A DNA stretch of 64,000 bases from an uncultured archaeon (GCA_938083505.1 CALKCF010000006.1:119047-183046); one strand, 5' to 3'. Positions 1-64,000 are shown, numbered from the stretch's first letter. A program made the numbers and translations. Notes: a model not told the origin generated them from the letters alone.

Positions 1-792
1 CCGTATCAAGTAATCTTACAGTCGATCAACTTTAGTGAGGCAAAGTTGGAGCGAAGCTTGAAAAAGCTTCATGAACTAAGACTCATCTGGAGTCCGAGAG
101 GCAAGAAGATAGCATACGTGTTAAACTACCTTGGTTTGGATGCTCTCGCCCTAAGAACGCTTTCACTAAAGGGAATAGTATCCGGACTGGGCATGTCCAT
201 AGGTGTGGGAAAAGAGGCTGACGTTTACGACGCGATAACCCGCGAAGGTAAGAGAGTTGCGGTGAAGTTCTTCAGGATCGGAAGGCCGAGCTTTAAAAAG
301 TACGAAAGGGTCAGAGAATCCTTGGTTAGGGTTCATAACTACCTAGAAGCGTCGATCAGGGCAGCTTACATGGAATTTAAAGCCCTGTTGATGCTTAAAG
401 GAAAGGTACCGGTTCCTTCACCACTCTATAGGACGAGGCACGTCGTAGTAACCGAGCTGTTTGAAGGGGTCGAGCTCGCTTTGCTTTCTAAACTCGAGAA
501 CGCCGAAGAGGTCTTGTTAAAGATAATCGACGCCATAAAGTCCGCTTACGAAGCTGGCGTAGTCCATAGGGACCTTAGCGCCTATAACGTCTTGGTTAAA
601 GCCGACGGGGGCATAATATTGATAGACTGGCCTCAATGGGTTGAAAAGAACCATCCACAAGCACCCCTTTACTTGGAAAGGGATGTTAAGAACATACTGA
701 GTTTTTTTGCCAGAAAATGGAATATTTGGAACATACCTCCGGAATATGAAAAGATTATTGACGAGCTCCTTGGAAAAAGTATTAATATATAA
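1..792 (+). CDS. rio2: RIO2-type Ser/Thr kinase (5' end runs off window)
   Basis: GVGKEADVY, AVKFFRIGR, HRDLSAYNVL, IDWPQ motifs; frame open back to position 1, with an N-terminal wHTH-like segment. Confidence 0.9.
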   Translation, partial: PYQVILQSINFSEAKLERSLKKLHELRLIWSPRGKKIAYVLNYLGLDALALRTLSLKGIVSGLGMSIGVGKEADVYDAITREGKRVAVKFFRIGRPSFKKYERVRESLVRVHNYLEASIRAAYMEFKALLMLKGKVPVPSPLYRTRHVVVTELFEGVELALLSKLENAEEVLLKIIDAIKSAYEAGVVHRDLSAYNVLVKADGGIILIDWPQWVEKNHPQAPLYLERDVKNILSFFARKWNIWNIPPEYEKIIDELLGKSINI

Positions 793-825
793 ATAACAAA
801 ACAACAGTGGTAGGGTCAAGGCGAT

Positions 826-1509
826 ATGGGTTTTTACCGATCACCTATAATATTATGTATTGTTGGCATAGCGATTGCACTCATACCAACGGTCTTTTAT
901 ATCGCGTACTCTCAAGAAGTTAGTTTTTTAAAAACGTTAGAAATTGAGATTATGAGCGGCGTACCAGCATACTTAGGGCTTTCGTTCGCAGGCCTCATAG
1001 TAACGCTCTTAGGATTGATAACTTTTGTAAGATCCATTAGGCGTGTAGAAGGACCCAGTATATTATACAGTGGAAGACTTTCGACGTCTAGGATTGCAAT
1101 ACCGACTCAAGTAAGAAGACCTACAGTCCAGCAACCACCAGTAAAGCTTATCGAAGAGGTTGTTGAATCTATAAATAAAGAGTTAGAAGATGCCATGAAG
1201 AGAATAACCATGAAGCAACCTACACCCCACTCGACACCACAGCAAGAAGCTCCACAGAAGATTTCCATAAAAGTGATTACGGCTGGTATGGATGAAGTAT
1301 GCCCATCTTGCGGAGCTATAAACCCTTTGGGTCAGAAGGTATGCACTGAGTGCGGAGCAGACATTTATATTGAAGACCCCAACTTTCCGAGCTGTCCGGT
1401 ATGCGGCGCTCCTTTAAAGGACCCACAAAAGGTAGACGATAAAATATGTGTTTGTAAGGTGTGCTTCAGTGAGTTAGAGATTCCAAAGAAGCTTTCGAAA
1501 AAGCTTTAA
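826..1509 (+). CDS. Membrane protein with two N-terminal TM helices and C-terminal double zinc ribbon
   Basis: Two hydrophobic helices; four CxxC pairs (CPSC, CTEC, CPVC, CKVC). Confidence 0.75.
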   Translation: MGFYRSPIILCIVGIAIALIPTVFYIAYSQEVSFLKTLEIEIMSGVPAYLGLSFAGLIVTLLGLITFVRSIRRVEGPSILYSGRLSTSRIAIPTQVRRPTVQQPPVKLIEEVVESINKELEDAMKRITMKQPTPHSTPQQEAPQKISIKVITAGMDEVCPSCGAINPLGQKVCTECGADIYIEDPNFPSCPVCGAPLKDPQKVDDKICVCKVCFSELEIPKKLSKKL

Positions 1510-1549
1510 GTATGATAAAAATATGTAAAACTAAGAATGCGTGATCTAT

Positions 1550-1792
1550 ATGCCAACGATTGAAAGACCTTTGACACTTATTGCTAAATACCTCAATAAA
1601 CCAATTAAAGTTGTCTTAAAGAATGACTTAGTTTATGGCGGGATGATGGTAGAGTGCGACAGTTATATGAACCTTGTGATAGAGAAGGCTGCTGAGTATC
1701 AAGGGAACGGAAAGAAGGTACAGTACTCAAAGGTCCTGATACGCGGAAACAATATAATCTACATCCAGTTAACTCCCGTTTTAGAGGATTAA
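1550..1792 (+). CDS. Sm-like archaeal protein (SmAP/LSm)
   Basis: Sm1 (V.LKN...Y.G.....D.YMNLV) and Sm2 (LIRGNNI) motifs; adjacent to MAT as in crenarchaea; ATG 1550 preferred over GTG 1541. Confidence 0.9.
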   Translation: MPTIERPLTLIAKYLNKPIKVVLKNDLVYGGMMVECDSYMNLVIEKAAEYQGNGKKVQYSKVLIRGNNIIYIQLTPVLED

Positions 1793-1847
1793 TAGTGAGC
1801 ATTAGATTTATACTATAGACGTTACGTCTAACGTCAGCGGAGTTGAC

Positions 1848-3077
1848 ATGAACAGCAACATAATCATAGAATCGTTAAAGCACAAACCCGTTAGTGAACA
1901 TGTCTGCGAATTCGTCGAGCGAAAAGGTTTAGGTCACCCAGATTACATAATAGACTCTGCATGTGAAGCTGCAAGCGTAGCACTCTCGAAGTACTATCTG
2001 CAAAATTTTGGGAAAATCCTGCATCATAACGTCGACAAGGGCCTGCTAGTCGGAGGAAGAGCGACTCCGAGGTTTGGTGGCGGTACTGTTGATGTACCGA
2101 TTTACATACTGGTAGCAGGTCGTGCAACTGTAGAGGTGAATAGCCTAACTGGTAAGACAAGGATTCCGGTAGAGGAGATAATGAGAGAGGCAGTCAAAGA
2201 GTTCATTAGGAAAAACTTCAGGTTTCTTGATGCTGATAAGCATGTAGTGATAGACTTTAAGGTAAGACAAGGCTCGGCTGATCTAAAAGCGATCGTAGAG
2301 GCATCCGATGAGGTGCCGTTGGCAAACGATACATCATTCGGTGTAGGTTATGCTCCCATGACTCAACTGGAAAAGCTTGTCTATGAGTGTGAAAGAATGA
2401 TAAATTCAAAGGATTTCAAAAAGGAAATCCCCGCTAGCGGAGAAGATTGCAAAGTTATGGGCTTACGAATAGACAAGAAGATACACCTAACAGTTGCGGA
2501 CGGTATAGTTAGTAGTCTTACATATAATGTAGATGAATATAAGGCGACGAAGGAAGCAATAAAGGACAAAGTTTTGGACCTAACCTCAAAGTATGCTAGC
2601 GATTTTGATGTTAAAGTTTACGTGAATACAGCTGATATATTCGGTAAGCACCCAGATGAGAATGTCATATACCTAACGGTCACTGGAACTTCTGCAGAAG
2701 CTGGCGACGATGGTAACACAGGTAGAGGCAACAGGGTTAACGGTCTCATAACACCGAACAGACAAATGTCATTAGAGGCGATCGCTGGGAAGAACCCCGT
2801 ATCGCATGTCGGGAAGATATACAACGTTGCTGCCAAGCTGATGGCAGAGAAAATATACGAGGAGACGAAGGGTGTCGAAGAGGTTTACGTAAAGATTCTC
2901 AGCCAGATAGGTAAGCCAATAGACAAGCCGCAGGTCGTCTCGGTTGAGTACATACCCTCAAATGGGTGCAGCGAAAATAGCCTAAACTATGAAATTACGG
3001 AAATAGTGAATGAAGAGCTGAGGAACATCAGGGACATAACAAGGATAGTCTTAGAAGGCAAGATCACGTTATTCTAA
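1848..3077 (+). CDS. mat: S-adenosylmethionine synthetase, archaeal type
   Basis: ERKGLGHPD, HHNVDK, ANDTSFGVG, GEDCKVMG, GRGNRVNGLI, GKNPVSHVGKIYN. Confidence 0.97.
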   Translation: MNSNIIIESLKHKPVSEHVCEFVERKGLGHPDYIIDSACEAASVALSKYYLQNFGKILHHNVDKGLLVGGRATPRFGGGTVDVPIYILVAGRATVEVNSLTGKTRIPVEEIMREAVKEFIRKNFRFLDADKHVVIDFKVRQGSADLKAIVEASDEVPLANDTSFGVGYAPMTQLEKLVYECERMINSKDFKKEIPASGEDCKVMGLRIDKKIHLTVADGIVSSLTYNVDEYKATKEAIKDKVLDLTSKYASDFDVKVYVNTADIFGKHPDENVIYLTVTGTSAEAGDDGNTGRGNRVNGLITPNRQMSLEAIAGKNPVSHVGKIYNVAAKLMAEKIYEETKGVEEVYVKILSQIGKPIDKPQVVSVEYIPSNGCSENSLNYEITEIVNEELRNIRDITRIVLEGKITLF

Positions 3078-3135
3078 AAAGACTATCATTTAATACTTGC
3101 TTGTAACTTATACTTATTATTTTTCGACAAAACCA

Positions 3136-4461
3136 TCACGTTGGTAGATTCAGTAACCTCAATATCGTTATGTAAACCTCGTTCTTTACTGGGAACCATA
3201 TAAAAAACCAAACGAGCTGGGCAGACATTATAGCTGTTAGCAAAATTGTAGTCCAATCACCCCATTCCTTAAGTCGGCTCACACCCATCGCAAGTGCCGG
3301 CACTGTTGCATAAAAGTAAAATGGAAATACCCAACGTTCTAAGATATGCGCTATCGGGAAGTATGGTAAGTAAGTAAACATCGCCCAGCCTAAGATTAGA
3401 ACTTCACTAAAGGTGGCTTGGCCCCTCTTGATGTTGATTACCAGCTTATAGATGTAGATAGGGACGAGAAACCATATTGACCACCATAGCGGACTATAAA
3501 TTCCCCAGTAAGCAACAGGATGGTAAACGGCAGAATCTGACCTAACAGTCTCTACATAATAAGGTGCAGGCCTGAAAGGGTTTATGGGATTTATCCACGA
3601 TAGAGGCATATCAACGTTGGACGGGTCTGTATACTTGAGTATAGTGTGATAGTTTAGCATGAATTTGATATGCTCAAAGGGTGTTTGAAAGGCGCCGTAC
3701 ACGTAGTCATAGAGCCACAGTCCTAAGAGGAAGGTGGCAGCTGCTGGTAGGAATACCTTACCAAGATTTCTAAGTATGAACGAAAGCCTGTCCAACTTAC
3801 GCGTCTCTACTCTAAGACTTTGCGCGATAACGATTATTAATATCGGACCAACCACGCTCAGGAAGCTGAGCTTACAAAGCAATGATAGACCCATGAACAC
3901 ACTTGCCATAACGTATACCTTTTTGAGGGCGAGGTAAATCGCAATAAGTGAGAAACTCATAGCAGGTGCGTCAAGCATAGCTATCGAGCTTAAGTTAAAC
4001 GACATGACATCGGTAGCGAATAGTAGGGATGCGATGCAACCTGCCGACCTTCTGTTAAAAAGTTCTTGGGCTATTAGGCCAACGAGCATTACGGATATTG
4101 CACCAGAAACCGCTATGAAGACCCTCCATCCGGCAGCGTTGCCTATGCCGTCACCGAGGAGCAGCATACCTGCCATGATGATGAATTTGGAGAGGGGAGG
4201 GTGCTCATTGTTTGCCGCCTCATGTTTCATGAGCTTTCTTACTGCTGGAATGTAGTGAGCCTCATCGAAGATGAAGGCACAACTTTCGCCCCTTATCTCC
4301 ATACACGCTTCAGGTGGTGCAGAAGGGTTTGGAATGTTTACTATAAGCAATTTGATAACTAGAATCGTGGCTGTTAATATTATAATGAAGCGCTTTTGAA
4401 AAAATTCGTACATCCTATTAAGATGTATCATCATTAAAGGAGGGGGTTTAAAGTGTATCAT
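3136..4461 (-). CDS. GT-C glycosyltransferase, GT39/PMT-like (lipid-P-sugar-dependent)
   Basis: FIFDEAHYI, NEHPPLSK, GWR, AMLD motifs; many TM helices. Confidence 0.85.
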   Translation of the reverse strand: MIHFKPPPLMMIHLNRMYEFFQKRFIIILTATILVIKLLIVNIPNPSAPPEACMEIRGESCAFIFDEAHYIPAVRKLMKHEAANNEHPPLSKFIIMAGMLLLGDGIGNAAGWRVFIAVSGAISVMLVGLIAQELFNRRSAGCIASLLFATDVMSFNLSSIAMLDAPAMSFSLIAIYLALKKVYVMASVFMGLSLLCKLSFLSVVGPILIIVIAQSLRVETRKLDRLSFILRNLGKVFLPAAATFLLGLWLYDYVYGAFQTPFEHIKFMLNYHTILKYTDPSNVDMPLSWINPINPFRPAPYYVETVRSDSAVYHPVAYWGIYSPLWWSIWFLVPIYIYKLVINIKRGQATFSEVLILGWAMFTYLPYFPIAHILERWVFPFYFYATVPALAMGVSRLKEWGDWTTILLTAIMSAQLVWFFIWFPVKNEVYITILRLLNLPT

Positions 4462-4472
4462 TTATCCAACCT

Positions 4473-6068
4473 TCAGCGGAGTATTTTCGTGACATACGGG
4501 CCTTCCTTTGCATACCCATGTTTGTAGTAGTATTCCCTGACACCCACACCACTTATAACGGCAACCTTTCTACATCTTTCTTCGTTTGCGATATTTTCCG
4601 CCTCAGACAGTAATCTCAAACCGAGGCCCCTATGCTGCCAACTCATGTCCGACGGTTTAACACCCACCGGCGTCATTTGACCATACACGTGCAACTCTCT
4701 CACTAAGGCCGCATTCTTCAGCTCAGGTCTCAAAACTTCTGATGGTATCCTCAATCTGGTGAACCCAAGAAGTACGTCGTTCTTCACATCTTCGTACGAA
4801 ATAAAGTACTCTAAGCCGTTCGACGCTTCATATTTTATGGTCTTTAGTTCTATGTAGTTTGCATCTGGGTAGATTCCTTCCTTTAGGGCCCTATGGCCGA
4901 TTTCACGACACCTTATACACCTGCAAGGTCTGTTCATGTTCTTTAATCTTCTTTCGATTACTTCCCTTAAGTTGTATAGTTTGTTCCCTGCAACCACCAA
5001 CCGCAACGGTATTTCTCTCTGAACCCTAATTATCCTAACGTAATGAGGCACCATATTGAACCATTCATAGAGAACGTCAACAAGCTTCTCGTCGTCATAA
5101 GGCTTATACTTACCCTCCCGCCACATCTCGTAAAGCTCAGTACCCGGAAGAACTAGCGTAGGGTATATCTTCAACATGTCTGGCCTAAAGTTGGGATTGT
5201 TAAATATCTCCTTAAACATCTCCAAATCCTTCTCGTAACTGGATCCTGGTAGATTAGGCATGAGATGGTAGCAAACTTTGAATGCTAAATCCTTCAGTAT
5301 CCTTGTAGATGTAATAACGTCAGCGACTGTGTGACCCCTCTTGCAAATCTCGTAGATTTCATCGTCGAGTGCTTGAACACCCAACTCCACCCTAGTCACG
5401 CCCATCTCGAGAAGGGCATTTGCCTGTCCTAGCGAAACATGATCCGGTCTTGTCTCCACGGTGATTCCGGATATCCTCCTACTGCTGGATTCTGCCTTAG
5501 CTAAAGCCTCCTCGAATGATGCGGCCTCCAGCTCGGCTATCGCTTCCACACAACGTTTCAGAAAGTGACGCTGGAAATCCTCAGGAAAAGCCGTGAAGGT
5601 ACCACCTATTACTATGAGCTCGACCTTATCAACCTCGTGACCCATAGAGCGCAAAATCTCGATTTTTTTCCTCACTTGGAGATACGGGTCATAGGAGCTT
5701 ATGCTAGCTAATTTGACTGCTGCTTCCTCGCCAGTATAGCTCTGGGGCGTACCGTGCTCAACGCCACCCGGACAGTAAACGCACCTACCATGCGGACACT
5801 TACTTGGAGGTGTAACAACTGTAATCACGGATACACCAGAGAGTGTTCTGACAGGTTTTACCCTTAATATGCGGGCGAGCTCTTTTCTCTCATCTTCATC
5901 CTCGACTGTACTCAAAATCTCTAAGTTTGACGGGACGTAACTGAGGTTCAGCTCTTTAGCAATAGATATCTTAAGCCTTGAAACGTTACCGTCAGCACTT
6001 CTATGATACTTCTCTATAAAGGCTTTCACGAAGTCTTTCATCAAAGCTTCTTTCGTCATCATTTCCAT
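4473..6068 (-). CDS. elp3: Elp3 tRNA U34 carboxymethyltransferase (radical SAM + KAT)
   Basis: CPHGRCVYCPGG, PQSYTGEE, GGTF, ETRPD, RVELGVQ, RELHVYG, QHRGLG, ISGVGVREYY. Confidence 0.97.
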   Translation of the reverse strand: MEMMTKEALMKDFVKAFIEKYHRSADGNVSRLKISIAKELNLSYVPSNLEILSTVEDEDERKELARILRVKPVRTLSGVSVITVVTPPSKCPHGRCVYCPGGVEHGTPQSYTGEEAAVKLASISSYDPYLQVRKKIEILRSMGHEVDKVELIVIGGTFTAFPEDFQRHFLKRCVEAIAELEAASFEEALAKAESSSRRISGITVETRPDHVSLGQANALLEMGVTRVELGVQALDDEIYEICKRGHTVADVITSTRILKDLAFKVCYHLMPNLPGSSYEKDLEMFKEIFNNPNFRPDMLKIYPTLVLPGTELYEMWREGKYKPYDDEKLVDVLYEWFNMVPHYVRIIRVQREIPLRLVVAGNKLYNLREVIERRLKNMNRPCRCIRCREIGHRALKEGIYPDANYIELKTIKYEASNGLEYFISYEDVKNDVLLGFTRLRIPSEVLRPELKNAALVRELHVYGQMTPVGVKPSDMSWQHRGLGLRLLSEAENIANEERCRKVAVISGVGVREYYYKHGYAKEGPYVTKILR

Positions 6069-6094
6069 AATCTTACAGACAAAAGGTCTTGCTT

Positions 6095-7108
6095 TTAATC
6101 CTCTTCGTTCTTTAATATTGACAATACCTCAGTATTCAGAAGTGCTATAGCCTTTTGCGGGTTAGGCCCTATTGGTGAGCCGATGACTATGTGTTCGTAG
6201 CCCAGGGACTGTATGGTGAGAAGCTTTTCAGTTACCTGCTTAGGTGTTCCATAAATCGTGAAGTTATCAACCTCATCCTCAACGAGAGACTTGGCTTCTT
6301 GGAGATCCATACGCATAAGTGCCAACCTAACCTTCGATGCTTTTTCTGCGCTTACACCTAACCGTTCGAGGACTGTATCGTTCGAGCCTGCAAGTATGTA
6401 TGCGGCATATGGCAATGCCGCCTTTTTCGCAAGCAAAACGTCGTCCGATATTGAGACAGGAGTATGGGCTACTATGTCAATATTCGATGGGTTTCTTCCA
6501 ACGTTCATGCTTGTATGGTATATTAAATTATACGCATATCTTAACATATCCTCGTCGGAGAAGTTTACAAGTATACCGTCGGCAAAACGTGTCGCCATCT
6601 TGAGCATGTTGTCACCTTGGGCACCAACATAGACGGGGATGTTGTTCTGATCTCCGAAGTTTAGTTTCGCATTTATTAATTTAAACGCAGTGCCGGAAAG
6701 ATTAACGAATTCCCCCCTTAGTAGTCCCTTGATGGAAAGTAACGCATCCCTTACCACACTCACTGGATTGTACCTCTCAAAACCTAGTTGCATAAGGCTC
6801 AGAAAGTCGCCCGCTCCTATGCCGCACACAACCCTACCCTTTGCCAAATCCGTTAGGGTTAAGATGCTCTGGGCTATGTATGCCGGATGATGTATATATG
6901 GGCTTAACACACCAGGACCTATTTTGGTATGCTGAGTAGCTGATGCGATAAAAGCCAAGGCGATGAATACATTTTTGTTATGATAGTGGTCGCTGACCCA
7001 TATCGTATCGAAACAAAGCCCATCGATCACTTTGGCTAACTCTCTAAGGATTGTGAGATGCCATTTTGGTGTAAGTTCTACAGAAAGTTTAAAGGTCAAC
7101 GAGTCCAC
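6095..7108 (-). CDS. mer: Mer-like F420-dependent LLM-class oxidoreductase (methylene-H4MPT reductase family)
   Basis: WVSDHY.N, KIGPGV.SPY..HP, GIGAGD, YVGAQG, GSPIGP. Confidence 0.8.
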   Translation of the reverse strand: MDSLTFKLSVELTPKWHLTILRELAKVIDGLCFDTIWVSDHYHNKNVFIALAFIASATQHTKIGPGVLSPYIHHPAYIAQSILTLTDLAKGRVVCGIGAGDFLSLMQLGFERYNPVSVVRDALLSIKGLLRGEFVNLSGTAFKLINAKLNFGDQNNIPVYVGAQGDNMLKMATRFADGILVNFSDEDMLRYAYNLIYHTSMNVGRNPSNIDIVAHTPVSISDDVLLAKKAALPYAAYILAGSNDTVLERLGVSAEKASKVRLALMRMDLQEAKSLVEDEVDNFTIYGTPKQVTEKLLTIQSLGYEHIVIGSPIGPNPQKAIALLNTEVLSILKNEED

Positions 7109-7214
7109 CGTTTACCATATATGCATTATTTAGTATGCAAAATACTTTAAAATTATGTTTAGAGATCCATTAGGATTGGAAACGGTTATATTTTCATGGG
7201 TTTCCTAAAAACAC

Positions 7215-7949
7215 ATGTTGATCTCAAAAAGGGCGACCATGAAGGGGTATGTATCTCACGGCTGCTACGTGTTTGGTAATAGTTACATTGGCAAAGGCAC
7301 ATTCATCGATACTAATGTTGTGCTAGGTTATCCTTCCAGAAGCAAGCTTTTACAAGTAAAATTCGAAGGTCAGCAAGTGCTTGAAGTTTTAGATAGTTTA
7401 AGCAACGGCACCAGGGTAGGCGATAATTGTATCATAAGGTGCGGTACCGTGATATATGAAGACGTGAATATAGGAAACTGCGTAGAAACTGGCCATAATG
7501 TTCTGATAAGGTCTGGCTCACAAATAGGCGATAATTGTATTATAGGCACAGGAACCCAACTTGACGGTTCTGTAAAAATTGGCAACAATGTCAAAGTGGA
7601 ATCAATGGTATACTTACCTCATTTAACTGAAATCGGCGACAATGTATTTTTGGGACCAGGAGTGAGGGTGACGAACGACCTGTATCCGCCAAGTAAAAGG
7701 CTAGTTGGGGTGCGCATAGAGAACGGTGCCTCTATAGGTTGCGGAGCGATCCTTTTAGCCGGCATAACGATTGGAAAAGGAGCGGTTGTCGCTGCTGGCG
7801 CCGTTGTCACAAGAGACGTCCCGTCTAACGTTGTCGTTAAAGGCATACCCGCCAGATTGCATGCAAGCAAAAACGACTTCTTAAAGAAAAAATCCGATTA
7901 TGAGGCAGGAGCCCATGGTGCAGTATATAAACCATCTACTCATAAATGA
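7215..7949 (+). CDS. Hexapeptide-repeat acyltransferase
   Basis: Repeated IG.. hexapeptides, TNDLYP, VAAGAVVTRDVP, GIPAR. Confidence 0.9.
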   Translation: MLISKRATMKGYVSHGCYVFGNSYIGKGTFIDTNVVLGYPSRSKLLQVKFEGQQVLEVLDSLSNGTRVGDNCIIRCGTVIYEDVNIGNCVETGHNVLIRSGSQIGDNCIIGTGTQLDGSVKIGNNVKVESMVYLPHLTEIGDNVFLGPGVRVTNDLYPPSKRLVGVRIENGASIGCGAILLAGITIGKGAVVAAGAVVTRDVPSNVVVKGIPARLHASKNDFLKKKSDYEAGAHGAVYKPSTHK

Positions 7950-8027
7950 GAGGGTTCTATAATGAATTTTAAGATTAAGTTTAAATTCACAAAATTTATA
8001 TTGACATTCTGCTAAGGAGAGTATGTA

Positions 8028-8336
8028 ATGCCGGATATCTGTCCGCGCTGTGGGTTGCCAACATCGATATGTGCCTGCGGGACCATAAGTCGTGAGCAAC
8101 AGCGTGTTAGAGTGAAGTTAGAGCTTAGGAAATGGGGCAAAGTATCTACCATCGTAGAAGGGCTGGACGGTAGCAAGAAAGATCTGATGGAGATAGCTTC
8201 AAAGCTAAAATCGGTGTGCGCATGCGGCGGCGCTCTCAAAAATGGTGTAATAATACTTCAAGGCGACCATAAAGAGAAGGTAAAAGAGGTTTTAATAAGC
8301 ATAGGTATACAGCCTGAAAATATTGATGTGATATAG
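8028..8336 (+). CDS. Translation initiation factor SUI1 (aIF1)
   Basis: CPRCGLP...C.C, RKWGKVSTIVEG, LKSVCACGG, LQGDH. Confidence 0.95.
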   Translation: MPDICPRCGLPTSICACGTISREQQRVRVKLELRKWGKVSTIVEGLDGSKKDLMEIASKLKSVCACGGALKNGVIILQGDHKEKVKEVLISIGIQPENIDVI

Positions 8337-8349
8337 GGTTAAAATGTGC

Positions 8350-9318
8350 CTAACTGGTGGAACTGACGGCGGAAGGTTGTGTAGACGTCATACCTTCTAG
8401 AACGTCCTTTAGACCTTTGAACCTGTTGCGGACCGTTACCTCTGTTACACCAGCAGCCCTTGCTATGTCTTTCTGTGTTACATTCTGACCAGTCTCTTGA
8501 CATGCCATGTAAAGTGCTGCTGCTGCCATACCTACAGGGTCCTTTCCTACGGTCGCACCTCTTGATGAAGCTAATGTTAGCACCTTAATGGCCTCTTGGA
8601 CAACTTTTTCTTCCAAGTTTAGCTTTGACGCTATCTTGTAGAGATAGATTTTGGGATCGGAAACAGGTACCTTAAGGTTTAAGTGCTTCAAGAGCAAGCG
8701 GTAGCCCTGAGCTATTGTCTTTCTCTTCACCACAGGATATGCCTTCTCGAACTCCCTTAAGTCCCTCGGTGTGTCCATCATCCTGCATGCCGCATAAGTT
8801 GCTGCTGCCATTATGGACCTTATTGACCTTCCTCGAACGAGACCGGCTTTCAGTGCATTCCTGTATATCAGCATAGCCCTCTCTGCAACCGCCTTCGATA
8901 GATGTAGCTTGTCAACATATATTTCAAGAATGTTCACCGCTTGCTGGAGATTTCTAGTCTCAGACGTGTTAACTTGTGATATCGCATCAAGCTTCTTGAG
9001 CCTGAGCATCTTCTCTTTAACTTCTTTGGGAAGCTTCCTACCTGCCGCATCCTTATCCACTTTTTCAATAACTGTCGATAGTCCATGGTCTCTATACATT
9101 ATAGAGAGTGGCGCGCCAACCCTACTACGGCTCTCGTCTTCTTCATCTACGTTCCTCCACTCAGGACCCCAGTCGACGTCCCTCTCAAGGATGACGTAGC
9201 CGCAGACAGGGCAGCTCACTTCACCGGTCTTAGCATCGGTTATCAGGGCTGTGTTTCCACATTCTGGACAGATCATGTCGTCCTTCAAGCCTCTTATTTT
9301 TGGCATACGCTTTCTCAC
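8350..9318 (-). CDS. tfb: Transcription initiation factor IIB
   Basis: Zn ribbon CPEC..CPVCG, D.GPEWR, RVGAP, two cyclin repeats, GVTEVTVRNR. Confidence 0.97.
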   Translation of the reverse strand: MRKRMPKIRGLKDDMICPECGNTALITDAKTGEVSCPVCGYVILERDVDWGPEWRNVDEEDESRSRVGAPLSIMYRDHGLSTVIEKVDKDAAGRKLPKEVKEKMLRLKKLDAISQVNTSETRNLQQAVNILEIYVDKLHLSKAVAERAMLIYRNALKAGLVRGRSIRSIMAAATYAACRMMDTPRDLREFEKAYPVVKRKTIAQGYRLLLKHLNLKVPVSDPKIYLYKIASKLNLEEKVVQEAIKVLTLASSRGATVGKDPVGMAAAALYMACQETGQNVTQKDIARAAGVTEVTVRNRFKGLKDVLEGMTSTQPSAVSSTS

Positions 9319-9508
9319 CTAATTTTTATATAAAGGTTACGAAATCTATAACTAAATTTGCACACTTAGTATATAAGCTTTTTGCTTTTACGGTAAGACG
9401 ATATAACGCATAGACCCTTCTGGTTAGAAGCCGATCTTATACCTTTCGTTACAAATAAGGTAAAGATATTAATAACTATAATATAAGATATTAAGAGAGC
9501 TTCGAAAA

Positions 9509-10951
9509 ATGAGGATAAAGGTTTATAACACCCTTACCAAGCGGTTGGAAGATTTCGAACCTTTCGAAGGCAATTTTGTTAAGATGTATGTATGTGGACC
9601 GACTGTCCAAGATGTGGCACATCTGGGTCATGCAAGAACCTATATAGCTTTTGACGCCATAATAAGATTTCTTGAATACCGGGGGTACAGGGTGTTTTAT
9701 GTTAGGAACATCACGGATGTCGGACACATAAGGGAGGAGTCTGGAAGGGATAGAATACTTGAGGGAGCTGATAGGGAAAAGCTTGAACCAATGGAGCTCG
9801 TGGATAAGTACATGTTGATGTTTTTTGAGGATATGGATGCATTAAAGCTCAGAAGACCGAACATACAACCTAGGGCAACGATGCACATACTGGATATGAT
9901 CGAGGTTATTAAGTCGTTAATAGAAAAAGGCTATGCATATGAGGTAAATGGTAACGTATACTTTGATGTCTCAAAATTCCCAGATTATGGCAAGTTATCC
10001 GGAATCAAGTACGAAGAACTCATTAAGCATAGAATAGAGCCTGACCCAAGGAAGAGGAATCCGGCCGACTTCGCACTTTGGAAGAAAGCTGAAAAGGGGT
10101 ATCTTCTAAAGTGGCCTAGCATATGGGGTGAGGGGTTTCCTGGATGGCATATAGAATGCTCGGTCATGAGCATGAAATACTTGGGACCGCAGATAGATAT
10201 TCATGGTGGTGGGCAAGAGCTCATACTACCCCATCACGAGAACGAGATAGCCCAGTCAGAAGCGCATACAGGTAAGAAACCTTTTGTTAAGTATTGGTTA
10301 CACACTGGCTACTTAACAATAGCTGGTGAAAAGATGTCAAAATCCTTAGGAAACTTTGTGACGATAAGAGAGACGTTGAAAAAGTACGATGCTGACACTA
10401 TAAGGTTTTTCGTACTTTCCTCACACTACAGAAGTAACATAGATTATAACGAAGAAACCATGAGGAGAGCGGCGGACGCTATCGATAGAATTAAGTCTAC
10501 ACTAAGAGATCTATATTATGAAAAAGAGGATGCCCGTTTAGGAGATGATGAAACAGTATCGAAGGTTTGCGCAGAAATGAGGAGGAGATTTATAGAAGCC
10601 ATGGAGATGGATTTCAACACACCCGAAGCCCTCTCTGTAATTCATGAATTGACACGTAAAGCGAACGCGTACCTCTCGTCAAAGGCTGTAACAAAAACAG
10701 GAATCGATACTTACTACAATACGATACTAGAGCTTTGTAACTCCGTAGGTCTTCTGCAAAACTTTAAACCGAATATAGAAATGGATAATTTTATGGTTTC
10801 AGGAATTTTAAGGATACTGCTTAATCTTAGGGAAGAATTAAGGAAAAGGGGCATATACGATTTAAGCGACCGTATTAGAGAAGACCTCAAAGAAATTGGG
10901 ATGTTTATCGAAGATACGAAGGAAGGGCAAAGGATAAGGTTGAAGAAGTAA
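9509..10951 (+). CDS. cysS: Cysteinyl-tRNA synthetase
   Basis: MYVCGPTV, HLGH, DFALWK, PGWHIECS, HHENE, KMSKS. Confidence 0.98.
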   Translation: MRIKVYNTLTKRLEDFEPFEGNFVKMYVCGPTVQDVAHLGHARTYIAFDAIIRFLEYRGYRVFYVRNITDVGHIREESGRDRILEGADREKLEPMELVDKYMLMFFEDMDALKLRRPNIQPRATMHILDMIEVIKSLIEKGYAYEVNGNVYFDVSKFPDYGKLSGIKYEELIKHRIEPDPRKRNPADFALWKKAEKGYLLKWPSIWGEGFPGWHIECSVMSMKYLGPQIDIHGGGQELILPHHENEIAQSEAHTGKKPFVKYWLHTGYLTIAGEKMSKSLGNFVTIRETLKKYDADTIRFFVLSSHYRSNIDYNEETMRRAADAIDRIKSTLRDLYYEKEDARLGDDETVSKVCAEMRRRFIEAMEMDFNTPEALSVIHELTRKANAYLSSKAVTKTGIDTYYNTILELCNSVGLLQNFKPNIEMDNFMVSGILRILLNLREELRKRGIYDLSDRIREDLKEIGMFIEDTKEGQRIRLKK

Positions 10952-11006
10952 CGTCTAACTAGTTTTATATACCTTAGCGCTTTATGAACAAGTAGGGTGT
11001 TGTAAA

Positions 11007-11708
11007 CTGAAAGCAGTAATTCTCGCAGGAGGTTATGGGAAAAGGCTCAGACCCCTGACTGAGAACGTTCCAAAACCACTACTCAACGTTTTAGGAAAAC
11101 CGATACTCTGCTGGCAATTTGAGTGGTTAAAGGCTCATAACATCACCGAGATAATAATATGCACCGGTCATTTAAAAGAAAAGATCATAGGCGACGTTGG
11201 TAGCGGCCAGAAGTTCGGCGTGAAGGTGGGTTATCTTGTGGAAGATGAGCCGTTAGGGACCGGTGGGGCTCTTAACAATGCAGCACACCTTCTTAGCAAA
11301 GATAAGTCATTTATTGTAATTAATGGTGACGTATTAACAAACCTGAATCCAATAGAGTTAGTCGAAGCGCTTCGGGATGATATTATTGGGGCCATAGCTG
11401 TGATTCCTTTACCATCACCTTACGGTGTAGTGACTTTCGATAATACTACGTTTAAGATAATCGAGTTTAAGGAGAAGCCCAGGCTTTCAGATTATTGGAT
11501 AAATGCTGGCATCTATGCCTTTACCCCTAAGGTCTTCGATCACTTACCACGGCAGGGCGATTTGGAGAAGACTACTTTCCCAGAGTTGGCGAGTCGGGGG
11601 TTGCTTAAAGCTGTGCCGTTTAAAGAATGTGAGTGGATAAGTATAGACACTTATAAAGATCTTGAAGATGCGGCAAAACTCTTAAAGAGCTTAAGCTTTA
11701 ATCATTAA
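11007..11708 (+). CDS. Sugar-phosphate nucleotidyltransferase; probable CTG start
   Basis: Frame extends 71 codons upstream of the ORF-track start to (L)KAVILAGGYGKRLRPLT...PKPL; EPLGTGG, NGDV, FKEKP, INAGIY. Confidence 0.9.
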   Translation: MKAVILAGGYGKRLRPLTENVPKPLLNVLGKPILCWQFEWLKAHNITEIIICTGHLKEKIIGDVGSGQKFGVKVGYLVEDEPLGTGGALNNAAHLLSKDKSFIVINGDVLTNLNPIELVEALRDDIIGAIAVIPLPSPYGVVTFDNTTFKIIEFKEKPRLSDYWINAGIYAFTPKVFDHLPRQGDLEKTTFPELASRGLLKAVPFKECEWISIDTYKDLEDAAKLLKSLSFNH

Positions 11709-11714
11709 GCGACG

Positions 11715-12221
11715 TTATAGCTTTTTCGCCATGACGTATGCATCTTCACCATCCATATAATAATGTGCCAGCACCTCTACTTTCTGGAAGCCAAGTTTCT
11801 CATACATTACAATAGCTGGTTTATTGGAGACCCTTACTTCTAGATAAACTTCGTAGCAGTTATAATCGTGCTTCAGAGCTTCCATCGCACATTTCATCAG
11901 GGCCGTACCTATGTGCATCCGTCTGTAATTTGGAAGAACTGCTATGGATACTATGTGACCTACCTTCTTCAGCTTAAGCCTTTCTATCTTCGAAAATGTC
12001 CGTTCTACCCTACACATAACATAGCCTACTATCTTCCTGTCACATTCTGCGACAAAGAAAGCTTTCGGAGCATCCCTATAGAGCGTTTCGAAGAAAGAGA
12101 ACGTATAATTTTCCGGGAGACATAATCTGTTAATATGCATTACTTGAAGTAAATCGTTCGGATTTACATTCCTTATAACAATGTTTGGTGGGGTTTCGAT
12201 ATATCTCGAAAGACCTTCCAC
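11715..12221 (-). CDS. Ard1/RimI-family N-terminal acetyltransferase
   Basis: LPENY, GHIVSIAV...YRR..IG, LEVRVSN..A..MYEKLGF, YYMDGEDA. Confidence 0.92.
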   Translation of the reverse strand: MEGLSRYIETPPNIVIRNVNPNDLLQVMHINRLCLPENYTFSFFETLYRDAPKAFFVAECDRKIVGYVMCRVERTFSKIERLKLKKVGHIVSIAVLPNYRRMHIGTALMKCAMEALKHDYNCYEVYLEVRVSNKPAIVMYEKLGFQKVEVLAHYYMDGEDAYVMAKKL

Positions 12222-12292
12222 GCACGGTCACCAACACATATCTTCATTCTAAGGATTAGATAAAGATATTTATTGAGGTTTTGACGTAAAGA

Positions 12293-13411
12293 TTGTTGCG
12301 AGAGTATTTGTCAGAATTCGGGTACGGCCTAGCCGAGTTAGAGAACATAAAGACTTTTATTACAAAAAGATTTACCGTCGAGGATGTGTTTTTTGAGGAA
12401 AATATTCTTTCCTTTATTATAAAGGAACGTTACATTAAAGAACCATTCAAAGAGTTGGTTTTTGACCTAAGAAGCATCGGATATGTTCCAATAGCAGTTC
12501 AGGAAGGTGACAGGATACTTATAAGAGTGTTTCCCTACAGAAAAGTCGTCGAGAAAACGAGCAGGATACCTTTGATATTGTTCTTCGTTACACTCGGCAC
12601 AGTATCTATCGATGGTTATTTACGTTCTCTATCGTATGCCGACATATTTTCTAGAACATTCGGCCAGTTTAATGTTATAGAGGTTTTATTAAACACATTG
12701 CTTTTCTCCGTCGCTCTAATGTCTATAATAGGTCTGCATGAATTTGGTCACCTCCTTTCGGCTAAGGCTAGCGGCATGGATGCAACACCTCCATACTTCA
12801 TACCAGGAGTGCCAGGCCTTATGCCGACGTTCGGAGCGGTCATATTCCAAAAAGACCCCGCGATTAACAAAGACAGCCTATTCGACAGCGGCATAAGCGG
12901 TCCTGTCATGGGGTTCATCGCAAGCATGTTTGTAGCGATAGCCGCCTTCTTGACAGCTAACTGGCTGAGCGTATCAGAATACGAATTTGTCCAGACATTA
13001 ATAGCAAGGGAGGGGGGCGTGTTTCTACCTTCGCCGCTCGCATTCTATTTGCTCAGACCTATTTTTGGTAAACCGGATATGGTACCCTTCTTTTCCACAT
13101 TAGGTTTCGCAGCATGGCTTGGTATGGTTGTGACTGCGATAAATTTATTCCCTGCATGGCAGCTGGACGGTGGTAGAATCTTCAGACCCATACTATCGAG
13201 AAAGCAGTACATCATAGCTTCGTACGTTTCGGCACTTGCCTTAATAATAATGGGATATTTTTTGTTAGGCATCTTAATCTTACTCATATCTTCCCGAACA
13301 CCTGATATAGTGCCGCTCGACCAGGTCTCACCACTTTCGAAGAAAAGGAAGTTAGCCCTTTTGGGAGTTGTTGGAATTCTCGTTCTGACCTTTGTCCCTC
13401 TCTCCTTCTAA
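12293..13411 (+). CDS. Site-2 protease (M50 family)
   Basis: HEFGH, PYFIP, GPVMG, NLFPAWQLDGG; multiple TM. Confidence 0.93.
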   Translation: MLREYLSEFGYGLAELENIKTFITKRFTVEDVFFEENILSFIIKERYIKEPFKELVFDLRSIGYVPIAVQEGDRILIRVFPYRKVVEKTSRIPLILFFVTLGTVSIDGYLRSLSYADIFSRTFGQFNVIEVLLNTLLFSVALMSIIGLHEFGHLLSAKASGMDATPPYFIPGVPGLMPTFGAVIFQKDPAINKDSLFDSGISGPVMGFIASMFVAIAAFLTANWLSVSEYEFVQTLIAREGGVFLPSPLAFYLLRPIFGKPDMVPFFSTLGFAAWLGMVVTAINLFPAWQLDGGRIFRPILSRKQYIIASYVSALALIIMGYFLLGILILLISSRTPDIVPLDQVSPLSKKRKLALLGVVGILVLTFVPLSF

Positions 13412-14599
13412 AGATACCGAAATTCTTGAACCATCCGGGACAAACGTTACGTTACATTCTTTTCCTTTTATCCTTAAGGCATAGGAGAGTGCATCCGATA
13501 ATGTGTCAAATGCTTTTGCTCCCAACAACCTTTCTACGTAGGTCTTAGGCAGAGTCGAGACCAGAACTATCTTGTACTTTCTATACAAGAGTTTAAACTT
13601 ATTGATGAGTACCGCTTCATGATGGATTATGCTTGACGGACGATAATCATCTTTCTCTAATACGTACCTGCTAAGCTCTGTTACAAATTCAGGACTGCCT
13701 AATCCATTAGTACACTCGCTTACTAGTATTAGGACGCCGTCATTCTTTATTATGTGTTCAAAGTTTCCTAAAGTTTGGAGTGTGTTCATCAATGTCGAAT
13801 CGTAAGGCGTACCTCCTGGGCTTACTATGAGTATGTCTGTTTTATCCTTTAACCTTACCGTTAGGACGTTATGTGCTAAATTGGACGCGGAGGCCGCAAC
13901 ACTTTCCGGCTGTCCCGCGAAAACTTTCACAAGCCCTTTTTTATCTGAGTGGACTGTTTGTAAGGCAATGCTGGGTTTAAGATTGTTAGCAAGCTCCCAC
14001 AGACTTTCTATACTCTTTGCACGTTTCGGTCTTGATTTTGTGTGCGTCGCCCCCATAATGATTGTGTGTCTGTAATCAAGTAGACCGTAAGTACCATGGT
14101 GCTCTGTAGGCAGGAGCACGATTTTAAGGTCGCTATTCAAGTAGTCTCGATGAACCTGGAGACCGCTAACATCCTCTAAAACCCATCCAGAAGATTCTGA
14201 GTAACGGTCCACAATGGCTACGTTAATATTAGTGACATCGACACCTTCAATGTTTGTGAAATTTTCAATCCCCACTTTACCGTATCTCCAAGGTGAAAGC
14301 AGCACGTGTAAAGATGCCCCATCGCTCTTGTGCTGAACAATAAAATCAATTACTTTTCTGTATACGCGTAAGAAACTTTCGGTCGGTAATTGGGTATCGA
14401 CCAAAAGCGAAATTTTCTTAGGCGGTCGTATTAACCTTTCGAACTCCCCATGCCCTAAACTCTCAATAGCTGACTCTGCCTCTGCTTCAACATTATTGAC
14501 CTCGACTGACCTACTCGGCTCTGCTACAACGCACTGTATTTCTGATGGTACGTCAACAAATATCTCCGTTTTGCCATACTTTAGCCAAATCTCGACCAA
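13352..14599 (-). CDS. LarA (lactate racemase)-like protein, degenerate active site
   Basis: LarA-type N-terminus (WLKYG), SPGGTPYD, GVLILVSECTNGLG, VPDG; catalytic motifs diverged. Confidence 0.7.
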   Translation of the reverse strand: MVEIWLKYGKTEIFVDVPSEIQCVVAEPSRSVEVNNVEAEAESAIESLGHGEFERLIRPPKKISLLVDTQLPTESFLRVYRKVIDFIVQHKSDGASLHVLLSPWRYGKVGIENFTNIEGVDVTNINVAIVDRYSESSGWVLEDVSGLQVHRDYLNSDLKIVLLPTEHHGTYGLLDYRHTIIMGATHTKSRPKRAKSIESLWELANNLKPSIALQTVHSDKKGLVKVFAGQPESVAASASNLAHNVLTVRLKDKTDILIVSPGGTPYDSTLMNTLQTLGNFEHIIKNDGVLILVSECTNGLGSPEFVTELSRYVLEKDDYRPSSIIHHEAVLINKFKLLYRKYKIVLVSTLPKTYVERLLGAKAFDTLSDALSYALRIKGKECNVTFVPDGSRISVSLEGERDKGQNENSNNSQKG

Positions 14600-14667
14600 A
14601 TCTTTCCGACCTTCCCATAGTAAGCTGATAAGATTGATATAAGTGATTATACGTATGTAACATCGCT

Positions 14668-15291
14668 ATGGAACCTCAAGAAATCCTTTCGTTTATATCT
14701 TCAAGGGCAAGCGCAAAGGTTCCGGGCGATGGTGATGTATCATTTGACGAGGTTATAAGAGCATTGGAGGTTGCAATCTCCGCACCGTCAGCGCACAATG
14801 CTCAACCCTGGAGATTCGTCATTGTCAAGGATTCAAAAGTGAAGGAAAAGCTGATCGAGGAAATGGCAGTCTCGTGGCGTGAAGATTTAAGGAGAGATGG
14901 GCTGGATGAGAAGATTATAGACGAAATCATAAGAACATCAACAGAGAGAAGCATGAATGCCTCAGCCATCATCGTAGTATGTCTTACGATGGAGAACATG
15001 CATAAGTACCCTGACGATAGGCGGAACAAATGCGAGTACATAATGGCAGTCCAATCAGTAGCCGCAGCAATAGAGAATATGCTTTTGGCATTCCATGCGA
15101 TGGGCATATCAGCCTGCTGGAGGTGCGGTGCATTATTTGCTCCGGAGGTTGTAAGGAAGGTTTTAAGACTTCCAAATACTTTCGAGCCGCAAGCGATCGT
15201 AGAGGTCTCACGTGGCGGCATCTCATCAAAACCTCCTAGGAAACCATTAAATGAGGTTGCGTGTCTGAACTTTTGGGGAAATTATATATGA
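14668..15291 (+). CDS. Nitroreductase-family protein, FbiB-C-terminal/FbiE-like (putative dehydro-F420 reductase)
   Basis: APSAHNAQPWRFV, W..DL..DG, YPD.RR, QSVAAAIENMLLA; ATGA overlap with cofD. Confidence 0.8.
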   Translation: MEPQEILSFISSRASAKVPGDGDVSFDEVIRALEVAISAPSAHNAQPWRFVIVKDSKVKEKLIEEMAVSWREDLRRDGLDEKIIDEIIRTSTERSMNASAIIVVCLTMENMHKYPDDRRNKCEYIMAVQSVAAAIENMLLAFHAMGISACWRCGALFAPEVVRKVLRLPNTFEPQAIVEVSRGGISSKPPRKPLNEVACLNFWGNYI

Positions 15292-16214
15292 TAACAGCTC
15301 TTGCTGGTGGTGTCGGAGCCGCCAAGCTTATTGATGGGCTCTCTTCGATAGTTCCACCTGAGAAGCTGACGATAATAGTGAATACGGGAGACGACTGCGA
15401 GTTTTACGGCCTACATATCTCGCCCGATGTCGACATAATCACCTATACTTTGGCAGGGCTGGTCGATGAGGAAAAAGGATGGGGTATAAAGAACGATACA
15501 TTTAACTGTCTTGATATGCTAAGGCTTTATGGTTATGATACGTGGTTCAAGCTCGGAGACAAAGATCTAGCAACCCATATCCATAGAACTATGATGTTGA
15601 AGTCTGGTTACAAGCTCTCCGAAGTAACGAGAGACATATGTGCTAAGCTCCGTATCAAGCAAAAGATCATACCAATGACCGATGACTACTTCGCGACGAA
15701 AATAAAGACTGATAGGGATACTCTGCATTTTCAAGAATATTTGGTGAAAAGGGGCTCTGTTGATGTCGTTCGCGATATTATATACGACGGTGCTGAGGTT
15801 GCAAAGCCGGCACCAGGTGTTATAGAGTCGATAATGGATGCTGAGATCATCATAATATGTCCGAGCAACCCTTTAGTGAGTATAGGCACGATACTTGCCA
15901 TTAAGGGCGTGCGTCAAGCCCTGAAGGGGGCCAAAGCCAAGAAGGTTGCGGTTTCACCTATAATTGGCGGTACCGTAGTCAAGGGACCTGCAGACAAAAT
16001 GATGAAGTACTTAGGCATGGAAGTCTCCGCTCTAGGTGTAGCCAAACTTTATTCCGACTTCTTAGACATATTCGTAATAGACGAGGTTGACGCTCCACTT
16101 GCGCATGAGGTTGAAAAGCTGGGCATAAAGGCTGTTATAACCAACACGCTGATGAGGACCAGAGAAGATAGGATCAGGTTAGCGAAGTTCGTCTTAGATA
16201 TTGCTTCTACATAA
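15288..16214 (+). CDS. cofD: 2-phospho-L-lactate transferase
   Basis: LAGGVGAAK, VNTGDD, SPDVD, WFKLGDKDLATH, PMTDD, PSNPLVSI, VSPIIGG, KGPA. Confidence 0.96.
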   Translation: MITALAGGVGAAKLIDGLSSIVPPEKLTIIVNTGDDCEFYGLHISPDVDIITYTLAGLVDEEKGWGIKNDTFNCLDMLRLYGYDTWFKLGDKDLATHIHRTMMLKSGYKLSEVTRDICAKLRIKQKIIPMTDDYFATKIKTDRDTLHFQEYLVKRGSVDVVRDIIYDGAEVAKPAPGVIESIMDAEIIIICPSNPLVSIGTILAIKGVRQALKGAKAKKVAVSPIIGGTVVKGPADKMMKYLGMEVSALGVAKLYSDFLDIFVIDEVDAPLAHEVEKLGIKAVITNTLMRTREDRIRLAKFVLDIAST

Positions 16215-16222
16215 AGAAAAGC

Positions 16223-17236
16223 TTAAGGTACCAAGACGGCTCTTGTCCTGACCTCACTCCTTTTCAGCTTTTTGAGGACCTCGTTCACTTTTTCTAAGGG
16301 ATATTTCTCGCAGACGGGTTTTATCTTTCCGGCACGTGCCAACTCTATCACGTCCCTCATCATCCATCTGGAGCCGATCACTGAGCCGACTATCCTTTTC
16401 TCCTCATGGAAGAAGAATTCGCCAAGTTTGATGTGAACACCAATGACAACAGTTCCGGACGGTTTTGTGATCCTTATCGCTTGCTCAGCAACAACATCCG
16501 AGGGGGCAAAGACTATACTGGAATCGACCCCACCCAGTTTTTTTATCTCCTCCACCGGGTCGCTGGTTGATGAATTTATTATTACATCGGCCCCCAGCTC
16601 CTTTGCCACCTCCAAATGCTCTCTGCTCCTGCTGACCGCTATGATCTCAGCACCATAAAGTTTAGCAATTTGGACGACCATGTGACCTACTCCGCCTATA
16701 CCGAAGACTGCCACTCTCTTCCCTGGCTTTAGCTCCGCCTTAAGTACTGCACCATATGCTGTTATACCAGGACAAAACAGCGGAGCAGCTTCAATTGGGT
16801 CTAGGTTATCAGGTATTGGATAGACGTACCGCCAGTCGGCAAGAACGTACTCGGCGTATCCGCCATCAACGGTCTCACCAGTTATCTTCTTACCAGGGCA
16901 AAGGTGCTCAAGTCCCTTTAGACAGTATTCACACTTACCGCAGGCAGTCCAGAGCGGTTGAATACCCACCCTCTGTCCAATACTCAAACCCTCCACACCT
17001 CGACCTAATTCGTGTATCGTACCTACTATTTCATGTCCGGGTATTATCGGTGACTTTGACGGCAAACCATACTTGACCCAATCCCCCTCGATCATGTGTA
17101 GGTTTGACCTGCATACGCCGCATGCTTCTACTTTAACTATAATCTGTCCATCTTTTGGTTCAGGTATGGGTACATCCTCAACAACAATCGGATCATTCTC
17201 GACGGGTGCCGGCTTATAGAGAAGTGCTGCTTTCAT
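16223..17236 (-). CDS. Zinc-dependent alcohol dehydrogenase (MDR family)
   Basis: CGVC, PGHEIVG, CGKCEYC...C, GGYAEY, GIGGVG. Confidence 0.95.
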   Translation of the reverse strand: MKAALLYKPAPVENDPIVVEDVPIPEPKDGQIIVKVEACGVCRSNLHMIEGDWVKYGLPSKSPIIPGHEIVGTIHELGRGVEGLSIGQRVGIQPLWTACGKCEYCLKGLEHLCPGKKITGETVDGGYAEYVLADWRYVYPIPDNLDPIEAAPLFCPGITAYGAVLKAELKPGKRVAVFGIGGVGHMVVQIAKLYGAEIIAVSRSREHLEVAKELGADVIINSSTSDPVEEIKKLGGVDSSIVFAPSDVVAEQAIRITKPSGTVVIGVHIKLGEFFFHEEKRIVGSVIGSRWMMRDVIELARAGKIKPVCEKYPLEKVNEVLKKLKRSEVRTRAVLVP

Positions 17237-17321
17237 GTTTAGCAGATTCTAAATTATTTCTTATAAAATTAACTCTTTGCTATCGTGTAGGTGCATGAAA
17301 TTTTCGTAGCGGGATGTATTT

Positions 17322-20300
17322 TTAGCTTATCTTTTTGATCTCCTCGTAGACATCTTTTAGCATATCCTCATAGTTGGTCGCCCTTCTTTCAACATCATCC
17401 ATCATCTTAAGCAGAAGCCTAGTCCTCTCTTCAGAGACAAAACTACCATAATTCTTCTCTAAAAATTCAAAGACCTTGCGTCCAACAATTGTTGGAAGCA
17501 GCAGGCGCTTCTTTTCTATAACGTACTTCCTCCGAAAAAGTTTATCAATTATGGTTGCGTACGTGGAGGGCCTACCGATTGCTTTCTCCTTCATGAGCCT
17601 TATTATATCGGCCTGCGTGTATGGGTAAGCGAAAGGTACTACCCGGTATTCTAACTCAACATCGTGGACACCTTCCGGAAGTTCCTTTTCAATAACTATA
17701 CTTCTATAGAGCTCTAAAGCCCTTCCTTTTGCTTCGACTATCCTCTCAACTACCTTTTCCTTATCCAAGAACTTCACTAAGTATTTTTTGACCTTGACTT
17801 CAAACTCACGGCATTGACTTGCCATGAAACGCCTGAAGATTAGGTCATAAAGAGCGAAATGATCAGCCATCATTCCCTCAGCCGGTATGACTTCTTCATA
17901 GATCATCCTTTGGAGTGTAAACCTGTCCCAATGTCTCGTTGGCCTTATGCATTCATGGGCGCCCATAGCCATGGACGGACGCCTGCCTACAAAATCCTTA
18001 CCGAGAAATTCCTTTGCAATCCTTAACCCGACATCACTTACGTATGTTGAATCCGTTCTATGATAAGTGATCATACCGTTCTCGAAAAGGTCCTGGGCCA
18101 ATTTCATTGCAACATCAGAGCTCAGATGCAATATACGGTTAACATCCTTCAACATCTCATCCGTTGTATAGGGCGGGGGTGGTAAGCGCTTTTCCCACTT
18201 CTCTTCTATCAGCGAAATTTCTACACGTAGCCGTTTCTGTTCACTTTCCAGCTCTTCAAAGGTTAAGCCTAATTGCTGAGCGTAAGCAACCTTCTTTTTC
18301 TTCTTAAATTCATCCATGCGCTGGATAACCCACCCCAGAACAGGTGTCTGAACCCTGCCTGCGGATAAGTTATAATCCCCAAAATGTTTCCAGAGAATCT
18401 GTGAAAGGACGAACCCTATCCATCTGTCCTCTATCCTTCGAAGTATTTGGGCCTTCACCAGATCCTCGTTAACATCCCTTAAGTTTGAAAGGGCTCTCAT
18501 TATCGTCATAGGTGTTACTTCATGGAACTCGATACGCTTTAACTCAGCTAACCCACTCAATATGTTTTTCAGGTCCCAAGCGATCTTCTCACCTTCAGCA
18601 TCCGGGTCTGTACCTATAATGACGAGCCCTGTTTGGTAAGCAAGGTTTCTGATACTCTCTATCCTTCCTGCCGAATCATCTATATCGTCATATCCACACG
18701 TCGGACACCTATCCTGTTTGTTGGTAAATTGGTAGCCGCACCGTCTACACCGCTTTATTGTTGCGTATATTGGTATAAAGTTGTCGTTAACCTGAACCCC
18801 ATGAAAACCTCTATTTGTAACTAAATCGACCATGTGACCTAAGCATGCGGTTATGGATAGCACGTAATTTTGGGTTGCAACCTCATATACAACTAAATTA
18901 TCAATAACTCTGATACTTGGACGTCCAAAAAACCTGGAGATTATTCTCGCTTTTGTCGGGCTTTCAACAATGAACAATGCAGGTTTTATCGTTTCAACAG
19001 CACGATTCCCAGGCATTCTTGTCTTGTCGATCTCTTTCTTTAGCGATTCAAAGTCGGATTCGTTAAAAGCCTTAAACACTATATCATAATATTTTGCTCT
19101 TTTGATGAATGCGTTAAGTATTTCTTCGTCTTTTTCTAATAAAAACGATGCACCTTTTGTCAGACCGTTAATGGTCAGCCTTGATGACCTTCCAGAACCT
19201 TGGATGTAAGTTTTAACATCCGGAAGCACTATCTCATTTTCTTTTACGACGAAGTCCTCAGGTTTTCTCCTTTGTAAAATTTCGTTTATCAGCTTTTTTA
19301 TTTCTTCTAATTTTTCCGGATGTCTATCCAAACTAAGTATCAACGGAAGGTTTCTCCGTATGGACTCCTCCTGCAAACTTAAGGCCAGCGCCTTTATCAG
19401 CTTAGGTGTTAGAGTTTCATATCTAAATCTTAAGACAGGGGCACCTATGAAGATAACATACCTTATTTTCTGGGGAAGGTCCAACCCCCTAACAAGCAGG
19501 CCATAATAATACGATGTTCCAATCAAATGGTCAACCTTACCCTCACAAAAAAGCTCATAGTCCTCCTTTCTTCCAGCCAATACAAGCCCGATCCTAAATT
19601 CATTCTTCAATACTTTATAATACCTTTCAGCTTCCTCGCTATTTCGGGTATAAATTATGCACCCCTTACCCATTATTCTTAGAATCTCCTTTACTTTTTC
19701 CAACCCCTCCGATTTTGAGTAAAAATCCTCAATGTTTCTAACCGTGAAGAAAGATGAGCCGACATCGAAATTTAATAGTTTTCTAAACAATATCGTAGCC
19801 TTGCCTTTACTCGTGGTCGCCGTAGAGACCAGCAAAACACCTTTCGGTTTGCCGGTCCATTCTCCATCAACCTTACTAAAACCTAGAAGATGCAATACCC
19901 TCTCCACGTTTTTGGAAGTTTTTAGGATTGCGTCTACATCGTCAACAAATATTAATTCGAAATGAAAATTTTTAAGTTTCTCAAACCTCTTGGAAAGAAA
20001 AGCCGCAGTCGTTATGAGTACATTAAAGTCACCGTTCTTAAGAACTTCTTCAAACTTCTCCTTTTCTTTTTTCTTAATTTTCTCGTGATAAAAAGCTAAG
20101 GTTATGTCTCCCTTCTCATTCATGCCCGCATTTTTACCTATCCTTGAGCAAAAGTTTCTTAATTCGTCAACGCACTGCTCGACCAAAATTGTCGTGGGGA
20201 CTATAATGTAGCTTTTCTTTCCCTTTAATGCTAAGAATAGCGAAGCGATCAATCCAAAGGTAGTTTTTCCAATTCCTGTAGGAGCTACAACAGTAAAGCT

Positions 20301-20516
20301 CTCATCCCTGACGAGCCTTTTTATCCAAAGCTTCTGCACTTCTCTAGGTTCACCCAGTATTTCTCTGAACAAGTTTTCAAGTTCTGTTTCTTCCGTGACA
20401 CGCATCGCTAAGCTGAAGGGAACATTTTTAATGTTACACTTTGTTTCGGAAATCTCTTCCGCGGATACATCTTTTTTGCATACGATGCACAAGTCTTCGT
20501 ATATTACTGGTATCAC
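17322..20516 (-). CDS. rgy: Reverse gyrase
   Basis: APTGIGKT, DDVD, STAT, RGLDLP, QGSGR helicase-like module; IVESPTKA, TDPDAEGEKIA, SAGRVQ, ITYHRTD, GRPSTYA topo IA module. Confidence 0.98.
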   Translation of the reverse strand: MIPVIYEDLCIVCKKDVSAEEISETKCNIKNVPFSLAMRVTEETELENLFREILGEPREVQKLWIKRLVRDESFTVVAPTGIGKTTFGLIASLFLALKGKKSYIIVPTTILVEQCVDELRNFCSRIGKNAGMNEKGDITLAFYHEKIKKKEKEKFEEVLKNGDFNVLITTAAFLSKRFEKLKNFHFELIFVDDVDAILKTSKNVERVLHLLGFSKVDGEWTGKPKGVLLVSTATTSKGKATILFRKLLNFDVGSSFFTVRNIEDFYSKSEGLEKVKEILRIMGKGCIIYTRNSEEAERYYKVLKNEFRIGLVLAGRKEDYELFCEGKVDHLIGTSYYYGLLVRGLDLPQKIRYVIFIGAPVLRFRYETLTPKLIKALALSLQEESIRRNLPLILSLDRHPEKLEEIKKLINEILQRRKPEDFVVKENEIVLPDVKTYIQGSGRSSRLTINGLTKGASFLLEKDEEILNAFIKRAKYYDIVFKAFNESDFESLKKEIDKTRMPGNRAVETIKPALFIVESPTKARIISRFFGRPSIRVIDNLVVYEVATQNYVLSITACLGHMVDLVTNRGFHGVQVNDNFIPIYATIKRCRRCGYQFTNKQDRCPTCGYDDIDDSAGRIESIRNLAYQTGLVIIGTDPDAEGEKIAWDLKNILSGLAELKRIEFHEVTPMTIMRALSNLRDVNEDLVKAQILRRIEDRWIGFVLSQILWKHFGDYNLSAGRVQTPVLGWVIQRMDEFKKKKKVAYAQQLGLTFEELESEQKRLRVEISLIEEKWEKRLPPPPYTTDEMLKDVNRILHLSSDVAMKLAQDLFENGMITYHRTDSTYVSDVGLRIAKEFLGKDFVGRRPSMAMGAHECIRPTRHWDRFTLQRMIYEEVIPAEGMMADHFALYDLIFRRFMASQCREFEVKVKKYLVKFLDKEKVVERIVEAKGRALELYRSIVIEKELPEGVHDVELEYRVVPFAYPYTQADIIRLMKEKAIGRPSTYATIIDKLFRRKYVIEKKRLLLPTIVGRKVFEFLEKNYGSFVSEERTRLLLKMMDDVERRATNYEDMLKDVYEEIKKIS

Positions 20517-20649
20517 TCTTTATCCCCACAAAAATCCTCCTTATGGTAATCAATCTCACCTAAATTTTTACTTTTGGTTTATTGCTTAGCGTAAAAAATT
20601 AAAGAAATTTAATATTTAACAAGATTTAAAGATTAAACTTAGACACGTC

Positions 20650-21291
20650 TTGCTTGAATTTGTAATAATTCCGGTTAAAAAATTAGCAGATGGAAAATCA
20701 AGACTTAAAAGCCTACTCACCCAAGAGCAACGTAAACATCTTATTCTCAAGATGCTTGAGTCGGTCGTTGACGCTTGTATCGAGGCTGGTTTAGATAAGG
20801 CATATGTGATTGGAAGCGATCCTGAGGTGGAGGAGCTGACTAAGCAGAGGGGGTTGTCTTTCATACCTGACGTATGGTGTGAACTTAACAAATCCCTTGA
20901 AGGTGTTGTTAGCATACTTTGTCCAAAGCACAAAGGAGGCTTTGTCATACTTCCATGCGACCTTCCGTTGCTCTTACCCGAAGATGTGAAAATTATAGGA
21001 AGACTATTGGAGTACAACGACGTCGTAATTTCTCCTGCCTTTGGATTGAGAGGTACAAATGCCCTAGCGATGAAAGAGGCGCACATTGTTAAAACACAGT
21101 TCGGGGCTTCGAGCTTCCCTAAACACGTATCGTCAGCAAGAGCATGCGGTAAGAGAGTGGCAATATATGCGTCGCTAGGAGTATGCCTTGACATTGACTT
21201 ACCTAAAGACCTAAAAATGCTTACCAAGCTACTAAGATCAGGCCATAAAGGCATCGAGAGGTTAAAAAGTTTAGATTATTTGCGCTTATAA
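20650..21291 (+). CDS. cofC: 2-phospho-L-lactate/PEP guanylyltransferase
   Basis: IPVK....KSRL, DLPLL, GTNAL, FG..SF..H, DID.P.DL. Confidence 0.93.
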   Translation: MLEFVIIPVKKLADGKSRLKSLLTQEQRKHLILKMLESVVDACIEAGLDKAYVIGSDPEVEELTKQRGLSFIPDVWCELNKSLEGVVSILCPKHKGGFVILPCDLPLLLPEDVKIIGRLLEYNDVVISPAFGLRGTNALAMKEAHIVKTQFGASSFPKHVSSARACGKRVAIYASLGVCLDIDLPKDLKMLTKLLRSGHKGIERLKSLDYLRL

Positions 21292-22655
21292 GGTTTTTTT
21301 CTCCTCTTGAGAAGATAAAAAACTGCAAGCACCACCGGTATAAGTAGCAACAATTCTGAGATAAGTATGTAGGTCTCTAAACCGACTTTCTGTGCTTCAC
21401 CTTTTTCTAGCTCGATATTAGTTATGATGTAGTCCTTTATTGTTATGTTTCCGACACGAAAGTAAACAACATTACCTACCTCGTCGGACGCAGCAACCTT
21501 TACTCTAGCTACTCCGTCCTTGATTTTTATGCTTTCATCGACAGCGTACCTATTACCTTGGAGTGGTCTGATCTCTGAGGTGGAATTCAGTAAGAGTTTT
21601 CCGTCCATGTAGTACTCCACGATCGCGACGACGTATCTTAGATCACCCTCTCTATCCTCAACTTCAGCAAAAATTCTAAAATCTTTATTGCTTAATTTCT
21701 CGAGCCATGCTGTTCCTATCGTTGGTGGTCTAGAAATTGTTATAACACCTATAGTGTTTCTCGTAATATCAATAAACCAAAATGTGTTTTCTGGACCTTT
21801 CGTAGGATGCCATGGTGAGGTAAGACCTAAACTTATTTCATCCACCTTTCCGTCAAAAACTTCACCCACTGAGTTTCTTGGTCTGGAGAAATAAACGACG
21901 GAGCCATAATCAGTTGAAAGGAGGGGTGGAGCTACAACCGTACCAACAGGCAGAGCTATCTTCTCGGCCAGCCTTAGGTCCCTTGTTATACGGATTAAAT
22001 AACCTTCGACAGTTACTGCCCAGACACCACCATTCTTCGCTGGCGCCACAAGGTAAGTTTGGTTCCCAACCTCGTACGTTTTAACAGAGCCTGATACTGT
22101 GTCAACAAGTAGTAATTTCCTGTAGGAATCATCTATAACCCATAGCCCTGTATCAGATTCAGCAATGACACCTTCGCCCATGGCAACGTTCAAGTTAAAC
22201 TCTTTTAACACCTTCATCTCAAATGGTGAGAAAAGCACGACTTGAGAAATGCTAGGAAGGGTGAGCCATATGCCCTTTTTTGTTTGGTACATGTCCACAA
22301 TGTCCGCCTTAAACTCAAACGTCTTTAACTCAAACGTCTTTGAATCTATTATGGCAACAGACTTTGCACCGCTAAGGGCCACGATGACTACATCTTCGTA
22401 ATACAAAATCTTAGACGGTAGAGCCGAAAGATTCACCACTATAATTTCGCCGCTCTTCGGCATTAACATAACAACCCCCATCCTCGACGGTAGTGACAGC
22501 CAGATTCTTTCCTGACTTTCGACCGCCATATGTGTAGGTAGATCCCCTCTAAGGGGAAAAACGTAGTAGTCTAAAACCTTGATTGACATCGCTGGCTGAA
22601 CCGTTAAAAGAAGTAAAAGGGCCAAAACGGTTATTAACGCTACTTTTACTTTCAT
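21276..22655 (-). CDS. Cell-surface beta-propeller (Vgb-like) protein with Ig-like domain and C-terminal TM anchor
   Basis: Signal peptide, repeated G.W blades, C-terminal TM followed by KRRKK. Confidence 0.7.
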   Translation of the reverse strand: MKVKVALITVLALLLLLTVQPAMSIKVLDYYVFPLRGDLPTHMAVESQERIWLSLPSRMGVVMLMPKSGEIIVVNLSALPSKILYYEDVVIVALSGAKSVAIIDSKTFELKTFEFKADIVDMYQTKKGIWLTLPSISQVVLFSPFEMKVLKEFNLNVAMGEGVIAESDTGLWVIDDSYRKLLLVDTVSGSVKTYEVGNQTYLVAPAKNGGVWAVTVEGYLIRITRDLRLAEKIALPVGTVVAPPLLSTDYGSVVYFSRPRNSVGEVFDGKVDEISLGLTSPWHPTKGPENTFWFIDITRNTIGVITISRPPTIGTAWLEKLSNKDFRIFAEVEDREGDLRYVVAIVEYYMDGKLLLNSTSEIRPLQGNRYAVDESIKIKDGVARVKVAASDEVGNVVYFRVGNITIKDYIITNIELEKGEAQKVGLETYILISELLLLIPVVLAVFYLLKRRKKPYKRK

Positions 22656-22740
22656 CGCACAACCTACTATCCGTGTACACTTATACTTATATCATAATTA
22701 ATAAAATATTAATCTTCGTGTTAATGCTTTTCTTTATAAT

Positions 22741-24123
22741 ATGATGGGAGAGTTCATAAAGAACTTTGAGGAGCTACTCGTAGACTATTCGGAGCCTGAA
22801 AGGAAGCTCAGAGAAGATATGCTTAGCTCTGCAGAGGAAGCAATACGCGCCGTACAGCCCGGTGAGCTTCTGCGCAGGAAGCTCAAATTAAGGGGAAAGA
22901 TTTTAACAGTTGGCGATATAAAGGTCAGACTTGCAGATTTTGATGAGGTTGTCATCCTAGGAGCCGGTAAGGCCGTTCACACTATGTGTCGTTACGTCGA
23001 GCAGCTCTTAGGCGATAAGATAACGAGGGGGATTATAATAGTTCCACATAACGTCGCAAACGTTTACACAACTTCCTCTAAAATAAAGGTTAGGGGTGGC
23101 GGACACCCTGTCCCAGACAGAGAAGGGTATGAGGCTGCCAAAGAGCTTGTTGAGGTCGCGCAAAGCACTGGACCAAAGAGTTTAGCACTAGTGCTCATTT
23201 CAGGTGGTGGTTCAGCTCTTATGCCTTTACCGGCGGAGCCTGTAACCTTGGAAGATAAAATAGAGATTACGAGGATGCTTCTGAAGTCTGGTGCGACGAT
23301 CGAGGAGATGAATGTTGTTAGGAAACACCTTTCCATGGTAAAGGGCGGATGGCTTGCACGATATCTTTCGAAGGCAAAAACTATATCGCTTATACTATCC
23401 GATGTTGTTGGGGACAAGTTGGAGATAATTGCTTCAGGACCTACATCGCCAGACCCGAGTACATATGCCGATGCTATATCAATTTTGAAAAAGTACGGTA
23501 TTTGGGATTCTTCACCATCGAGTGTAAGGACCAGATTAGAACGTGGTATGAACGGCGAGGTGCCTGAAACACCAAAGCCGAACGATGCGGCGTTTCTAAA
23601 CGTACACAACGTAATTATAGGCGGTTGCTCAGATGCATGTAATGCAGCCTTTTATAAGCTAATGAAGTTAGGTTATAACGCGATTTACTTAACGCACAGA
23701 CTCGAAGGTGAGGCCCGTTACGTCGGCCAAATGTTAGCTAGGTTCATAGCCGATATGAGGTACAAAAAGACAAAGAGACCAATCTTACTAGTGTTAGGTG
23801 GTGAAACTACAGTAACTGTGAAAGGAAAAGGGGTCGGTGGTAGAAATCAGGAGTTAGCGCTATCTGTAGCCATCGAGTTGGATAATTTAAAAGGTTGGGC
23901 ATGTCTAGCCATAGGGACGGATGGGCTTGATGGGCCAACTGATGCTGCTGGTGCCATAACCGACTGCTGGACGTGCGACAAAGGTAGGAAGGCTGGGTAC
24001 GATGCAAAAGCATTTCTAGAAGACAATGATTCATACACGTTCTTGAAGAAGGTATCATCCTTAATCTTTACCGGCCCTACGGGCACTAACGTCGGTGATC
24101 TCATCATTCTAGGAAAGCTATGA
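22741..24123 (+). CDS. Glycerate 2-kinase (MOFRL family)
   Basis: GAGKA, GHPVPD, LISGGGSAL, RKHLS.VKGG, SDVVGD, GGETTV, GGRNQE, GTDGLDG, TGTNVGD. Confidence 0.95.
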   Translation: MMGEFIKNFEELLVDYSEPERKLREDMLSSAEEAIRAVQPGELLRRKLKLRGKILTVGDIKVRLADFDEVVILGAGKAVHTMCRYVEQLLGDKITRGIIIVPHNVANVYTTSSKIKVRGGGHPVPDREGYEAAKELVEVAQSTGPKSLALVLISGGGSALMPLPAEPVTLEDKIEITRMLLKSGATIEEMNVVRKHLSMVKGGWLARYLSKAKTISLILSDVVGDKLEIIASGPTSPDPSTYADAISILKKYGIWDSSPSSVRTRLERGMNGEVPETPKPNDAAFLNVHNVIIGGCSDACNAAFYKLMKLGYNAIYLTHRLEGEARYVGQMLARFIADMRYKKTKRPILLVLGGETTVTVKGKGVGGRNQELALSVAIELDNLKGWACLAIGTDGLDGPTDAAGAITDCWTCDKGRKAGYDAKAFLEDNDSYTFLKKVSSLIFTGPTGTNVGDLIILGKL

Positions 24124-24267
24124 TGGATTAAGAATCCGAGATATCCGCATATTTTTAAAGAAATACGCAAAAAATGCCGTTCAGACTTCGCAATAACACT
24201 TTTTAATACCCTAGCTCTATTTAAATTATGGAAAATCAAATACCTTGCAAGAATTAAAAACGCAGAG

Positions 24268-24873
24268 ATGGGGAACATGCCATCACCTGTTAGAATGCTG
24301 AGTGCGATGTTTGTGGCGTTTGTGGTCATAGCACTGATGTCATTCGTTGAAAGCTTTTACAGTAGTGGTAGGGCTTATGAGTTGATTGCGATATTTAGCG
24401 TTGCAGTTTCAGCACTTTTAGTCAGCTTGATAGCACGATCTTTGATTATTAGTATGCTTAGTATGTGCATTGGCGGAGTTGCAGCCGTACTCTTCACGTC
24501 TTTAAATCAATATATTTTCGGTATTCAGCTCCAGCTTTGGAATCCGCTCGTAATGTTTGGAGTTTCGGATATAGTCGGGAGGTTATTACTAATCATCGTA
24601 GCGGTCGGCATTTCGGCTGGCATCACAAGCATCATAGGAGCCCCTATGCGTCCAAAAGAAGAGGCAAGGGTTCCTGTTGAGAAACTGGTGAAAGAGTTCA
24701 TCGATGTTGAAAAAAAGCCTGAAGTTACAGCCATATATTTACAGACAACAGAGGTTCTCAAGAAAGATAAAGAGACACTCATGGAGGTGGTACCATGTCC
24801 ACACTGCGGAAACGACATACCATCAGATGCTATTTTCTGTCCTTTATGTGGAAAAAAAGTTAAAGAGAGTTGA
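24268..24873 (+). CDS. Membrane protein with C-terminal zinc ribbon
   Basis: About four TM helices; CPHCG...AIFCPLCG. Confidence 0.75.
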   Translation: MGNMPSPVRMLSAMFVAFVVIALMSFVESFYSSGRAYELIAIFSVAVSALLVSLIARSLIISMLSMCIGGVAAVLFTSLNQYIFGIQLQLWNPLVMFGVSDIVGRLLLIIVAVGISAGITSIIGAPMRPKEEARVPVEKLVKEFIDVEKKPEVTAIYLQTTEVLKKDKETLMEVVPCPHCGNDIPSDAIFCPLCGKKVKES

Positions 24874-24904
24874 AAACTACACCATTAATTACGGCGAGCT
24901 CTCC

Positions 24905-25816
24905 ATGATGATAAGGTTAGTGGCTGCTGACAGCATTGGAACGAGAAGCATGTGTACGTTTGTTGATACCGGAGACGTAAGCTTAGTGATAGATCCAGGA
25001 GCGGCACTCGGTCCTTGGAGGTACGGCCTCAGACCACACCCAAAGGAAGTCAAAAGGTTAGAAGAACATAAAGCTAAGATTGCTAGTTTAACATCAAAGG
25101 TCGACCTGGTGATAGTTACGCACTATCACTATGACCACATACCTAGACCTTATGAGGATATCTCATGGCTCAAGGGGAAAACGGTCGTAGTAAAAGACCC
25201 GGAGAACAACATAAACTTCAGCCAAAGGACAAGAGCCCATCTTTTTGTGGAACAGCTGCGTAAGGTCGGTTGCAAGATACTGGTTGCTGATAGAGGAAGT
25301 ATCAGAATCGGCACCACGTCGATAAAATTTTCAAAAGCAGTTCAGCACGGGAATTCTCCAAAGCTTGGGTATGTTATAGAAGTTTGCATAAGCACGGGTA
25401 GTGAGCGTTTGGTCCACACGTCCGACGTTGAAGGCCTGGTAGACGAGCAGCAACTTGACTTTATCATACAGAATAAGCCCGACATTGTAATATGCGACGG
25501 GCCCATGACATACATGCTCGGTAACAGGTTTACGGAGAATGATTTGGAAAAATCGATAAATAACCTAATGAGAATTATAGCTTCGTGTCGTCCAACCTTT
25601 TTAGTGCTCGACCACCATCTCATTAGAGACCTAAATTGGAGGGACAAGGTAAACAAACTTATCACATATGCTGATAGTTTCGGTACGTGTGTCTGTACCG
25701 CTGCGGCATTCTCTGGGTTAAGCTATGAGCCCTTGGAGGCTATGCGAAGAGAATTATATGAGTCTTTTCCTGTAAGTGCGGGCAGAAATTTTAAAACAGA
25801 CGAAGATTATGTTTAA
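24905..25816 (+). CDS. MBL-fold metallohydrolase (UPF0282-like)
   Basis: DSIGTRSM, IDPG.ALGP.RYGL.PH, THYHYDH, HTSDVEG, DHHLIRD; start moved from 24704 to ATG 24905. Confidence 0.88.
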   Translation: MMIRLVAADSIGTRSMCTFVDTGDVSLVIDPGAALGPWRYGLRPHPKEVKRLEEHKAKIASLTSKVDLVIVTHYHYDHIPRPYEDISWLKGKTVVVKDPENNINFSQRTRAHLFVEQLRKVGCKILVADRGSIRIGTTSIKFSKAVQHGNSPKLGYVIEVCISTGSERLVHTSDVEGLVDEQQLDFIIQNKPDIVICDGPMTYMLGNRFTENDLEKSINNLMRIIASCRPTFLVLDHHLIRDLNWRDKVNKLITYADSFGTCVCTAAAFSGLSYEPLEAMRRELYESFPVSAGRNFKTDEDYV

Positions 25817-25896
25817 CATCATGGCTTTTAGGGCAACAACTTCACTTTACCCTAGTAAAACATCAGTTTATAAGCGATAAGAGGCGGTTAAGGAGC

Positions 25897-26151
25897 TTAT
25901 TCCTTTTTCTCCTCTTCTGTTTTCGTCTTCGCAGTCAACTCCGGCAGGGGCTCAGGGACCGATGTGGTCGCAAGTGTATAACCTATCCACGCTAATATTA
26001 TAAGGATTATACCCACACCGAGAAAAGCCGTTATTTGTAGCGTCAAGAGCTGCCACGCTGGCGGCGACAGAAAGACAAGCCAGAAGTATAATATTAATAT
26101 TGCGATACTCATCACAAGTACGCAAACGCCTATTGCTCGGTCCTTGTTCAT
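25897..26151 (-). CDS. Small two-TM membrane protein (DPM2-like topology)
   Basis: D..IG, two TM helices, AWIGYTLATT; resembles a conserved archaeal family. Confidence 0.7.
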   Translation of the reverse strand: MNKDRAIGVCVLVMSIAILILYFWLVFLSPPAWQLLTLQITAFLGVGIILIILAWIGYTLATTSVPEPLPELTAKTKTEEEKKE

Positions 26152-26222
26152 ACAGCACCAATTTTACGGGAGTGGATTTAAATTTATCGGTAGAGGAGGT
26201 CATAATAAGAGGGGTAGAGTAA

Positions 26223-29084
26223 GTGGGTGAGCTGACAAGCGAGAATGTATTGGAACTGTTGGCAAAGCCCGTCAGAGTAGCTTTTATCGAAAGGTTCAGA
26301 GAGCTGACCCCACCTCAGATCGAAAGCATACCAAAGATACTGGCGGGTAAAAACCTATTATTAATGGCGCCAACTGGTACTGGAAAGACTGAGGCTGCCC
26401 TTTTACCCATACTTAGTAACCTACTACAAAACCCTGGACTTCCAGGAATAAAGGCACTTTACATAACTCCGCTTCGTGCACTCAACCGGGACCTGTTGGA
26501 AAGGTTTGACTGGTGGGCCAAGAAGTTAGACATCAAAGTTTCTGTCAGGCATGGAGACACTGCGGTCGCGGAGAGAAGGACGCAAACACTTATCCCCCCA
26601 GACATACTGATAACGACCCCTGAGACGCTCCAAGCAATTCTGTGCGGAAAGGTCCTCAGGAAGCATTTGAAGGGAGTAAAGTGGGTCATCGTTGATGAGG
26701 TTCACGAGCTTGCTACAGATAAGAGAGGTGCACAACTTTCTATAGCGCTTGAGAGATTATTAGAAATAGTCGGTTCAGAGTTTCAGAGGATTGGCCTCTC
26801 AGCTACAATCGGCAGCCCGGAGATCGTAGCCAAATTCTTAGTTGGGCCCGGAAGGGGGTGCGAGATCGTAATGGTTCCAGTGGCTAAGGGTATGAAGATA
26901 GACGTCCTTTACCCTGTACCGGATGATGAGGATGTCATGCTGGCTGAGGAGCTTGCGATCTTGCCAGACGTGGCGTCAAGGCTTAGGACTATAAGGAGGC
27001 TTGTGGAGTTGCATGGTTCAACGCTGATATTCACGAATACGAGACCTTTGGCCGAGGTCTTGACTAACAGATTTAGGGCATGGGACGAGAGTTTCAGTGT
27101 GGGCATACATCATGGCTCACTGGCGAAGTCCGCAAGGATATCGACGGAGCAAGGCCTAAAGACCGGTGCGTTACTCGGAATAGTCTGCACATCGTCTCTA
27201 GAGCTCGGTATAGATGTAGGCAGGATAGACCTCTGCATACAGTACAACTCGCCTAGGGAAGTAACAAGACTCATACAGAGGGTCGGTAGGAGTGGCCACA
27301 GAATAGGAAAGATCGCGAAGGGTGTCATACTGGTTATGGACTCAGACGATGCTCTTGAGTCTATAGTTATAGCCAGAAGGGCGCTCATGGAAAAACTGGA
27401 GGAAGTCAGGATACCTACGAATTGTCTCGACGTACTAATGCATCAACTGGCTGGGCTCCTAATAGAGTACGGTCGTGTTAATGTAGAAGATGCTTTAAGG
27501 ATATTCAGTCGAGCATATGGTTTCTCAGAACTCGACAAGCATAAGCTCCTAAAGGTCCTTGAGCATATGAAGGGGTTAAATATTTGCGTGCTTACCGACG
27601 ACGGCTACTTTTGGAAACCTATAAACTCTAAACCCCTTTATGATTACTATTTCGGAAACCTTTCCATGATACCTGAAGAGAAACAGTACTTAGTCATTCA
27701 GGAGAACACGGGAGAGCCCGTAGGTATACTTGATGAGGAATTCGTCGCAGAGTATGGTGAGCCAGGAACGAGGTTCATATTAATTGGCAAAGTATGGGAG
27801 ATTCTCAGCACGCTTGGTGAAAAGATCTATGTCAGAAAGCTGGACGAGTATGAAGGTGCGGTGCCTTCATGGGTGGGCGACGAGATACCAGTACCTTACG
27901 AGGTGGCAGAAGAAGTTGGCATTATAAGAGCAGAGTACGAGGAGCGCCTTCGCAAAGGTGAGTCGCATGACACTATCTGTGCTCATATAGCAAAGAGGTA
28001 CGGTGTGTCGGAAGAGCTAATTTCGAGAAGTACATCCGAGATCAGGGCACATATTGACTCAGGGATACCCGTACCCACGAACAGGAGGATACTCGTGGAA
28101 AAGTCAGGAGAATACACCATAATACACATACATGGAGGGCTTAGGATAAACAGGACTTTAGCTAAAGCCATTTCGTTCTTAGTATCCGAGAGAATCGGGA
28201 TGCCACTCGCCGTCCAGCAAGACCCCTACAGAATCGTCATAAGATCGAAACACGTTAACCCAGAGCACATCGTTAATGCTTTAAAGAATTTATCTGAGGG
28301 GAGTTTCGGAGAAATATTAAGGAAAGCTATTGAGGGCTCAACGCTGTTCAGGAGAAGGTTAGTCCATGTTGTAAGGAAGATGGGTGTTGTCAGCAAAGAG
28401 GCAAGCATAGTCGACGTTAACCTTTCAAAAATAGTTGAAGTGTTAAAAGGCACGGTAGTTTACGATGAAGCAATGTCATATTGTTTGTTCCAAGATTTTG
28501 ATGAGCGTGGCGCATACGAACTTCTCCGCTCTATTCTTATGGGAAAATACGAGCTCGTAACATATTCATCACTCGATGCCGCGAGCCCATCGCCCTTGGC
28601 TTTACTCACGCTTAGGCGTTACCAGGAGGCCTATGAAGCAGTATCTTCGGACGGGATTGAAAGGCTAGTTTTGATGGCAGTAAGGGCCAGGCTTATGAAT
28701 GAAACGGGCGTCCTCATCTGTTCTGAGTGTTATCAGTACTTCGATAAGGTGACGGTCAAGGACGTTGACGAAAGACCCTCATGCCCTGTATGCGGCTCGA
28801 GAAAACTTGGTTTCCTAAAGAACGAGGTTGAGGATGTTTATGGCCTGATATCCAGAAAGGGCAAACCAATGAGTAGAAAGGAGAAAGAGTTGTTAAAAGA
28901 AATAGAAAGAAGTTCGGATTTGGTGGAGAAGTACGGGAAGACCGCCCTCGTGGCCCTATCAGGAAAGGGATTTACCGTGAATGATGCTGTCAAGATTCTG
29001 GAGAAAGAAGGGAGTTTAACGAATAGATTAATACAACACATAATAGAGGAGGAGAAGAAGAAATTGATTGCAACATTCAAATAG
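26223..29084 (+). CDS. lhr: Lhr-like SF2 helicase with C-terminal Cys-rich motif (aLhr1 type)
   Basis: PTGTGKT, DEVH, SAT, HHGSL, SSLELGIDVG, QRVGRSGH; CSEC...CPVC. Confidence 0.93.
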   Translation: MGELTSENVLELLAKPVRVAFIERFRELTPPQIESIPKILAGKNLLLMAPTGTGKTEAALLPILSNLLQNPGLPGIKALYITPLRALNRDLLERFDWWAKKLDIKVSVRHGDTAVAERRTQTLIPPDILITTPETLQAILCGKVLRKHLKGVKWVIVDEVHELATDKRGAQLSIALERLLEIVGSEFQRIGLSATIGSPEIVAKFLVGPGRGCEIVMVPVAKGMKIDVLYPVPDDEDVMLAEELAILPDVASRLRTIRRLVELHGSTLIFTNTRPLAEVLTNRFRAWDESFSVGIHHGSLAKSARISTEQGLKTGALLGIVCTSSLELGIDVGRIDLCIQYNSPREVTRLIQRVGRSGHRIGKIAKGVILVMDSDDALESIVIARRALMEKLEEVRIPTNCLDVLMHQLAGLLIEYGRVNVEDALRIFSRAYGFSELDKHKLLKVLEHMKGLNICVLTDDGYFWKPINSKPLYDYYFGNLSMIPEEKQYLVIQENTGEPVGILDEEFVAEYGEPGTRFILIGKVWEILSTLGEKIYVRKLDEYEGAVPSWVGDEIPVPYEVAEEVGIIRAEYEERLRKGESHDTICAHIAKRYGVSEELISRSTSEIRAHIDSGIPVPTNRRILVEKSGEYTIIHIHGGLRINRTLAKAISFLVSERIGMPLAVQQDPYRIVIRSKHVNPEHIVNALKNLSEGSFGEILRKAIEGSTLFRRRLVHVVRKMGVVSKEASIVDVNLSKIVEVLKGTVVYDEAMSYCLFQDFDERGAYELLRSILMGKYELVTYSSLDAASPSPLALLTLRRYQEAYEAVSSDGIERLVLMAVRARLMNETGVLICSECYQYFDKVTVKDVDERPSCPVCGSRKLGFLKNEVEDVYGLISRKGKPMSRKEKELLKEIERSSDLVEKYGKTALVALSGKGFTVNDAVKILEKEGSLTNRLIQHIIEEEKKKLIATFK

Positions 29085-29101
29085 CATGTTGAGGTGTTTT
29101 T

Positions 29102-29536
29102 ATGGGTAAGGAATATCCAAAGATGCCGGTTGTCGCCGTAGGTGCCTTAATACTTCAAGACCGCAACATACTTCTCGTTAGAAGGACGAACGAGCCCGGC
29201 AAGGGAAAGTGGTCGATCCCGGGCGGCACTGTCGAACTCGGAGAATCGTTGAAGGATGCTGTAGCCAGGGAAGTTTATGAGGAAACAGGTCTTGTGGTTG
29301 AGGTGTCCGAGTTGCTAGACATAATCGAAGTTATCAGGAGAGACGACGCTGGTAAAATAGTCTTCCATTATGTAATTCTCGATTACCTGGCTAAACCTGT
29401 TGGCGGTACGCTTAGGGCTGCATCCGACGCTTCTGACGTCATATGGGCATCTGTGGACGAGATCATGAATATGGAGATTACGGATAGCCTAAGAAAGATG
29501 CTTCGTAAGCTGAAAGAAAAAGGATTCTTTAGCTAG
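29102..29536 (+). CDS. NUDIX hydrolase
   Basis: GGTVELGESLKDAVAREVYEETG Nudix box. Confidence 0.95.
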   Translation: MGKEYPKMPVVAVGALILQDRNILLVRRTNEPGKGKWSIPGGTVELGESLKDAVAREVYEETGLVVEVSELLDIIEVIRRDDAGKIVFHYVILDYLAKPVGGTLRAASDASDVIWASVDEIMNMEITDSLRKMLRKLKEKGFFS

Positions 29537-30141
29537 GCTTCCTCTTTTGTATTGTCCCTCCGTTGGTTTTGTTGGGGCGAGGCGATCTCCGTTATTGCCT
29601 TAAGTAACTCTTTTTCATCAACTTCTGCCAACGTCCTCCACCCGACTTTTATCATGTCATCCTCAAATTTCGTAAGGTATCCTTTCTTAGTAAATCGCTC
29701 TATAACAGCCTCTACCCTCTGTCTTGGAAACTTTATCTCCAGGAGCTCCACCAGCTCCTTCTCGGAAGCCTTACCACCCTTCGTGAATATGTAGGAGAAT
29801 ACTGCAGCTAAGATTGCGACGTCCTCTATGTTCCAACCTGCGGCCACTATATCAGCGACAGAGAGCGGTTCGGAGAGTGTGACGAAAAACCTAGCCTTAT
29901 CAAAGTCATCTCGAGCCGGGCTATCACTCGACAGTTGATCGAATACTATCTTTACTCTAAGACCTATGCTATTCAATCTATTGTTCAACGCATCGATTAT
30001 CTTGAGGTAATTCTTACCCAACCTCCTACGTAGTTCCCAACCCCTGACACCTGGAAGCTTATGACTTGAGAAGAGAAGCATGCTGGTGGCTATCATTAAC
30101 TTCTTAGCTGTTCGTTCGGTCTCACTTTTTCTGTCTTCCAA
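29533..30141 (-). CDS. Kite-family tandem winged-helix protein (Nse1/Nse3-MAGE/ScpB-like)
   Basis: Third gene of smc-scpA operon; C-half resembles MAGE WH-B (IFTKGGKASEKEL...FTKKGYL...GWRTLAE); TTG 30141 follows GGAGGTG SD. Confidence 0.65.
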   Translation of the reverse strand: MEDRKSETERTAKKLMIATSMLLFSSHKLPGVRGWELRRRLGKNYLKIIDALNNRLNSIGLRVKIVFDQLSSDSPARDDFDKARFFVTLSEPLSVADIVAAGWNIEDVAILAAVFSYIFTKGGKASEKELVELLEIKFPRQRVEAVIERFTKKGYLTKFEDDMIKVGWRTLAEVDEKELLKAITEIASPQQNQRRDNTKEEA

Positions 30142-30913
30142 GATCCTTTGACACCTCCCCACCTCTTAATGAGACCACGAATGCTGCTACCTTCTCTCTC
30201 TTACGTTTTGAGAGAAACGGTATCACTTTTATCTCCCCAGTAAGGGGGTTCTTCTTTATCTCCGCTAAACCTTCACTGACGACGAAGCTGAGTACATAGG
30301 CTCTCCATACTGTCTCCTCAAAGGTGTCAGCCTTCACTATGGACCAATAATCTACTTCACCATCGCTTCCTGCCATCATGAGACAACTTTCGTGCATTCT
30401 CCTCACTTCCTCTTCTAACGTTACATCCTTCGCGTAACCAACCCCCTTTAAGATATGCAATGCATCCTCCTGAGTTGCCGGAAGTTTCTCATAAGCCCTA
30501 TCCTTAGGCGGCAACATTAAGAAATACTCTATCCCCTGCCTTAGCCTGTAAAGTGTAAGCTGTTCGGCTCTGACGATTGGTCTCCAGCTCCTAGCGAGTG
30601 CCGCAGCCAACTGCTTCGGTTCGGCAGAGGTTATCTTGAGCGACACCAATTGACTGTCTATGAAGAGCGACGAGGTCCTTTCCTTCAACCACTTTTGTTG
30701 TAGCGATATCAAAACGGCTATCTTATAAAGCGTCTCAGCATCGAGGATTATAATGTCCAAATCCTTATACTCTTCCAATATGCGTCTTAGCTTCATTAGG
30801 AGCTCCTTCACATTGACGGAGAATGGGTCCAGACCTTTATTCTCGATAGACTCGCAAAGCGCTATTATCCTCTCCAGCTCCTCTCTACTTATTGCCTTTT
30901 TTTCACGAGACAT
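30122..30913 (-). CDS. scpA: Kleisin (ScpA-like)
   Basis: N-terminal LDPFSVNV.EL...LD (cf. ScpA IDPWDIDI); C-terminal wHD VDYWSIV...RAYVLSFV.SEG...GEIKV. Confidence 0.75.
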   Translation of the reverse strand: MSREKKAISREELERIIALCESIENKGLDPFSVNVKELLMKLRRILEEYKDLDIIILDAETLYKIAVLISLQQKWLKERTSSLFIDSQLVSLKITSAEPKQLAAALARSWRPIVRAEQLTLYRLRQGIEYFLMLPPKDRAYEKLPATQEDALHILKGVGYAKDVTLEEEVRRMHESCLMMAGSDGEVDYWSIVKADTFEETVWRAYVLSFVVSEGLAEIKKNPLTGEIKVIPFLSKRKREKVAAFVVSLRGGEVSKDLGRQKK

Positions 30914-30919
30914 ACTGCA

Positions 30920-32707
30920 TTACCTTTCTACCACACCAACTGACGACTTTCCGCTGACGTTTTGGACGAGTATAACATTTGTATCATCGTCCACGTTTAT
31001 GTAACCGGGCGTTATTATTATGTACTGAACGTACGGATCGGCCTTGGCGGTTGCCGTCAACATCTTTATCATTCTTTCCCGATTAAGCGGATCTAAGTGG
31101 ACATCGAACTCATCGACAGCCCTGAACGGCGACTTAACGTACTTTTGCAGTGCAAGAAGGAAGGCGAGCGTCGCCACTATCCTCTCACCACCGCTTTGCG
31201 TATGGGAGTCTAAGAGTACGGGTTCGACGCCCCTGAAACCAACATAAAGGTCAAGAGATGCCTTCTCGATATCCTCTAAGTTACGTAGGGATATCTTACC
31301 ATTCGCATCAACAAACTTTAGTATTTGGATATAAGCCGGTTCGACCTCATCCACGAGCTCCCTTAGGAACCTCCTCCAAACTTCCTTTCTACGCTCAACT
31401 TCTTCCTTTGTCTTCTGTATGTTCTCAGATAACTGCTTGGCCTTCATCTCGACCTCGCTGTACTTAGCATCCGCTAAGATGTACATTTCTTCGGCGTTGG
31501 GTGTCACATTACCCAGGGAGCTTATTTGGATCTCTAGGATCTTCAAGTCCTCCTGGATTTCCGTCGGTTTTCTGCTGGTCTCGATTCGAGGCCCTTTCAG
31601 CTCAGCCTCAGACATCTGGGATGCGAGCTTAGTCTTCAGCTCGCTTAACTGGGACTTTAGTTTTCTCACCTCAGATTCCGTTAGATGTATCTTGAACCCT
31701 GCGACTCCTTCCTGTACCTTCTCCTTGATGAGTTCATCCATCAACCCATCTATCTTTTTTTCCAAATCGTCTAAAACTTCATACGTTTGAGATGTCGTCT
31801 CCCTTAATTGGCGCACTGTTTCACGAATCTTCTCGCGTAAAGCCCTGGCCCTTAACTCGCACTCCCTAGCCTCTTTGTCCAAACCCTCAATCTCTAAAAC
31901 AAGTGAAGCGATTTTATCCTCAACCCTCTTTACATCGTTCTCTAGTGCTATAACTTGAGACCATGCAAGCTCTCTTTCGAGTTCAAATCTATGCTCCTCA
32001 AACCTCCTGAGCTTTATCAGCTTCTCGTACTCTTCTTTCCAGTATTCAACGGTTGCCCTGGCTTCTTCTAGCGTCTTCTTGAAGTTCACTTCCTCTGTTA
32101 GTAACATGTTCAGCTTAGCCTCGGCATCCAATATCCTTTCCCTAAGTCTCGATGCGCCTACGGCATCCTCGACCATCTGGAGCTTCTCAATACTGCTTTT
32201 GGTGACGAACTGCTCTATCATGTTCTGGTGCATTATGATGAGCATATTATTGGGGTTAATGCCCACCTGCTTAAGCAAATGATCGACCTCGGCCTTTGTC
32301 ATGAATCTGTTGTTCACATAGTGCCAGTAGTCCCCATTCCTCTTCAGGTATCTTGCGACGGATACTGTGTCTGTATTTATCGTTTTGAATGCTCTTTTGC
32401 CGTTGTGAGCGCTATTGTCAAACACTACGGTGACCCTAGCAACATCCTTTCCGCGACGTATTAGGTCGCTTAGCCGCTCGCCCCTCTCTGTGTAAGTCTG
32501 ACCAAGGGCAACGGATATTCCAAGGAGTATTGAGGACTTTCCAGCACCGTTGGGTCCCATTATAACATTAAGGCCTGGTCTCAGCGGTATCCTGGAGTAT
32601 TCGTGGGACATGAAGTTCTCCAGGATTACCTCCTTTATGTGTGGTACAGACTTAGCCCTTTGCTTTAACTCGAGCCTTTCCGCAGACCGTTCGTCCGTAT
32701 CTTCCAC
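30920..32707 (-). CDS. Short SMC-family ATPase, Smc5/6-like (ClsN/Arcadin-4/ASRP-type)
   Basis: LENFMSH, GPNGAGKS, MHQ Q-loop, QSGGER signature, SPFRAVDEFDVHLD, IITP; 595 aa. Confidence 0.9.
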   Translation of the reverse strand: MEDTDERSAERLELKQRAKSVPHIKEVILENFMSHEYSRIPLRPGLNVIMGPNGAGKSSILLGISVALGQTYTERGERLSDLIRRGKDVARVTVVFDNSAHNGKRAFKTINTDTVSVARYLKRNGDYWHYVNNRFMTKAEVDHLLKQVGINPNNMLIIMHQNMIEQFVTKSSIEKLQMVEDAVGASRLRERILDAEAKLNMLLTEEVNFKKTLEEARATVEYWKEEYEKLIKLRRFEEHRFELERELAWSQVIALENDVKRVEDKIASLVLEIEGLDKEARECELRARALREKIRETVRQLRETTSQTYEVLDDLEKKIDGLMDELIKEKVQEGVAGFKIHLTESEVRKLKSQLSELKTKLASQMSEAELKGPRIETSRKPTEIQEDLKILEIQISSLGNVTPNAEEMYILADAKYSEVEMKAKQLSENIQKTKEEVERRKEVWRRFLRELVDEVEPAYIQILKFVDANGKISLRNLEDIEKASLDLYVGFRGVEPVLLDSHTQSGGERIVATLAFLLALQKYVKSPFRAVDEFDVHLDPLNRERMIKMLTATAKADPYVQYIIITPGYINVDDDTNVILVQNVSGKSSVGVVER

Positions 32708-32885
32708 TTTGGGAGTTCTCCTCCTTTTGTCCTTGATTCTAACTGCAGTATATTTAGTTTACCGGAAAGCTGATTGAGTTCGGAATGCCTTAAATTCTAA
32801 GGACCTCAATACTGCATGTTTGGCCATGATTTAGTAATTTTTATAATATTTTTGACGAAAACCTGCGACACTTGTCAAAAACATG

Positions 32886-33107
32886 CTAACCCTTCCAGAA
32901 GTGCGGCATGCTAGGCCCTACCACCGGTGATGAAAGCCTGCGTCTTCTCTTGCTGTGGTTATTGTACCTAGCCTTACGGCGCCTCTTTATAAATTCCTTA
33001 ACGAATGCTGAGAGCTTAGGAAGTAATCTTTCGGCGCTCATCCATAAAACTATAAGTATGATCGAGAAGACAACAGACTCTATTATTATGCTCGATAGGT
33101 TCAGCAT
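32886..33107 (-). CDS. Small single-TM protein with basic tail
   Basis: GGGTGAT SD upstream of ATG; hydrophobic N-helix then Arg/Lys-rich segment. Confidence 0.5.
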   Translation of the reverse strand: MLNLSSIIIESVVFSIILIVLWMSAERLLPKLSAFVKEFIKRRRKARYNNHSKRRRRLSSPVVGPSMPHFWKG

Positions 33108-33470
33108 AGAGGATCACCCAGAGGTTCCAATACCACTTGGACGCTTTAACGTTTTTGTTCCATGAATTTCGTTTTACATGGCTTATTTTCAGCAAAAAAG
33201 CGTCATATAATCCCTATTTTTCCATAAAACCATTTTATTTTTGAATTGGCGCGCGAAGGCCGTTATAATGGCAAAATTCTATAAACAGAGAACATAGGAC
33301 ACTATTTTGTTTATAGAGGTAGTGTATAGTGTCGCTTAGCACCTTTATCCGTGCATACTGGTCGAGTGACGATTTTAAAGGCCTGGCCGAAAACTTGCCA
33401 GGCTAGCCCATGAAAGTTTAATGAGGTACCAGTAAACGACAATTTATAAGAAAAGAAAGGGAGTCTACTT

Positions 33471-33890
33471 ATGACAAAGATCGAAACGAAGACTACGCTT
33501 GAGAAGTTCAGGAAGTTCGTGATAAGCAACTGCTGTGCGTCTTTCATCCCCAAAGAGTACATGGAGGATCCCACAGTTTTCCCGGAAAGGGACCCACCAG
33601 ATGGTACGATTCATGTGGAGGCAGTATCTAAGGTCCCCCTCAATCAGATCAGGAACGTGAGGTTCGTGAAGGTTGCTGAGGTTCTCGGTGTTCTATATTC
33701 CTCCAAGAGCGGCAACACGAATCTGAAGTGGAGGCAGATTAAGGGTAATATCGGCAAGCTCAGCGGTTATGCTTCTCCTAACTCCATAGTGAACCTATTG
33801 CATGTAGGTATACTAACACCCAGCCAGATACAGCAAATACTTTCCGCTTCAAAAGCGTCCCAGCAGGGCATGGAGGACAAAGAGGAATAA
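33471..33890 (+). CDS. Hypothetical protein (139 aa)
   Basis: Clean ORF with GGGAG SD; natural composition; no motif recognised. Confidence 0.7.
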   Translation: MTKIETKTTLEKFRKFVISNCCASFIPKEYMEDPTVFPERDPPDGTIHVEAVSKVPLNQIRNVRFVKVAEVLGVLYSSKSGNTNLKWRQIKGNIGKLSGYASPNSIVNLLHVGILTPSQIQQILSASKASQQGMEDKEE

Positions 33891-33932
33891 CCAGAACACT
33901 ACAGTGACGTGGGTCGATGGTACTGTGCTGTT

Positions 33933-33975
33933 TTAGTTCAGCTCCGCCGAAATTTTTTCTACGTAGCTGAACTAA
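33933..33975. terminator. 11-bp inverted repeat between convergent genes
   Basis: TTAGTTCAGCT (33933-33943) / AGCTGAACTAA (33965-33975). Confidence 0.5.
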
Positions 33976-33984
33976 TTCCGCGAC

Positions 33985-35268
33985 CTACTCAGCCAGTTGT
34001 GCAACATCCTTATAGTCCTCGATGTACTTGTTGGTGTACTTCGTTCCTGGTGGTATTGTCAGGTACGGGTTTACCCTCGTCCCGATAAGCTTGCAACCCT
34101 CTCTTATTCTTACTGCGTTACCTATGACTGAGTATTCGCCAATGTATGTTGAATTATTCTTAGAGGATTCTATGACTGACTTCCTACCGATGATGCTATC
34201 CACTATGTAGGCGTTATCACCAATCTTCACACCATCCATTATCGCAGACCTTTCAATCCTGACGTTTTCTCCTATTATACAATAATTGTCTATACAAGAG
34301 TCCCGTATTACCGTGCGCTCACCTATTCTCGTGTGTTTGCCTATTAAGGCCGCACCCTCGATGATTATCTTGCCATCCCTGTACTTTCTCAGCATATCAT
34401 CTCTAATCCTGTTAGACTCATTACCATAATCCTGTATCCATACATTCCTGTCCAGCTGAACGACGTCTCTTAGTATTCCGACGACGATTGAGCCCCTGAG
34501 TATCTCAACCATAGCCCTTAAGTATTCTTTTGGGTTGCCAACATCGTACCAAATGGATATCTCGTAGCCGTATACTGGGAAACCCCTGTCCACGAAGTAT
34601 GGTATCAAGTCATATCCGAAATCTAACCTTCTTCTTTCCTCTAAAATTTTCTTTATTTCATCGCCCTTGACGATCTCCCTCAATTCAGGTGATAGCAAGT
34701 ATATTCCAGCGTTTATCAAGTTGCTTGTTGCCTTTTCAGGTGCCGGCTTCTCTACGAATTTTTTTATCCTCATCTCACTATCAATATCAACCACACCATA
34801 TTCCTCTAGATTTTTCGCTCTAAAGAGGGCGATGGTCATCAATGCACTCTTCTTCTCGTGCCACCTAATGAAGTCCTCGAGGTTCATATCAAAGATGTTA
34901 TCACCTTGGACAACTATCACGGGTCCTTTTATGTCATAGTACTCAACGTTTATCCTATAGGAGTCGGCACTTCCCATATCGTCTACATTCGGCTGGTGCA
35001 TTATGTGTATTCCTGGCTTTATGGCATACTTTGCAGAAAACCCGGCACCGTCATCAAATCGGTCAAAAAGGTCCGTATAATTTGTGTAACCCTGCTCACC
35101 TAATATAAAATTTCTTACACCTTGTCTTGCTAACGTAAGCATTGGAAACTCTATCAGTGCACGGTTCATGAACCTTACGCATGGTTTAGAAATATCGTAC
35201 GTTAATGGTCTTAACCTTTTTGCCACACCACCGACAGGTATGAAGCACGTTAGGTCCTCAGCTTTCAT
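33985..35268 (-). CDS. NDP-sugar pyrophosphorylase with C-terminal left-handed beta-helix
   Basis: PVGGVAKRLRPLT, QGDN, FVEKP, NAGIY, DFGYD, WYDVG. Confidence 0.9.
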   Translation of the reverse strand: MKAEDLTCFIPVGGVAKRLRPLTYDISKPCVRFMNRALIEFPMLTLARQGVRNFILGEQGYTNYTDLFDRFDDGAGFSAKYAIKPGIHIMHQPNVDDMGSADSYRINVEYYDIKGPVIVVQGDNIFDMNLEDFIRWHEKKSALMTIALFRAKNLEEYGVVDIDSEMRIKKFVEKPAPEKATSNLINAGIYLLSPELREIVKGDEIKKILEERRRLDFGYDLIPYFVDRGFPVYGYEISIWYDVGNPKEYLRAMVEILRGSIVVGILRDVVQLDRNVWIQDYGNESNRIRDDMLRKYRDGKIIIEGAALIGKHTRIGERTVIRDSCIDNYCIIGENVRIERSAIMDGVKIGDNAYIVDSIIGRKSVIESSKNNSTYIGEYSVIGNAVRIREGCKLIGTRVNPYLTIPPGTKYTNKYIEDYKDVAQLAE

Positions 35269-35301
35269 AAGTAAGAATAATTTTGTAGAGATGTATATAT
35301 G

Positions 35302-35814
35302 TTATCTAAGCTTGCTTATGCAACGTTCGCATGGTATGTAACCCTTAACATCCGTATCGTGTATCCAATTACTGAAGTACATTACACACTTTATGTTGCT
35401 ACAGTGCTGGAGCCCGAGTAGGTGCCCAACCTCGTGACATATCTCCTTAATCATCCTCTCATGGTAAAGCGATTCGTTGTAGGGCAAACCATAGAACCTT
35501 GGGTCAAGCCTGTACGTCGAAACGACAGCGACACCTTTCAAAGCTATGCCAAAGCAATAATTCAACCCAGGTGCGTAAATGTCTACGTCGATTAAGAAGA
35601 GTAAGAGCTCGTCGGCCCCCTTCATTCTCAAAAGCATTTCAGCGATGGTAACTGCATTATGTTGTCTTCGCAAAGCATTAAAGCTGTGAAACGTAACGTT
35701 GAGTGTTTTTTCATCTACCGTAACATCAAGCCCATAAATTTCCTTTAGACGTTCCGCGACGACTTCAACAATTCTTCCGAAATGTGTTGACTGAGTCATT
35801 CTAAGCCTTTGCAT
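35302..35814 (-). CDS. amzA: Archaemetzincin Zn metalloprotease
   Basis: HEVGHLLGLQHC...CVMYFS...C..C. Confidence 0.92.
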   Translation of the reverse strand: MQRLRMTQSTHFGRIVEVVAERLKEIYGLDVTVDEKTLNVTFHSFNALRRQHNAVTIAEMLLRMKGADELLLFLIDVDIYAPGLNYCFGIALKGVAVVSTYRLDPRFYGLPYNESLYHERMIKEICHEVGHLLGLQHCSNIKCVMYFSNWIHDTDVKGYIPCERCISKLR

Positions 35815-35870
35815 TATGATTAAATAAAGACCTAATGTTTTATTAAGCTTAAATCATTGCGTGGGATAGG

Positions 35871-36458
35871 TTGGCGGAACTCTACATAATAGCCGGCGTT
35901 CCCGGCGTAGGTAAAACAACGATAGGCTCTTTGGCGGCGAAGTTGATGCGTACGAGGTTTATTGACCTGTCAGAATTTGTGAAATCTGATAGGCTTTATA
36001 CAACATACGATAGTAGAAGTAGGTCTTACGTTGTAGACCTCAGAACACTTTCGGCAGCTCTTAGTTCAGTAATAAAGGAGGAGGGCAGACCACCGATCGT
36101 TGCTACCCATATAGCGTTTAAGCCCAGAGGTTGCAAGGTGTTAAGGGTATTAGTGCTCAGGAAGAACCCACTGAGTCTGCTCACTGTGCTACGCTCCCGC
36201 GGATATCCTATCCGAAAGGTTGCTGAGAACGTTGCAGCAGAGCTTATGGATGAGCAATATGTTGAATTCGTTCACAAGTTCGGCCGCTCAAAGGTTGTCC
36301 AATTGGACATTACACATTTAAAGTGTCACGATGCTGCAAGAAAAGCGGTAAAGCTTTTATCTAAAGGAGGTAAGGGCGACGTTATCAACTGGATCTCTTT
36401 ACTGGAAAAAAATAGCAAGATAAATAGATTATTGTCATTTATCTCAACGTACTGCTGA
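35871..36458 (+). CDS. AK6/Fap7-family adenylate kinase/ATPase
   Basis: GVPGVGKTT, L..RGY...KV.ENV.AE. Confidence 0.85.
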   Translation: MAELYIIAGVPGVGKTTIGSLAAKLMRTRFIDLSEFVKSDRLYTTYDSRSRSYVVDLRTLSAALSSVIKEEGRPPIVATHIAFKPRGCKVLRVLVLRKNPLSLLTVLRSRGYPIRKVAENVAAELMDEQYVEFVHKFGRSKVVQLDITHLKCHDAARKAVKLLSKGGKGDVINWISLLEKNSKINRLLSFISTYC

Positions 36459-36469
36459 CGTTTAGTTGG

Positions 36470-37498
36470 CTACTTCTTCAGCAGAGTTTTTGCTTTTTCA
36501 GCTATCGCCTCTGCCATCTCGAACGTCGTGGCTGTACCGCCTAAGTCGTATGTGACTTTCTTTCTCTCAGCTATAACAGCTTCCGTGGCCTCAAATATCG
36601 CCTTTGCTATCTCAGCTTCACCTAAATATTCTAGCATCCACGCACCGGACAGTATCATTGCGGTTGGGTTCACCTTGTTCATGCCCTTGTACTTCGGTGC
36701 GCTTCCATGCGCCGGCTCGAACATCGCATAATTGTCGCCGAAATTTCCGGAATATATACAACCTATGCTGGCAACAAGTCCGGAAGCCTCCTCGGACAGT
36801 ATGTCCATGAACATGTTGGTTCCAAGTATAACGTTCTTGTTGAACCTTTCTGGATTTTTCACGAGCTGCTGTGCCATATTGTCTACAAAATACTCTTCAT
36901 AAGATATACCAGGATACTCTTTAGCAACTCTTTCCACAGATTCCCAGAACATTCCATCAGCTTCCTTCATTATGTTCCTCTTTGTGATGACTATCACCTT
37001 ATTCCAGCCCCTTGACTTAGCTATCTCGAATGCCTTCCTAGCTACCCTCTCAGACTGTTTCCTAGAAACCTTCCTGATAGCTATTGCGCAATCGTCAGAA
37101 AGCCTGACGTCGATTCCTGTGTAAAGGTCTTCTGTCCCCTCCCTAACGCATATGAAGTCAAGCTCGCCGAATCGTTCCTGCAAACCCTTGAAAGTCTTGA
37201 TCGGCCTTATGTTAGCATATAGATCAAATCTCTGCCTGATGCTTACTGCGACGCTCCTAGGCATGCCCCTTTCCCAGGGCGTTGTAGTCGGAGCCTTCAA
37301 ACACGCATCAGACTTCTCCAAAATTTCCCAGGTCTCAGGAGGTATTAGGGATGGGCCTCCATGCGCTTGCCACCACTCGAAACCAGCTTCTGACGGGATT
37401 ATCTTGACGTTGGGTTTAACTGCCTCAAAGACCCTTAGAAAGGCCTCAGAGAGCTCTGGCCCGACACCATCACCCTTTATTAAGGCGACCGTTTTCAT
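36470..37498 (-). CDS. Isocitrate/isopropylmalate dehydrogenase family protein
   Basis: GDGVGPE, DLYANIRP, REGTEDLY, FEPAHGSAP, NPTAMILS, TYDLGG. Confidence 0.93.
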   Translation of the reverse strand: MKTVALIKGDGVGPELSEAFLRVFEAVKPNVKIIPSEAGFEWWQAHGGPSLIPPETWEILEKSDACLKAPTTTPWERGMPRSVAVSIRQRFDLYANIRPIKTFKGLQERFGELDFICVREGTEDLYTGIDVRLSDDCAIAIRKVSRKQSERVARKAFEIAKSRGWNKVIVITKRNIMKEADGMFWESVERVAKEYPGISYEEYFVDNMAQQLVKNPERFNKNVILGTNMFMDILSEEASGLVASIGCIYSGNFGDNYAMFEPAHGSAPKYKGMNKVNPTAMILSGAWMLEYLGEAEIAKAIFEATEAVIAERKKVTYDLGGTATTFEMAEAIAEKAKTLLKK

Positions 37499-37564
37499 AA
37501 ACTTTTCACTAAAAAATAATTATCGATATAAACTGTTTAAATCTTTTTTGGTCGTAAAGCGGCT

Positions 37565-38065
37565 TTATTGTTTTGCTGGCCTTCGCTTTAGCTCAGCACC
37601 GCACTTCGCGCAGACGTTTAGGCTGCTAACACCGTACTCGCTCCTACAAACGGGACAGTAAGCTAGCCAGATTATTTGCTTCCTAATTCCGGGATAAAGA
37701 ACGCCGACGACTTTTATCGCCATACGCTTCGCAAGATTTTGTATACTGTAGTCGTCGCTCATTATGACGACTTCAATTCCTGCCTTGCTTTTATCTAGAG
37801 CTAGGGCCAAGACTTCTATGTCCGTTCGGGACAGCTTGATCATATCACCAGTCGAGATCGCGATTCTTTCCACCTCTTTGATGCTATATTCTGACGGTTT
37901 AGAAACCTCCAGCTGGCCGGAATAAACGGCGACCTCCACGACATTCTTTACGGATTCGTCGTGCATGACTTCCGAGATGACGGAAGGCGTAGTCGCGAAC
38001 TCCTTCTTTGAAAAGTCCGTCTGGCCGGATATAAGAGCCGTTGAGTCAAGAATGTATAGCCTCAA
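37565..38065 (-). CDS. nob1: Nob1 PIN endonuclease with Zn ribbon
   Basis: ILDSTA, LS.TD.EVLALA, SDDYSIQN, CPVC...CAKCG; start moved to TTG 38065 to avoid overlap with NAD kinase. Confidence 0.88.
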   Translation of the reverse strand: MRLYILDSTALISGQTDFSKKEFATTPSVISEVMHDESVKNVVEVAVYSGQLEVSKPSEYSIKEVERIAISTGDMIKLSRTDIEVLALALDKSKAGIEVVIMSDDYSIQNLAKRMAIKVVGVLYPGIRKQIIWLAYCPVCRSEYGVSSLNVCAKCGAELKRRPAKQ

Positions 38066-38078
38066 TTTTTTATGGTCT

Positions 38079-38879
38079 TTAGCGGAGGCGCTTCCTAAGT
38101 CTCCTTGCAAAACTGTACTCCCTCTTAACACGAACAAAACGAACGGTCTGTTCGGATTTGCTTATGATGAGTTTTTCTCTATCTAAAACTTCCCCAATTT
38201 GGCCATCAATCAGTACATGGAACTTCGGAGTTTTCAGGCGGAGGGTTATAAAGCTGTCAAGAGGTAGCACGAGCGGGCTCATCCTCGTAAGCGGACACAC
38301 AGGCACGATGACTACGACATCAAGTTTATGGTCAACAGCCGGACCTCCTGCGGACATGGCATAAGCGGTCGAGCCCAGCGGCGTCGAGATTATAACACCA
38401 TCAGCAACACCGTCGAGCAAAGCATAACCATCGCGCACGACTTCGAACTCAACGACCTTGCCGATGCGTTCACCTGAGATGTAAACTTCATTGACCACAT
38501 CTCCTAACTTCCTATTTTCAGTATAAACTGAGAGTTTTAGCGTCTCTTCAACCTCAAAATTCTCTTTGAGTATACTGTCTAGGACAACAGGCACCTCTTC
38601 TGGGTCGAGCTCAGAGAGATAGCCACCCCTGCCGAAGTTCACACCTAATATGGGCGTCCTGTAATCAGCCAAGGAATGTATGCTCCTCAGAATCGTACCA
38701 TCGCCACCAAGGGTTATGACGAGGTTCGCGATTATCTTCTTCCTTGTTTCCATGAGGCACTCGGAGTCTAAAACTTCGTTCTCAATCCCCATGGAGCTTA
38801 AGTGCTTAGAGAGCTCGCTGGCCATCTCCACAGCTTTGGCTTTTATCGATGCGTATACTATAGCTACCTTCTTGATCAA
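38079..38879 (-). CDS. nadK: NAD kinase
   Basis: GGDGT, GVNFG, NE, DGVIISTP.GSTAY..SAGGP, DGQ. Confidence 0.95.
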   Translation of the reverse strand: MIKKVAIVYASIKAKAVEMASELSKHLSSMGIENEVLDSECLMETRKKIIANLVITLGGDGTILRSIHSLADYRTPILGVNFGRGGYLSELDPEEVPVVLDSILKENFEVEETLKLSVYTENRKLGDVVNEVYISGERIGKVVEFEVVRDGYALLDGVADGVIISTPLGSTAYAMSAGGPAVDHKLDVVVIVPVCPLTRMSPLVLPLDSFITLRLKTPKFHVLIDGQIGEVLDREKLIISKSEQTVRFVRVKREYSFARRLRKRLR

Positions 38880-38930
38880 CGTTCTTTTACTCTCCCTAAC
38901 TTGCTCCCATTTCGTTAACTATAAATATTC

Positions 38931-40217
38931 TTAGGAGGTTCCCAGGTCTTCAAAGAGTAACGGTTTTGATAGATGCCTCCGCGCAGAAGGAGGGACGGTA
39001 TAAACACCGGGTGTTAGGGTCCTTTGCTCCTCTACGAAGACTTTCGAGCTTTCTGACAGTCTATTCCCGCATTTCGGGCACCTATAGCCCTTGTTCCGAC
39101 CTAAAGACTTCATTTTCTTTCCGCAAATACTGCAGAATGGTGTTAGCGCATGGAAAGATTTTGCAAGCTCTATCACCCTTATCTTTTCTAAATTTATCGT
39201 TAAGGACAACCCGGGCTTGGACTTCACACCGCCGTAAACTATTACCCTATCACCGGGTCTGAGGGCGCGCACCACGTTTCTGAAAGACTTCGTGGGTTCA
39301 AAGGCGGCGCACTGTATCGTTCCCGTTTCGTCCTTCAGCGTGAAGAACACGTGACCGCCGGGCATAACCCTAGGTAAATCCGCAACGCTCCCTTCAACGG
39401 ATACCGACGTTTCGCCCTCTATCTCTGCAATCTTTACCTTCTGTATGTGCAGGTCCGTCGCCTGGTTCGTCTCGAAGAGCAGCACCCTCTCTACTGGTTC
39501 CAGTATCCTCAGAATTGAGAAGGCATAGAATGCCATGTCCGAGTCAAGAGATCTAATACCCAAAAGAACGGGGCACGGCGTGTGCGGCGTTATCCTAGAT
39601 TCATTCGTTTCATAGTCAAAGTTGTCGAAGGTCCAAGGGTTTGTCATCGAATCCATTTTAATAACGGAATTGTCGTCAACTCTCCTGAATGTACCCCAGT
39701 TCTGCTTAGCCCTGTATGCTATAAGCTCATAAGTTTTTTTGGGGATCCTGTCCATTCCCACGGCAGCCAACGCACCGACGACCCCCTTACTTCCTTTCAA
39801 CGCATAAAGCTCGGCTCCGACGTCTGAAGCAACGGCAAAAGCATCCCCTACACTCACCATTCGCCTAACGACGCTCATGGAGAAGCTTCTCAGCCTCTCC
39901 GGCATCTCCTCACCCACGTAGAACGCAACGCCTGGCTCTGTGCCGTCGCATTCCAGCTCGGCCAACTCACGCACTCTATTCAAGACCACTTCCTTGACTT
40001 TTTTCAACTTTCCCGAATCGGCCGAAAACCTCAGGGCAACGGCGGCGTTACCCCTCGTCTTGTAGGGGCAGTTCGGGTTGAGGCGGATGAGTTGAGGCCT
40101 CATTATGGGAGTTAAGCCCATCTTTAGCAAATCCTCGAATATTATGGCTGCTACGTAAGTCGTGCACATTGCCTTCCTAGAATCGGTATCGTCAATGCCG
40201 ATATGTAGCTTTACCAA
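38931..40217 (-). CDS. tiaS: tRNA(Ile2) agmatinylcytidine synthetase
   Basis: GIDDTDS...CTT, RLNPN.PYKTRGN, PH.PCPVL.GIR, TNQATD.H, OB fold, Zn ribbon, RRHL.KP. Confidence 0.96.
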   Translation of the reverse strand: MVKLHIGIDDTDSRKAMCTTYVAAIIFEDLLKMGLTPIMRPQLIRLNPNCPYKTRGNAAVALRFSADSGKLKKVKEVVLNRVRELAELECDGTEPGVAFYVGEEMPERLRSFSMSVVRRMVSVGDAFAVASDVGAELYALKGSKGVVGALAAVGMDRIPKKTYELIAYRAKQNWGTFRRVDDNSVIKMDSMTNPWTFDNFDYETNESRITPHTPCPVLLGIRSLDSDMAFYAFSILRILEPVERVLLFETNQATDLHIQKVKIAEIEGETSVSVEGSVADLPRVMPGGHVFFTLKDETGTIQCAAFEPTKSFRNVVRALRPGDRVIVYGGVKSKPGLSLTINLEKIRVIELAKSFHALTPFCSICGKKMKSLGRNKGYRCPKCGNRLSESSKVFVEEQRTLTPGVYTVPPSARRHLSKPLLFEDLGTS

Positions 40218-40261
40218 CCTGGCCTTGGATTTATCTTCCTCTACCGTGAATTTAAGTCTAA

Positions 40262-40978
40262 CTACGACAGATCTAAGAATGACATGACCTTACACTTCAA
40301 CCCCAACCTCTTCTTTAGCTCCTCCACGCAGTTCTTGACGGAGAATAACGTAAATATGCCCACGGTTTTTGCTTTTGACCTCTCAACGAGCCTTACCATT
40401 GCCTCGAGCGTTGCGCCAGTTCTCATTATGTCATCAACTATGAGGACGTTCTCGTCCTTCTTGAGGGAGCCCTTAGGTATGTAGAAGGTCTTGAAGAGAA
40501 CTGGTGAGAAAATTGCCTTCTCTTCGAGGAACTCCTCCACACCAACCTCCTTAGTTCCTTTTGCCACGACAACCGACTTGACACCAAGCTCATTCCCGAG
40601 CTGTATCGCTATCGGAATCCCATCAACTGCGGCTGTTAAAATCTTGTCCACCTTGACGAGCTCGAACTCGCTGGCCACACTTTTCGCGATGAGCTGTTGA
40701 AGCCCTGCGTCGTAGCAAACGGAGGTAAGGTCATAAGCGCCATCCCTCTCAAAGACCTTTGACCTAAGTATGTCGCGAATGTAGTTTTCCTTAACGGCCT
40801 CTATTATCATCTCAGCTTTTTCGGCGCTCGGTATTACGTGACCGTTTATGTACCTGCTCAAAACGCTCGGTGGCAAATTTATAATCCTGGATATCTCCCT
40901 GTACGTGTAGTTCCTTTTCAAAACTCTCAGTATCTCAACAGCAAAAAGTTTTTTCTTAACTGAGACCAGCTTATTCAC
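40262..40978 (-). CDS. HTH + phosphoribosyltransferase domain protein (PurR-like regulator)
   Basis: N-terminal HTH (LSRYINGHVIPS), TAAVDGIP, VLIVDDIMRTG. Confidence 0.88.
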   Translation of the reverse strand: MNKLVSVKKKLFAVEILRVLKRNYTYREISRIINLPPSVLSRYINGHVIPSAEKAEMIIEAVKENYIRDILRSKVFERDGAYDLTSVCYDAGLQQLIAKSVASEFELVKVDKILTAAVDGIPIAIQLGNELGVKSVVVAKGTKEVGVEEFLEEKAIFSPVLFKTFYIPKGSLKKDENVLIVDDIMRTGATLEAMVRLVERSKAKTVGIFTLFSVKNCVEELKKRLGLKCKVMSFLDLS

Positions 40979-41100
40979 AAATATGTTAAATCTTAAACGT
41001 ATTATTTATTTATATTTACTAAACAGCACGTAACAAAATGGTAATCGAATAACCCTCATACCCAAGCTTTATCTTAAGCCGCGTTCAGTCTTAATATTAA

Positions 41101-41982
41101 ATGACTCTGAAGCAGCTTTTCGAATGCGCGAAGTCGCTTAGGGATAAGTTGCAGAAAGATGAGAGTAGCGAGAAATATAGGGAGTGGTTGAATAGGGCAA
41201 AGGATATCTGGAGGCCTTATAAACCTAAAAAGCTTGAGTTGGAGGTTGCTGCTGTTGATAGCGGATGGAACTACAGAACGTACTGTGGCTTTTATCTATA
41301 TGCCATCAGGGCAATGGCCGTCAAGCAATCATCAGAAATAGTCACAGAATCAATAGTCGATGTTGGGATATTGCCTATGGAAAGTAAGGGGGCCGGTATA
41401 AGCCCTGAGTTGTACATGCAAGGAATTGCGGAGTGTTACGAGCACGATTTGGCATCAAGGGTGTCAAAGTTTTTAGATATTGTGTTGGTTGATGGGTCCA
41501 TTTTAGCTAGGCTGAATATGATGTATAACCTCAAGAAGGTCAGACTCTTTAGGGAGTATGTCGTTTACGTCAGGCCGTTAAGAAATGCTAAGAACATACT
41601 GTTCATCTCGAAGTATTCCCAAGACAGGAGCACTATACGAGGAGCGCTCGGAGACGTTTACTACATTAACAAGGCAACAAGAGACGTTGGGTATACGGAG
41701 CCTATAATGCATGAAAAGGGGGGAATGCTTGCATCGGTCTTCTATGTAAGGTTATCAGAAAATTCTGATGCACTGCATGTGGAGGTTCCTGCAGAAATTA
41801 ATTCCGAATATGTTGAATCTGTGATTGATGTATTACGTAGTATGGCGGTCAAGGGATACCCGTACGCCCTTATGGTCGCGCACGAAATGGCCTCAATATC
41901 TAACGAGCTTATAGACATGCTCAGCGAAGTAGCTGGGCTTTCTGTTCTCCCGACGGCCAGGGAGGTGCTCAAGGTTGAGTGA
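41101..41982 (+). CDS. nurA: NurA nuclease
   Basis: AAVDSG, VLVDGSI, ISK, GYPYAL..AH; operon with herA/mre11/rad50. Confidence 0.9.
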   Translation: MTLKQLFECAKSLRDKLQKDESSEKYREWLNRAKDIWRPYKPKKLELEVAAVDSGWNYRTYCGFYLYAIRAMAVKQSSEIVTESIVDVGILPMESKGAGISPELYMQGIAECYEHDLASRVSKFLDIVLVDGSILARLNMMYNLKKVRLFREYVVYVRPLRNAKNILFISKYSQDRSTIRGALGDVYYINKATRDVGYTEPIMHEKGGMLASVFYVRLSENSDALHVEVPAEINSEYVESVIDVLRSMAVKGYPYALMVAHEMASISNELIDMLSEVAGLSVLPTAREVLKVE

Positions 41983-43485
41983 GGTCGGAATCGTTGTCGG
42001 TGAGGCGCGACCAGAGCGAATACAATTTCTCGCCAAAGACGTAGTTAGGGTTGGGGAATTTGTCACGGTAGATACTATAGACGGACGGGTCTTATACTTA
42101 GTGGAGTCCTCTATATTGGAAAGCAAACTCCTATCAAAAGTAGAGGATTATATAACTGCGATGGAGGCAAAGGAGGGCGAGTAAGGTCAATCCTAGAGAT
42201 ACTTGTAGGCGTTGTGTTGCACGAGCCGTTGGATTGGTCAAAGAGATCTCAAAGGGCATGTGCGTTTATCCTACGCTACCACCCGATCCAGGCTCGTTCG
42301 TATTTCTTGCCGAGGATGTGTTGCTGAAAGAAATATTTCATAAAAGTTCAGAGGAGTTTGTCGAAGTTGGAAGGTTATTGAGGAGGAGCGGTGTCAAAGT
42401 TTCTGTTAACTTAAATAAGGTTGCCTCCAGACATCTTGCGATATTGGCAACCACGGGCAAAGGAAAAGTCAAATCTTTTGGCACTAATAGCAAAAAGAAT
42501 AGCGGATAAGAACGGGACTATGATAATATTGGACTATCACGCAGAGTACTATGGCCTGAAGATCGAGAGGAAAGTAAAGCACGTGGCTCCGAAGATTAAC
42601 CCAAGATATCTGGATTCCGAGGAGCTGGCAGGGATGCTCGATATAAGGGGTGACGCCACAAGACAAAGGGACATACTCAGAAGGGCGTACACTGAAAATG
42701 TGGCAAGGTCGTCGACCTTCTGGGATGATTTGAAGAAGAACCTTAGAGACATGGCAGAAAACGAAAAAGACTTCCATATAAGGACTACGGCCAGTAGGGT
42801 CTTAGAGATTGTCGAGAGAAACCTCGCGATAAAAGGCAACATATTCGACACAGAAATAGATAGTCCGCTCAACGTTATAGATCCTAACAAGATAAACGTG
42901 CTAGACATTTCGAGTCTAACAGAAGAGCAAGCCCAGATAGTTGTGGCGCATTACCTTACAGAAATCCTGAACGATAGGAAAAACGCCACATTTGGAAGAA
43001 GCTCAAGATTCAGATCACCCGTAGTTGTAGCGGTTGAAGAGGCCCATACCTTCATACCATCAGACAAAAACGGCAGAAGTTCTAGGTGCGCCAGCGTGCT
43101 GGCAAGAATAGCAAGAGAAGGAAGAAAGTTCGGGGTCTCACTGATTTTGGTTTCACAGAGACCATCTAAGCTGAATGCGAATGTGGTGAGCCAAATGGGT
43201 AGCTTCGCCATATCCGGATTAACTCATCCGAGAGACCAGAGTTTCGTTATGGAAGTTACGGATGAGGTACCGAACGAGCTGAGCGCATCCTTACCGAGCC
43301 TCAACACTGGCGAGATGATACTAGCTGGCCAATGGGTAACCGTGCCAGCACTTGTTAAAGTGGACTTAGTCGAAGAAAAGCACATAGGTATGGACTTAGA
43401 TACTGTAAAGTTATGGAAGGAAACGTCTAGAGAGGCTGACGTGAAACATAAAAGGATATCAACGGAGGAACTCATCAAACTATGA
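41975..43485 (+). pseudogene. herA: HerA helicase/translocase, split by two +1 frameshifts (pseudogene, recoding or assembly error)
   Basis: Removing one G at 42175-42177 and one A at 42464-42467 gives a single ORF with RHLAILATTGKGKSN, EEAH, IAREGRKFG, SQRPS. Confidence 0.85.
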
Positions 43486-44597
43486 TTATTGGGCACCTAT
43501 CCGACACACATCTCGGAGCTTATGCAGGAGAGGATGAGGAAAGGGAACAGGACTATTACGAGGCCTTCCGTGAAGCTATTGAGATTTTCGCAAAGGAACG
43601 CGTTGAGTTTGTCATACACTCAGGCGATATATTGCATTCTTTTAAACCGTACGGAACTGCCATGAGAGCCCTTGCGGAGGGTGTTAAAATGTTGAACGAA
43701 AAAGGCATAAGGTTCATCTATACCTTGGGTGATCATGACATACCTAAGGTTCCCAGCACACCTCATCCCTGCATCCTCGATATCTTGGGGCTTGCTAACT
43801 ATGTTGGAAGAGGGAGGCCGATAGTCGTAAGAGATATCATCGTGGTAGGTCTCTATAAGCATAAGAGAATTGAGAAGGAAAATTTGTGCAAGAAGCTCAA
43901 AGACATCGCTGAGGGAATAAAGCAGATTGACGGAAAGAGGAAGGTTCTTGTACTGCACCAAGGGATTACCGAGTTACACAGATCCGCGGGCGAGATATCT
44001 AAATACGATATTCCAACAGATTTTGATTATTACGCAATGGGACACTTTCACATGCCCTGCGAGTTTAGGCACGGCAACGGTTTAGGTTCATATCCAGGAA
44101 CGACGCACTGGGTAGACTGGAACGACCCAGAGTTCTCTTCCGTTAACTTAGTCGACCTTTCTGCCGATGAGCCGAAAATAAACAGAGTTAGGCTGGAGTC
44201 CGTGAGGCCAAGGATCGAGAGGCGCGTAAGACTAGAAGAGCTGGGAGCTCTTGTGCAGATGTTAGCGTCGCCTACGCATAAGCGCCATAAGAGGCCGTGT
44301 CTATTAATAACGGTGGAGGCTAGTAGACCTTTTGACCCTAAACCGTTTGAGGATTTACTGAGCCCGTCCTATATAGTCGCAATCGAACAAGTTCTGAGGG
44401 AAGTAGGTAGCGAAGTTATGAGAGAAGCTCCTGACATAGATGCTGAGCTTATGAGGTTGGCGGAGGTTGTGTTAGGAAGTAAGGAAAGGGCTGAGTTTGC
44501 ACTATCCGAGCTACTCGAGGCCCTTAACAGCGAAGATTGGAGGGGGAGTGTACTTGAGGTCGTCTGGAAGGTATTTAAGGATGGTAGGTTCAAATGA
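43482..44597 (+). CDS. mre11: Mre11 nuclease
   Basis: HLSDTHLG, HSGD, GDHD, VLHQG, YYAMGHFH, YPG. Confidence 0.93.
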   Translation: MIIGHLSDTHLGAYAGEDEEREQDYYEAFREAIEIFAKERVEFVIHSGDILHSFKPYGTAMRALAEGVKMLNEKGIRFIYTLGDHDIPKVPSTPHPCILDILGLANYVGRGRPIVVRDIIVVGLYKHKRIEKENLCKKLKDIAEGIKQIDGKRKVLVLHQGITELHRSAGEISKYDIPTDFDYYAMGHFHMPCEFRHGNGLGSYPGTTHWVDWNDPEFSSVNLVDLSADEPKINRVRLESVRPRIERRVRLEELGALVQMLASPTHKRHKRPCLLITVEASRPFDPKPFEDLLSPSYIVAIEQVLREVGSEVMREAPDIDAELMRLAEVVLGSKERAEFALSELLEALNSEDWRGSVLEVVWKVFKDGRFK

Positions 44598-46867
44598 TCA
44601 CCAAAGTTCTTCTCAAGAACTTTACGTCGCATAAGGATACGTTATTAGAGTTAGGACCCGGTCTTAACGTATTCGTAGGCAGAAACGGTTCTGGGAAGAC
44701 TTCCGTCTTAGATGGGATAACATACACACTCTTCGGCAAACATAGAAGGGGAAGCAATGTCAACATAGTCATGGACGGGGCACTAGCAGGTCACGTAGAA
44801 GTTGAGTTCACACTAGACGGTAAGAAGTACACGGTCGGCAGGACTTTCGACGTTCAGGGCAGGTTAGAGGATGCCTACTTAAGAGTTGATGGAAAACCTT
44901 TGGTTAGCGGTGAGAGAAAGAAGGATGACGCTGTAAGCAAGAGGATTGAGAAGATCCTACGTATGGGATATGAGAGGCTAAGAAGTGCCGTAATCATCCA
45001 GCAAGGAGAGATCGATAGGATACTTTCTTGGGAACCTAAGGAGATAAAGGAACTATTCGATGACCTATTAGGCCTCGACATTATGGAGAGTGCCTATGAA
45101 AGGATGAAGAGTGTGAGTAAAGATTTTGACGAGAGGATAAGGAAAGAGACGGGATATTCTGTCAACGACGTTGGTAACCTTAGCAAAAGAATCTCCGAAG
45201 ATGAGGCCGCTATAAGCAAGCTTAACGAAGAGCTGAGAGAGAATGAACGACAGCTTAATGAACTAAAGGAAGAGTACGAAGCGATAAAGGCTGAGTTAGA
45301 AAAGATGGAACGGTTCAGAAACACATACTATAATGTTTTATCTCAAATCAGCTTTATTAAGGGCATTGTTAAGAATTGGATAGCGAGGGAGAAAGAAGAG
45401 CTTGATAGATGTAAGTCAGCTTTAGAGCGGATAAAGATAAAGGATGATGTTGATGAGATAGTTGACCTGAAAGAGAAACTGAAAGAGGAAATCGTGAAGC
45501 TGGAGAAGGATATCGAACACTTGAGGAGAGAAATAGACAGTGTTAAGAAAGAAGGGGAGGAAGTGGATGAAAAACTGAAAGCGTTAGGCGAAGAAAGCTT
45601 TGAGGGAAGAGAGTTTTCTGAAATCAAGAAGGAGGTCGATCGAAGGACCATTGAACTTATTGATATGGCCGTGGAGCTTGGCAAATCGTTAACGAGTAGA
45701 GACGGAAGGGAAACTTCTCTGAGGGGAGCTATAGAGGGAAAGAAGAAGGAAATACTGGAGCTTTTTGATGAGTCCTACAGATCCGGGATCAGGAAGTACC
45801 TCGAAGACCTAAAGAACAGGAAGATTGGCATGAACGAAAGGTTGGAGAGGGCATTATCAAAGCTTGAATCATTAATGAGAGATTTGAATAATAAGAGGGG
45901 TGAATTGCAGCGAATCTTCAAATTGTATGGTAAGGATTTTGAGGATTTGCAAGAAGAAATTAGAGAGGCTCAAGGCATCCTGAAAGCTGCCAGCATCGAT
46001 AATATAAAGAAGTTTGACTCTAGGAAGGAAAGGCTAGAAAAGATTGAGAAAGCGCTTGTGTCAATATCAGAAGATGATCTTCCAGAACCTGAGTTGCTCT
46101 ACAACATAGCTGTGACAGATGACGTTATCCAAAAGATAAAGAGCGTTGAAGTTATGATGCCAGATGCCAAGAGCTTCAATAAGGAGCGGTACGAAAACAT
46201 AGCGAGGCGTCACGAGGAACTTCAGAGGAAGATCGGCGAGCTAGAGGGCAGTATCGAGAGGATAAGAAAAGACATCAAGGAGAGAGAGGATGAGCTTTTT
46301 AAGCTAAAAAGCATAATCAGCGTACTAGAGGATGCCAAGAAGTTCCGGGACTTCCTCGATGATATTAGGAATAAGGTATACTATAGAGATGGCCCTGTGC
46401 TCAAATCCCTAAGATCGTGGACTATCAGAGAAGTATCGAGGTTTGCCACAGAACATCTGGAATCGTTCAACATCAATGTAGACGGAATAAAGCTCGAGGA
46501 GGTTAGCGACGAGGTCGAGATCAAGTGCTACCAAAGAGGGAGGGAGGTTGATAGTGATAGGCTTAGCGGTGGTGAGAAGGTTGCTGTAGCCCTCGCCCTT
46601 AGGCTTGCTATCGGCGACATACTTGGCGCGAGAAGGTTAGGCTTTTTTATACTCGATGAGCCGACCGTGCACCTTGACTTCGAGAATAAAAGGAGGATTG
46701 CAAAAGTCTTTTCGGCGCTGAGCAAAGAGGTTAGGCAAGTAATAGTAATCACGCACGACGAAGAAGTTTTTGAGGAGGCAGAGGCTACGCTTTACAAGTT
46801 TGAAAGGAGGCCTGGAATGGGAGGGTACACCAAGGTTAATCTGGTAGGAAGGCCAGCGTGGGCATGA
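44594..46867 (+). CDS. rad50: Rad50 ATPase lacking CxxC zinc hook
   Basis: LKNFTSH, GRNGSGKTS, QQGEI, LSGGE, LDEPT.HLD, ITHD. Confidence 0.93.
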   Translation: MITKVLLKNFTSHKDTLLELGPGLNVFVGRNGSGKTSVLDGITYTLFGKHRRGSNVNIVMDGALAGHVEVEFTLDGKKYTVGRTFDVQGRLEDAYLRVDGKPLVSGERKKDDAVSKRIEKILRMGYERLRSAVIIQQGEIDRILSWEPKEIKELFDDLLGLDIMESAYERMKSVSKDFDERIRKETGYSVNDVGNLSKRISEDEAAISKLNEELRENERQLNELKEEYEAIKAELEKMERFRNTYYNVLSQISFIKGIVKNWIAREKEELDRCKSALERIKIKDDVDEIVDLKEKLKEEIVKLEKDIEHLRREIDSVKKEGEEVDEKLKALGEESFEGREFSEIKKEVDRRTIELIDMAVELGKSLTSRDGRETSLRGAIEGKKKEILELFDESYRSGIRKYLEDLKNRKIGMNERLERALSKLESLMRDLNNKRGELQRIFKLYGKDFEDLQEEIREAQGILKAASIDNIKKFDSRKERLEKIEKALVSISEDDLPEPELLYNIAVTDDVIQKIKSVEVMMPDAKSFNKERYENIARRHEELQRKIGELEGSIERIRKDIKEREDELFKLKSIISVLEDAKKFRDFLDDIRNKVYYRDGPVLKSLRSWTIREVSRFATEHLESFNINVDGIKLEEVSDEVEIKCYQRGREVDSDRLSGGEKVAVALALRLAIGDILGARRLGFFILDEPTVHLDFENKRRIAKVFSALSKEVRQVIVITHDEEVFEEAEATLYKFERRPGMGGYTKVNLVGRPAWA

Positions 46868-46872
46868 TGAGG

Positions 46873-47602
46873 TCAGGAGCTGCTATCCAACCCGAAATAG
46901 AGTGTTAAGAGCTGTGGGTGTGCTAGTAGCTCGTCATATCCTCCCTCGAACGAAATTCTTTCACCAACTAGCAGATAAGCCCTATCACCTATCTCTAGGG
47001 CTTTCCTGGCATTCTGTTTCACAAGTATTATGGTAATCTTCATAGTATCTCTAAGCTCAATTATTTTTTCGAATACGCTGTTAGCTATTTTTGGTGCGGA
47101 GTTCGCTCGTTGGTTCGTCGAACATCATAACCTTAGTCCTTCTTAAGAGTGCCATAACCATCGCGATCATCTGCCTCTCACCACTGCTAAGTAAGCCGGC
47201 TTTAGTCTGCCAGTACTTCTTCACGACTGGGAAAATTTCGCAAACTTCTTTTAACTTTTCAGCTCTCTCAGATTTATCGAGTATGTAGCCTGCCATTATC
47301 ATGTTCTCCTCAACGCTAAGGTTCTCGAAGATTTTACCAAGCTGAGGCAGGTAAGCTATGCCAAGCTTGGCTATTTCATGTGGTGGTTTACCGACGAGCT
47401 CTATACCCTCGAACTTTACTGACCCAGAATAAATCGTGGTCAGCCCGAATATTGATTTCAGCAAAGTGCTCTTACCGCTCCCATTGGGTCCAACTATCGT
47501 GTTTATCTTTCCGGGTTGAAAGTTAGCTGATACGTCGAAAAGTACATGAAGCTTGCGATAGCCGGAGTTTAAGGCCTCGATAACTTTTCTATCAGAGATC
47601 AC
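46873..47602 (-). pseudogene. livF: Branched-chain amino acid ABC ATPase LivF, frameshifted
   Basis: GPNGSGKST, DEPT then +1 shift near 47097-47105 into APKIANSVF...VKQNARKAL; signature LSSGE and VKQ degraded. Confidence 0.85.
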
Positions 47603-47887
47603 TTATTCTGGCTTTCCGGATGTTATTATAGAGCCTGCCGCTATTACGTAAACATAGTCGACATAGCGGAGAGCGATGTCAAGCCTATGCTTTACCATGA
47701 GGATCGTTAAGTTCTTTTCATCTTTAAGCCTCCTGAGAGTCTTGAATATTTCATGCGCGAGTGTAGGGTTTACACCGGCTATCGGCTCATCCATTATCAG
47801 CAGATTCGCACCAACGATAAGTGCCCTCCCGATCTCCAGGAGCTTCAACTGTCCTCCGCCCGGCTTTTCAGCTTCCTGATTCCACAT
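47603..47887 (-). pseudogene. livG: LivG ATPase C-terminal fragment
   Basis: GGQLKLLEIGRAL, MDEPIAGVNP, VKHRLD; Walker A half missing. Confidence 0.8.
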
Positions 47888-47894
47888 ATGGTCT

Positions 47895-48841
47895 ATGAGT
47901 TTAAATCTTAAGTTTGGTTATGCGGGAATACCGAACTTTGGTAAGCTTTTAGCCGTTGCAGGGGGCGCTTTCTTCATCGGAACGATTCCAGGTAGGTTTC
48001 TCGCGTACTTATTCAACGTACCTATAGAGTTAGACTTTATCAAAAACAACTTGGAGGTTGTCTCCTTACTTAACCAAGTTTTAGTTTCCGAGTCCATAAT
48101 CTTGATCTGCTATCTTTTGGTATCGTTGATAGGTGCTGCACTTGCCGGAGCAGCTTTAGGATACGTTGCCTCCTATCCTGGAGTAAGGCTTATGGGTGAT
48201 TACTTAACCATGACTCTTCTGACCATGGCCGAGATATTGAGGATTGTAGGAGATAACTGGGAACCACTCATCGGAGGTAGCTTAGGCGTACGCATACCTG
48301 ACACGTTTAGGTGGATTAGTGGAGAGTACAGACAGATTTATGTGAACTTAACGATAATCGTTGCGACCGTGGTTATATTTATCTATTTAGAGCTCATTAG
48401 CAGGTCGCCTCTTGGTGGAACACTCAGAGCTGTAAGGTATGAAGAACTTTCAGCCAGAGTTTATGGTAAAGACGTAGATAAGTTAAGAATCAAAACGCTG
48501 ATCGTTGTATGCGCGATAGCTGCAATCGACGGGGCGTTGTATTCATTCCTCACGGCGAGCATATCGGCCCGTGATTTTTAATAGGATCACGCATACTTTC
48601 TGGCCATGGGTGATGGTAATCGTTGGAGGAGCTGGTAACAATATCGGAGCCCTTTGTAGGAGCAGGCATATTTGTGACACTTCGGAGGCTTATAATGTTC
48701 TACAAGAGTTATTTCGAGGTAATCGTTCCGTTCGATGTGGTCTGGCTCGAGTATATGCTGCTTGGATTTGCGCTCATTCTTGTACTGCTTTACAGACCTG
48801 AGAGGCTAGTGCCTGAGAAACCAACAAAAACAAAACCTTAA
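47895..48841 (+). pseudogene. livM: LivM permease, 5'-truncated and frameshifted
   Basis: SLNL.FGYAGIPNFG, RL.GDYL, SPLG..LRAVR, GG.GNN.GA; extra T at 48575-48579 and extra C at 48650-48652. Confidence 0.85.
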
Positions 48842-48926
48842 AGTATGAACACATCATCAGTAAAGCGATACTGCAAAATAAACATAAAGAAGGGGCACGA
48901 AGCTTATTATAACTTCACAGGCTCTA

Positions 48927-50015
48927 TTAACCACTTACTATCTTTCCGATTTCGCTCGTTATTCTATAACCTTTCATCCGCTTTATAGTTTGAACGAATT
49001 CCCTAGATCTCAGAAGAGAGAGCAACTCTCTCATAATACTCTTTCTCATGGCTTCTTTCAGGACCACTAGATCATACCATTCCCAGACGAGTCTCATGAA
49101 TTGTAAGCCGTAAAGCTCTGCGGCATACCTAATGGTTATACCTACATCAGCAGCCCCAGTCGCTATCTCCCTAGCTACTTCAACGTGTGTCTTGACTTCC
49201 CTATCATAGTTTCTGATGAGTCGTGGCACGTAGGCCGGGTTTATGCCTTTGTCGAGCGCTGCCTGCTTGAGTAAGTGATCCAATAAAGCCCTCGTGCCTG
49301 AGCCTGGATTTCTGTTCACGAGTCTGAGCTTATGATTCAACAAGTCCGAGATTCCGTTAATTTTCGTGTCGGGCCTAAATGCTAAGCCGAGTTCGCGCTG
49401 ATAGCCCCTGACAATTACAGCCTTGTCCTCAAGCCAATACCGGCTTAAGAATGGTACATTGTATTTACCCGTTGCAGGGTCTAGGAGATGAACTCCTGCT
49501 ATGTGAGCATCCCCCCTCATTAGCGTAGCTAAACCACCCGCTGAGCCGAGCCAAGAGACTTCAACATCCAAGTCATGCTTTCTTGCTTTGAGAATTCCGA
49601 TGAGGACCTCCAGCGCCGGGTCGTTGCTTCCAGCTACGGCGAGGTCAGGTACGCTAAACATGACCTTACTTTCAGGCACATTTCTGAGCGGGTCACTAAG
49701 CTTAGCCTCGGCATTAAGGTAAAGCTTAAGGAGCTCTTTGCCAAGCTTCGTGAGCCTTGCGCCTCCGCCCCCTAGGCCGCCACGCCTAGCTTCGATCAGT
49801 TTCTCGTTAAACAGCTCCTCGATCCTTGTCAGCCTTTCCCAAGTCCTCGCGTATGGTACGCCGACTGTCCTACATGCTGTCAGCAGAGAACCTCTTTGCT
49901 CGATTTCACGAAGCACTTTAGCCAACTTTGAGTCGAGGATTACCTCACCTTTCCATTCTAAGAATATCTCGGCCCTGACCGTCAGACCCTCTGGGTGCAT
50001 TCCTCTCAATGTCAT
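48927..50015 (-). CDS. ModE-type wHTH regulator fused to PBP-like oxyanion-binding domain
   Basis: GSL..A...G.PY..W, RGG.GGGGA.LT; GSNDP, GS.GGL, AGVHL, NRNPGSGTR. Confidence 0.88.
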   Translation of the reverse strand: MTLRGMHPEGLTVRAEIFLEWKGEVILDSKLAKVLREIEQRGSLLTACRTVGVPYARTWERLTRIEELFNEKLIEARRGGLGGGGARLTKLGKELLKLYLNAEAKLSDPLRNVPESKVMFSVPDLAVAGSNDPALEVLIGILKARKHDLDVEVSWLGSAGGLATLMRGDAHIAGVHLLDPATGKYNVPFLSRYWLEDKAVIVRGYQRELGLAFRPDTKINGISDLLNHKLRLVNRNPGSGTRALLDHLLKQAALDKGINPAYVPRLIRNYDREVKTHVEVAREIATGAADVGITIRYAAELYGLQFMRLVWEWYDLVVLKEAMRKSIMRELLSLLRSREFVQTIKRMKGYRITSEIGKIVSG

Positions 50016-50020
50016 GTACA

Positions 50021-50079
50021 ATCGTTATCTTTTTTTATAAAAACATTTAAAAATATCGTTATACCAAAAAGGAATAACG
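50021..50079. promoter_or_regulatory. ModE-like operator(s) in divergent regulator/tupA promoter
   Basis: Palindrome CGTTAT-N11-ATAACG at 50057-50079; second ATCGTTAT half-site at 50021-50028. Confidence 0.7.
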
Positions 50080-50087
50080 TGATGTGT

Positions 50088-50987
50088 ATGAAAAATAGGT
50101 GGATAACCATAGCGCTCATTGTTATACTCACAGTTTCTGTTTTGTTCATTTCCATTTACCAAACAAGACAATATGAGAACGTCATACGTGTTACCACGGC
50201 AACGAGCCTGTACGCCACTGGTCTACTTGATAAATTAGCTGAGGAATTTAAGCGAAGGTACCCGGAAGTTTCGATTCATTTCATCGCAGTCGGTAGCGGC
50301 GAAGCTTTGCGAAGGGCTGTACGTGGCGATGCTGATATGGTTTTATCGCACGCACCGAACCTCGAGAGGCAGTACCTCAACGACGGGGTACTGAAATCCG
50401 GCGGGATATTCGCATATAACTACTTAATCATAGTCGGGCCTAGCGAAGACCCTGCCAACATAGCTGGCATGGACCCCGTTAGGGCCATGACCGCCATCTA
50501 CGTTGCGGGTGAAGAGGGCAAGGCAAAATTCGTATCCAGAGCGGACAAATCGGGGACGCATGCTAGAGAGTTAATGTTGTGGTCGTTGGCTGGTGTTAAC
50601 CCATTAAATAAGCAGTGGTACTTGGAGCTTGGAGCGGACATGGTTCAAACATTGATGGTGGCCAACGAGAAGGGAGCTTATACGCTCAGCGACGTCAGCA
50701 CTTATCTTAAATTCAGCAAAAGGCTGGGCGGGCTAAAAACGCTTATCGAGAAAGGGGATGCGTTGCTCAATGTCTACTCCGTCTACGTTGTTAACTCGGC
50801 AAAGGTCCCCGGCGTGAACGAAAAGCTGGCTGAGGCTTTCATGAAGTTCATACTCTCAGAGGAGGGACAAAAGATAATTGAAGGCTACGGCATCGTCGAG
50901 TTCGGCAGACCTCTGTTCAACGCGGCAAATGGTGACCCAAAGGGGGAACTTAAGAATGCTTGGGAGGACATTGCTAAGCTTGGATGA
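50088..50987 (+). CDS. tupA: Tungstate ABC transporter substrate-binding protein
   Basis: TTATSLYATGLL, GSGEAL, HAP, N.LIIVGP..DPA, FVSRADKSGTH.RE, YTLSD..TY; N-terminal TM anchor. Confidence 0.92.
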   Translation: MKNRWITIALIVILTVSVLFISIYQTRQYENVIRVTTATSLYATGLLDKLAEEFKRRYPEVSIHFIAVGSGEALRRAVRGDADMVLSHAPNLERQYLNDGVLKSGGIFAYNYLIIVGPSEDPANIAGMDPVRAMTAIYVAGEEGKAKFVSRADKSGTHARELMLWSLAGVNPLNKQWYLELGADMVQTLMVANEKGAYTLSDVSTYLKFSKRLGGLKTLIEKGDALLNVYSVYVVNSAKVPGVNEKLAEAFMKFILSEEGQKIIEGYGIVEFGRPLFNAANGDPKGELKNAWEDIAKLG

Positions 50988-51020
50988 GTCCTGTATATGT
51001 TTTGAGCGAGGTCTGCAACT

Positions 51021-51659
51021 ATGTGGCAAGAGTTAACCGATATTGTCGTAAGGTCCTTACTCATTTCTGGAATGGCCACGGTACTCGCTACATCTTGGGG
51101 TATACCCATCACCATGATTCTGACGGTCAAGGAATCCAAATTTAGGAGGGCTTTACTCGATGTTGCAAATACGCTTGTTGCTATCCCGACGGTCTTAATA
51201 GGCCTCCTACTCTACCTTTTATTCTCTCGTTCGGGTCCCTTGGGTTTCTTTGGTATACTCTACACGCCCACCTCAATCGCCCTCGGTGAGGCTATTCTGA
51301 TTACACCTCTCATAATTTCACTCAGTGCATCCGTACTTCGCGAGACGAAGACAGATATTTGGGAGATGGCCATCTCGATAGGCGCAACCGAAAGACAGGC
51401 ATTGGTCGTAATGGTGACAGAGTCGCTTCCGAAGTTACTGACGGCTGTTTTACTAGGTTTCAATAGAGCCATAGGTGAACTCGGTGTAGCTCTTATACTT
51501 GGAGGCAACATCAAAGGACTCACGCGTGTTATGACAACAGCAATAGCCCTAGAGGTCTCTAAGGGTGAGTTTGAGCTTGCCCTAACACTTGGAGGAATTT
51601 TGCTTTTCGTTACGTTCTTAGTAACGGTAATAGTCAGGAAGGTGGGTAGGGACTTATGA
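51021..51659 (+). CDS. tupB: Tungstate ABC transporter permease
   Basis: P.VLIGL..Y.L.SRSGPLG, GF.RAI.ELG...GGNI.G.TRVMTTAI. Confidence 0.93.
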   Translation: MWQELTDIVVRSLLISGMATVLATSWGIPITMILTVKESKFRRALLDVANTLVAIPTVLIGLLLYLLFSRSGPLGFFGILYTPTSIALGEAILITPLIISLSASVLRETKTDIWEMAISIGATERQALVVMVTESLPKLLTAVLLGFNRAIGELGVALILGGNIKGLTRVMTTAIALEVSKGEFELALTLGGILLFVTFLVTVIVRKVGRDL

Positions 51660-52330
51660 TAGAGCTGAAAGGTGTTTCGTTTGCATATGTAAAAGAAGAT
51701 GTCATTAAGGACGTAAACCTCTTGCTAGGTCCAGGCGTAACCGCAATCATAGGACCAAACGGTTCGGGAAAGACGACCTTGCTAAAGCTGGCAGCCGGCA
51801 TATATAGGCCACGAGTGGGCGAAGTCCTGATAGACGGGATCAATCCATGGTCCGTGCCGGAGACCGTTAAGACATCAATAAGACGGAATGTTGTCTATAT
51901 ACATGAGGAGCCTATAATGCTCAGAGGTAGCGTCGCCGATAACGTCGCTTATGGTTTAAGAATTAGGAAATTGCCTGCTGATGAAGTCGTCATTAGGACC
52001 GAGGAGGTGTTAGAGGTACTTGGCATTAAACATCTGGCACATGAAAAAGCTCAAACACTCTCAGCTGGACAGAAACAAAGGGTGGCCCTAGCCAGGGCCT
52101 TGGCCGTTAGACCGAAGAACCTGCTACTTGATGAGCCTACGGCAAACTTGGACAGGTGTGGCCGGGAAACATTAATGGAGTTGGTAAAAGATTTGGTAAG
52201 AAAGGGTGTTTGTATCGCAATAGCGACGCATGATAGACTTCTTGCCTTTAAGCTGACGGATAGAGTCGTTTTCGTAGAGAATAAGACAGCAATTTTCGTT
52301 GAGGGATCAGGAGGACGCTGGTTGATTTAA
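51656..52330 (+). CDS. tupC: Tungstate ABC transporter ATPase
   Basis: GPNGSGKTT, LSAGQKQRVALARAL, LDEPTANLD, THD. Confidence 0.9.
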   Translation: MIELKGVSFAYVKEDVIKDVNLLLGPGVTAIIGPNGSGKTTLLKLAAGIYRPRVGEVLIDGINPWSVPETVKTSIRRNVVYIHEEPIMLRGSVADNVAYGLRIRKLPADEVVIRTEEVLEVLGIKHLAHEKAQTLSAGQKQRVALARALAVRPKNLLLDEPTANLDRCGRETLMELVKDLVRKGVCIAIATHDRLLAFKLTDRVVFVENKTAIFVEGSGGRWLI

Positions 52331-52740
52331 TCGACGTACTTCGCACACTTGTAGCAATAGTACTTTTTATACTGAGGTATGTACGTTGCTTTTTCACCAC
52401 AAGTAGGACATATTACGTTGCTAGACCTAACAAGAGACTTCAAAGACTCGCCTATCCCACTCAGCTTTTCAATCATCGTTTGGGAAGTCGGTTTAGGTGT
52501 CTCTAATAGCGGTGTTTGTGGAGCTTGTATCTCAATCTTCTCCTTCAGCAGAACGATGTCGCCGACGGCATTCACCTTTGTCCATGGCACATACTCCGTG
52601 GTTCTATACTTAGTCTGTACCTGAAGGGTTATCTCGTTCTTGTCTATTATTAGCTTAACGTCGTTTATCGTCCCTATCAAAGTTCCATCTGGGTTGTAAA
52701 CCTGTTTACCTATAAGCTGACTTCTGGTTATGCCCGACAT
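52327..52740 (-). CDS. PRC-barrel protein with C-terminal zinc ribbon
   Basis: LIGKQVY..DG..IG.I.DV, VPW..V.AVGDIVL; CPTCG...CYKC. Confidence 0.85.
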   Translation of the reverse strand: MSGITRSQLIGKQVYNPDGTLIGTINDVKLIIDKNEITLQVQTKYRTTEYVPWTKVNAVGDIVLLKEKIEIQAPQTPLLETPKPTSQTMIEKLSGIGESLKSLVRSSNVICPTCGEKATYIPQYKKYYCYKCAKYVD

Positions 52741-52965
52741 ACGTCCAGCCTGCCACGTAGATATTTATAAATATATATTACGGTACTGTATCAAGAAGTG
52801 TCACCATAAAGTGTTAATGCTTTTTAAGGCCCTATCGACAATGTAGTTTTTTAGTCCGTAAAGAACAAATTATACACCTAAAGTCCGCTCTGAAAGTTGC
52901 TTGATCGCATCCTTGTCCGGCAGATTCCTAAACCCGCGTTCTCTTCCACCTTCCTTAAAAAATCC

Positions 52966-53184
52966 TTACACTAATCCGTCGCCAACCATTTTCAGAAGAA
53001 AATTATCAATGTTGGTTACAGCATGACTGTTCAACACAAATATCACTCTCATCACGAGAAATGTTGCTTTCTCGACTCCAGCATATCTCCTCCTATCCTC
53101 GACCATTTTCTTTAGTTTTTGACTAGTTATTTTCGCGAGGTTAGTGCATTGTTCGATAAATTCTTCCCACGTTATTTCTCGCAT
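52966..53184 (-). pseudogene. Gene fragment, N-terminus resembles type I phosphoribosyltransferase
   Basis: ITWEEFIEQC.NLAKI start; short, no PRPP motif; AT-rich context. Confidence 0.3.
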
Positions 53185-53495
53185 TTTGTTATCTACAAAG
53201 GAGAGGCTTATACCTTCTTAGAAATGTGGCCAGATAACATCATACCATAAAACAGCGTAATTAAATTGTTTAGTAACGTAGATGTCGGTATTTTGTCTTG
53301 TAATTAACTCTTCACGATAACGGTCACTACCTTATAGATATCCTTTACGACGGTTTTAGATGTTACCCTTCTAAAAAACGGCGTAATTATCCCATTACGT
53401 CCGGAGAGGTTAGAGTTTGTAGAAAAGACGGCAATCATGGAGCCCACTTCCTATATTATGATAGCGCTGGACATCTATAACTTTGGCTGAGGGCC

Positions 53496-53531
53496 ATGAT
53501 TCTATGTTCATTACATGCAACATAGAATCAT
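53496..53531. repeat. Perfect 13-bp inverted repeat upstream of MFS gene
   Basis: ATGATTCTATGTT-N10-AACATAGAATCAT. Confidence 0.85.
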
Positions 53532-53579
53532 AGCTCATAATCAAACCTATATACTCGACAGTAGTCGGAATACTTTAAA

Positions 53580-54790
53580 ATGCAAGGCTGGAAGCACCAC
53601 CATACTGTATGGCTGGTGATGATACTCGGATGGATATCGATATATATGATAAGGATGGCACCTTCATCTTCCTTGATAAGCATAAAGCATGAGTTTAACC
53701 TTTCATATACAGAGGTAGGGCTTCTTGTTACTGCATATTTCTACGCTTACTTTCCTGCGCAGTTTCCTTCTGGATGGATAGGTGATAGATTCGGTCGAAG
53801 GCGTGTGCTGAGCCTCTCCAGCATGCTGTGGGGCATATTCTCCATCTTCACCGCAATCGCGAACAACTTTCATCAGTTCCTAGCGGCAAGGATTGCAACA
53901 GGCATTGCCCAGGGATTGTACTTCGGTAACGACCGGCCCACAGTTGCGGCATATGCACCAAAAGGTAGCGCAGGAATAAGCCAAGCCATATCATTCATAG
54001 GCATAGGCCTTGGAACGGTCCTCGGCATGTACCTAGGTGGTCTGATAACGTCGTCGATGGGATGGATGTGGACGTTCGTAATTTTCGCTATACCTTCTTT
54101 TGTAGTTTCGATTACAATGTTTGCACTACTTAAGAACATACCTTCGAATGAAACCAATAGCTTAAGATCTTTTTCAGAGCTACTTAGAAATAGAGACTTC
54201 TTACTTATGTGTCTCGCCGGTATACCATGCATATATGCTTTCTGGGTCCTGGCCACATGGGCTCCGATGATGTTCATAGAGATAGGCATAGAGGATATTA
54301 CTACGTCGTCGCTATTGGCATCCATCATAGGGATGGCGGCAGTTCCAAGTCTGATATCCATGGGCTACCTGAGCGATGCTCTAAAAAAGAAGGGCTTGAA
54401 GAGGAAGCTGATAATCTTCTTGGATACAACCCTCATGTCAGTCTTCTTATTTCTGTTCGGTTACTTTCTGTCTATGAACTTGAGTCCGATCTTGTTGATA
54501 GTTTTTATGCAACGATCAGTCTACTTTACTGGGGTTTTGTAGCCCCGCTTTATGCTATGCTGCAAGAGATGATTTCCAGCAGACTTCACGGAACGGCCTT
54601 CGGTCTGATGAATGGTATACACTTTACCGGATCGCTGATATCCCCCTGGCTTACGGGCCTACTGAGGGACTTGACTGGCAACTTCGTCTGGAGTATTTAC
54701 ATACCCGCCACGATGTTATTGTTCAGCTCCTTGACCATAGCTTTAGTATCGCCGGCTTTTAGCTTCAGGTATAAGACAGTAAAACTTTAG
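53580..54790 (+). pseudogene. MFS transporter with a single -1 frameshift
   Basis: GWIGDRFGRRR motif A; adding one T at 54502-54506 joins the 53580 and 54209-frame ORFs (IVF-YATISLLYWG). Confidence 0.85.
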
Positions 54791-54806
54791 CACCTAAAGA
54801 TTTAAG

Positions 54807-56160
54807 ATGAACATTATGTCGGCCGAAGCGAATTACCTCCTTTTAATGCCGGAGCATAAATATCCCAGATGTTTTTGCACGGAAGAAGAAATCATAATGG
54901 CTAAAAGGATACGCAAGTTCGTTGACAAGGAAGTCTTGCCCAACAGGTAGAATTTAGAAGGTAGATGGCACCGTAATGGAGAATTAGCATATAAGACATT
55001 ATTCGATCTATACTACAAGTGTCATCAGCTAGGGTTAACAATATCAAACTTGCCAAGCGAATATGGCGGTCTAGCTTTATCACCGATAGTCAGATACATG
55101 ATAAAACGAAGAACTGTCCCGAGGCGATGTTGGGTTAGCAACTTTGGTGGGCAAAACACATTGGATAGTGTCGTTCATGTACAACAGAGTGCAAGTGAGA
55201 GAGGACTTGCTCTGAGGAGTTTGCGCCTAAATTGACGGGCAATGTTCCATACATTTAATGCATAAACATAAGCGAGCTAGAAGGTGGTGCGAACATAGAA
55301 GATCCGACCTTAAAATTGAGAACTTTGAACGCTGTAATCGTTAAAAAGGAAGGGATTTCTGGGCGTTAAATGGACACAAGATTTGGCCCAGACCAGCCGC
55401 TGACCCCTCATATTGGGATAACTGGCATAAAAATGGTCAGACAAGTTTACCGGACACCTTGGATACCGGATCGTTGTGACAGAGGATCCGAGCAGAGGTG
55501 AAGATGCCGCAGGCATGGTGTATCATCCGTACAATGCCGAGGATATTAAGTTTGGGCTACCATATAAAAAGTGCTGGCTATGTTGGACTGACGAAAATGT
55601 TAAGGTTCCAGCAAAGTATAGGGTCGATGTTAAACCAGGAAATGGTGCCAAAGATAATTCACGGATATGTTATTGGAGCTGGTAGACTGGCTGCAGCGGC
55701 AAGGCCCACAGGAATTGCGACGGCATGTTTGGAGATTGCTCTTGAGTGGACAAAGAGCAGACAAATTGCAGGAAAATCCGTAAAGGGAGAGGTCCTATTT
55801 CGCGTCAATTCTAGCTGACATGTATAGAATGGTCGACTTAGCCAGGCAGTACTATCTCTCGGTCACTTGGCAGGGCATGCATCCCGGCATATATGGTGAG
55901 ATTTGGGAGCCTCACATGCTAGCAAAGTTTTCTACAGTGCGCTCTTTCGCCGGTGAGGCTGCCATGTTCTATGCCAACAAAGTCATGGAACTCATGGGCT
56001 CGTAAGGTTATGTATTTGAGATGAACCTCGAGAAATATTACAGAGACTTTAAGATCGTGTAGATGTGACTTAGAGGTGCCCAGAGGGATAGGCTGAATAT
56101 TGCACAAGGTCTGTATGGGCCGTTTAAGTGGGCTGGTTATAAAGAGTGGTTGAAGGTGAG
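54807..56160 (+). pseudogene. Acyl-CoA dehydrogenase pseudogene
   Basis: IRKFVDKEVLP, P.EYGG, GGANIED, NGHKIWP, R.IAGKSV, MELMGS.GY, EKYYRD.KI; many stops and frameshifts; ends approximate. Confidence 0.88.
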
Positions 56161-56328
56161 GTGGCCGAAAAAGTTTGCCAGTTCTAAGAATTCAATTGAA
56201 AAGGAGATAAATAAAACACTTAACAGAGCATCAGAAAGTGAAATGGAAGCTGAGAAGATAAAAAAGAGTTAAGCAAAGATATGGAGTATGATATGGACGA
56301 AGCGACGAAAAATTAACTTCAAGCGCAC

Positions 56329-56934
56329 TTAACCACAACCATATTTCCTTGCCCACCACTCAGTCCTAAACTCGCTTTTTGAACAGTAGGACGTAAGAAT
56401 CTTGGCAAACCCGTTTTCTAATAATTCCGCATTCAAGTTAACCCCTTCGCAAATTATTTTTGCGACAACTCTGTTGTATCTATCATAAGGTTGACCATCA
56501 TCTTGGTCCGCTATTGCGGAAACTCCGACAGCGCACACCTTTTTTGTGAACTCTTTAGCCTCATTGTATCCCGGTTCGCCCTTTTCGGGCGTATTCACCA
56601 ATGCTAGCCTTATCCTTATGCCATTAATCTCTAATGTATCACCATTTATAACTGCTGTAACCCTACCTACGATGCAAAGAGCTTTTCCAGAACACATGCT
56701 GGTTTGAGGCTTAGGTGTTGTATGCTCTGTAGGCTTCCATTTTGGTGCGCTAGAAATAGCAAACATTATAAGGTATATCGAGCAGGCTAGGATAATAAGA
56801 ATCGATATCAACTTTACGAGCTTCAAAATACTTAACACCCCCTGCGTAAGAGGTTCAGGGAACTCATAAAAAATCGGGCTTTTCCGTATATAATATTTTG
56901 GCTTCGCTTTGAACAGTGTGATCGCCTCGGCCAA
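56329..56934 (-). CDS. Membrane-anchored thermonuclease (SNase-like)
   Basis: TM helix; V.AVINGDT, IRLALVNTPE, DRYNRVVA, LN.ELL..G.A. Confidence 0.8.
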   Translation of the reverse strand: MAEAITLFKAKPKYYIRKSPIFYEFPEPLTQGVLSILKLVKLISILIILACSIYLIMFAISSAPKWKPTEHTTPKPQTSMCSGKALCIVGRVTAVINGDTLEINGIRIRLALVNTPEKGEPGYNEAKEFTKKVCAVGVSAIADQDDGQPYDRYNRVVAKIICEGVNLNAELLENGFAKILTSYCSKSEFRTEWWARKYGCG

Positions 56935-56939
56935 ATCTT

Positions 56940-57842
56940 CTAGCGAAAAATTTCCTGAGCTTATTTTTTAAGCAAACCCGACCTACTGAACTTTTCGTTC
57001 AAAATCTTTTGAAGATGTCTTGCAACCTCTTTTATTTGCTTTCTCTTCAACTTTTTCTGGTTTGCCTAATTTTTGAGTGATTATTTCAAGTTTCAATGTG
57101 TCGCTTTTGGAGAGTGTTATGAGCAATCTTCAATCAGCATGTTTTGTAATACCTCCGGCCGCTTGGCTTTCAGGCGAGAGCGCAAGCATGTAGAAAACAT
57201 CGGATATGCCAAAATTCCTCAGCACCTTAAACTCAAGAACCTTTACGCGTTTCGTCATCTAAACTACCTTAAGCAGCTCAATTGTTGGATTGCCTGAAAT
57301 GATGCTTTTTCACGTATATATCAGAGACGCTGGCCTTCACCGTTTCGGTTTCGCTCTCATTTGCGAAGATACTGCCCGAATCGTCATTAATCATGAATGC
57401 CGAGCCGGCGGTAACGTGTATCCAACCAAGTAGAGCTCACTCGCGCCGAAATCTTTTGATGCTATCTCTTTCTTTCCGAAGAACGAATAGTGTTGAATCG
57501 TGTATCCATATAGAAGACCTGAAAGAAACCGAATTTGATACGTTACGTTCTCCGTTTGTTCTGGTATGTCTGTGTTTTCCGAGAAAACAACCAAATCAAC
57601 TGGTGTGGTGCTCGTTGTTTCGGCAAAACCTACGGCCGAGTCAACAATACAATAAACTCTAAGGGTTGTGCTTAGATTGGCTCTGCCCCTTACTTTTTAC
57701 ACGTACTTCCCCAGTTGCCGGAGCTTTTTTCCCTATTTCTGCTAGATTTACCGAGCCAGAGTAAGCACTAACTGGAATATCGCCATAAAGCCCATAAACC
57801 ATCACCTTGATGTTGACATGCGAGGTCCATGTAGCACCTTCG
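56940..57842 (-). pseudogene. Degraded coding remnants of unknown family
   Basis: Protein-like reading frames interrupted by stops and shifts upstream of the nuclease. Confidence 0.35.
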
Positions 57843-58130
57843 TCTTCTACCACATATGGAGCATGGGCTGAGGTATGCTTTGCGTTGACATACTTAACTG
57901 GTAGACTGTTTAGTTTAGTCTTATACTCGATGTAGGATTGTAGCTTTCTAAAGTTCCATGAGTGTAGTCTATGGTTTAGCATTTTGCCGTAGTGGATGTT
58001 TCCTTACCCACTTTAAGTCCTCAATTATTATTATGTCCATGTCATGTTGTCTTACAAACTCATCATCTTCTTGGATATCTTATGACATTTATCCATAATT
58101 ATCCTCCAGAGTGTTTCTTAAGAAGTTTTT
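57843..58130 (-). mobile_element. tnpB: IS200/IS605-family tnpB, central fragment
   Basis: KLLKKHSG..DKCHKISK...IIIEDLK...LNHRLHSWNFRKLQSYIEYK...YVN..HTS..CSICG with frameshifts. Confidence 0.88.
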
Positions 58131-58248
58131 ACAATATATAATCTTGAAGACTGTGAAGAACATAGAAAATTGGCGGCTGGAATAACATTAATAAACAACA
58201 TAATACTCAAAAACAATAATGATATATTATAATTTAGTAGGGATCATT

Positions 58249-59322
58249 ATGGAACCTCCTTATCTAGTTTCATACGCGATTACAAGGAAATGTAACCTCA
58301 AATGCAAACATTGTTATAGTGATGCTATTGATAAACCAGCGCCTGACGAGCTTTTAACAAGAGAGGCAAAAAAACTCTTAGATGACATTGCGAGTTGGGG
58401 TGTGAGACTTTTAATCATGGATGGTGGCGAACCTCTTTGTAGAGACGACTTCTTCGAGATTGCTGGCTACGCTTCAGATATAGGCTTGAAGGTTGTATTA
58501 GGAAGCAATGGAACTTTCATCGATGTAGAAACTGCTAGAAGGATAAAGGAAGTTGGAATCAAAGCAGTACAGATCTCCATTGATGGAGCTAGGGCGGAAA
58601 CACATGATTTATTTCGAGGCGAAAACGGTGCTTTCTATAAAGCTATGCAAGGAGTTAAAGCATGTAAAGAGGTGGGCTTATCATTCCAATTCGGCATGGT
58701 TATTAGAAAGCAAACTCTTAATGAAATCCCAGATATGCTAAGATTAGCTGTTAAAAACGGAGCGATCGCTGCAGAATTCTTCGACCTCGTCGCCGTTTCA
58801 AGAGTTAAACGAGAATGTCCTGAAGAAGTTTTGACTAGAGGCGAAAGGAAGAAGATTATGGAATGGTTAACCGAGGCTCAGAGAAATTGCCTGATAATAA
58901 TCAGGGTGCCAGGTTGCCCAATGTATCCTTTAATCCTTAAAGAGAAGAATATCAAACCAAAGTATTTCTCAACTGATACATTACAAAGAATTCCGTACTA
59001 TGATCGTGGATGTGCTGCCGGGATGCCAAATGGTTATATCACTATACTTCCAAACGGCGATGTGATACCATGTATGCTTCTACAAGTAAGGCTAGGCAAT
59101 ATTAGAAAAGATAGTATCGTGAAGATCTGGAATGAATCACCGATCCTATTAAAACTCCGATCAAGAAATCTTCTTAAGGGTGAATGTGGAAGATGTTCTT
59201 ACAGAGATATTTGCGCTGGATGCAGAGGCAGAGCTTACGAAGAGACAGGAAACATGCTAGCCTCAGATCCAGGATGCTGGCTACCCACTGCACTTGGACA
59301 TTACAATACTTACGAAAGGTAA
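58249..59322 (+). CDS. Radical SAM/SPASM protein (NirJ/Ahb-like)
   Basis: CNLKCKHC, GGEP, QISIDG, GCAAG, G.VIPC, CGRC.Y..ICAGCR.RAY, DPGC. Confidence 0.92.
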   Translation: MEPPYLVSYAITRKCNLKCKHCYSDAIDKPAPDELLTREAKKLLDDIASWGVRLLIMDGGEPLCRDDFFEIAGYASDIGLKVVLGSNGTFIDVETARRIKEVGIKAVQISIDGARAETHDLFRGENGAFYKAMQGVKACKEVGLSFQFGMVIRKQTLNEIPDMLRLAVKNGAIAAEFFDLVAVSRVKRECPEEVLTRGERKKIMEWLTEAQRNCLIIIRVPGCPMYPLILKEKNIKPKYFSTDTLQRIPYYDRGCAAGMPNGYITILPNGDVIPCMLLQVRLGNIRKDSIVKIWNESPILLKLRSRNLLKGECGRCSYRDICAGCRGRAYEETGNMLASDPGCWLPTALGHYNTYER

Positions 59323-59574
59323 GCTCATATCTAGGCAATAAACACTACCCTAAATTAATTTAATTTTTTAAGGAGTATGTCCAGGAATTCATTTGTAAAG
59401 TTATCTTGTTATGAGCTTTAGGCAGTAGACTATAAGTCTTAGGAGTGTTCTCGTCTTGCCCGACCCCCTCCATCCTCGTCTTCATTCTATCTCCAAATTC
59501 GATGGTTAGAGCTTCAAAGAAATTCCCTCCTATACTTCTAAAACCTATGGATTCAAGGATTCCCTAAGAGAGGC

Positions 59575-59790
59575 TCAAAAAAAATCTAGGACTTACCTTC
59601 ATGAGGGAGCATGAATTCATATTAGCTGACGGAACAATATCAAGCGTAAGATCTCTGAGGGTTATATCTCCATCACCTTAAGGTGAGGGACACACCCAGT
59701 CGTTCTGGGTGAGGCGTAGGAGCATACACTGCTCGGTGTTATGACGCTAAAAATCTTAGGCTTGGTCTTCAACCCCTTAACCTTCATGAA
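59575..59790 (+). pseudogene. Clan AA aspartic protease C-terminal remnant
   Basis: LG....EHEFILADGT..KRKISE...PVVLGE...LLGVMTL.ILGLVFNP with stops and shifts. Confidence 0.7.
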
Positions 59791-60090
59791 AAGACTAAGG
59801 ACTGTGATTAAATATATAGTTGTATGATGTTCATCAAACCCGCGTTAAGGCTTTAGAATCCATTAAATAAAAACAATGTTTAAAGAATAAGGGGATCATT
59901 ATAAATACGTTATAACAGTATGGAATCAATTGCATAAATCATAATGATGGAAGGCTAATGGTTGCTGAGAAGATTATGGGTGGGGCTTCCCATCTCTTTT
60001 GATGTGGCAACCTCGCCACGGTTCTCTCCGCCGTCTGCGCTGATACTGAGAATCATAACTAAGTAAGACTTCAAAACTGTTGTCAGATAG

Positions 60091-60259
60091 TTAACATTTT
60101 ATGAGTACCTGTTCCCTCTCAGCTGTAACCTCATTGAGGGCATTCAGGGGCGACGGAGCTCTCCTCGTCCTGAGGAGATTCAAGTATACGGTTGCATCTC
60201 TATCATTTACATATCCCCATTCTGCACTTTAATAACCTATGCCTTTCAGTGCTAATCTT
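60091..60259 (-). mobile_element. tnpB: tnpB C-terminal fragment (second Zn knuckle, RuvC-III)
   Basis: LALKGHRLLKC..GYVNDRD....LNLLR...P.PL.A; stop at 60091-60093. Confidence 0.8.
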
Positions 60260-60362
60260 AACCTTTTCTTAGACTTTTCTTGAAAATAAATGTGGTTTAA
60301 AAGCTTTTCGGATACCACCTACCGCGATCGTGTTTTCCGCGTTTTTTACGAGTTTTCACCGG

Positions 60363-60384
60363 GCCACGTCTCCTGAGACGTGGC
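60363..60384. repeat. 10-bp perfect inverted repeat
   Basis: GCCACGTCTC-CT-GAGACGTGGC. Confidence 0.8.
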
Positions 60385-60389
60385 TGTGA

Positions 60390-60725
60390 TCATCCGCTAG
60401 TAACCAAATAGCCCGAAGTCTCAGAGTGGCCGTAACTCAAATAACAATTTGAGTTATCATCGAGATAATCGGCTTGACGCAAAACTATAGCCAGTTTCAT
60501 CTGTGCTGTGATTAAAATAATCTTATCTAGTGCTTTCGTATGTCTAGCCACAGTAGTGCCAATTTCTGACCGTTCCCATGACACCGAAGCTAAAACTTTT
60601 GACCCGGGAGATTATTTACCACATCTCTTATTTCTGCAATAAGTTTCCCAGGTTGAGGTGCCAGTTTTCGCAACACTAACCATAACGTCTCTTATAACAC
60701 TGGATTGCCTCCACTTGGCCTTATC
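60390..60725 (-). pseudogene. Remnant of beta-rich virion/surface protein domain
   Basis: Across a shift reads IAEIRDVVNNLPGSKVLASVSW...ITAQMKLAIVLR, resembling choice-of-anchor-R-like domains of viral tail/surface proteins. Confidence 0.4.
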
Positions 60726-60735
60726 ATAACAATTT

Positions 60736-61104
60736 GTGTGGCAAATGTTTGCACAGGTCGAGGGCTGGCTAGAGCATGAGGTCATAGCTAGGGAGCTTGC
60801 GGATGAGTGTTACCGTATGGCGAAGCGTTGCTTTGAGGATGGTGATATTAAGAACGGCCAGAAGGCAAGGTTCGAGGTAGTGGCAGAAAAGGCGCAGAAA
60901 GCCCTCGCAGAGATGGCAAAAAGGGTGACAGTGCATCCTTTCTGCACTCCGAAGGGTGTGAAGAAGGATGGGTGGAAGTTCCACGGTCTTTATGACGACA
61001 ATCTTCCCGCTGAAGAGGATGGACAATCAGGATGTCATTTTAGGTGCTTTGTTGTGGATGGATGCTTTGATGATGTTGTTTTGATTGTGGCCACTTCGAT
61101 ATAG
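60736..61104 (+). CDS. Hypothetical, probably viral fragment
   Basis: Helical protein-like N-half upstream of terminase; no motif. Confidence 0.35.
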   Translation: MWQMFAQVEGWLEHEVIARELADECYRMAKRCFEDGDIKNGQKARFEVVAEKAQKALAEMAKRVTVHPFCTPKGVKKDGWKFHGLYDDNLPAEEDGQSGCHFRCFVVDGCFDDVVLIVATSI

Positions 61105-61369
61105 GACGGTACCCCACAAAAGTCTACAACCGTTGTCAAACTTGTAACTTAAAAAACTAGGCCGAATAGTGTGGATCATGTGGCAGGTACAACCCAGAAG
61201 TTGGAGGAAATGGTGGTAGATACTAACCAGTATAAAGCAGCAGGAAGTCGTGGAGAGGTATAGATCGACCATCGAGTATGTCGCTAAAACGCTCGCAAGT
61301 ATAGCCGGTATACCTCAGAGAACCGCCAGCATACTCTGGAGGATAGTGCCGAAGGGCCAAACTGAACTT

Positions 61370-62772
61370 ATGACATTCAGTACATTATATCAGCGAATTA
61401 AGGACTACACAATTAATGAACTGAAAAGCCCTGACGTTTTTGCAAAGTGTTCTTAAAGTTTGAACCAACATCGTAGCAGCTTAAGCTCATAGTAGACCAA
61501 GCGAAAAGAATCGCGGTTATGGGCTACTGTCAATCTGGAAAATCCTACGCACTCACAGCTAAAACCATCTTGTTCTGCATAACGCACCCAGGCTTAAGGG
61601 TTATCTATTGCGCTCCAAGCTTTAGACAGTCGAAGACATATTTCTGCAAAATCAAGGAACATTTAACGATGTAGCCGGCTGTACGGATAGCTTAGATTCT
61701 TGAGGAATTGAAGACAAAAATCAAGTTTACAAATGGTAGCTAGGTTGAGGCATTTCCGTACGCACCCGAGCGCCTAAGGGGCGATACCTGCGACTTCATA
61801 CTCGCCGATGAAGCGGCATTCATTCCTGATGATGAATTCTTTGAAGATGTACTGAAACCCATGCTAGCTACGCGTTGGGAGAAGGGTGCCCAGCTGATAG
61901 TCTGCTCCACGCCTTGGGACACGAACAACTATTTTTGTAGAACCTTCAAAGACCTACATATAGTATCTGAGTGGGGCCATCAAGTGTGGACTTGGTGTGA
62001 GGCCGTGGCTGATGGCGTCATACCTATGAACTTCATCGAAAGTGAGATGTAGATAAAGGATATGAGCTTCTTTAAGCGTGAATACGAAGCCGAGTTCGTC
62101 TCAGATGAAGACAGCTGGCTGACGCTGGATTTGATAAACCGCTGTTTGGACGCTGATGAACGTTTCTGGGATTTTGAGGAATATCATGTGAGCGAATTTT
62201 ATATAGGCCTCGACTTGGGTAAGAAAGTTGATTATTCAGTGTTAACGGCTATCGAGAAGGTAGGCGATGAGCTTTACGTAAGACATGTAAAAGTTTGGCC
62301 ACTCGAAACTCCCTACTCAGCCATCGTAGGTTACGTGAAGGTTCTTTCAGAAAGATGGCGCCTGTCCTATAAGATTCTTGTAGACCAGACAGGTGTCGGT
62401 GAATACGTAGCAGAAGATATGTTAAATGTTCAAATACCGAACTTAGAAGGTGTAATCTTAACGGCCCCGAAGAAAGTCGAGATTGCTAACTACCTCAAGC
62501 AGAAGATGCAGGAGGGCTGTAAGCAAGACAGCAAAGGAAAGTGGTCCGGAACATCTAGGTTACACATCCCATATTCGGAGGACAGCGAGCTCATCAGGAG
62601 GATCGTTGCGGAGCTAAATACAGAAAAATATATGTTGACGAAGGATGGGAGCATAAAGTTCTACCATCCGGATAACACATATGACGATATTTTCTGGAAT
62701 CTCGCTTTGGCCGTGTACGCAATTAGAAGTACTTATGATGTGAACATAACACCACTCTTTACTATACGATAA
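61370..62772 (+). pseudogene. Phage terminase large subunit pseudogene
   Basis: QSGKS, APSFRQS, NGS.VEAFP, LRG, DEAAF, STPW, EYEAEF, GLDLGKKVDYS, DQTGVG, DD.FW.LALA; one frameshift near 61450 and five in-frame TAG. Confidence 0.92.
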
Positions 62773-62843
62773 ATTTTGAATTAAACGAGTTAGCAAGAAA
62801 TCACAAGAGGGTGATTGTAGAAGACGTGTGAATATTAAAATTC

Positions 62844-63995
62844 TTACATCAAACCGATTTGCTCTGCTACTAGCTGAGAAAGGTCGATAACTCTCTTACG
62901 ATTCTGTTGTGAAGATGCGGCCTGCAACAAGTTTTGGACACATGTCGGACACGCTGTCGTTATCACTTCTGCATTTGTGGATGCAAGCATCTCGTACCTC
63001 TTTTTGGATAAATACTCCGCTATTGATGGATAATTGGCCTTCAGTAAGCCTCCCCCGCCGCAACAACAAGAGTGCGCGCCGTTGTATTTCGGATACACAA
63101 CATTTGCTATACTGCTTAGCACGTTTATGGGTTCTTTTATAATCCCGCACACTCTTGAAAGCTCACAAGGTTCATGATATGTTATTAGCACATCAAGTTT
63201 CGGTATTTTTAATTTACTTTTCTTAACGTAGTTGTTAAGAAATTCCGTGAAGTGAATGACTTCAAAGTTAGGTTTAATTCCCAACAACTTTGGATACTCA
63301 TACTTTAAAGCCAAGTAGCATCCTGGACATCCAGTAATCACCTTCTTGGAATCCACGGAAGATATTTCTCTGATGTTATGCTCTGCGATCGTTCTCGCTT
63401 CATTTAACGCTCCCGCTAGGACGAGTGGGTGCCCGCAACACCATTCATCCTTTAATATTGTCCAATCTTCATTTAAATAATTCAATATGCTTGTTATAGC
63501 CTGTGCTATCGTCTGTACCATCCCTGAGAACGATGCGACACATCCTACAAAATATACAATGTCTGCAGAATCTTTGATCTTAACATCAGCATCTGTATAC
63601 ATTATCCAATCATTCCTAGAAGTGTTGTCCATCATGTAAACATTCTTGAATTCAATTATGGTGTTGGAAAGTCTTTTTACAGTATCGGGAACTATGCCAA
63701 GCTCAAAGAGCTTTTGTCTTGCCAGCAAAGATACCTCTCCTATATTTATACCTTGAGGACATTTGTATGCGCAAGAGTAGCATGTAGAACATTTGTAGAA
63801 TTTTTCAGATAACTTAATCGTTGGTTGTAATTCTCCTCTTATAAAGGCTAAGAAAAGTGTTTTACGTCCACGCGGACTAAATGATTCCTCATAGTTTTCT
63901 GCTTCCACAATTGGACATGTGGAGCGACAAAAACCGCAATGTTCGCAAAAGTTAAGCTTTTTGAGCACGTCCTCCACAACAATTTCAAATGACAA
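62844..63995 (-). CDS. (Fe-S)-binding protein, HdrD/GlpC-like (4Fe-4S dicluster + 2 CCG domains); may extend off window
   Basis: CEHCGFC...CP, CSTC..C...CP, YFVGC, CCG, CPGC, YHEPC, CCGGGG, TACP.C. Confidence 0.92.
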   Translation of the reverse strand: MSFEIVVEDVLKKLNFCEHCGFCRSTCPIVEAENYEESFSPRGRKTLFLAFIRGELQPTIKLSEKFYKCSTCYSCAYKCPQGINIGEVSLLARQKLFELGIVPDTVKRLSNTIIEFKNVYMMDNTSRNDWIMYTDADVKIKDSADIVYFVGCVASFSGMVQTIAQAITSILNYLNEDWTILKDEWCCGHPLVLAGALNEARTIAEHNIREISSVDSKKVITGCPGCYLALKYEYPKLLGIKPNFEVIHFTEFLNNYVKKSKLKIPKLDVLITYHEPCELSRVCGIIKEPINVLSSIANVVYPKYNGAHSCCCGGGGLLKANYPSIAEYLSKKRYEMLASTNAEVITTACPTCVQNLLQAASSQQNRKRVIDLSQLVAEQIGLM

Positions 63996-64000
63996 TCCTT

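What the first reader, a model, noticed from the sequence alone, without database searches (positions are those of the whole stretch)
29533..32707. Minimal archaeal Smc5/6-like complex: ATPase + kleisin + MAGE/Nse3-like kite in one operon
Seen: three tightly coupled minus-strand genes (6-nt gap, then an overlap). The ATPase motifs LENFMSH and SGGER...SPFRAVDEFDVHLD read like eukaryotic Smc6 (NFMCH; SPFRCLDEFDVYMD) rather than condensin Smc (P.P.Y..DE.DAALD). Gene 2 has both ScpA-type kleisin ends. The C-half of gene 3 (SYIFTKGGKASEKELVELL...FTKKGYL...GWRTLAEVDEKELLKAITEI) parallels MAGE WH-B (LIFMKGN.ASEEEIWEFL...FVQEKYL...[21 protein letters not shown]). Established: short archaeal SMC relatives (ClsN, Arcadin-4, ASRPs) are known and have been linked phylogenetically to Smc5/6. 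Inference: this is a complete, self-contained ancestral-type Smc5/6 holocomplex whose role (chromosome compartmentalisation, repair, or restriction of extrachromosomal DNA) is untested.
Basis: partly seen in the sequence, partly recalled or inferred. Interest (0 to 1): 0.85.

Follow-up and report, generated by a model that had tools for sequence, protein, structure and literature searches.

The report
Short-armed archaeal Smc5/6-like complex operon
Three tightly coupled genes in a hot-spring aigarchaeote encode a relative of the eukaryotic Smc5/6 chromosome-maintenance complex (ATPase, kleisin, Nse1/3-type kite); this kind of operon is already published, but the lack of any hinge or zinc hook on its ATPase was not discussed in the papers I could read.

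Summary
Three minus-strand genes lie at 29533-32707: a 595-aa SMC-family ATPase, a 6-nt gap, a 263-aa kleisin, then an overlapping kite of about 202-209 aa.

- The ATPase's best solved relatives are Smc5 and Smc6, and it shares their NFM, RxxDEFDV and ITP motifs.
- The kleisin family profile hits Nse4, and its model has a kleisin C-terminal winged helix.
- The kite model's best matches are Nse3, MAGE and Nse1.

The same genome also carries a canonical Smc-ScpA-ScpB operon. The kite is single-copy in 43 of 43 high-quality genomes of the order, and the gene order held in nearly all complete loci examined. This is a core housekeeping complex, not a defence island.

The idea is not new. Yoshinaga & Inagaki 2021 and the van Hooff et al. 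preprint already describe SMC5/6-related SMC+kleisin+kite operons in TACK and Asgard archaea.

What they do not discuss, as far as I could read, is the architecture:
- The ATPases next to the kite are 574-756 aa, with no hinge and no CxxC hook.
- Rarer forms of about 1016-1071 aa, named only in Bathyarchaeia, carry a central CxxC.
- A modelled homodimer of the arms touches only at the arm tip (ipSAE 0.46, best control 0.00).

The function is untested.

The parts
30920..32707 (-). SMC-family ABC ATPase, 595 aa, SMC5/6-related archaeal type with a short arm
   Evidence: Pfam SMC_N 7.4e-39. Best solved relatives are Smc5 and Smc6. Head tree.
32534..32557 (-). Walker A (GPNGAGKS, residues 51-58)
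   Evidence: Invariant in 48 family members; sequence.
31352..32152 (-). Antiparallel coiled-coil arm (residues 186-452), with no hinge domain and no CxxC
   Evidence: No SMC_hinge hit at E<=1, and none among the 25 families most matched by 48 members. The protein has a single Cys. Alignments to Smc5/6 skip about 475 residues of distal arm and hinge. Arm pLDDT was 83-84.
31691..31837 (-). Arm tip (residues 291-339), predicted symmetric homodimer interface
   Evidence: complex prediction ipSAE 0.46 against best control 0.00, with contacts only in 291-339. The hydrophobic positions are 75-98% hydrophobic across the family.
31091..31195 (-). Signature motif SGGER and Walker B/D-loop FRAVDEFDVHLD (residues 505-539); the catalytic Glu is present
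   Evidence: The RxxDEFDVxxD form is shared with Smc6.
30122..30913 (-). Nse4-like kleisin, 263 aa
   Evidence: Family profile against PDB: Nse4 5e-5, EID3 5.5e-4. Pfam Nse4_C in 11 of 25 members. Model and fold matches.
30209..30421 (-). Kleisin C-terminal winged-helix domain (residues 165-235)
   Evidence: VIA-align Z 9.8, rmsd 2.3 A over 69 residues to ScpA-C bound to an Smc head (4i99). Z 8.2 to Scc1-C and Z 7.9 to Nse4-C.
29533..30162 (-). Kite subunit of the Nse1/Nse3/MAGE type, tandem winged helix, 209 aa (202 aa from TTG 30141)
   Evidence: Pfam MAGE 2.8e-4. 11 of 33 homologues hit MAGE and 6 of 33 hit SMC_Nse1. Model pLDDT 80. Foldseek best matches are Nse3 at 1.3e-6, MAGE-G1 and Nse1.
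29614..29829 (-). Second winged helix (WH-B, residues about 112-183) of the kite
   Evidence: The Pfam MAGE match covers residues 114-183, which is profile positions 118-206 of 207. Secondary structure.

Best explanation
The three genes form one operon for an archaeal SMC5/6-related SMC-kleisin-kite complex. It is a second, housekeeping SMC machine beside the canonical Smc-ScpA-ScpB that the same genome also encodes.

Shown by computation:
- An SMC-type ABC ATPase with all catalytic motifs intact.
- A kleisin with an N-terminal helical domain and a C-terminal winged helix, of the Nse4 type.
- A tandem winged-helix kite of the Nse1/Nse3/MAGE type.
- Conserved order and coupling of the three genes.
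- Core-gene distribution across the order.

Inferred from solved Smc5/6, Smc-ScpAB and MukBEF complexes: two ATPases engage their heads around two ATP. One kleisin bridges them, with its N-domain on the neck of one ATPase and its C-terminal winged helix on the cap of the other. A kite dimer sits on the middle of the kleisin. DNA is clamped on top of the engaged heads.

Unlike every kleisin-binding SMC with a solved structure, the arm is short: roughly 115-130 residues per strand, which by my estimate is about 15-20 nm. It ends in neither a hinge nor a zinc hook. I propose that the two arms are joined by a small two-fold symmetric helical bundle at the tip (residues 291-339). The complex would then be a small ATP-gated DNA clamp or bridge acting in genome maintenance (repair or junction handling, or local chromosome organisation), not a long-range loop extruder. 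The cellular role is a guess.
For: - ATPase identity and affinity. In the head tree the archaeal family joins eukaryotic Smc5+Smc6 (SH-aLRT 93). Canonical SMCs, including this genome's own 1154-aa SMC, form a separate clade (99), and the Rad50-like rows lie outside.
- Kleisin.
- Kite.
- Operon: junctions; synteny.
- Second complex in the same genome: SMC at C6:47315-50779, a 218-aa ScpA-like gene at 50766-51422 and ScpB at 51406-51951. The two sets are not recent copies: kite against ScpB shows no similarity, and the two kleisins share only weak C-terminal similarity.
- Core-gene status: the kite is single-copy in 73 of 76 genomes of the order, 43 of 43 high-quality ones and 15 of 15 genera. 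It is found in 149 of 301 genomes of the phylum, nearly all-or-none per family.
- No fourth conserved gene.
- Short arm without hinge or hook.
- Tip dimer: arms 186-452 in two copies gave a median ipSAE of 0.46 against a best control of 0.00. The runs agree in at least 78% of contacts and the partner pLDDT is at least 83. In the tool's calibration this mark was reached by 20 of 30 solved homodimers and 1 of 23 monomers. The interface is confined to residues 291-339.
- Literature agreement: PMC8665677 and bioRxiv 10.1101/2024.01.07.573240.
Against: - The AU test does not reject a tree that puts the archaeal family with canonical SMC (p 0.142, lnL difference 24.7). The specific Smc5/6 affinity of the ATPase therefore rests on the best tree, best-hit ranking and shared motifs, plus the independent Nse4 and Nse1/3 signals.
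- The kite and kleisin Pfam hits of the window's own proteins are below the curated cut-offs.
- Sequence-only searches of the kite against PDB found nothing.
- The kleisin model is of middling confidence (pLDDT 69, pTM 0.37).
- No subunit-subunit contact was tested.
- The tip dimer is a model score. Coiled coils are easily laid side by side, and the unrelated-protein controls do not control for that.
- There are no expression or functional data.
- In three of 80 loci the kite stands without the other two genes within 4 kb.
Confidence: 0.8

Rival explanations
1. It is a divergent second copy of the prokaryotic condensin type (Smc-ScpAB paralogue) with no special relationship to eukaryotic Smc5/6. 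On this view the Smc5/6-like motifs and the Nse-like hits reflect convergence or retained ancestral characters.
For: The AU test cannot reject grouping the family with canonical SMC (p 0.142). The kleisin C-terminal winged helix superposes best on ScpA-C. ScpB and MukE also appear among the kite's fold matches. The gene order is the same as in the genome's own Smc-ScpA-ScpB operon.
Against: Three independent subunits point the same way. The ATPase best hits and motifs point to Smc5/6. The kleisin profile hits Nse4 about 700-fold better than ScpA, and Pfam Nse4_C, not SMC_ScpA, is the family matched. The kite hits MAGE and Nse1 in Pfam, and Nse3, Nse1 and MAGE lead the fold search, while it shows no similarity to the genome's own ScpB. 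Published kleisin and kite trees place such archaeal proteins with Nse4 and Nse1/3.
Confidence: 0.1
2. It is an ASRP or coalescin (ClsN/Sph)-type archaeal SMC-related protein with two accessory proteins, acting in chromosome compartmentalisation as ClsN does in Sulfolobus.
For: The size is similar (the ASRP model is 593 positions long), and there is a weak NCBIfam ASRP match (1.8e-20). The rarer long relatives, named in Bathyarchaeia, carry a central CxxC as ASRPs do.
Against: The ASRP score is 73 bits against a curated cut-off of 300. [quoted passage not shown] In the head tree, two of the three ASRP-search-derived hook proteins fall with Rad50 outside the SMC clades; the one sequence above the ASRP cut-off (L040) is left unresolved on a very long branch. 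PMC9389158 reports no consensus in the genes flanking ASRP genes.
Confidence: 0.05
3. It is an SMC-based defence system of the Lamassu or Wadjet kind that senses foreign DNA.
For: PADLOC ATPase models match the ATPase (mad3 9e-33, LmuB 5e-22). LmuB is also about 650 aa with short arms (PMC10586767). Eukaryotic Smc5/6 restricts episomal DNA, according to the same review.
Against: The kleisin and kite have no PADLOC hit. There is no effector gene and no fourth conserved neighbour. The Walker B Glu is intact, unlike typical LmuB. The kite is single-copy and present in 43 of 43 high-quality genomes of the order, whereas defence systems are patchy. The flanking genes are housekeeping ones. The PADLOC scores are no higher than the generic SMC_N score.
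Confidence: 0.03

Closest known systems
Archaeal 'SMC5/6-related' SMC-kleisin-kite operons (Yoshinaga & Inagaki 2021, PMC8665677; van Hooff et al., bioRxiv 10.1101/2024.01.07.573240)
   Same: The lineage is the same (TACK/Thermoproteota; Caldarchaeales genomes are listed in a supplementary table of the preprint). The three-gene operon of SMC + Nse4-like kleisin + Nse1/3-like kite is the same. It coexists with a canonical SMC complex in the same genome. This window is a member of that published group.
   Different: Nothing differs in kind. Those papers are phylogenomic. Their main text and held supplements do not contain 'shorter', 'truncated' or 'coalescin', and mention the hinge only for SMCs in general. 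The short hinge-less, hook-less arm and the predicted tip dimer are therefore additions made here.
Eukaryotic Smc5/6 with Nse1-Nse3-Nse4
   Same: Head motifs are shared: NFM before Walker A, RxxDEFDVxMD at Walker B, and Q(Y/F)xxITP in place of the His switch. The kleisin is Nse4-like and the kite fold is of the Nse3/MAGE/Nse1 type. The likely working principle is an ATP-gated DNA clamp formed by heads, kleisin and kites.
   Different: This complex is presumably a homodimer of one ATPase and one kite type, not Smc5+Smc6 and Nse1+Nse3. The arm is about half as long or less, and there is no hinge. The kite has no RING domain, and no Nse2, Nse5 or Nse6 is encoded nearby. ATPase identity is only about 24-28%.
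Prokaryotic Smc-ScpA-ScpB
   Same: The architecture is SMC + kleisin + kite dimer, with the same gene order. The kleisin C-terminal winged helix superposes on ScpA-C (Z 9.8).
   Different: The genome has its own Smc-ScpAB (1154-aa SMC with long arms). The kite here shows no sequence similarity to that ScpB. The heads fall in a different clade.
RecN (bacterial SMC-like repair ATPase)
   Same: From my own knowledge, not tested here: RecN is about 550 aa, has a short antiparallel coiled coil without hinge or zinc hook, and dimerises through the tip of the coiled coil.
   Different: RecN has no kleisin or kite partners and is bacterial. NCBIfam recN matches only weakly (5e-8, 32 bits against a cut-off of 408).
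ASRP / coalescin ClsN / Sph (PMC9389158)
   Same: It is an archaeal SMC-superfamily ATPase of about 600 aa with a short coiled coil.
   Different: ASRPs carry a zinc hook, and that paper reports no consensus in the genes flanking ASRP genes. Here there is no hook, there is a fixed kleisin+kite pair, and the ASRP score is far below cut-off.
Lamassu LmuB (PMC10586767)
   Same: It is a short-armed SMC-like ATPase of about 650 aa.
   Different: LmuB is Rad50-like, often has a zinc hook, usually has a Walker B E-to-Q change, and is coupled to an effector. None of this applies here.

Membership tests
SMC-kleisin-kite complexes, SMC5/6-related branch | SMC-type ABC ATPase head split between the N and C termini, with Walker A, Q-loop, signature motif, Walker B and D-loop | tested here: met
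   Pfam SMC_N 7.4e-39 spans residues 23-566. GPNGAGKS, Q161, SGGER and DEFDVHLD are invariant or nearly so in 48 members.
SMC-kleisin-kite complexes, SMC5/6-related branch | Head closer to Smc5/Smc6 than to canonical SMC or Rad50, by best hits and diagnostic motifs | tested here: met
   PDB ranking: Smc5 9e-35, Smc6 2e-24 and 1e-21, Pyrococcus Smc head constructs 7e-26 and weaker, Rad50 2e-9. The next best cluster representatives outside the family include named Smc6. NFM, RxxDEFDV and ITP motifs are shared with Smc5/6 and absent from the canonical SMCs and Rad50 aligned.
SMC-kleisin-kite complexes, SMC5/6-related branch | Head forms a clade with Smc5/6 with statistical significance | tested here: inconclusive
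   The best tree joins the family to Smc5+Smc6 with SH-aLRT 93 (quick search, 55 rows, 372 columns). The AU test does not reject the alternative grouping with canonical SMC (p 0.142).
SMC-kleisin-kite complexes, SMC5/6-related branch | Long coiled-coil arm ending in a hinge dimerisation domain | tested here: not met
   There is no SMC_hinge hit at E<=1, and it is not among the 25 families most matched by 48 members. Alignments to Smc6 cover residues 22-295 and 346-575 of the query, skipping Smc6 residues of about 353-827. Only about 50 residues lie between the two arm strands.
SMC-kleisin-kite complexes, SMC5/6-related branch | Kleisin: N-terminal helical domain plus C-terminal winged helix, Nse4 type | tested here: met
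   Profile against PDB: Nse4 5e-5, EID3 5.5e-4, ScpA-C 0.035. Nse4_C in 11 of 25 members. Model secondary structure. Z 9.8 to ScpA-C and Z 9.1 to Nse4 over residues 1-251.
SMC-kleisin-kite complexes, SMC5/6-related branch | Kite: tandem winged-helix protein, Nse1/Nse3/MAGE type | tested here: met
   Model pLDDT 80 with two winged-helix units. Foldseek best matches: Nse3 1.3e-6, MAGE-G1, Nse1, MAGE-A4, then JetB, MukE and ScpB. Pfam MAGE in 11 of 33 and SMC_Nse1 in 6 of 33 homologues.
SMC-kleisin-kite complexes, SMC5/6-related branch | Physical binding of the kleisin to the ATPase neck and cap, and of the kite to the kleisin | not tested
Binding is inferred only from homology and from operon conservation.
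Eukaryotic Smc5/6 holocomplex | Heterodimeric Smc5+Smc6, Nse1 with a RING domain plus Nse3, and Nse2 and Nse5/6 subunits | tested here: not met
   The own-genome search found only three SMC_N proteins above cut-off: the canonical SMC, this ATPase and Rad50. The kite is single-copy in every genome with a match, including this one, and at 209 aa leaves no room for a RING. No fourth gene is conserved next to the operon.
ASRP (ClsN/Sph) | Score above the NCBIfam ASRP cut-off, and a zinc-hook CxxC at the coiled-coil tip | tested here: not met
   73 bits against a cut-off of 300. One Cys and no CxxC. No CxxC in any ATPase found next to the kite.
Lamassu / Wadjet defence systems | SMC-like sensor coupled to an effector (LmuA or JetD), with patchy distribution | tested here: not met
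   No PADLOC hit for the two partner proteins. No conserved effector neighbour. Present in 43 of 43 high-quality genomes of the order.

The most novel reading that the evidence does not exclude
In Thermoproteota the SMC5/6-related complex is, as a rule, a 'mini-SMC': a kleisin- and kite-binding SMC ATPase of 574-756 aa that has lost, or never had, both hinge and zinc hook. It would be held together at the arm tip by a small helical bundle. The rarer long-armed relatives, named in Bathyarchaeia with a partial Asgard (Hermodarchaeota) relative carrying the same motif, use a central CxxC hook. If so, long arms and a hinge are dispensable for the core Smc5/6-type activity. The complex would then act as a compact ATP-gated DNA clamp, and the eukaryotic Smc5/6 hinge would need its own evolutionary explanation.
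Probability: 0.45. Interest if true: 0.7.

Novelty: new variant of a known kind. Interest (0 to 1): 0.5.

Why it matters
That TACK archaea carry an Smc5/6-like SMC + Nse4-like kleisin + Nse1/3-like kite operon is already in the literature. The headline of this finding is therefore a confirmation, not a discovery.

What could matter is the architecture. As far as I know, every kleisin-binding SMC complex with a solved structure joins its arms through a hinge. Current models of loop extrusion and DNA-segment capture rely on long arms that enclose a large compartment. A naturally minimal, thermostable complex made of proteins of about 600, 260 and 200 aa, conserved as a core gene set in a whole archaeal order, would be useful in two ways. 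It would be a tractable system for cryo-EM and single-molecule work on what the head-kleisin-kite module can do on its own. It would also be a reference point for how eukaryotic Smc5/6 arose.

Tried and rejected
- Sequence-only searches of the kite against PDB chains, both single sequence and 33-member profile, found no kite. Only Pfam and the fold search showed the relationship.
- A single-sequence search of the kleisin against PDB found nothing; the family profile was needed.
- hhalign of the kite family against the genome's own ScpB gave no similarity (probability 0.5%). The two kleisins share only a weak C-terminal match (probability 35%).
- The AU test of the alternative head topology was not significant (p 0.142).
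- PADLOC gave only generic ATPase matches, so the defence reading was rejected.
- ASRP and Rad50 membership were rejected on score and on the missing hook.
- I looked for a fourth conserved partner gene. Only an uncharacterised protein of about 235 aa (10 of 21 loci) and an Lhr-type helicase (6 of 21) recur, and neither is universal.
- Literature searches for an explicit description of hinge-less archaeal Smc5/6-like ATPases found none in the held library. That library is incomplete, so this is weak evidence of novelty.
I therefore have no metagenome-contig context for the long CxxC forms and no expression data.

Full report
**What is there**

The window is G000:C6:119047-183046 of a 1.15-Mb genome that is 98.5% complete. 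Its kite protein is 77-81% identical to those of 'Candidatus Terraquivivens' MAGs (Caldarchaeales, formerly Aigarchaeota).

One search shows three minus-strand ORFs:
- 30920-32707, 595 aa
- 30122-30913, 263 aa
- 29533-30162, 209 aa from GTG

I read the junctions directly. The ATPase stop is followed by a 6-nt spacer and the kleisin ATG. The kleisin stop lies 20 or 41 nt inside the kite gene, depending on whether the kite starts at TTG 30141 or GTG 30162; homologues start at the TTG position.

**The ATPase**

Pfam SMC_N matches from residue 23 to 566 (7.4e-39), and there is no SMC_hinge hit. Walker A, the Q-loop Gln, SGGER and Walker B DEFDVHLD are invariant or nearly so in 48 family members. 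This looks like an active ABC ATPase.

Among all PDB chains the ranking is:

| Chain | E-value |
|---|---|
| Yeast Smc5 | 9e-35 |
| Human Smc5 | 3e-30 |
| Pyrococcus Smc (head constructs) | 7e-26 and weaker |
| Human Smc6 | 2e-24 |
| Yeast Smc6 | 1e-21 |
| Rad50 | 2e-9 |

In an exhaustive HMMER scan of 1.84 billion cluster representatives, its own archaeal family comes first. Of ten of the next-ranked proteins of about 1060-1160 aa that I looked up, seven are named Smc6.

| Position | This family | Smc5/6 | Canonical SMC |
|---|---|---|---|
| Before Walker A | ENFMS(H/Y) | Smc6 NFMCH | GFKSF |
| Walker B | SPFRAVDEFDVHxD | Smc6 SP(F/I)RxLDEFDVFMD | PFYxFDE(V/I)(D/E)AxLD |
| Switch region | QYxxITPG | Smc5 QYFxITPK, Smc6 QFIFxTP | QxIx(V/I)(T/S)(H/L) |

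The genome's own Rad50 reads ITHD at the switch position.

I built a head-only tree (55 rows, 372 columns, LG+C20, quick search). It joins the archaeal family to eukaryotic Smc5+Smc6 with SH-aLRT 93. Canonical SMCs, including this genome's own, form a separate clade (99). Rad50 and two ASRP-search-derived hook proteins lie outside; the one sequence above the ASRP cut-off (L040) sits unresolved on a very long branch. An AU test does not reject the alternative grouping with canonical SMC (p 0.142). On the ATPase alone the Smc5/6 affinity is therefore favoured but not proven.

**The kleisin**

The window's own protein gives only a weak Pfam Nse4_C hit (0.04). A 25-member family profile does better:
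- yeast Nse4 at 5e-5
- human EID3 at 5.5e-4
- Pyrococcus ScpA-C at 0.035

Eleven of 25 members hit Nse4_C, the best at 1e-6. The AlphaFold model has pLDDT 69. It shows three long N-terminal helices, a low-confidence middle and a C-terminal winged helix. Foldseek's best matches are kleisins (ScpA-C, Nse4, Brn1, Rad21). VIA-align gives Z 9.8 with rmsd 2.3 A over 69 residues to ScpA-C bound to an Smc head. It gives Z 9.1 to yeast Nse4 spanning residues 1-251, and Z 8.2 to Scc1-C.

**The kite**

Pfam MAGE matches residues 114-183, the WH-B half of the MAGE homology domain, at 2.8e-4 and 21 bits against a cut-off of 25. Across 33 homologues, 11 hit MAGE (best 8e-6) and 6 hit SMC_Nse1. One source already names a close homologue a MAGE-domain protein.

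The model has pLDDT 80 and shows two winged-helix units. Its best Foldseek matches, in order, are Nse3 (7dg2_C, 1.3e-6), MAGE-G1, Nse1, MAGE-A4, JetB, yeast Nse3 and Nse1, MukE and ScpB. These are the kite superfamily, with the Nse1/3/MAGE branch first.

**Context and distribution**

The same genome has a canonical operon about 100 kb away on the same contig:
- SMC, 1154 aa, at C6:47315-50779
- a 218-aa ScpA-like gene at 50766-51422
- ScpB at 51406-51951

It also has a separate HerA-Mre11-Rad50 cluster inside the window. The two SMC gene sets are anciently diverged.

The kite gene is single-copy in 73 of 76 genomes of the order, 43 of 43 high-quality ones and all 15 genera. It is found in 149 of 301 genomes sampled across the phylum, in a nearly all-or-none pattern per family.

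In 20 loci from 20 different families, all 18 complete ones have ATPase, kleisin and kite in that order, closely spaced. The same holds in the named public loci wherever the contig reaches far enough: Caldarchaeum, Calditenuis, Pelearchaeum, Bathyarchaeia, Methanosuratincola, Culexarchaeum, Hecatellales and one Hydrothermarchaeota MAG. The exceptions are three loci with the kite alone.

No fourth gene is universally conserved. PADLOC matches only the generic ATPase. This is a core housekeeping complex, not a defence island.

**Comparison with the literature**

Yoshinaga & Inagaki 2021 (PMC8665677) defined 'SMC5/6-related aSMC' in TACK archaea. They noted that many such genomes also keep a canonical SMC.

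Van Hooff et al. [quoted passage not shown] One has an Nse4-related kleisin and an Nse1/3-like kite. Caldarchaeales genomes appear in one of their supplementary tables.

ASRPs (ClsN, Sph) are a separate zinc-hook family, and Arcadin-4 nests with Rad50 (PMC9389158). Neither is the group linked to Smc5/6.

**What is less described: the arm**

The protein is half the length of an SMC. Its alignments to Smc6 cover residues 22-295 and 346-575 and skip about 475 residues of distal arm and hinge. It has one Cys and no CxxC.

This is the rule for the family, not an accident of this genome:
- About 50 of the closest 50%-identity clusters are 541-685 aa.
- Every complete ATPase found next to a kite is 574-756 aa and lacks CxxC.
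- A minority of close relatives (39-52% identical) are 1016-1071 aa; those that carry a name are from Bathyarchaeia. A partial Hermodarchaeota protein of 795 aa is also related. All of these carry a CxxC almost exactly at mid-length, like a zinc hook.
- In the head tree the long forms are one clade nested, weakly, among the short ones.

The two evolutionary papers do not mention arm length, hinge loss or a hook for these proteins in the text and supplements I could search. Four further library searches found no description. Two other first-stage notes of this scan flagged the same property.

**How the arms might join**

Two copies of the arm (residues 186-452, with a 48-row alignment) gave a median ipSAE of 0.46 against a best control of 0.00. 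The runs agreed in at least 78% of contacts, and the partner pLDDT was at least 83. In the tool's calibration this mark was reached by 20 of 30 solved homodimers and 1 of 23 monomers.

The confident contacts are symmetric, often the same residue on both copies, and are confined to residues 291-339 at the arm tip. The hydrophobic positions of that patch (I294, L312, I319, M323, L326, I327, V331, V335, F338) are hydrophobic in 75-98% of family members, although sequence identity there is low.

This supports a small parallel helical bundle as a hinge substitute, but it does not show it. Coiled coils are easily modelled side by side, and the unrelated-protein controls do not address that.

**Mechanism and function**

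By analogy with solved Smc5/6, Smc-ScpAB and MukBEF complexes, I expect a 2:1:2 assembly. It would clamp DNA on ATP-engaged heads under the kleisin-kite module. The short arms, roughly 15-20 nm by my estimate from about 115-130 residues per strand, would be joined at the tip and enclose only a small second compartment.

That favours a DNA clamp, bridge or junction-handling role over long-range loop extrusion. A weak hint towards repair is that an Lhr-type helicase is the immediate neighbour here and in 5 other of 21 loci. The cellular role remains a guess.

**Verdict**

- Identity as a member of the published archaeal SMC5/6-related complexes is likely (about 0.8).
- The operon-level claim is already known.
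- The hinge-less, hook-less short arm with a predicted tip dimer is a variant that deserves experimental follow-up.

Noticed in passing
window 44594-46867 (+), with 43482-44597 and 42421-43485: The Rad50 next to Mre11 and HerA is only 757 aa. It has two widely separated Cys (273, 645) and no CxxC zinc hook. Both SMC-superfamily ATPases in this window therefore lack the usual tip dimerisation motif. The herA ORF here is only 354 aa.
   Followed up: partly
window 26223-29084 (+): A 953-aa Lhr-type helicase (DEAD, Helicase_C, WH_Lhr, DEAD_assoc) lies beside the operon, with a NUDIX gene between them. An Lhr homologue is also the neighbour in 5 other of 21 loci from other families. This is a possible, weak, functional link to DNA repair.
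   Followed up: partly
L031:3701-4390 (-), L039:3624-4343 (-), L037:3674-4363 (-), L026:10095-10802 (+) and others; in the own genome at G000:C3:37232-37918, outside the window: An uncharacterised protein of about 235 aa, with no Pfam family and only 'hypothetical' clusters in the ESM Atlas, recurs in 10 of 21 loci. In most of them it lies divergently and immediately upstream of the ATPase gene. In this genome its homologue is on another contig.
   Followed up: partly
proteins P0120-P0125, P0213, P0218, P0227 (those with names are from Bathyarchaeia) and P0256 (partial, Hermodarchaeota): Close relatives of the ATPase (39-52% identical) are 1016-1071 aa and carry a CxxC (CDKC, CEVC or CERC) almost exactly at mid-length, like a zinc hook. 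I have not seen an SMC5/6-related ATPase with a Rad50-style hook described. Their gene neighbourhood could not be fetched.
   Followed up: partly
G000:C6:47315-51951 (outside the window; loci L001, L002, L009): This is a canonical operon of SMC (1154 aa), a 218-aa ScpA-like protein and ScpB (181 aa), with overlapping genes in the same order as the Smc5/6-like operon. The genome therefore encodes two complete SMC-kleisin-kite sets.
   Followed up: yes
L079, L083, L085 (Calditenuaceae and Caldarchaeales MAGs): In three of 80 public loci the kite gene has no kleisin or ATPase gene within 4 kb. The operon appears to be split or rearranged in that subgroup.
   Followed up: no
window 29102-29536 (+): A NUDIX hydrolase gene converges on the kite gene. 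The two stop regions overlap by 4 nt (29533-29536), which leaves no room for a terminator between them.
   Followed up: no
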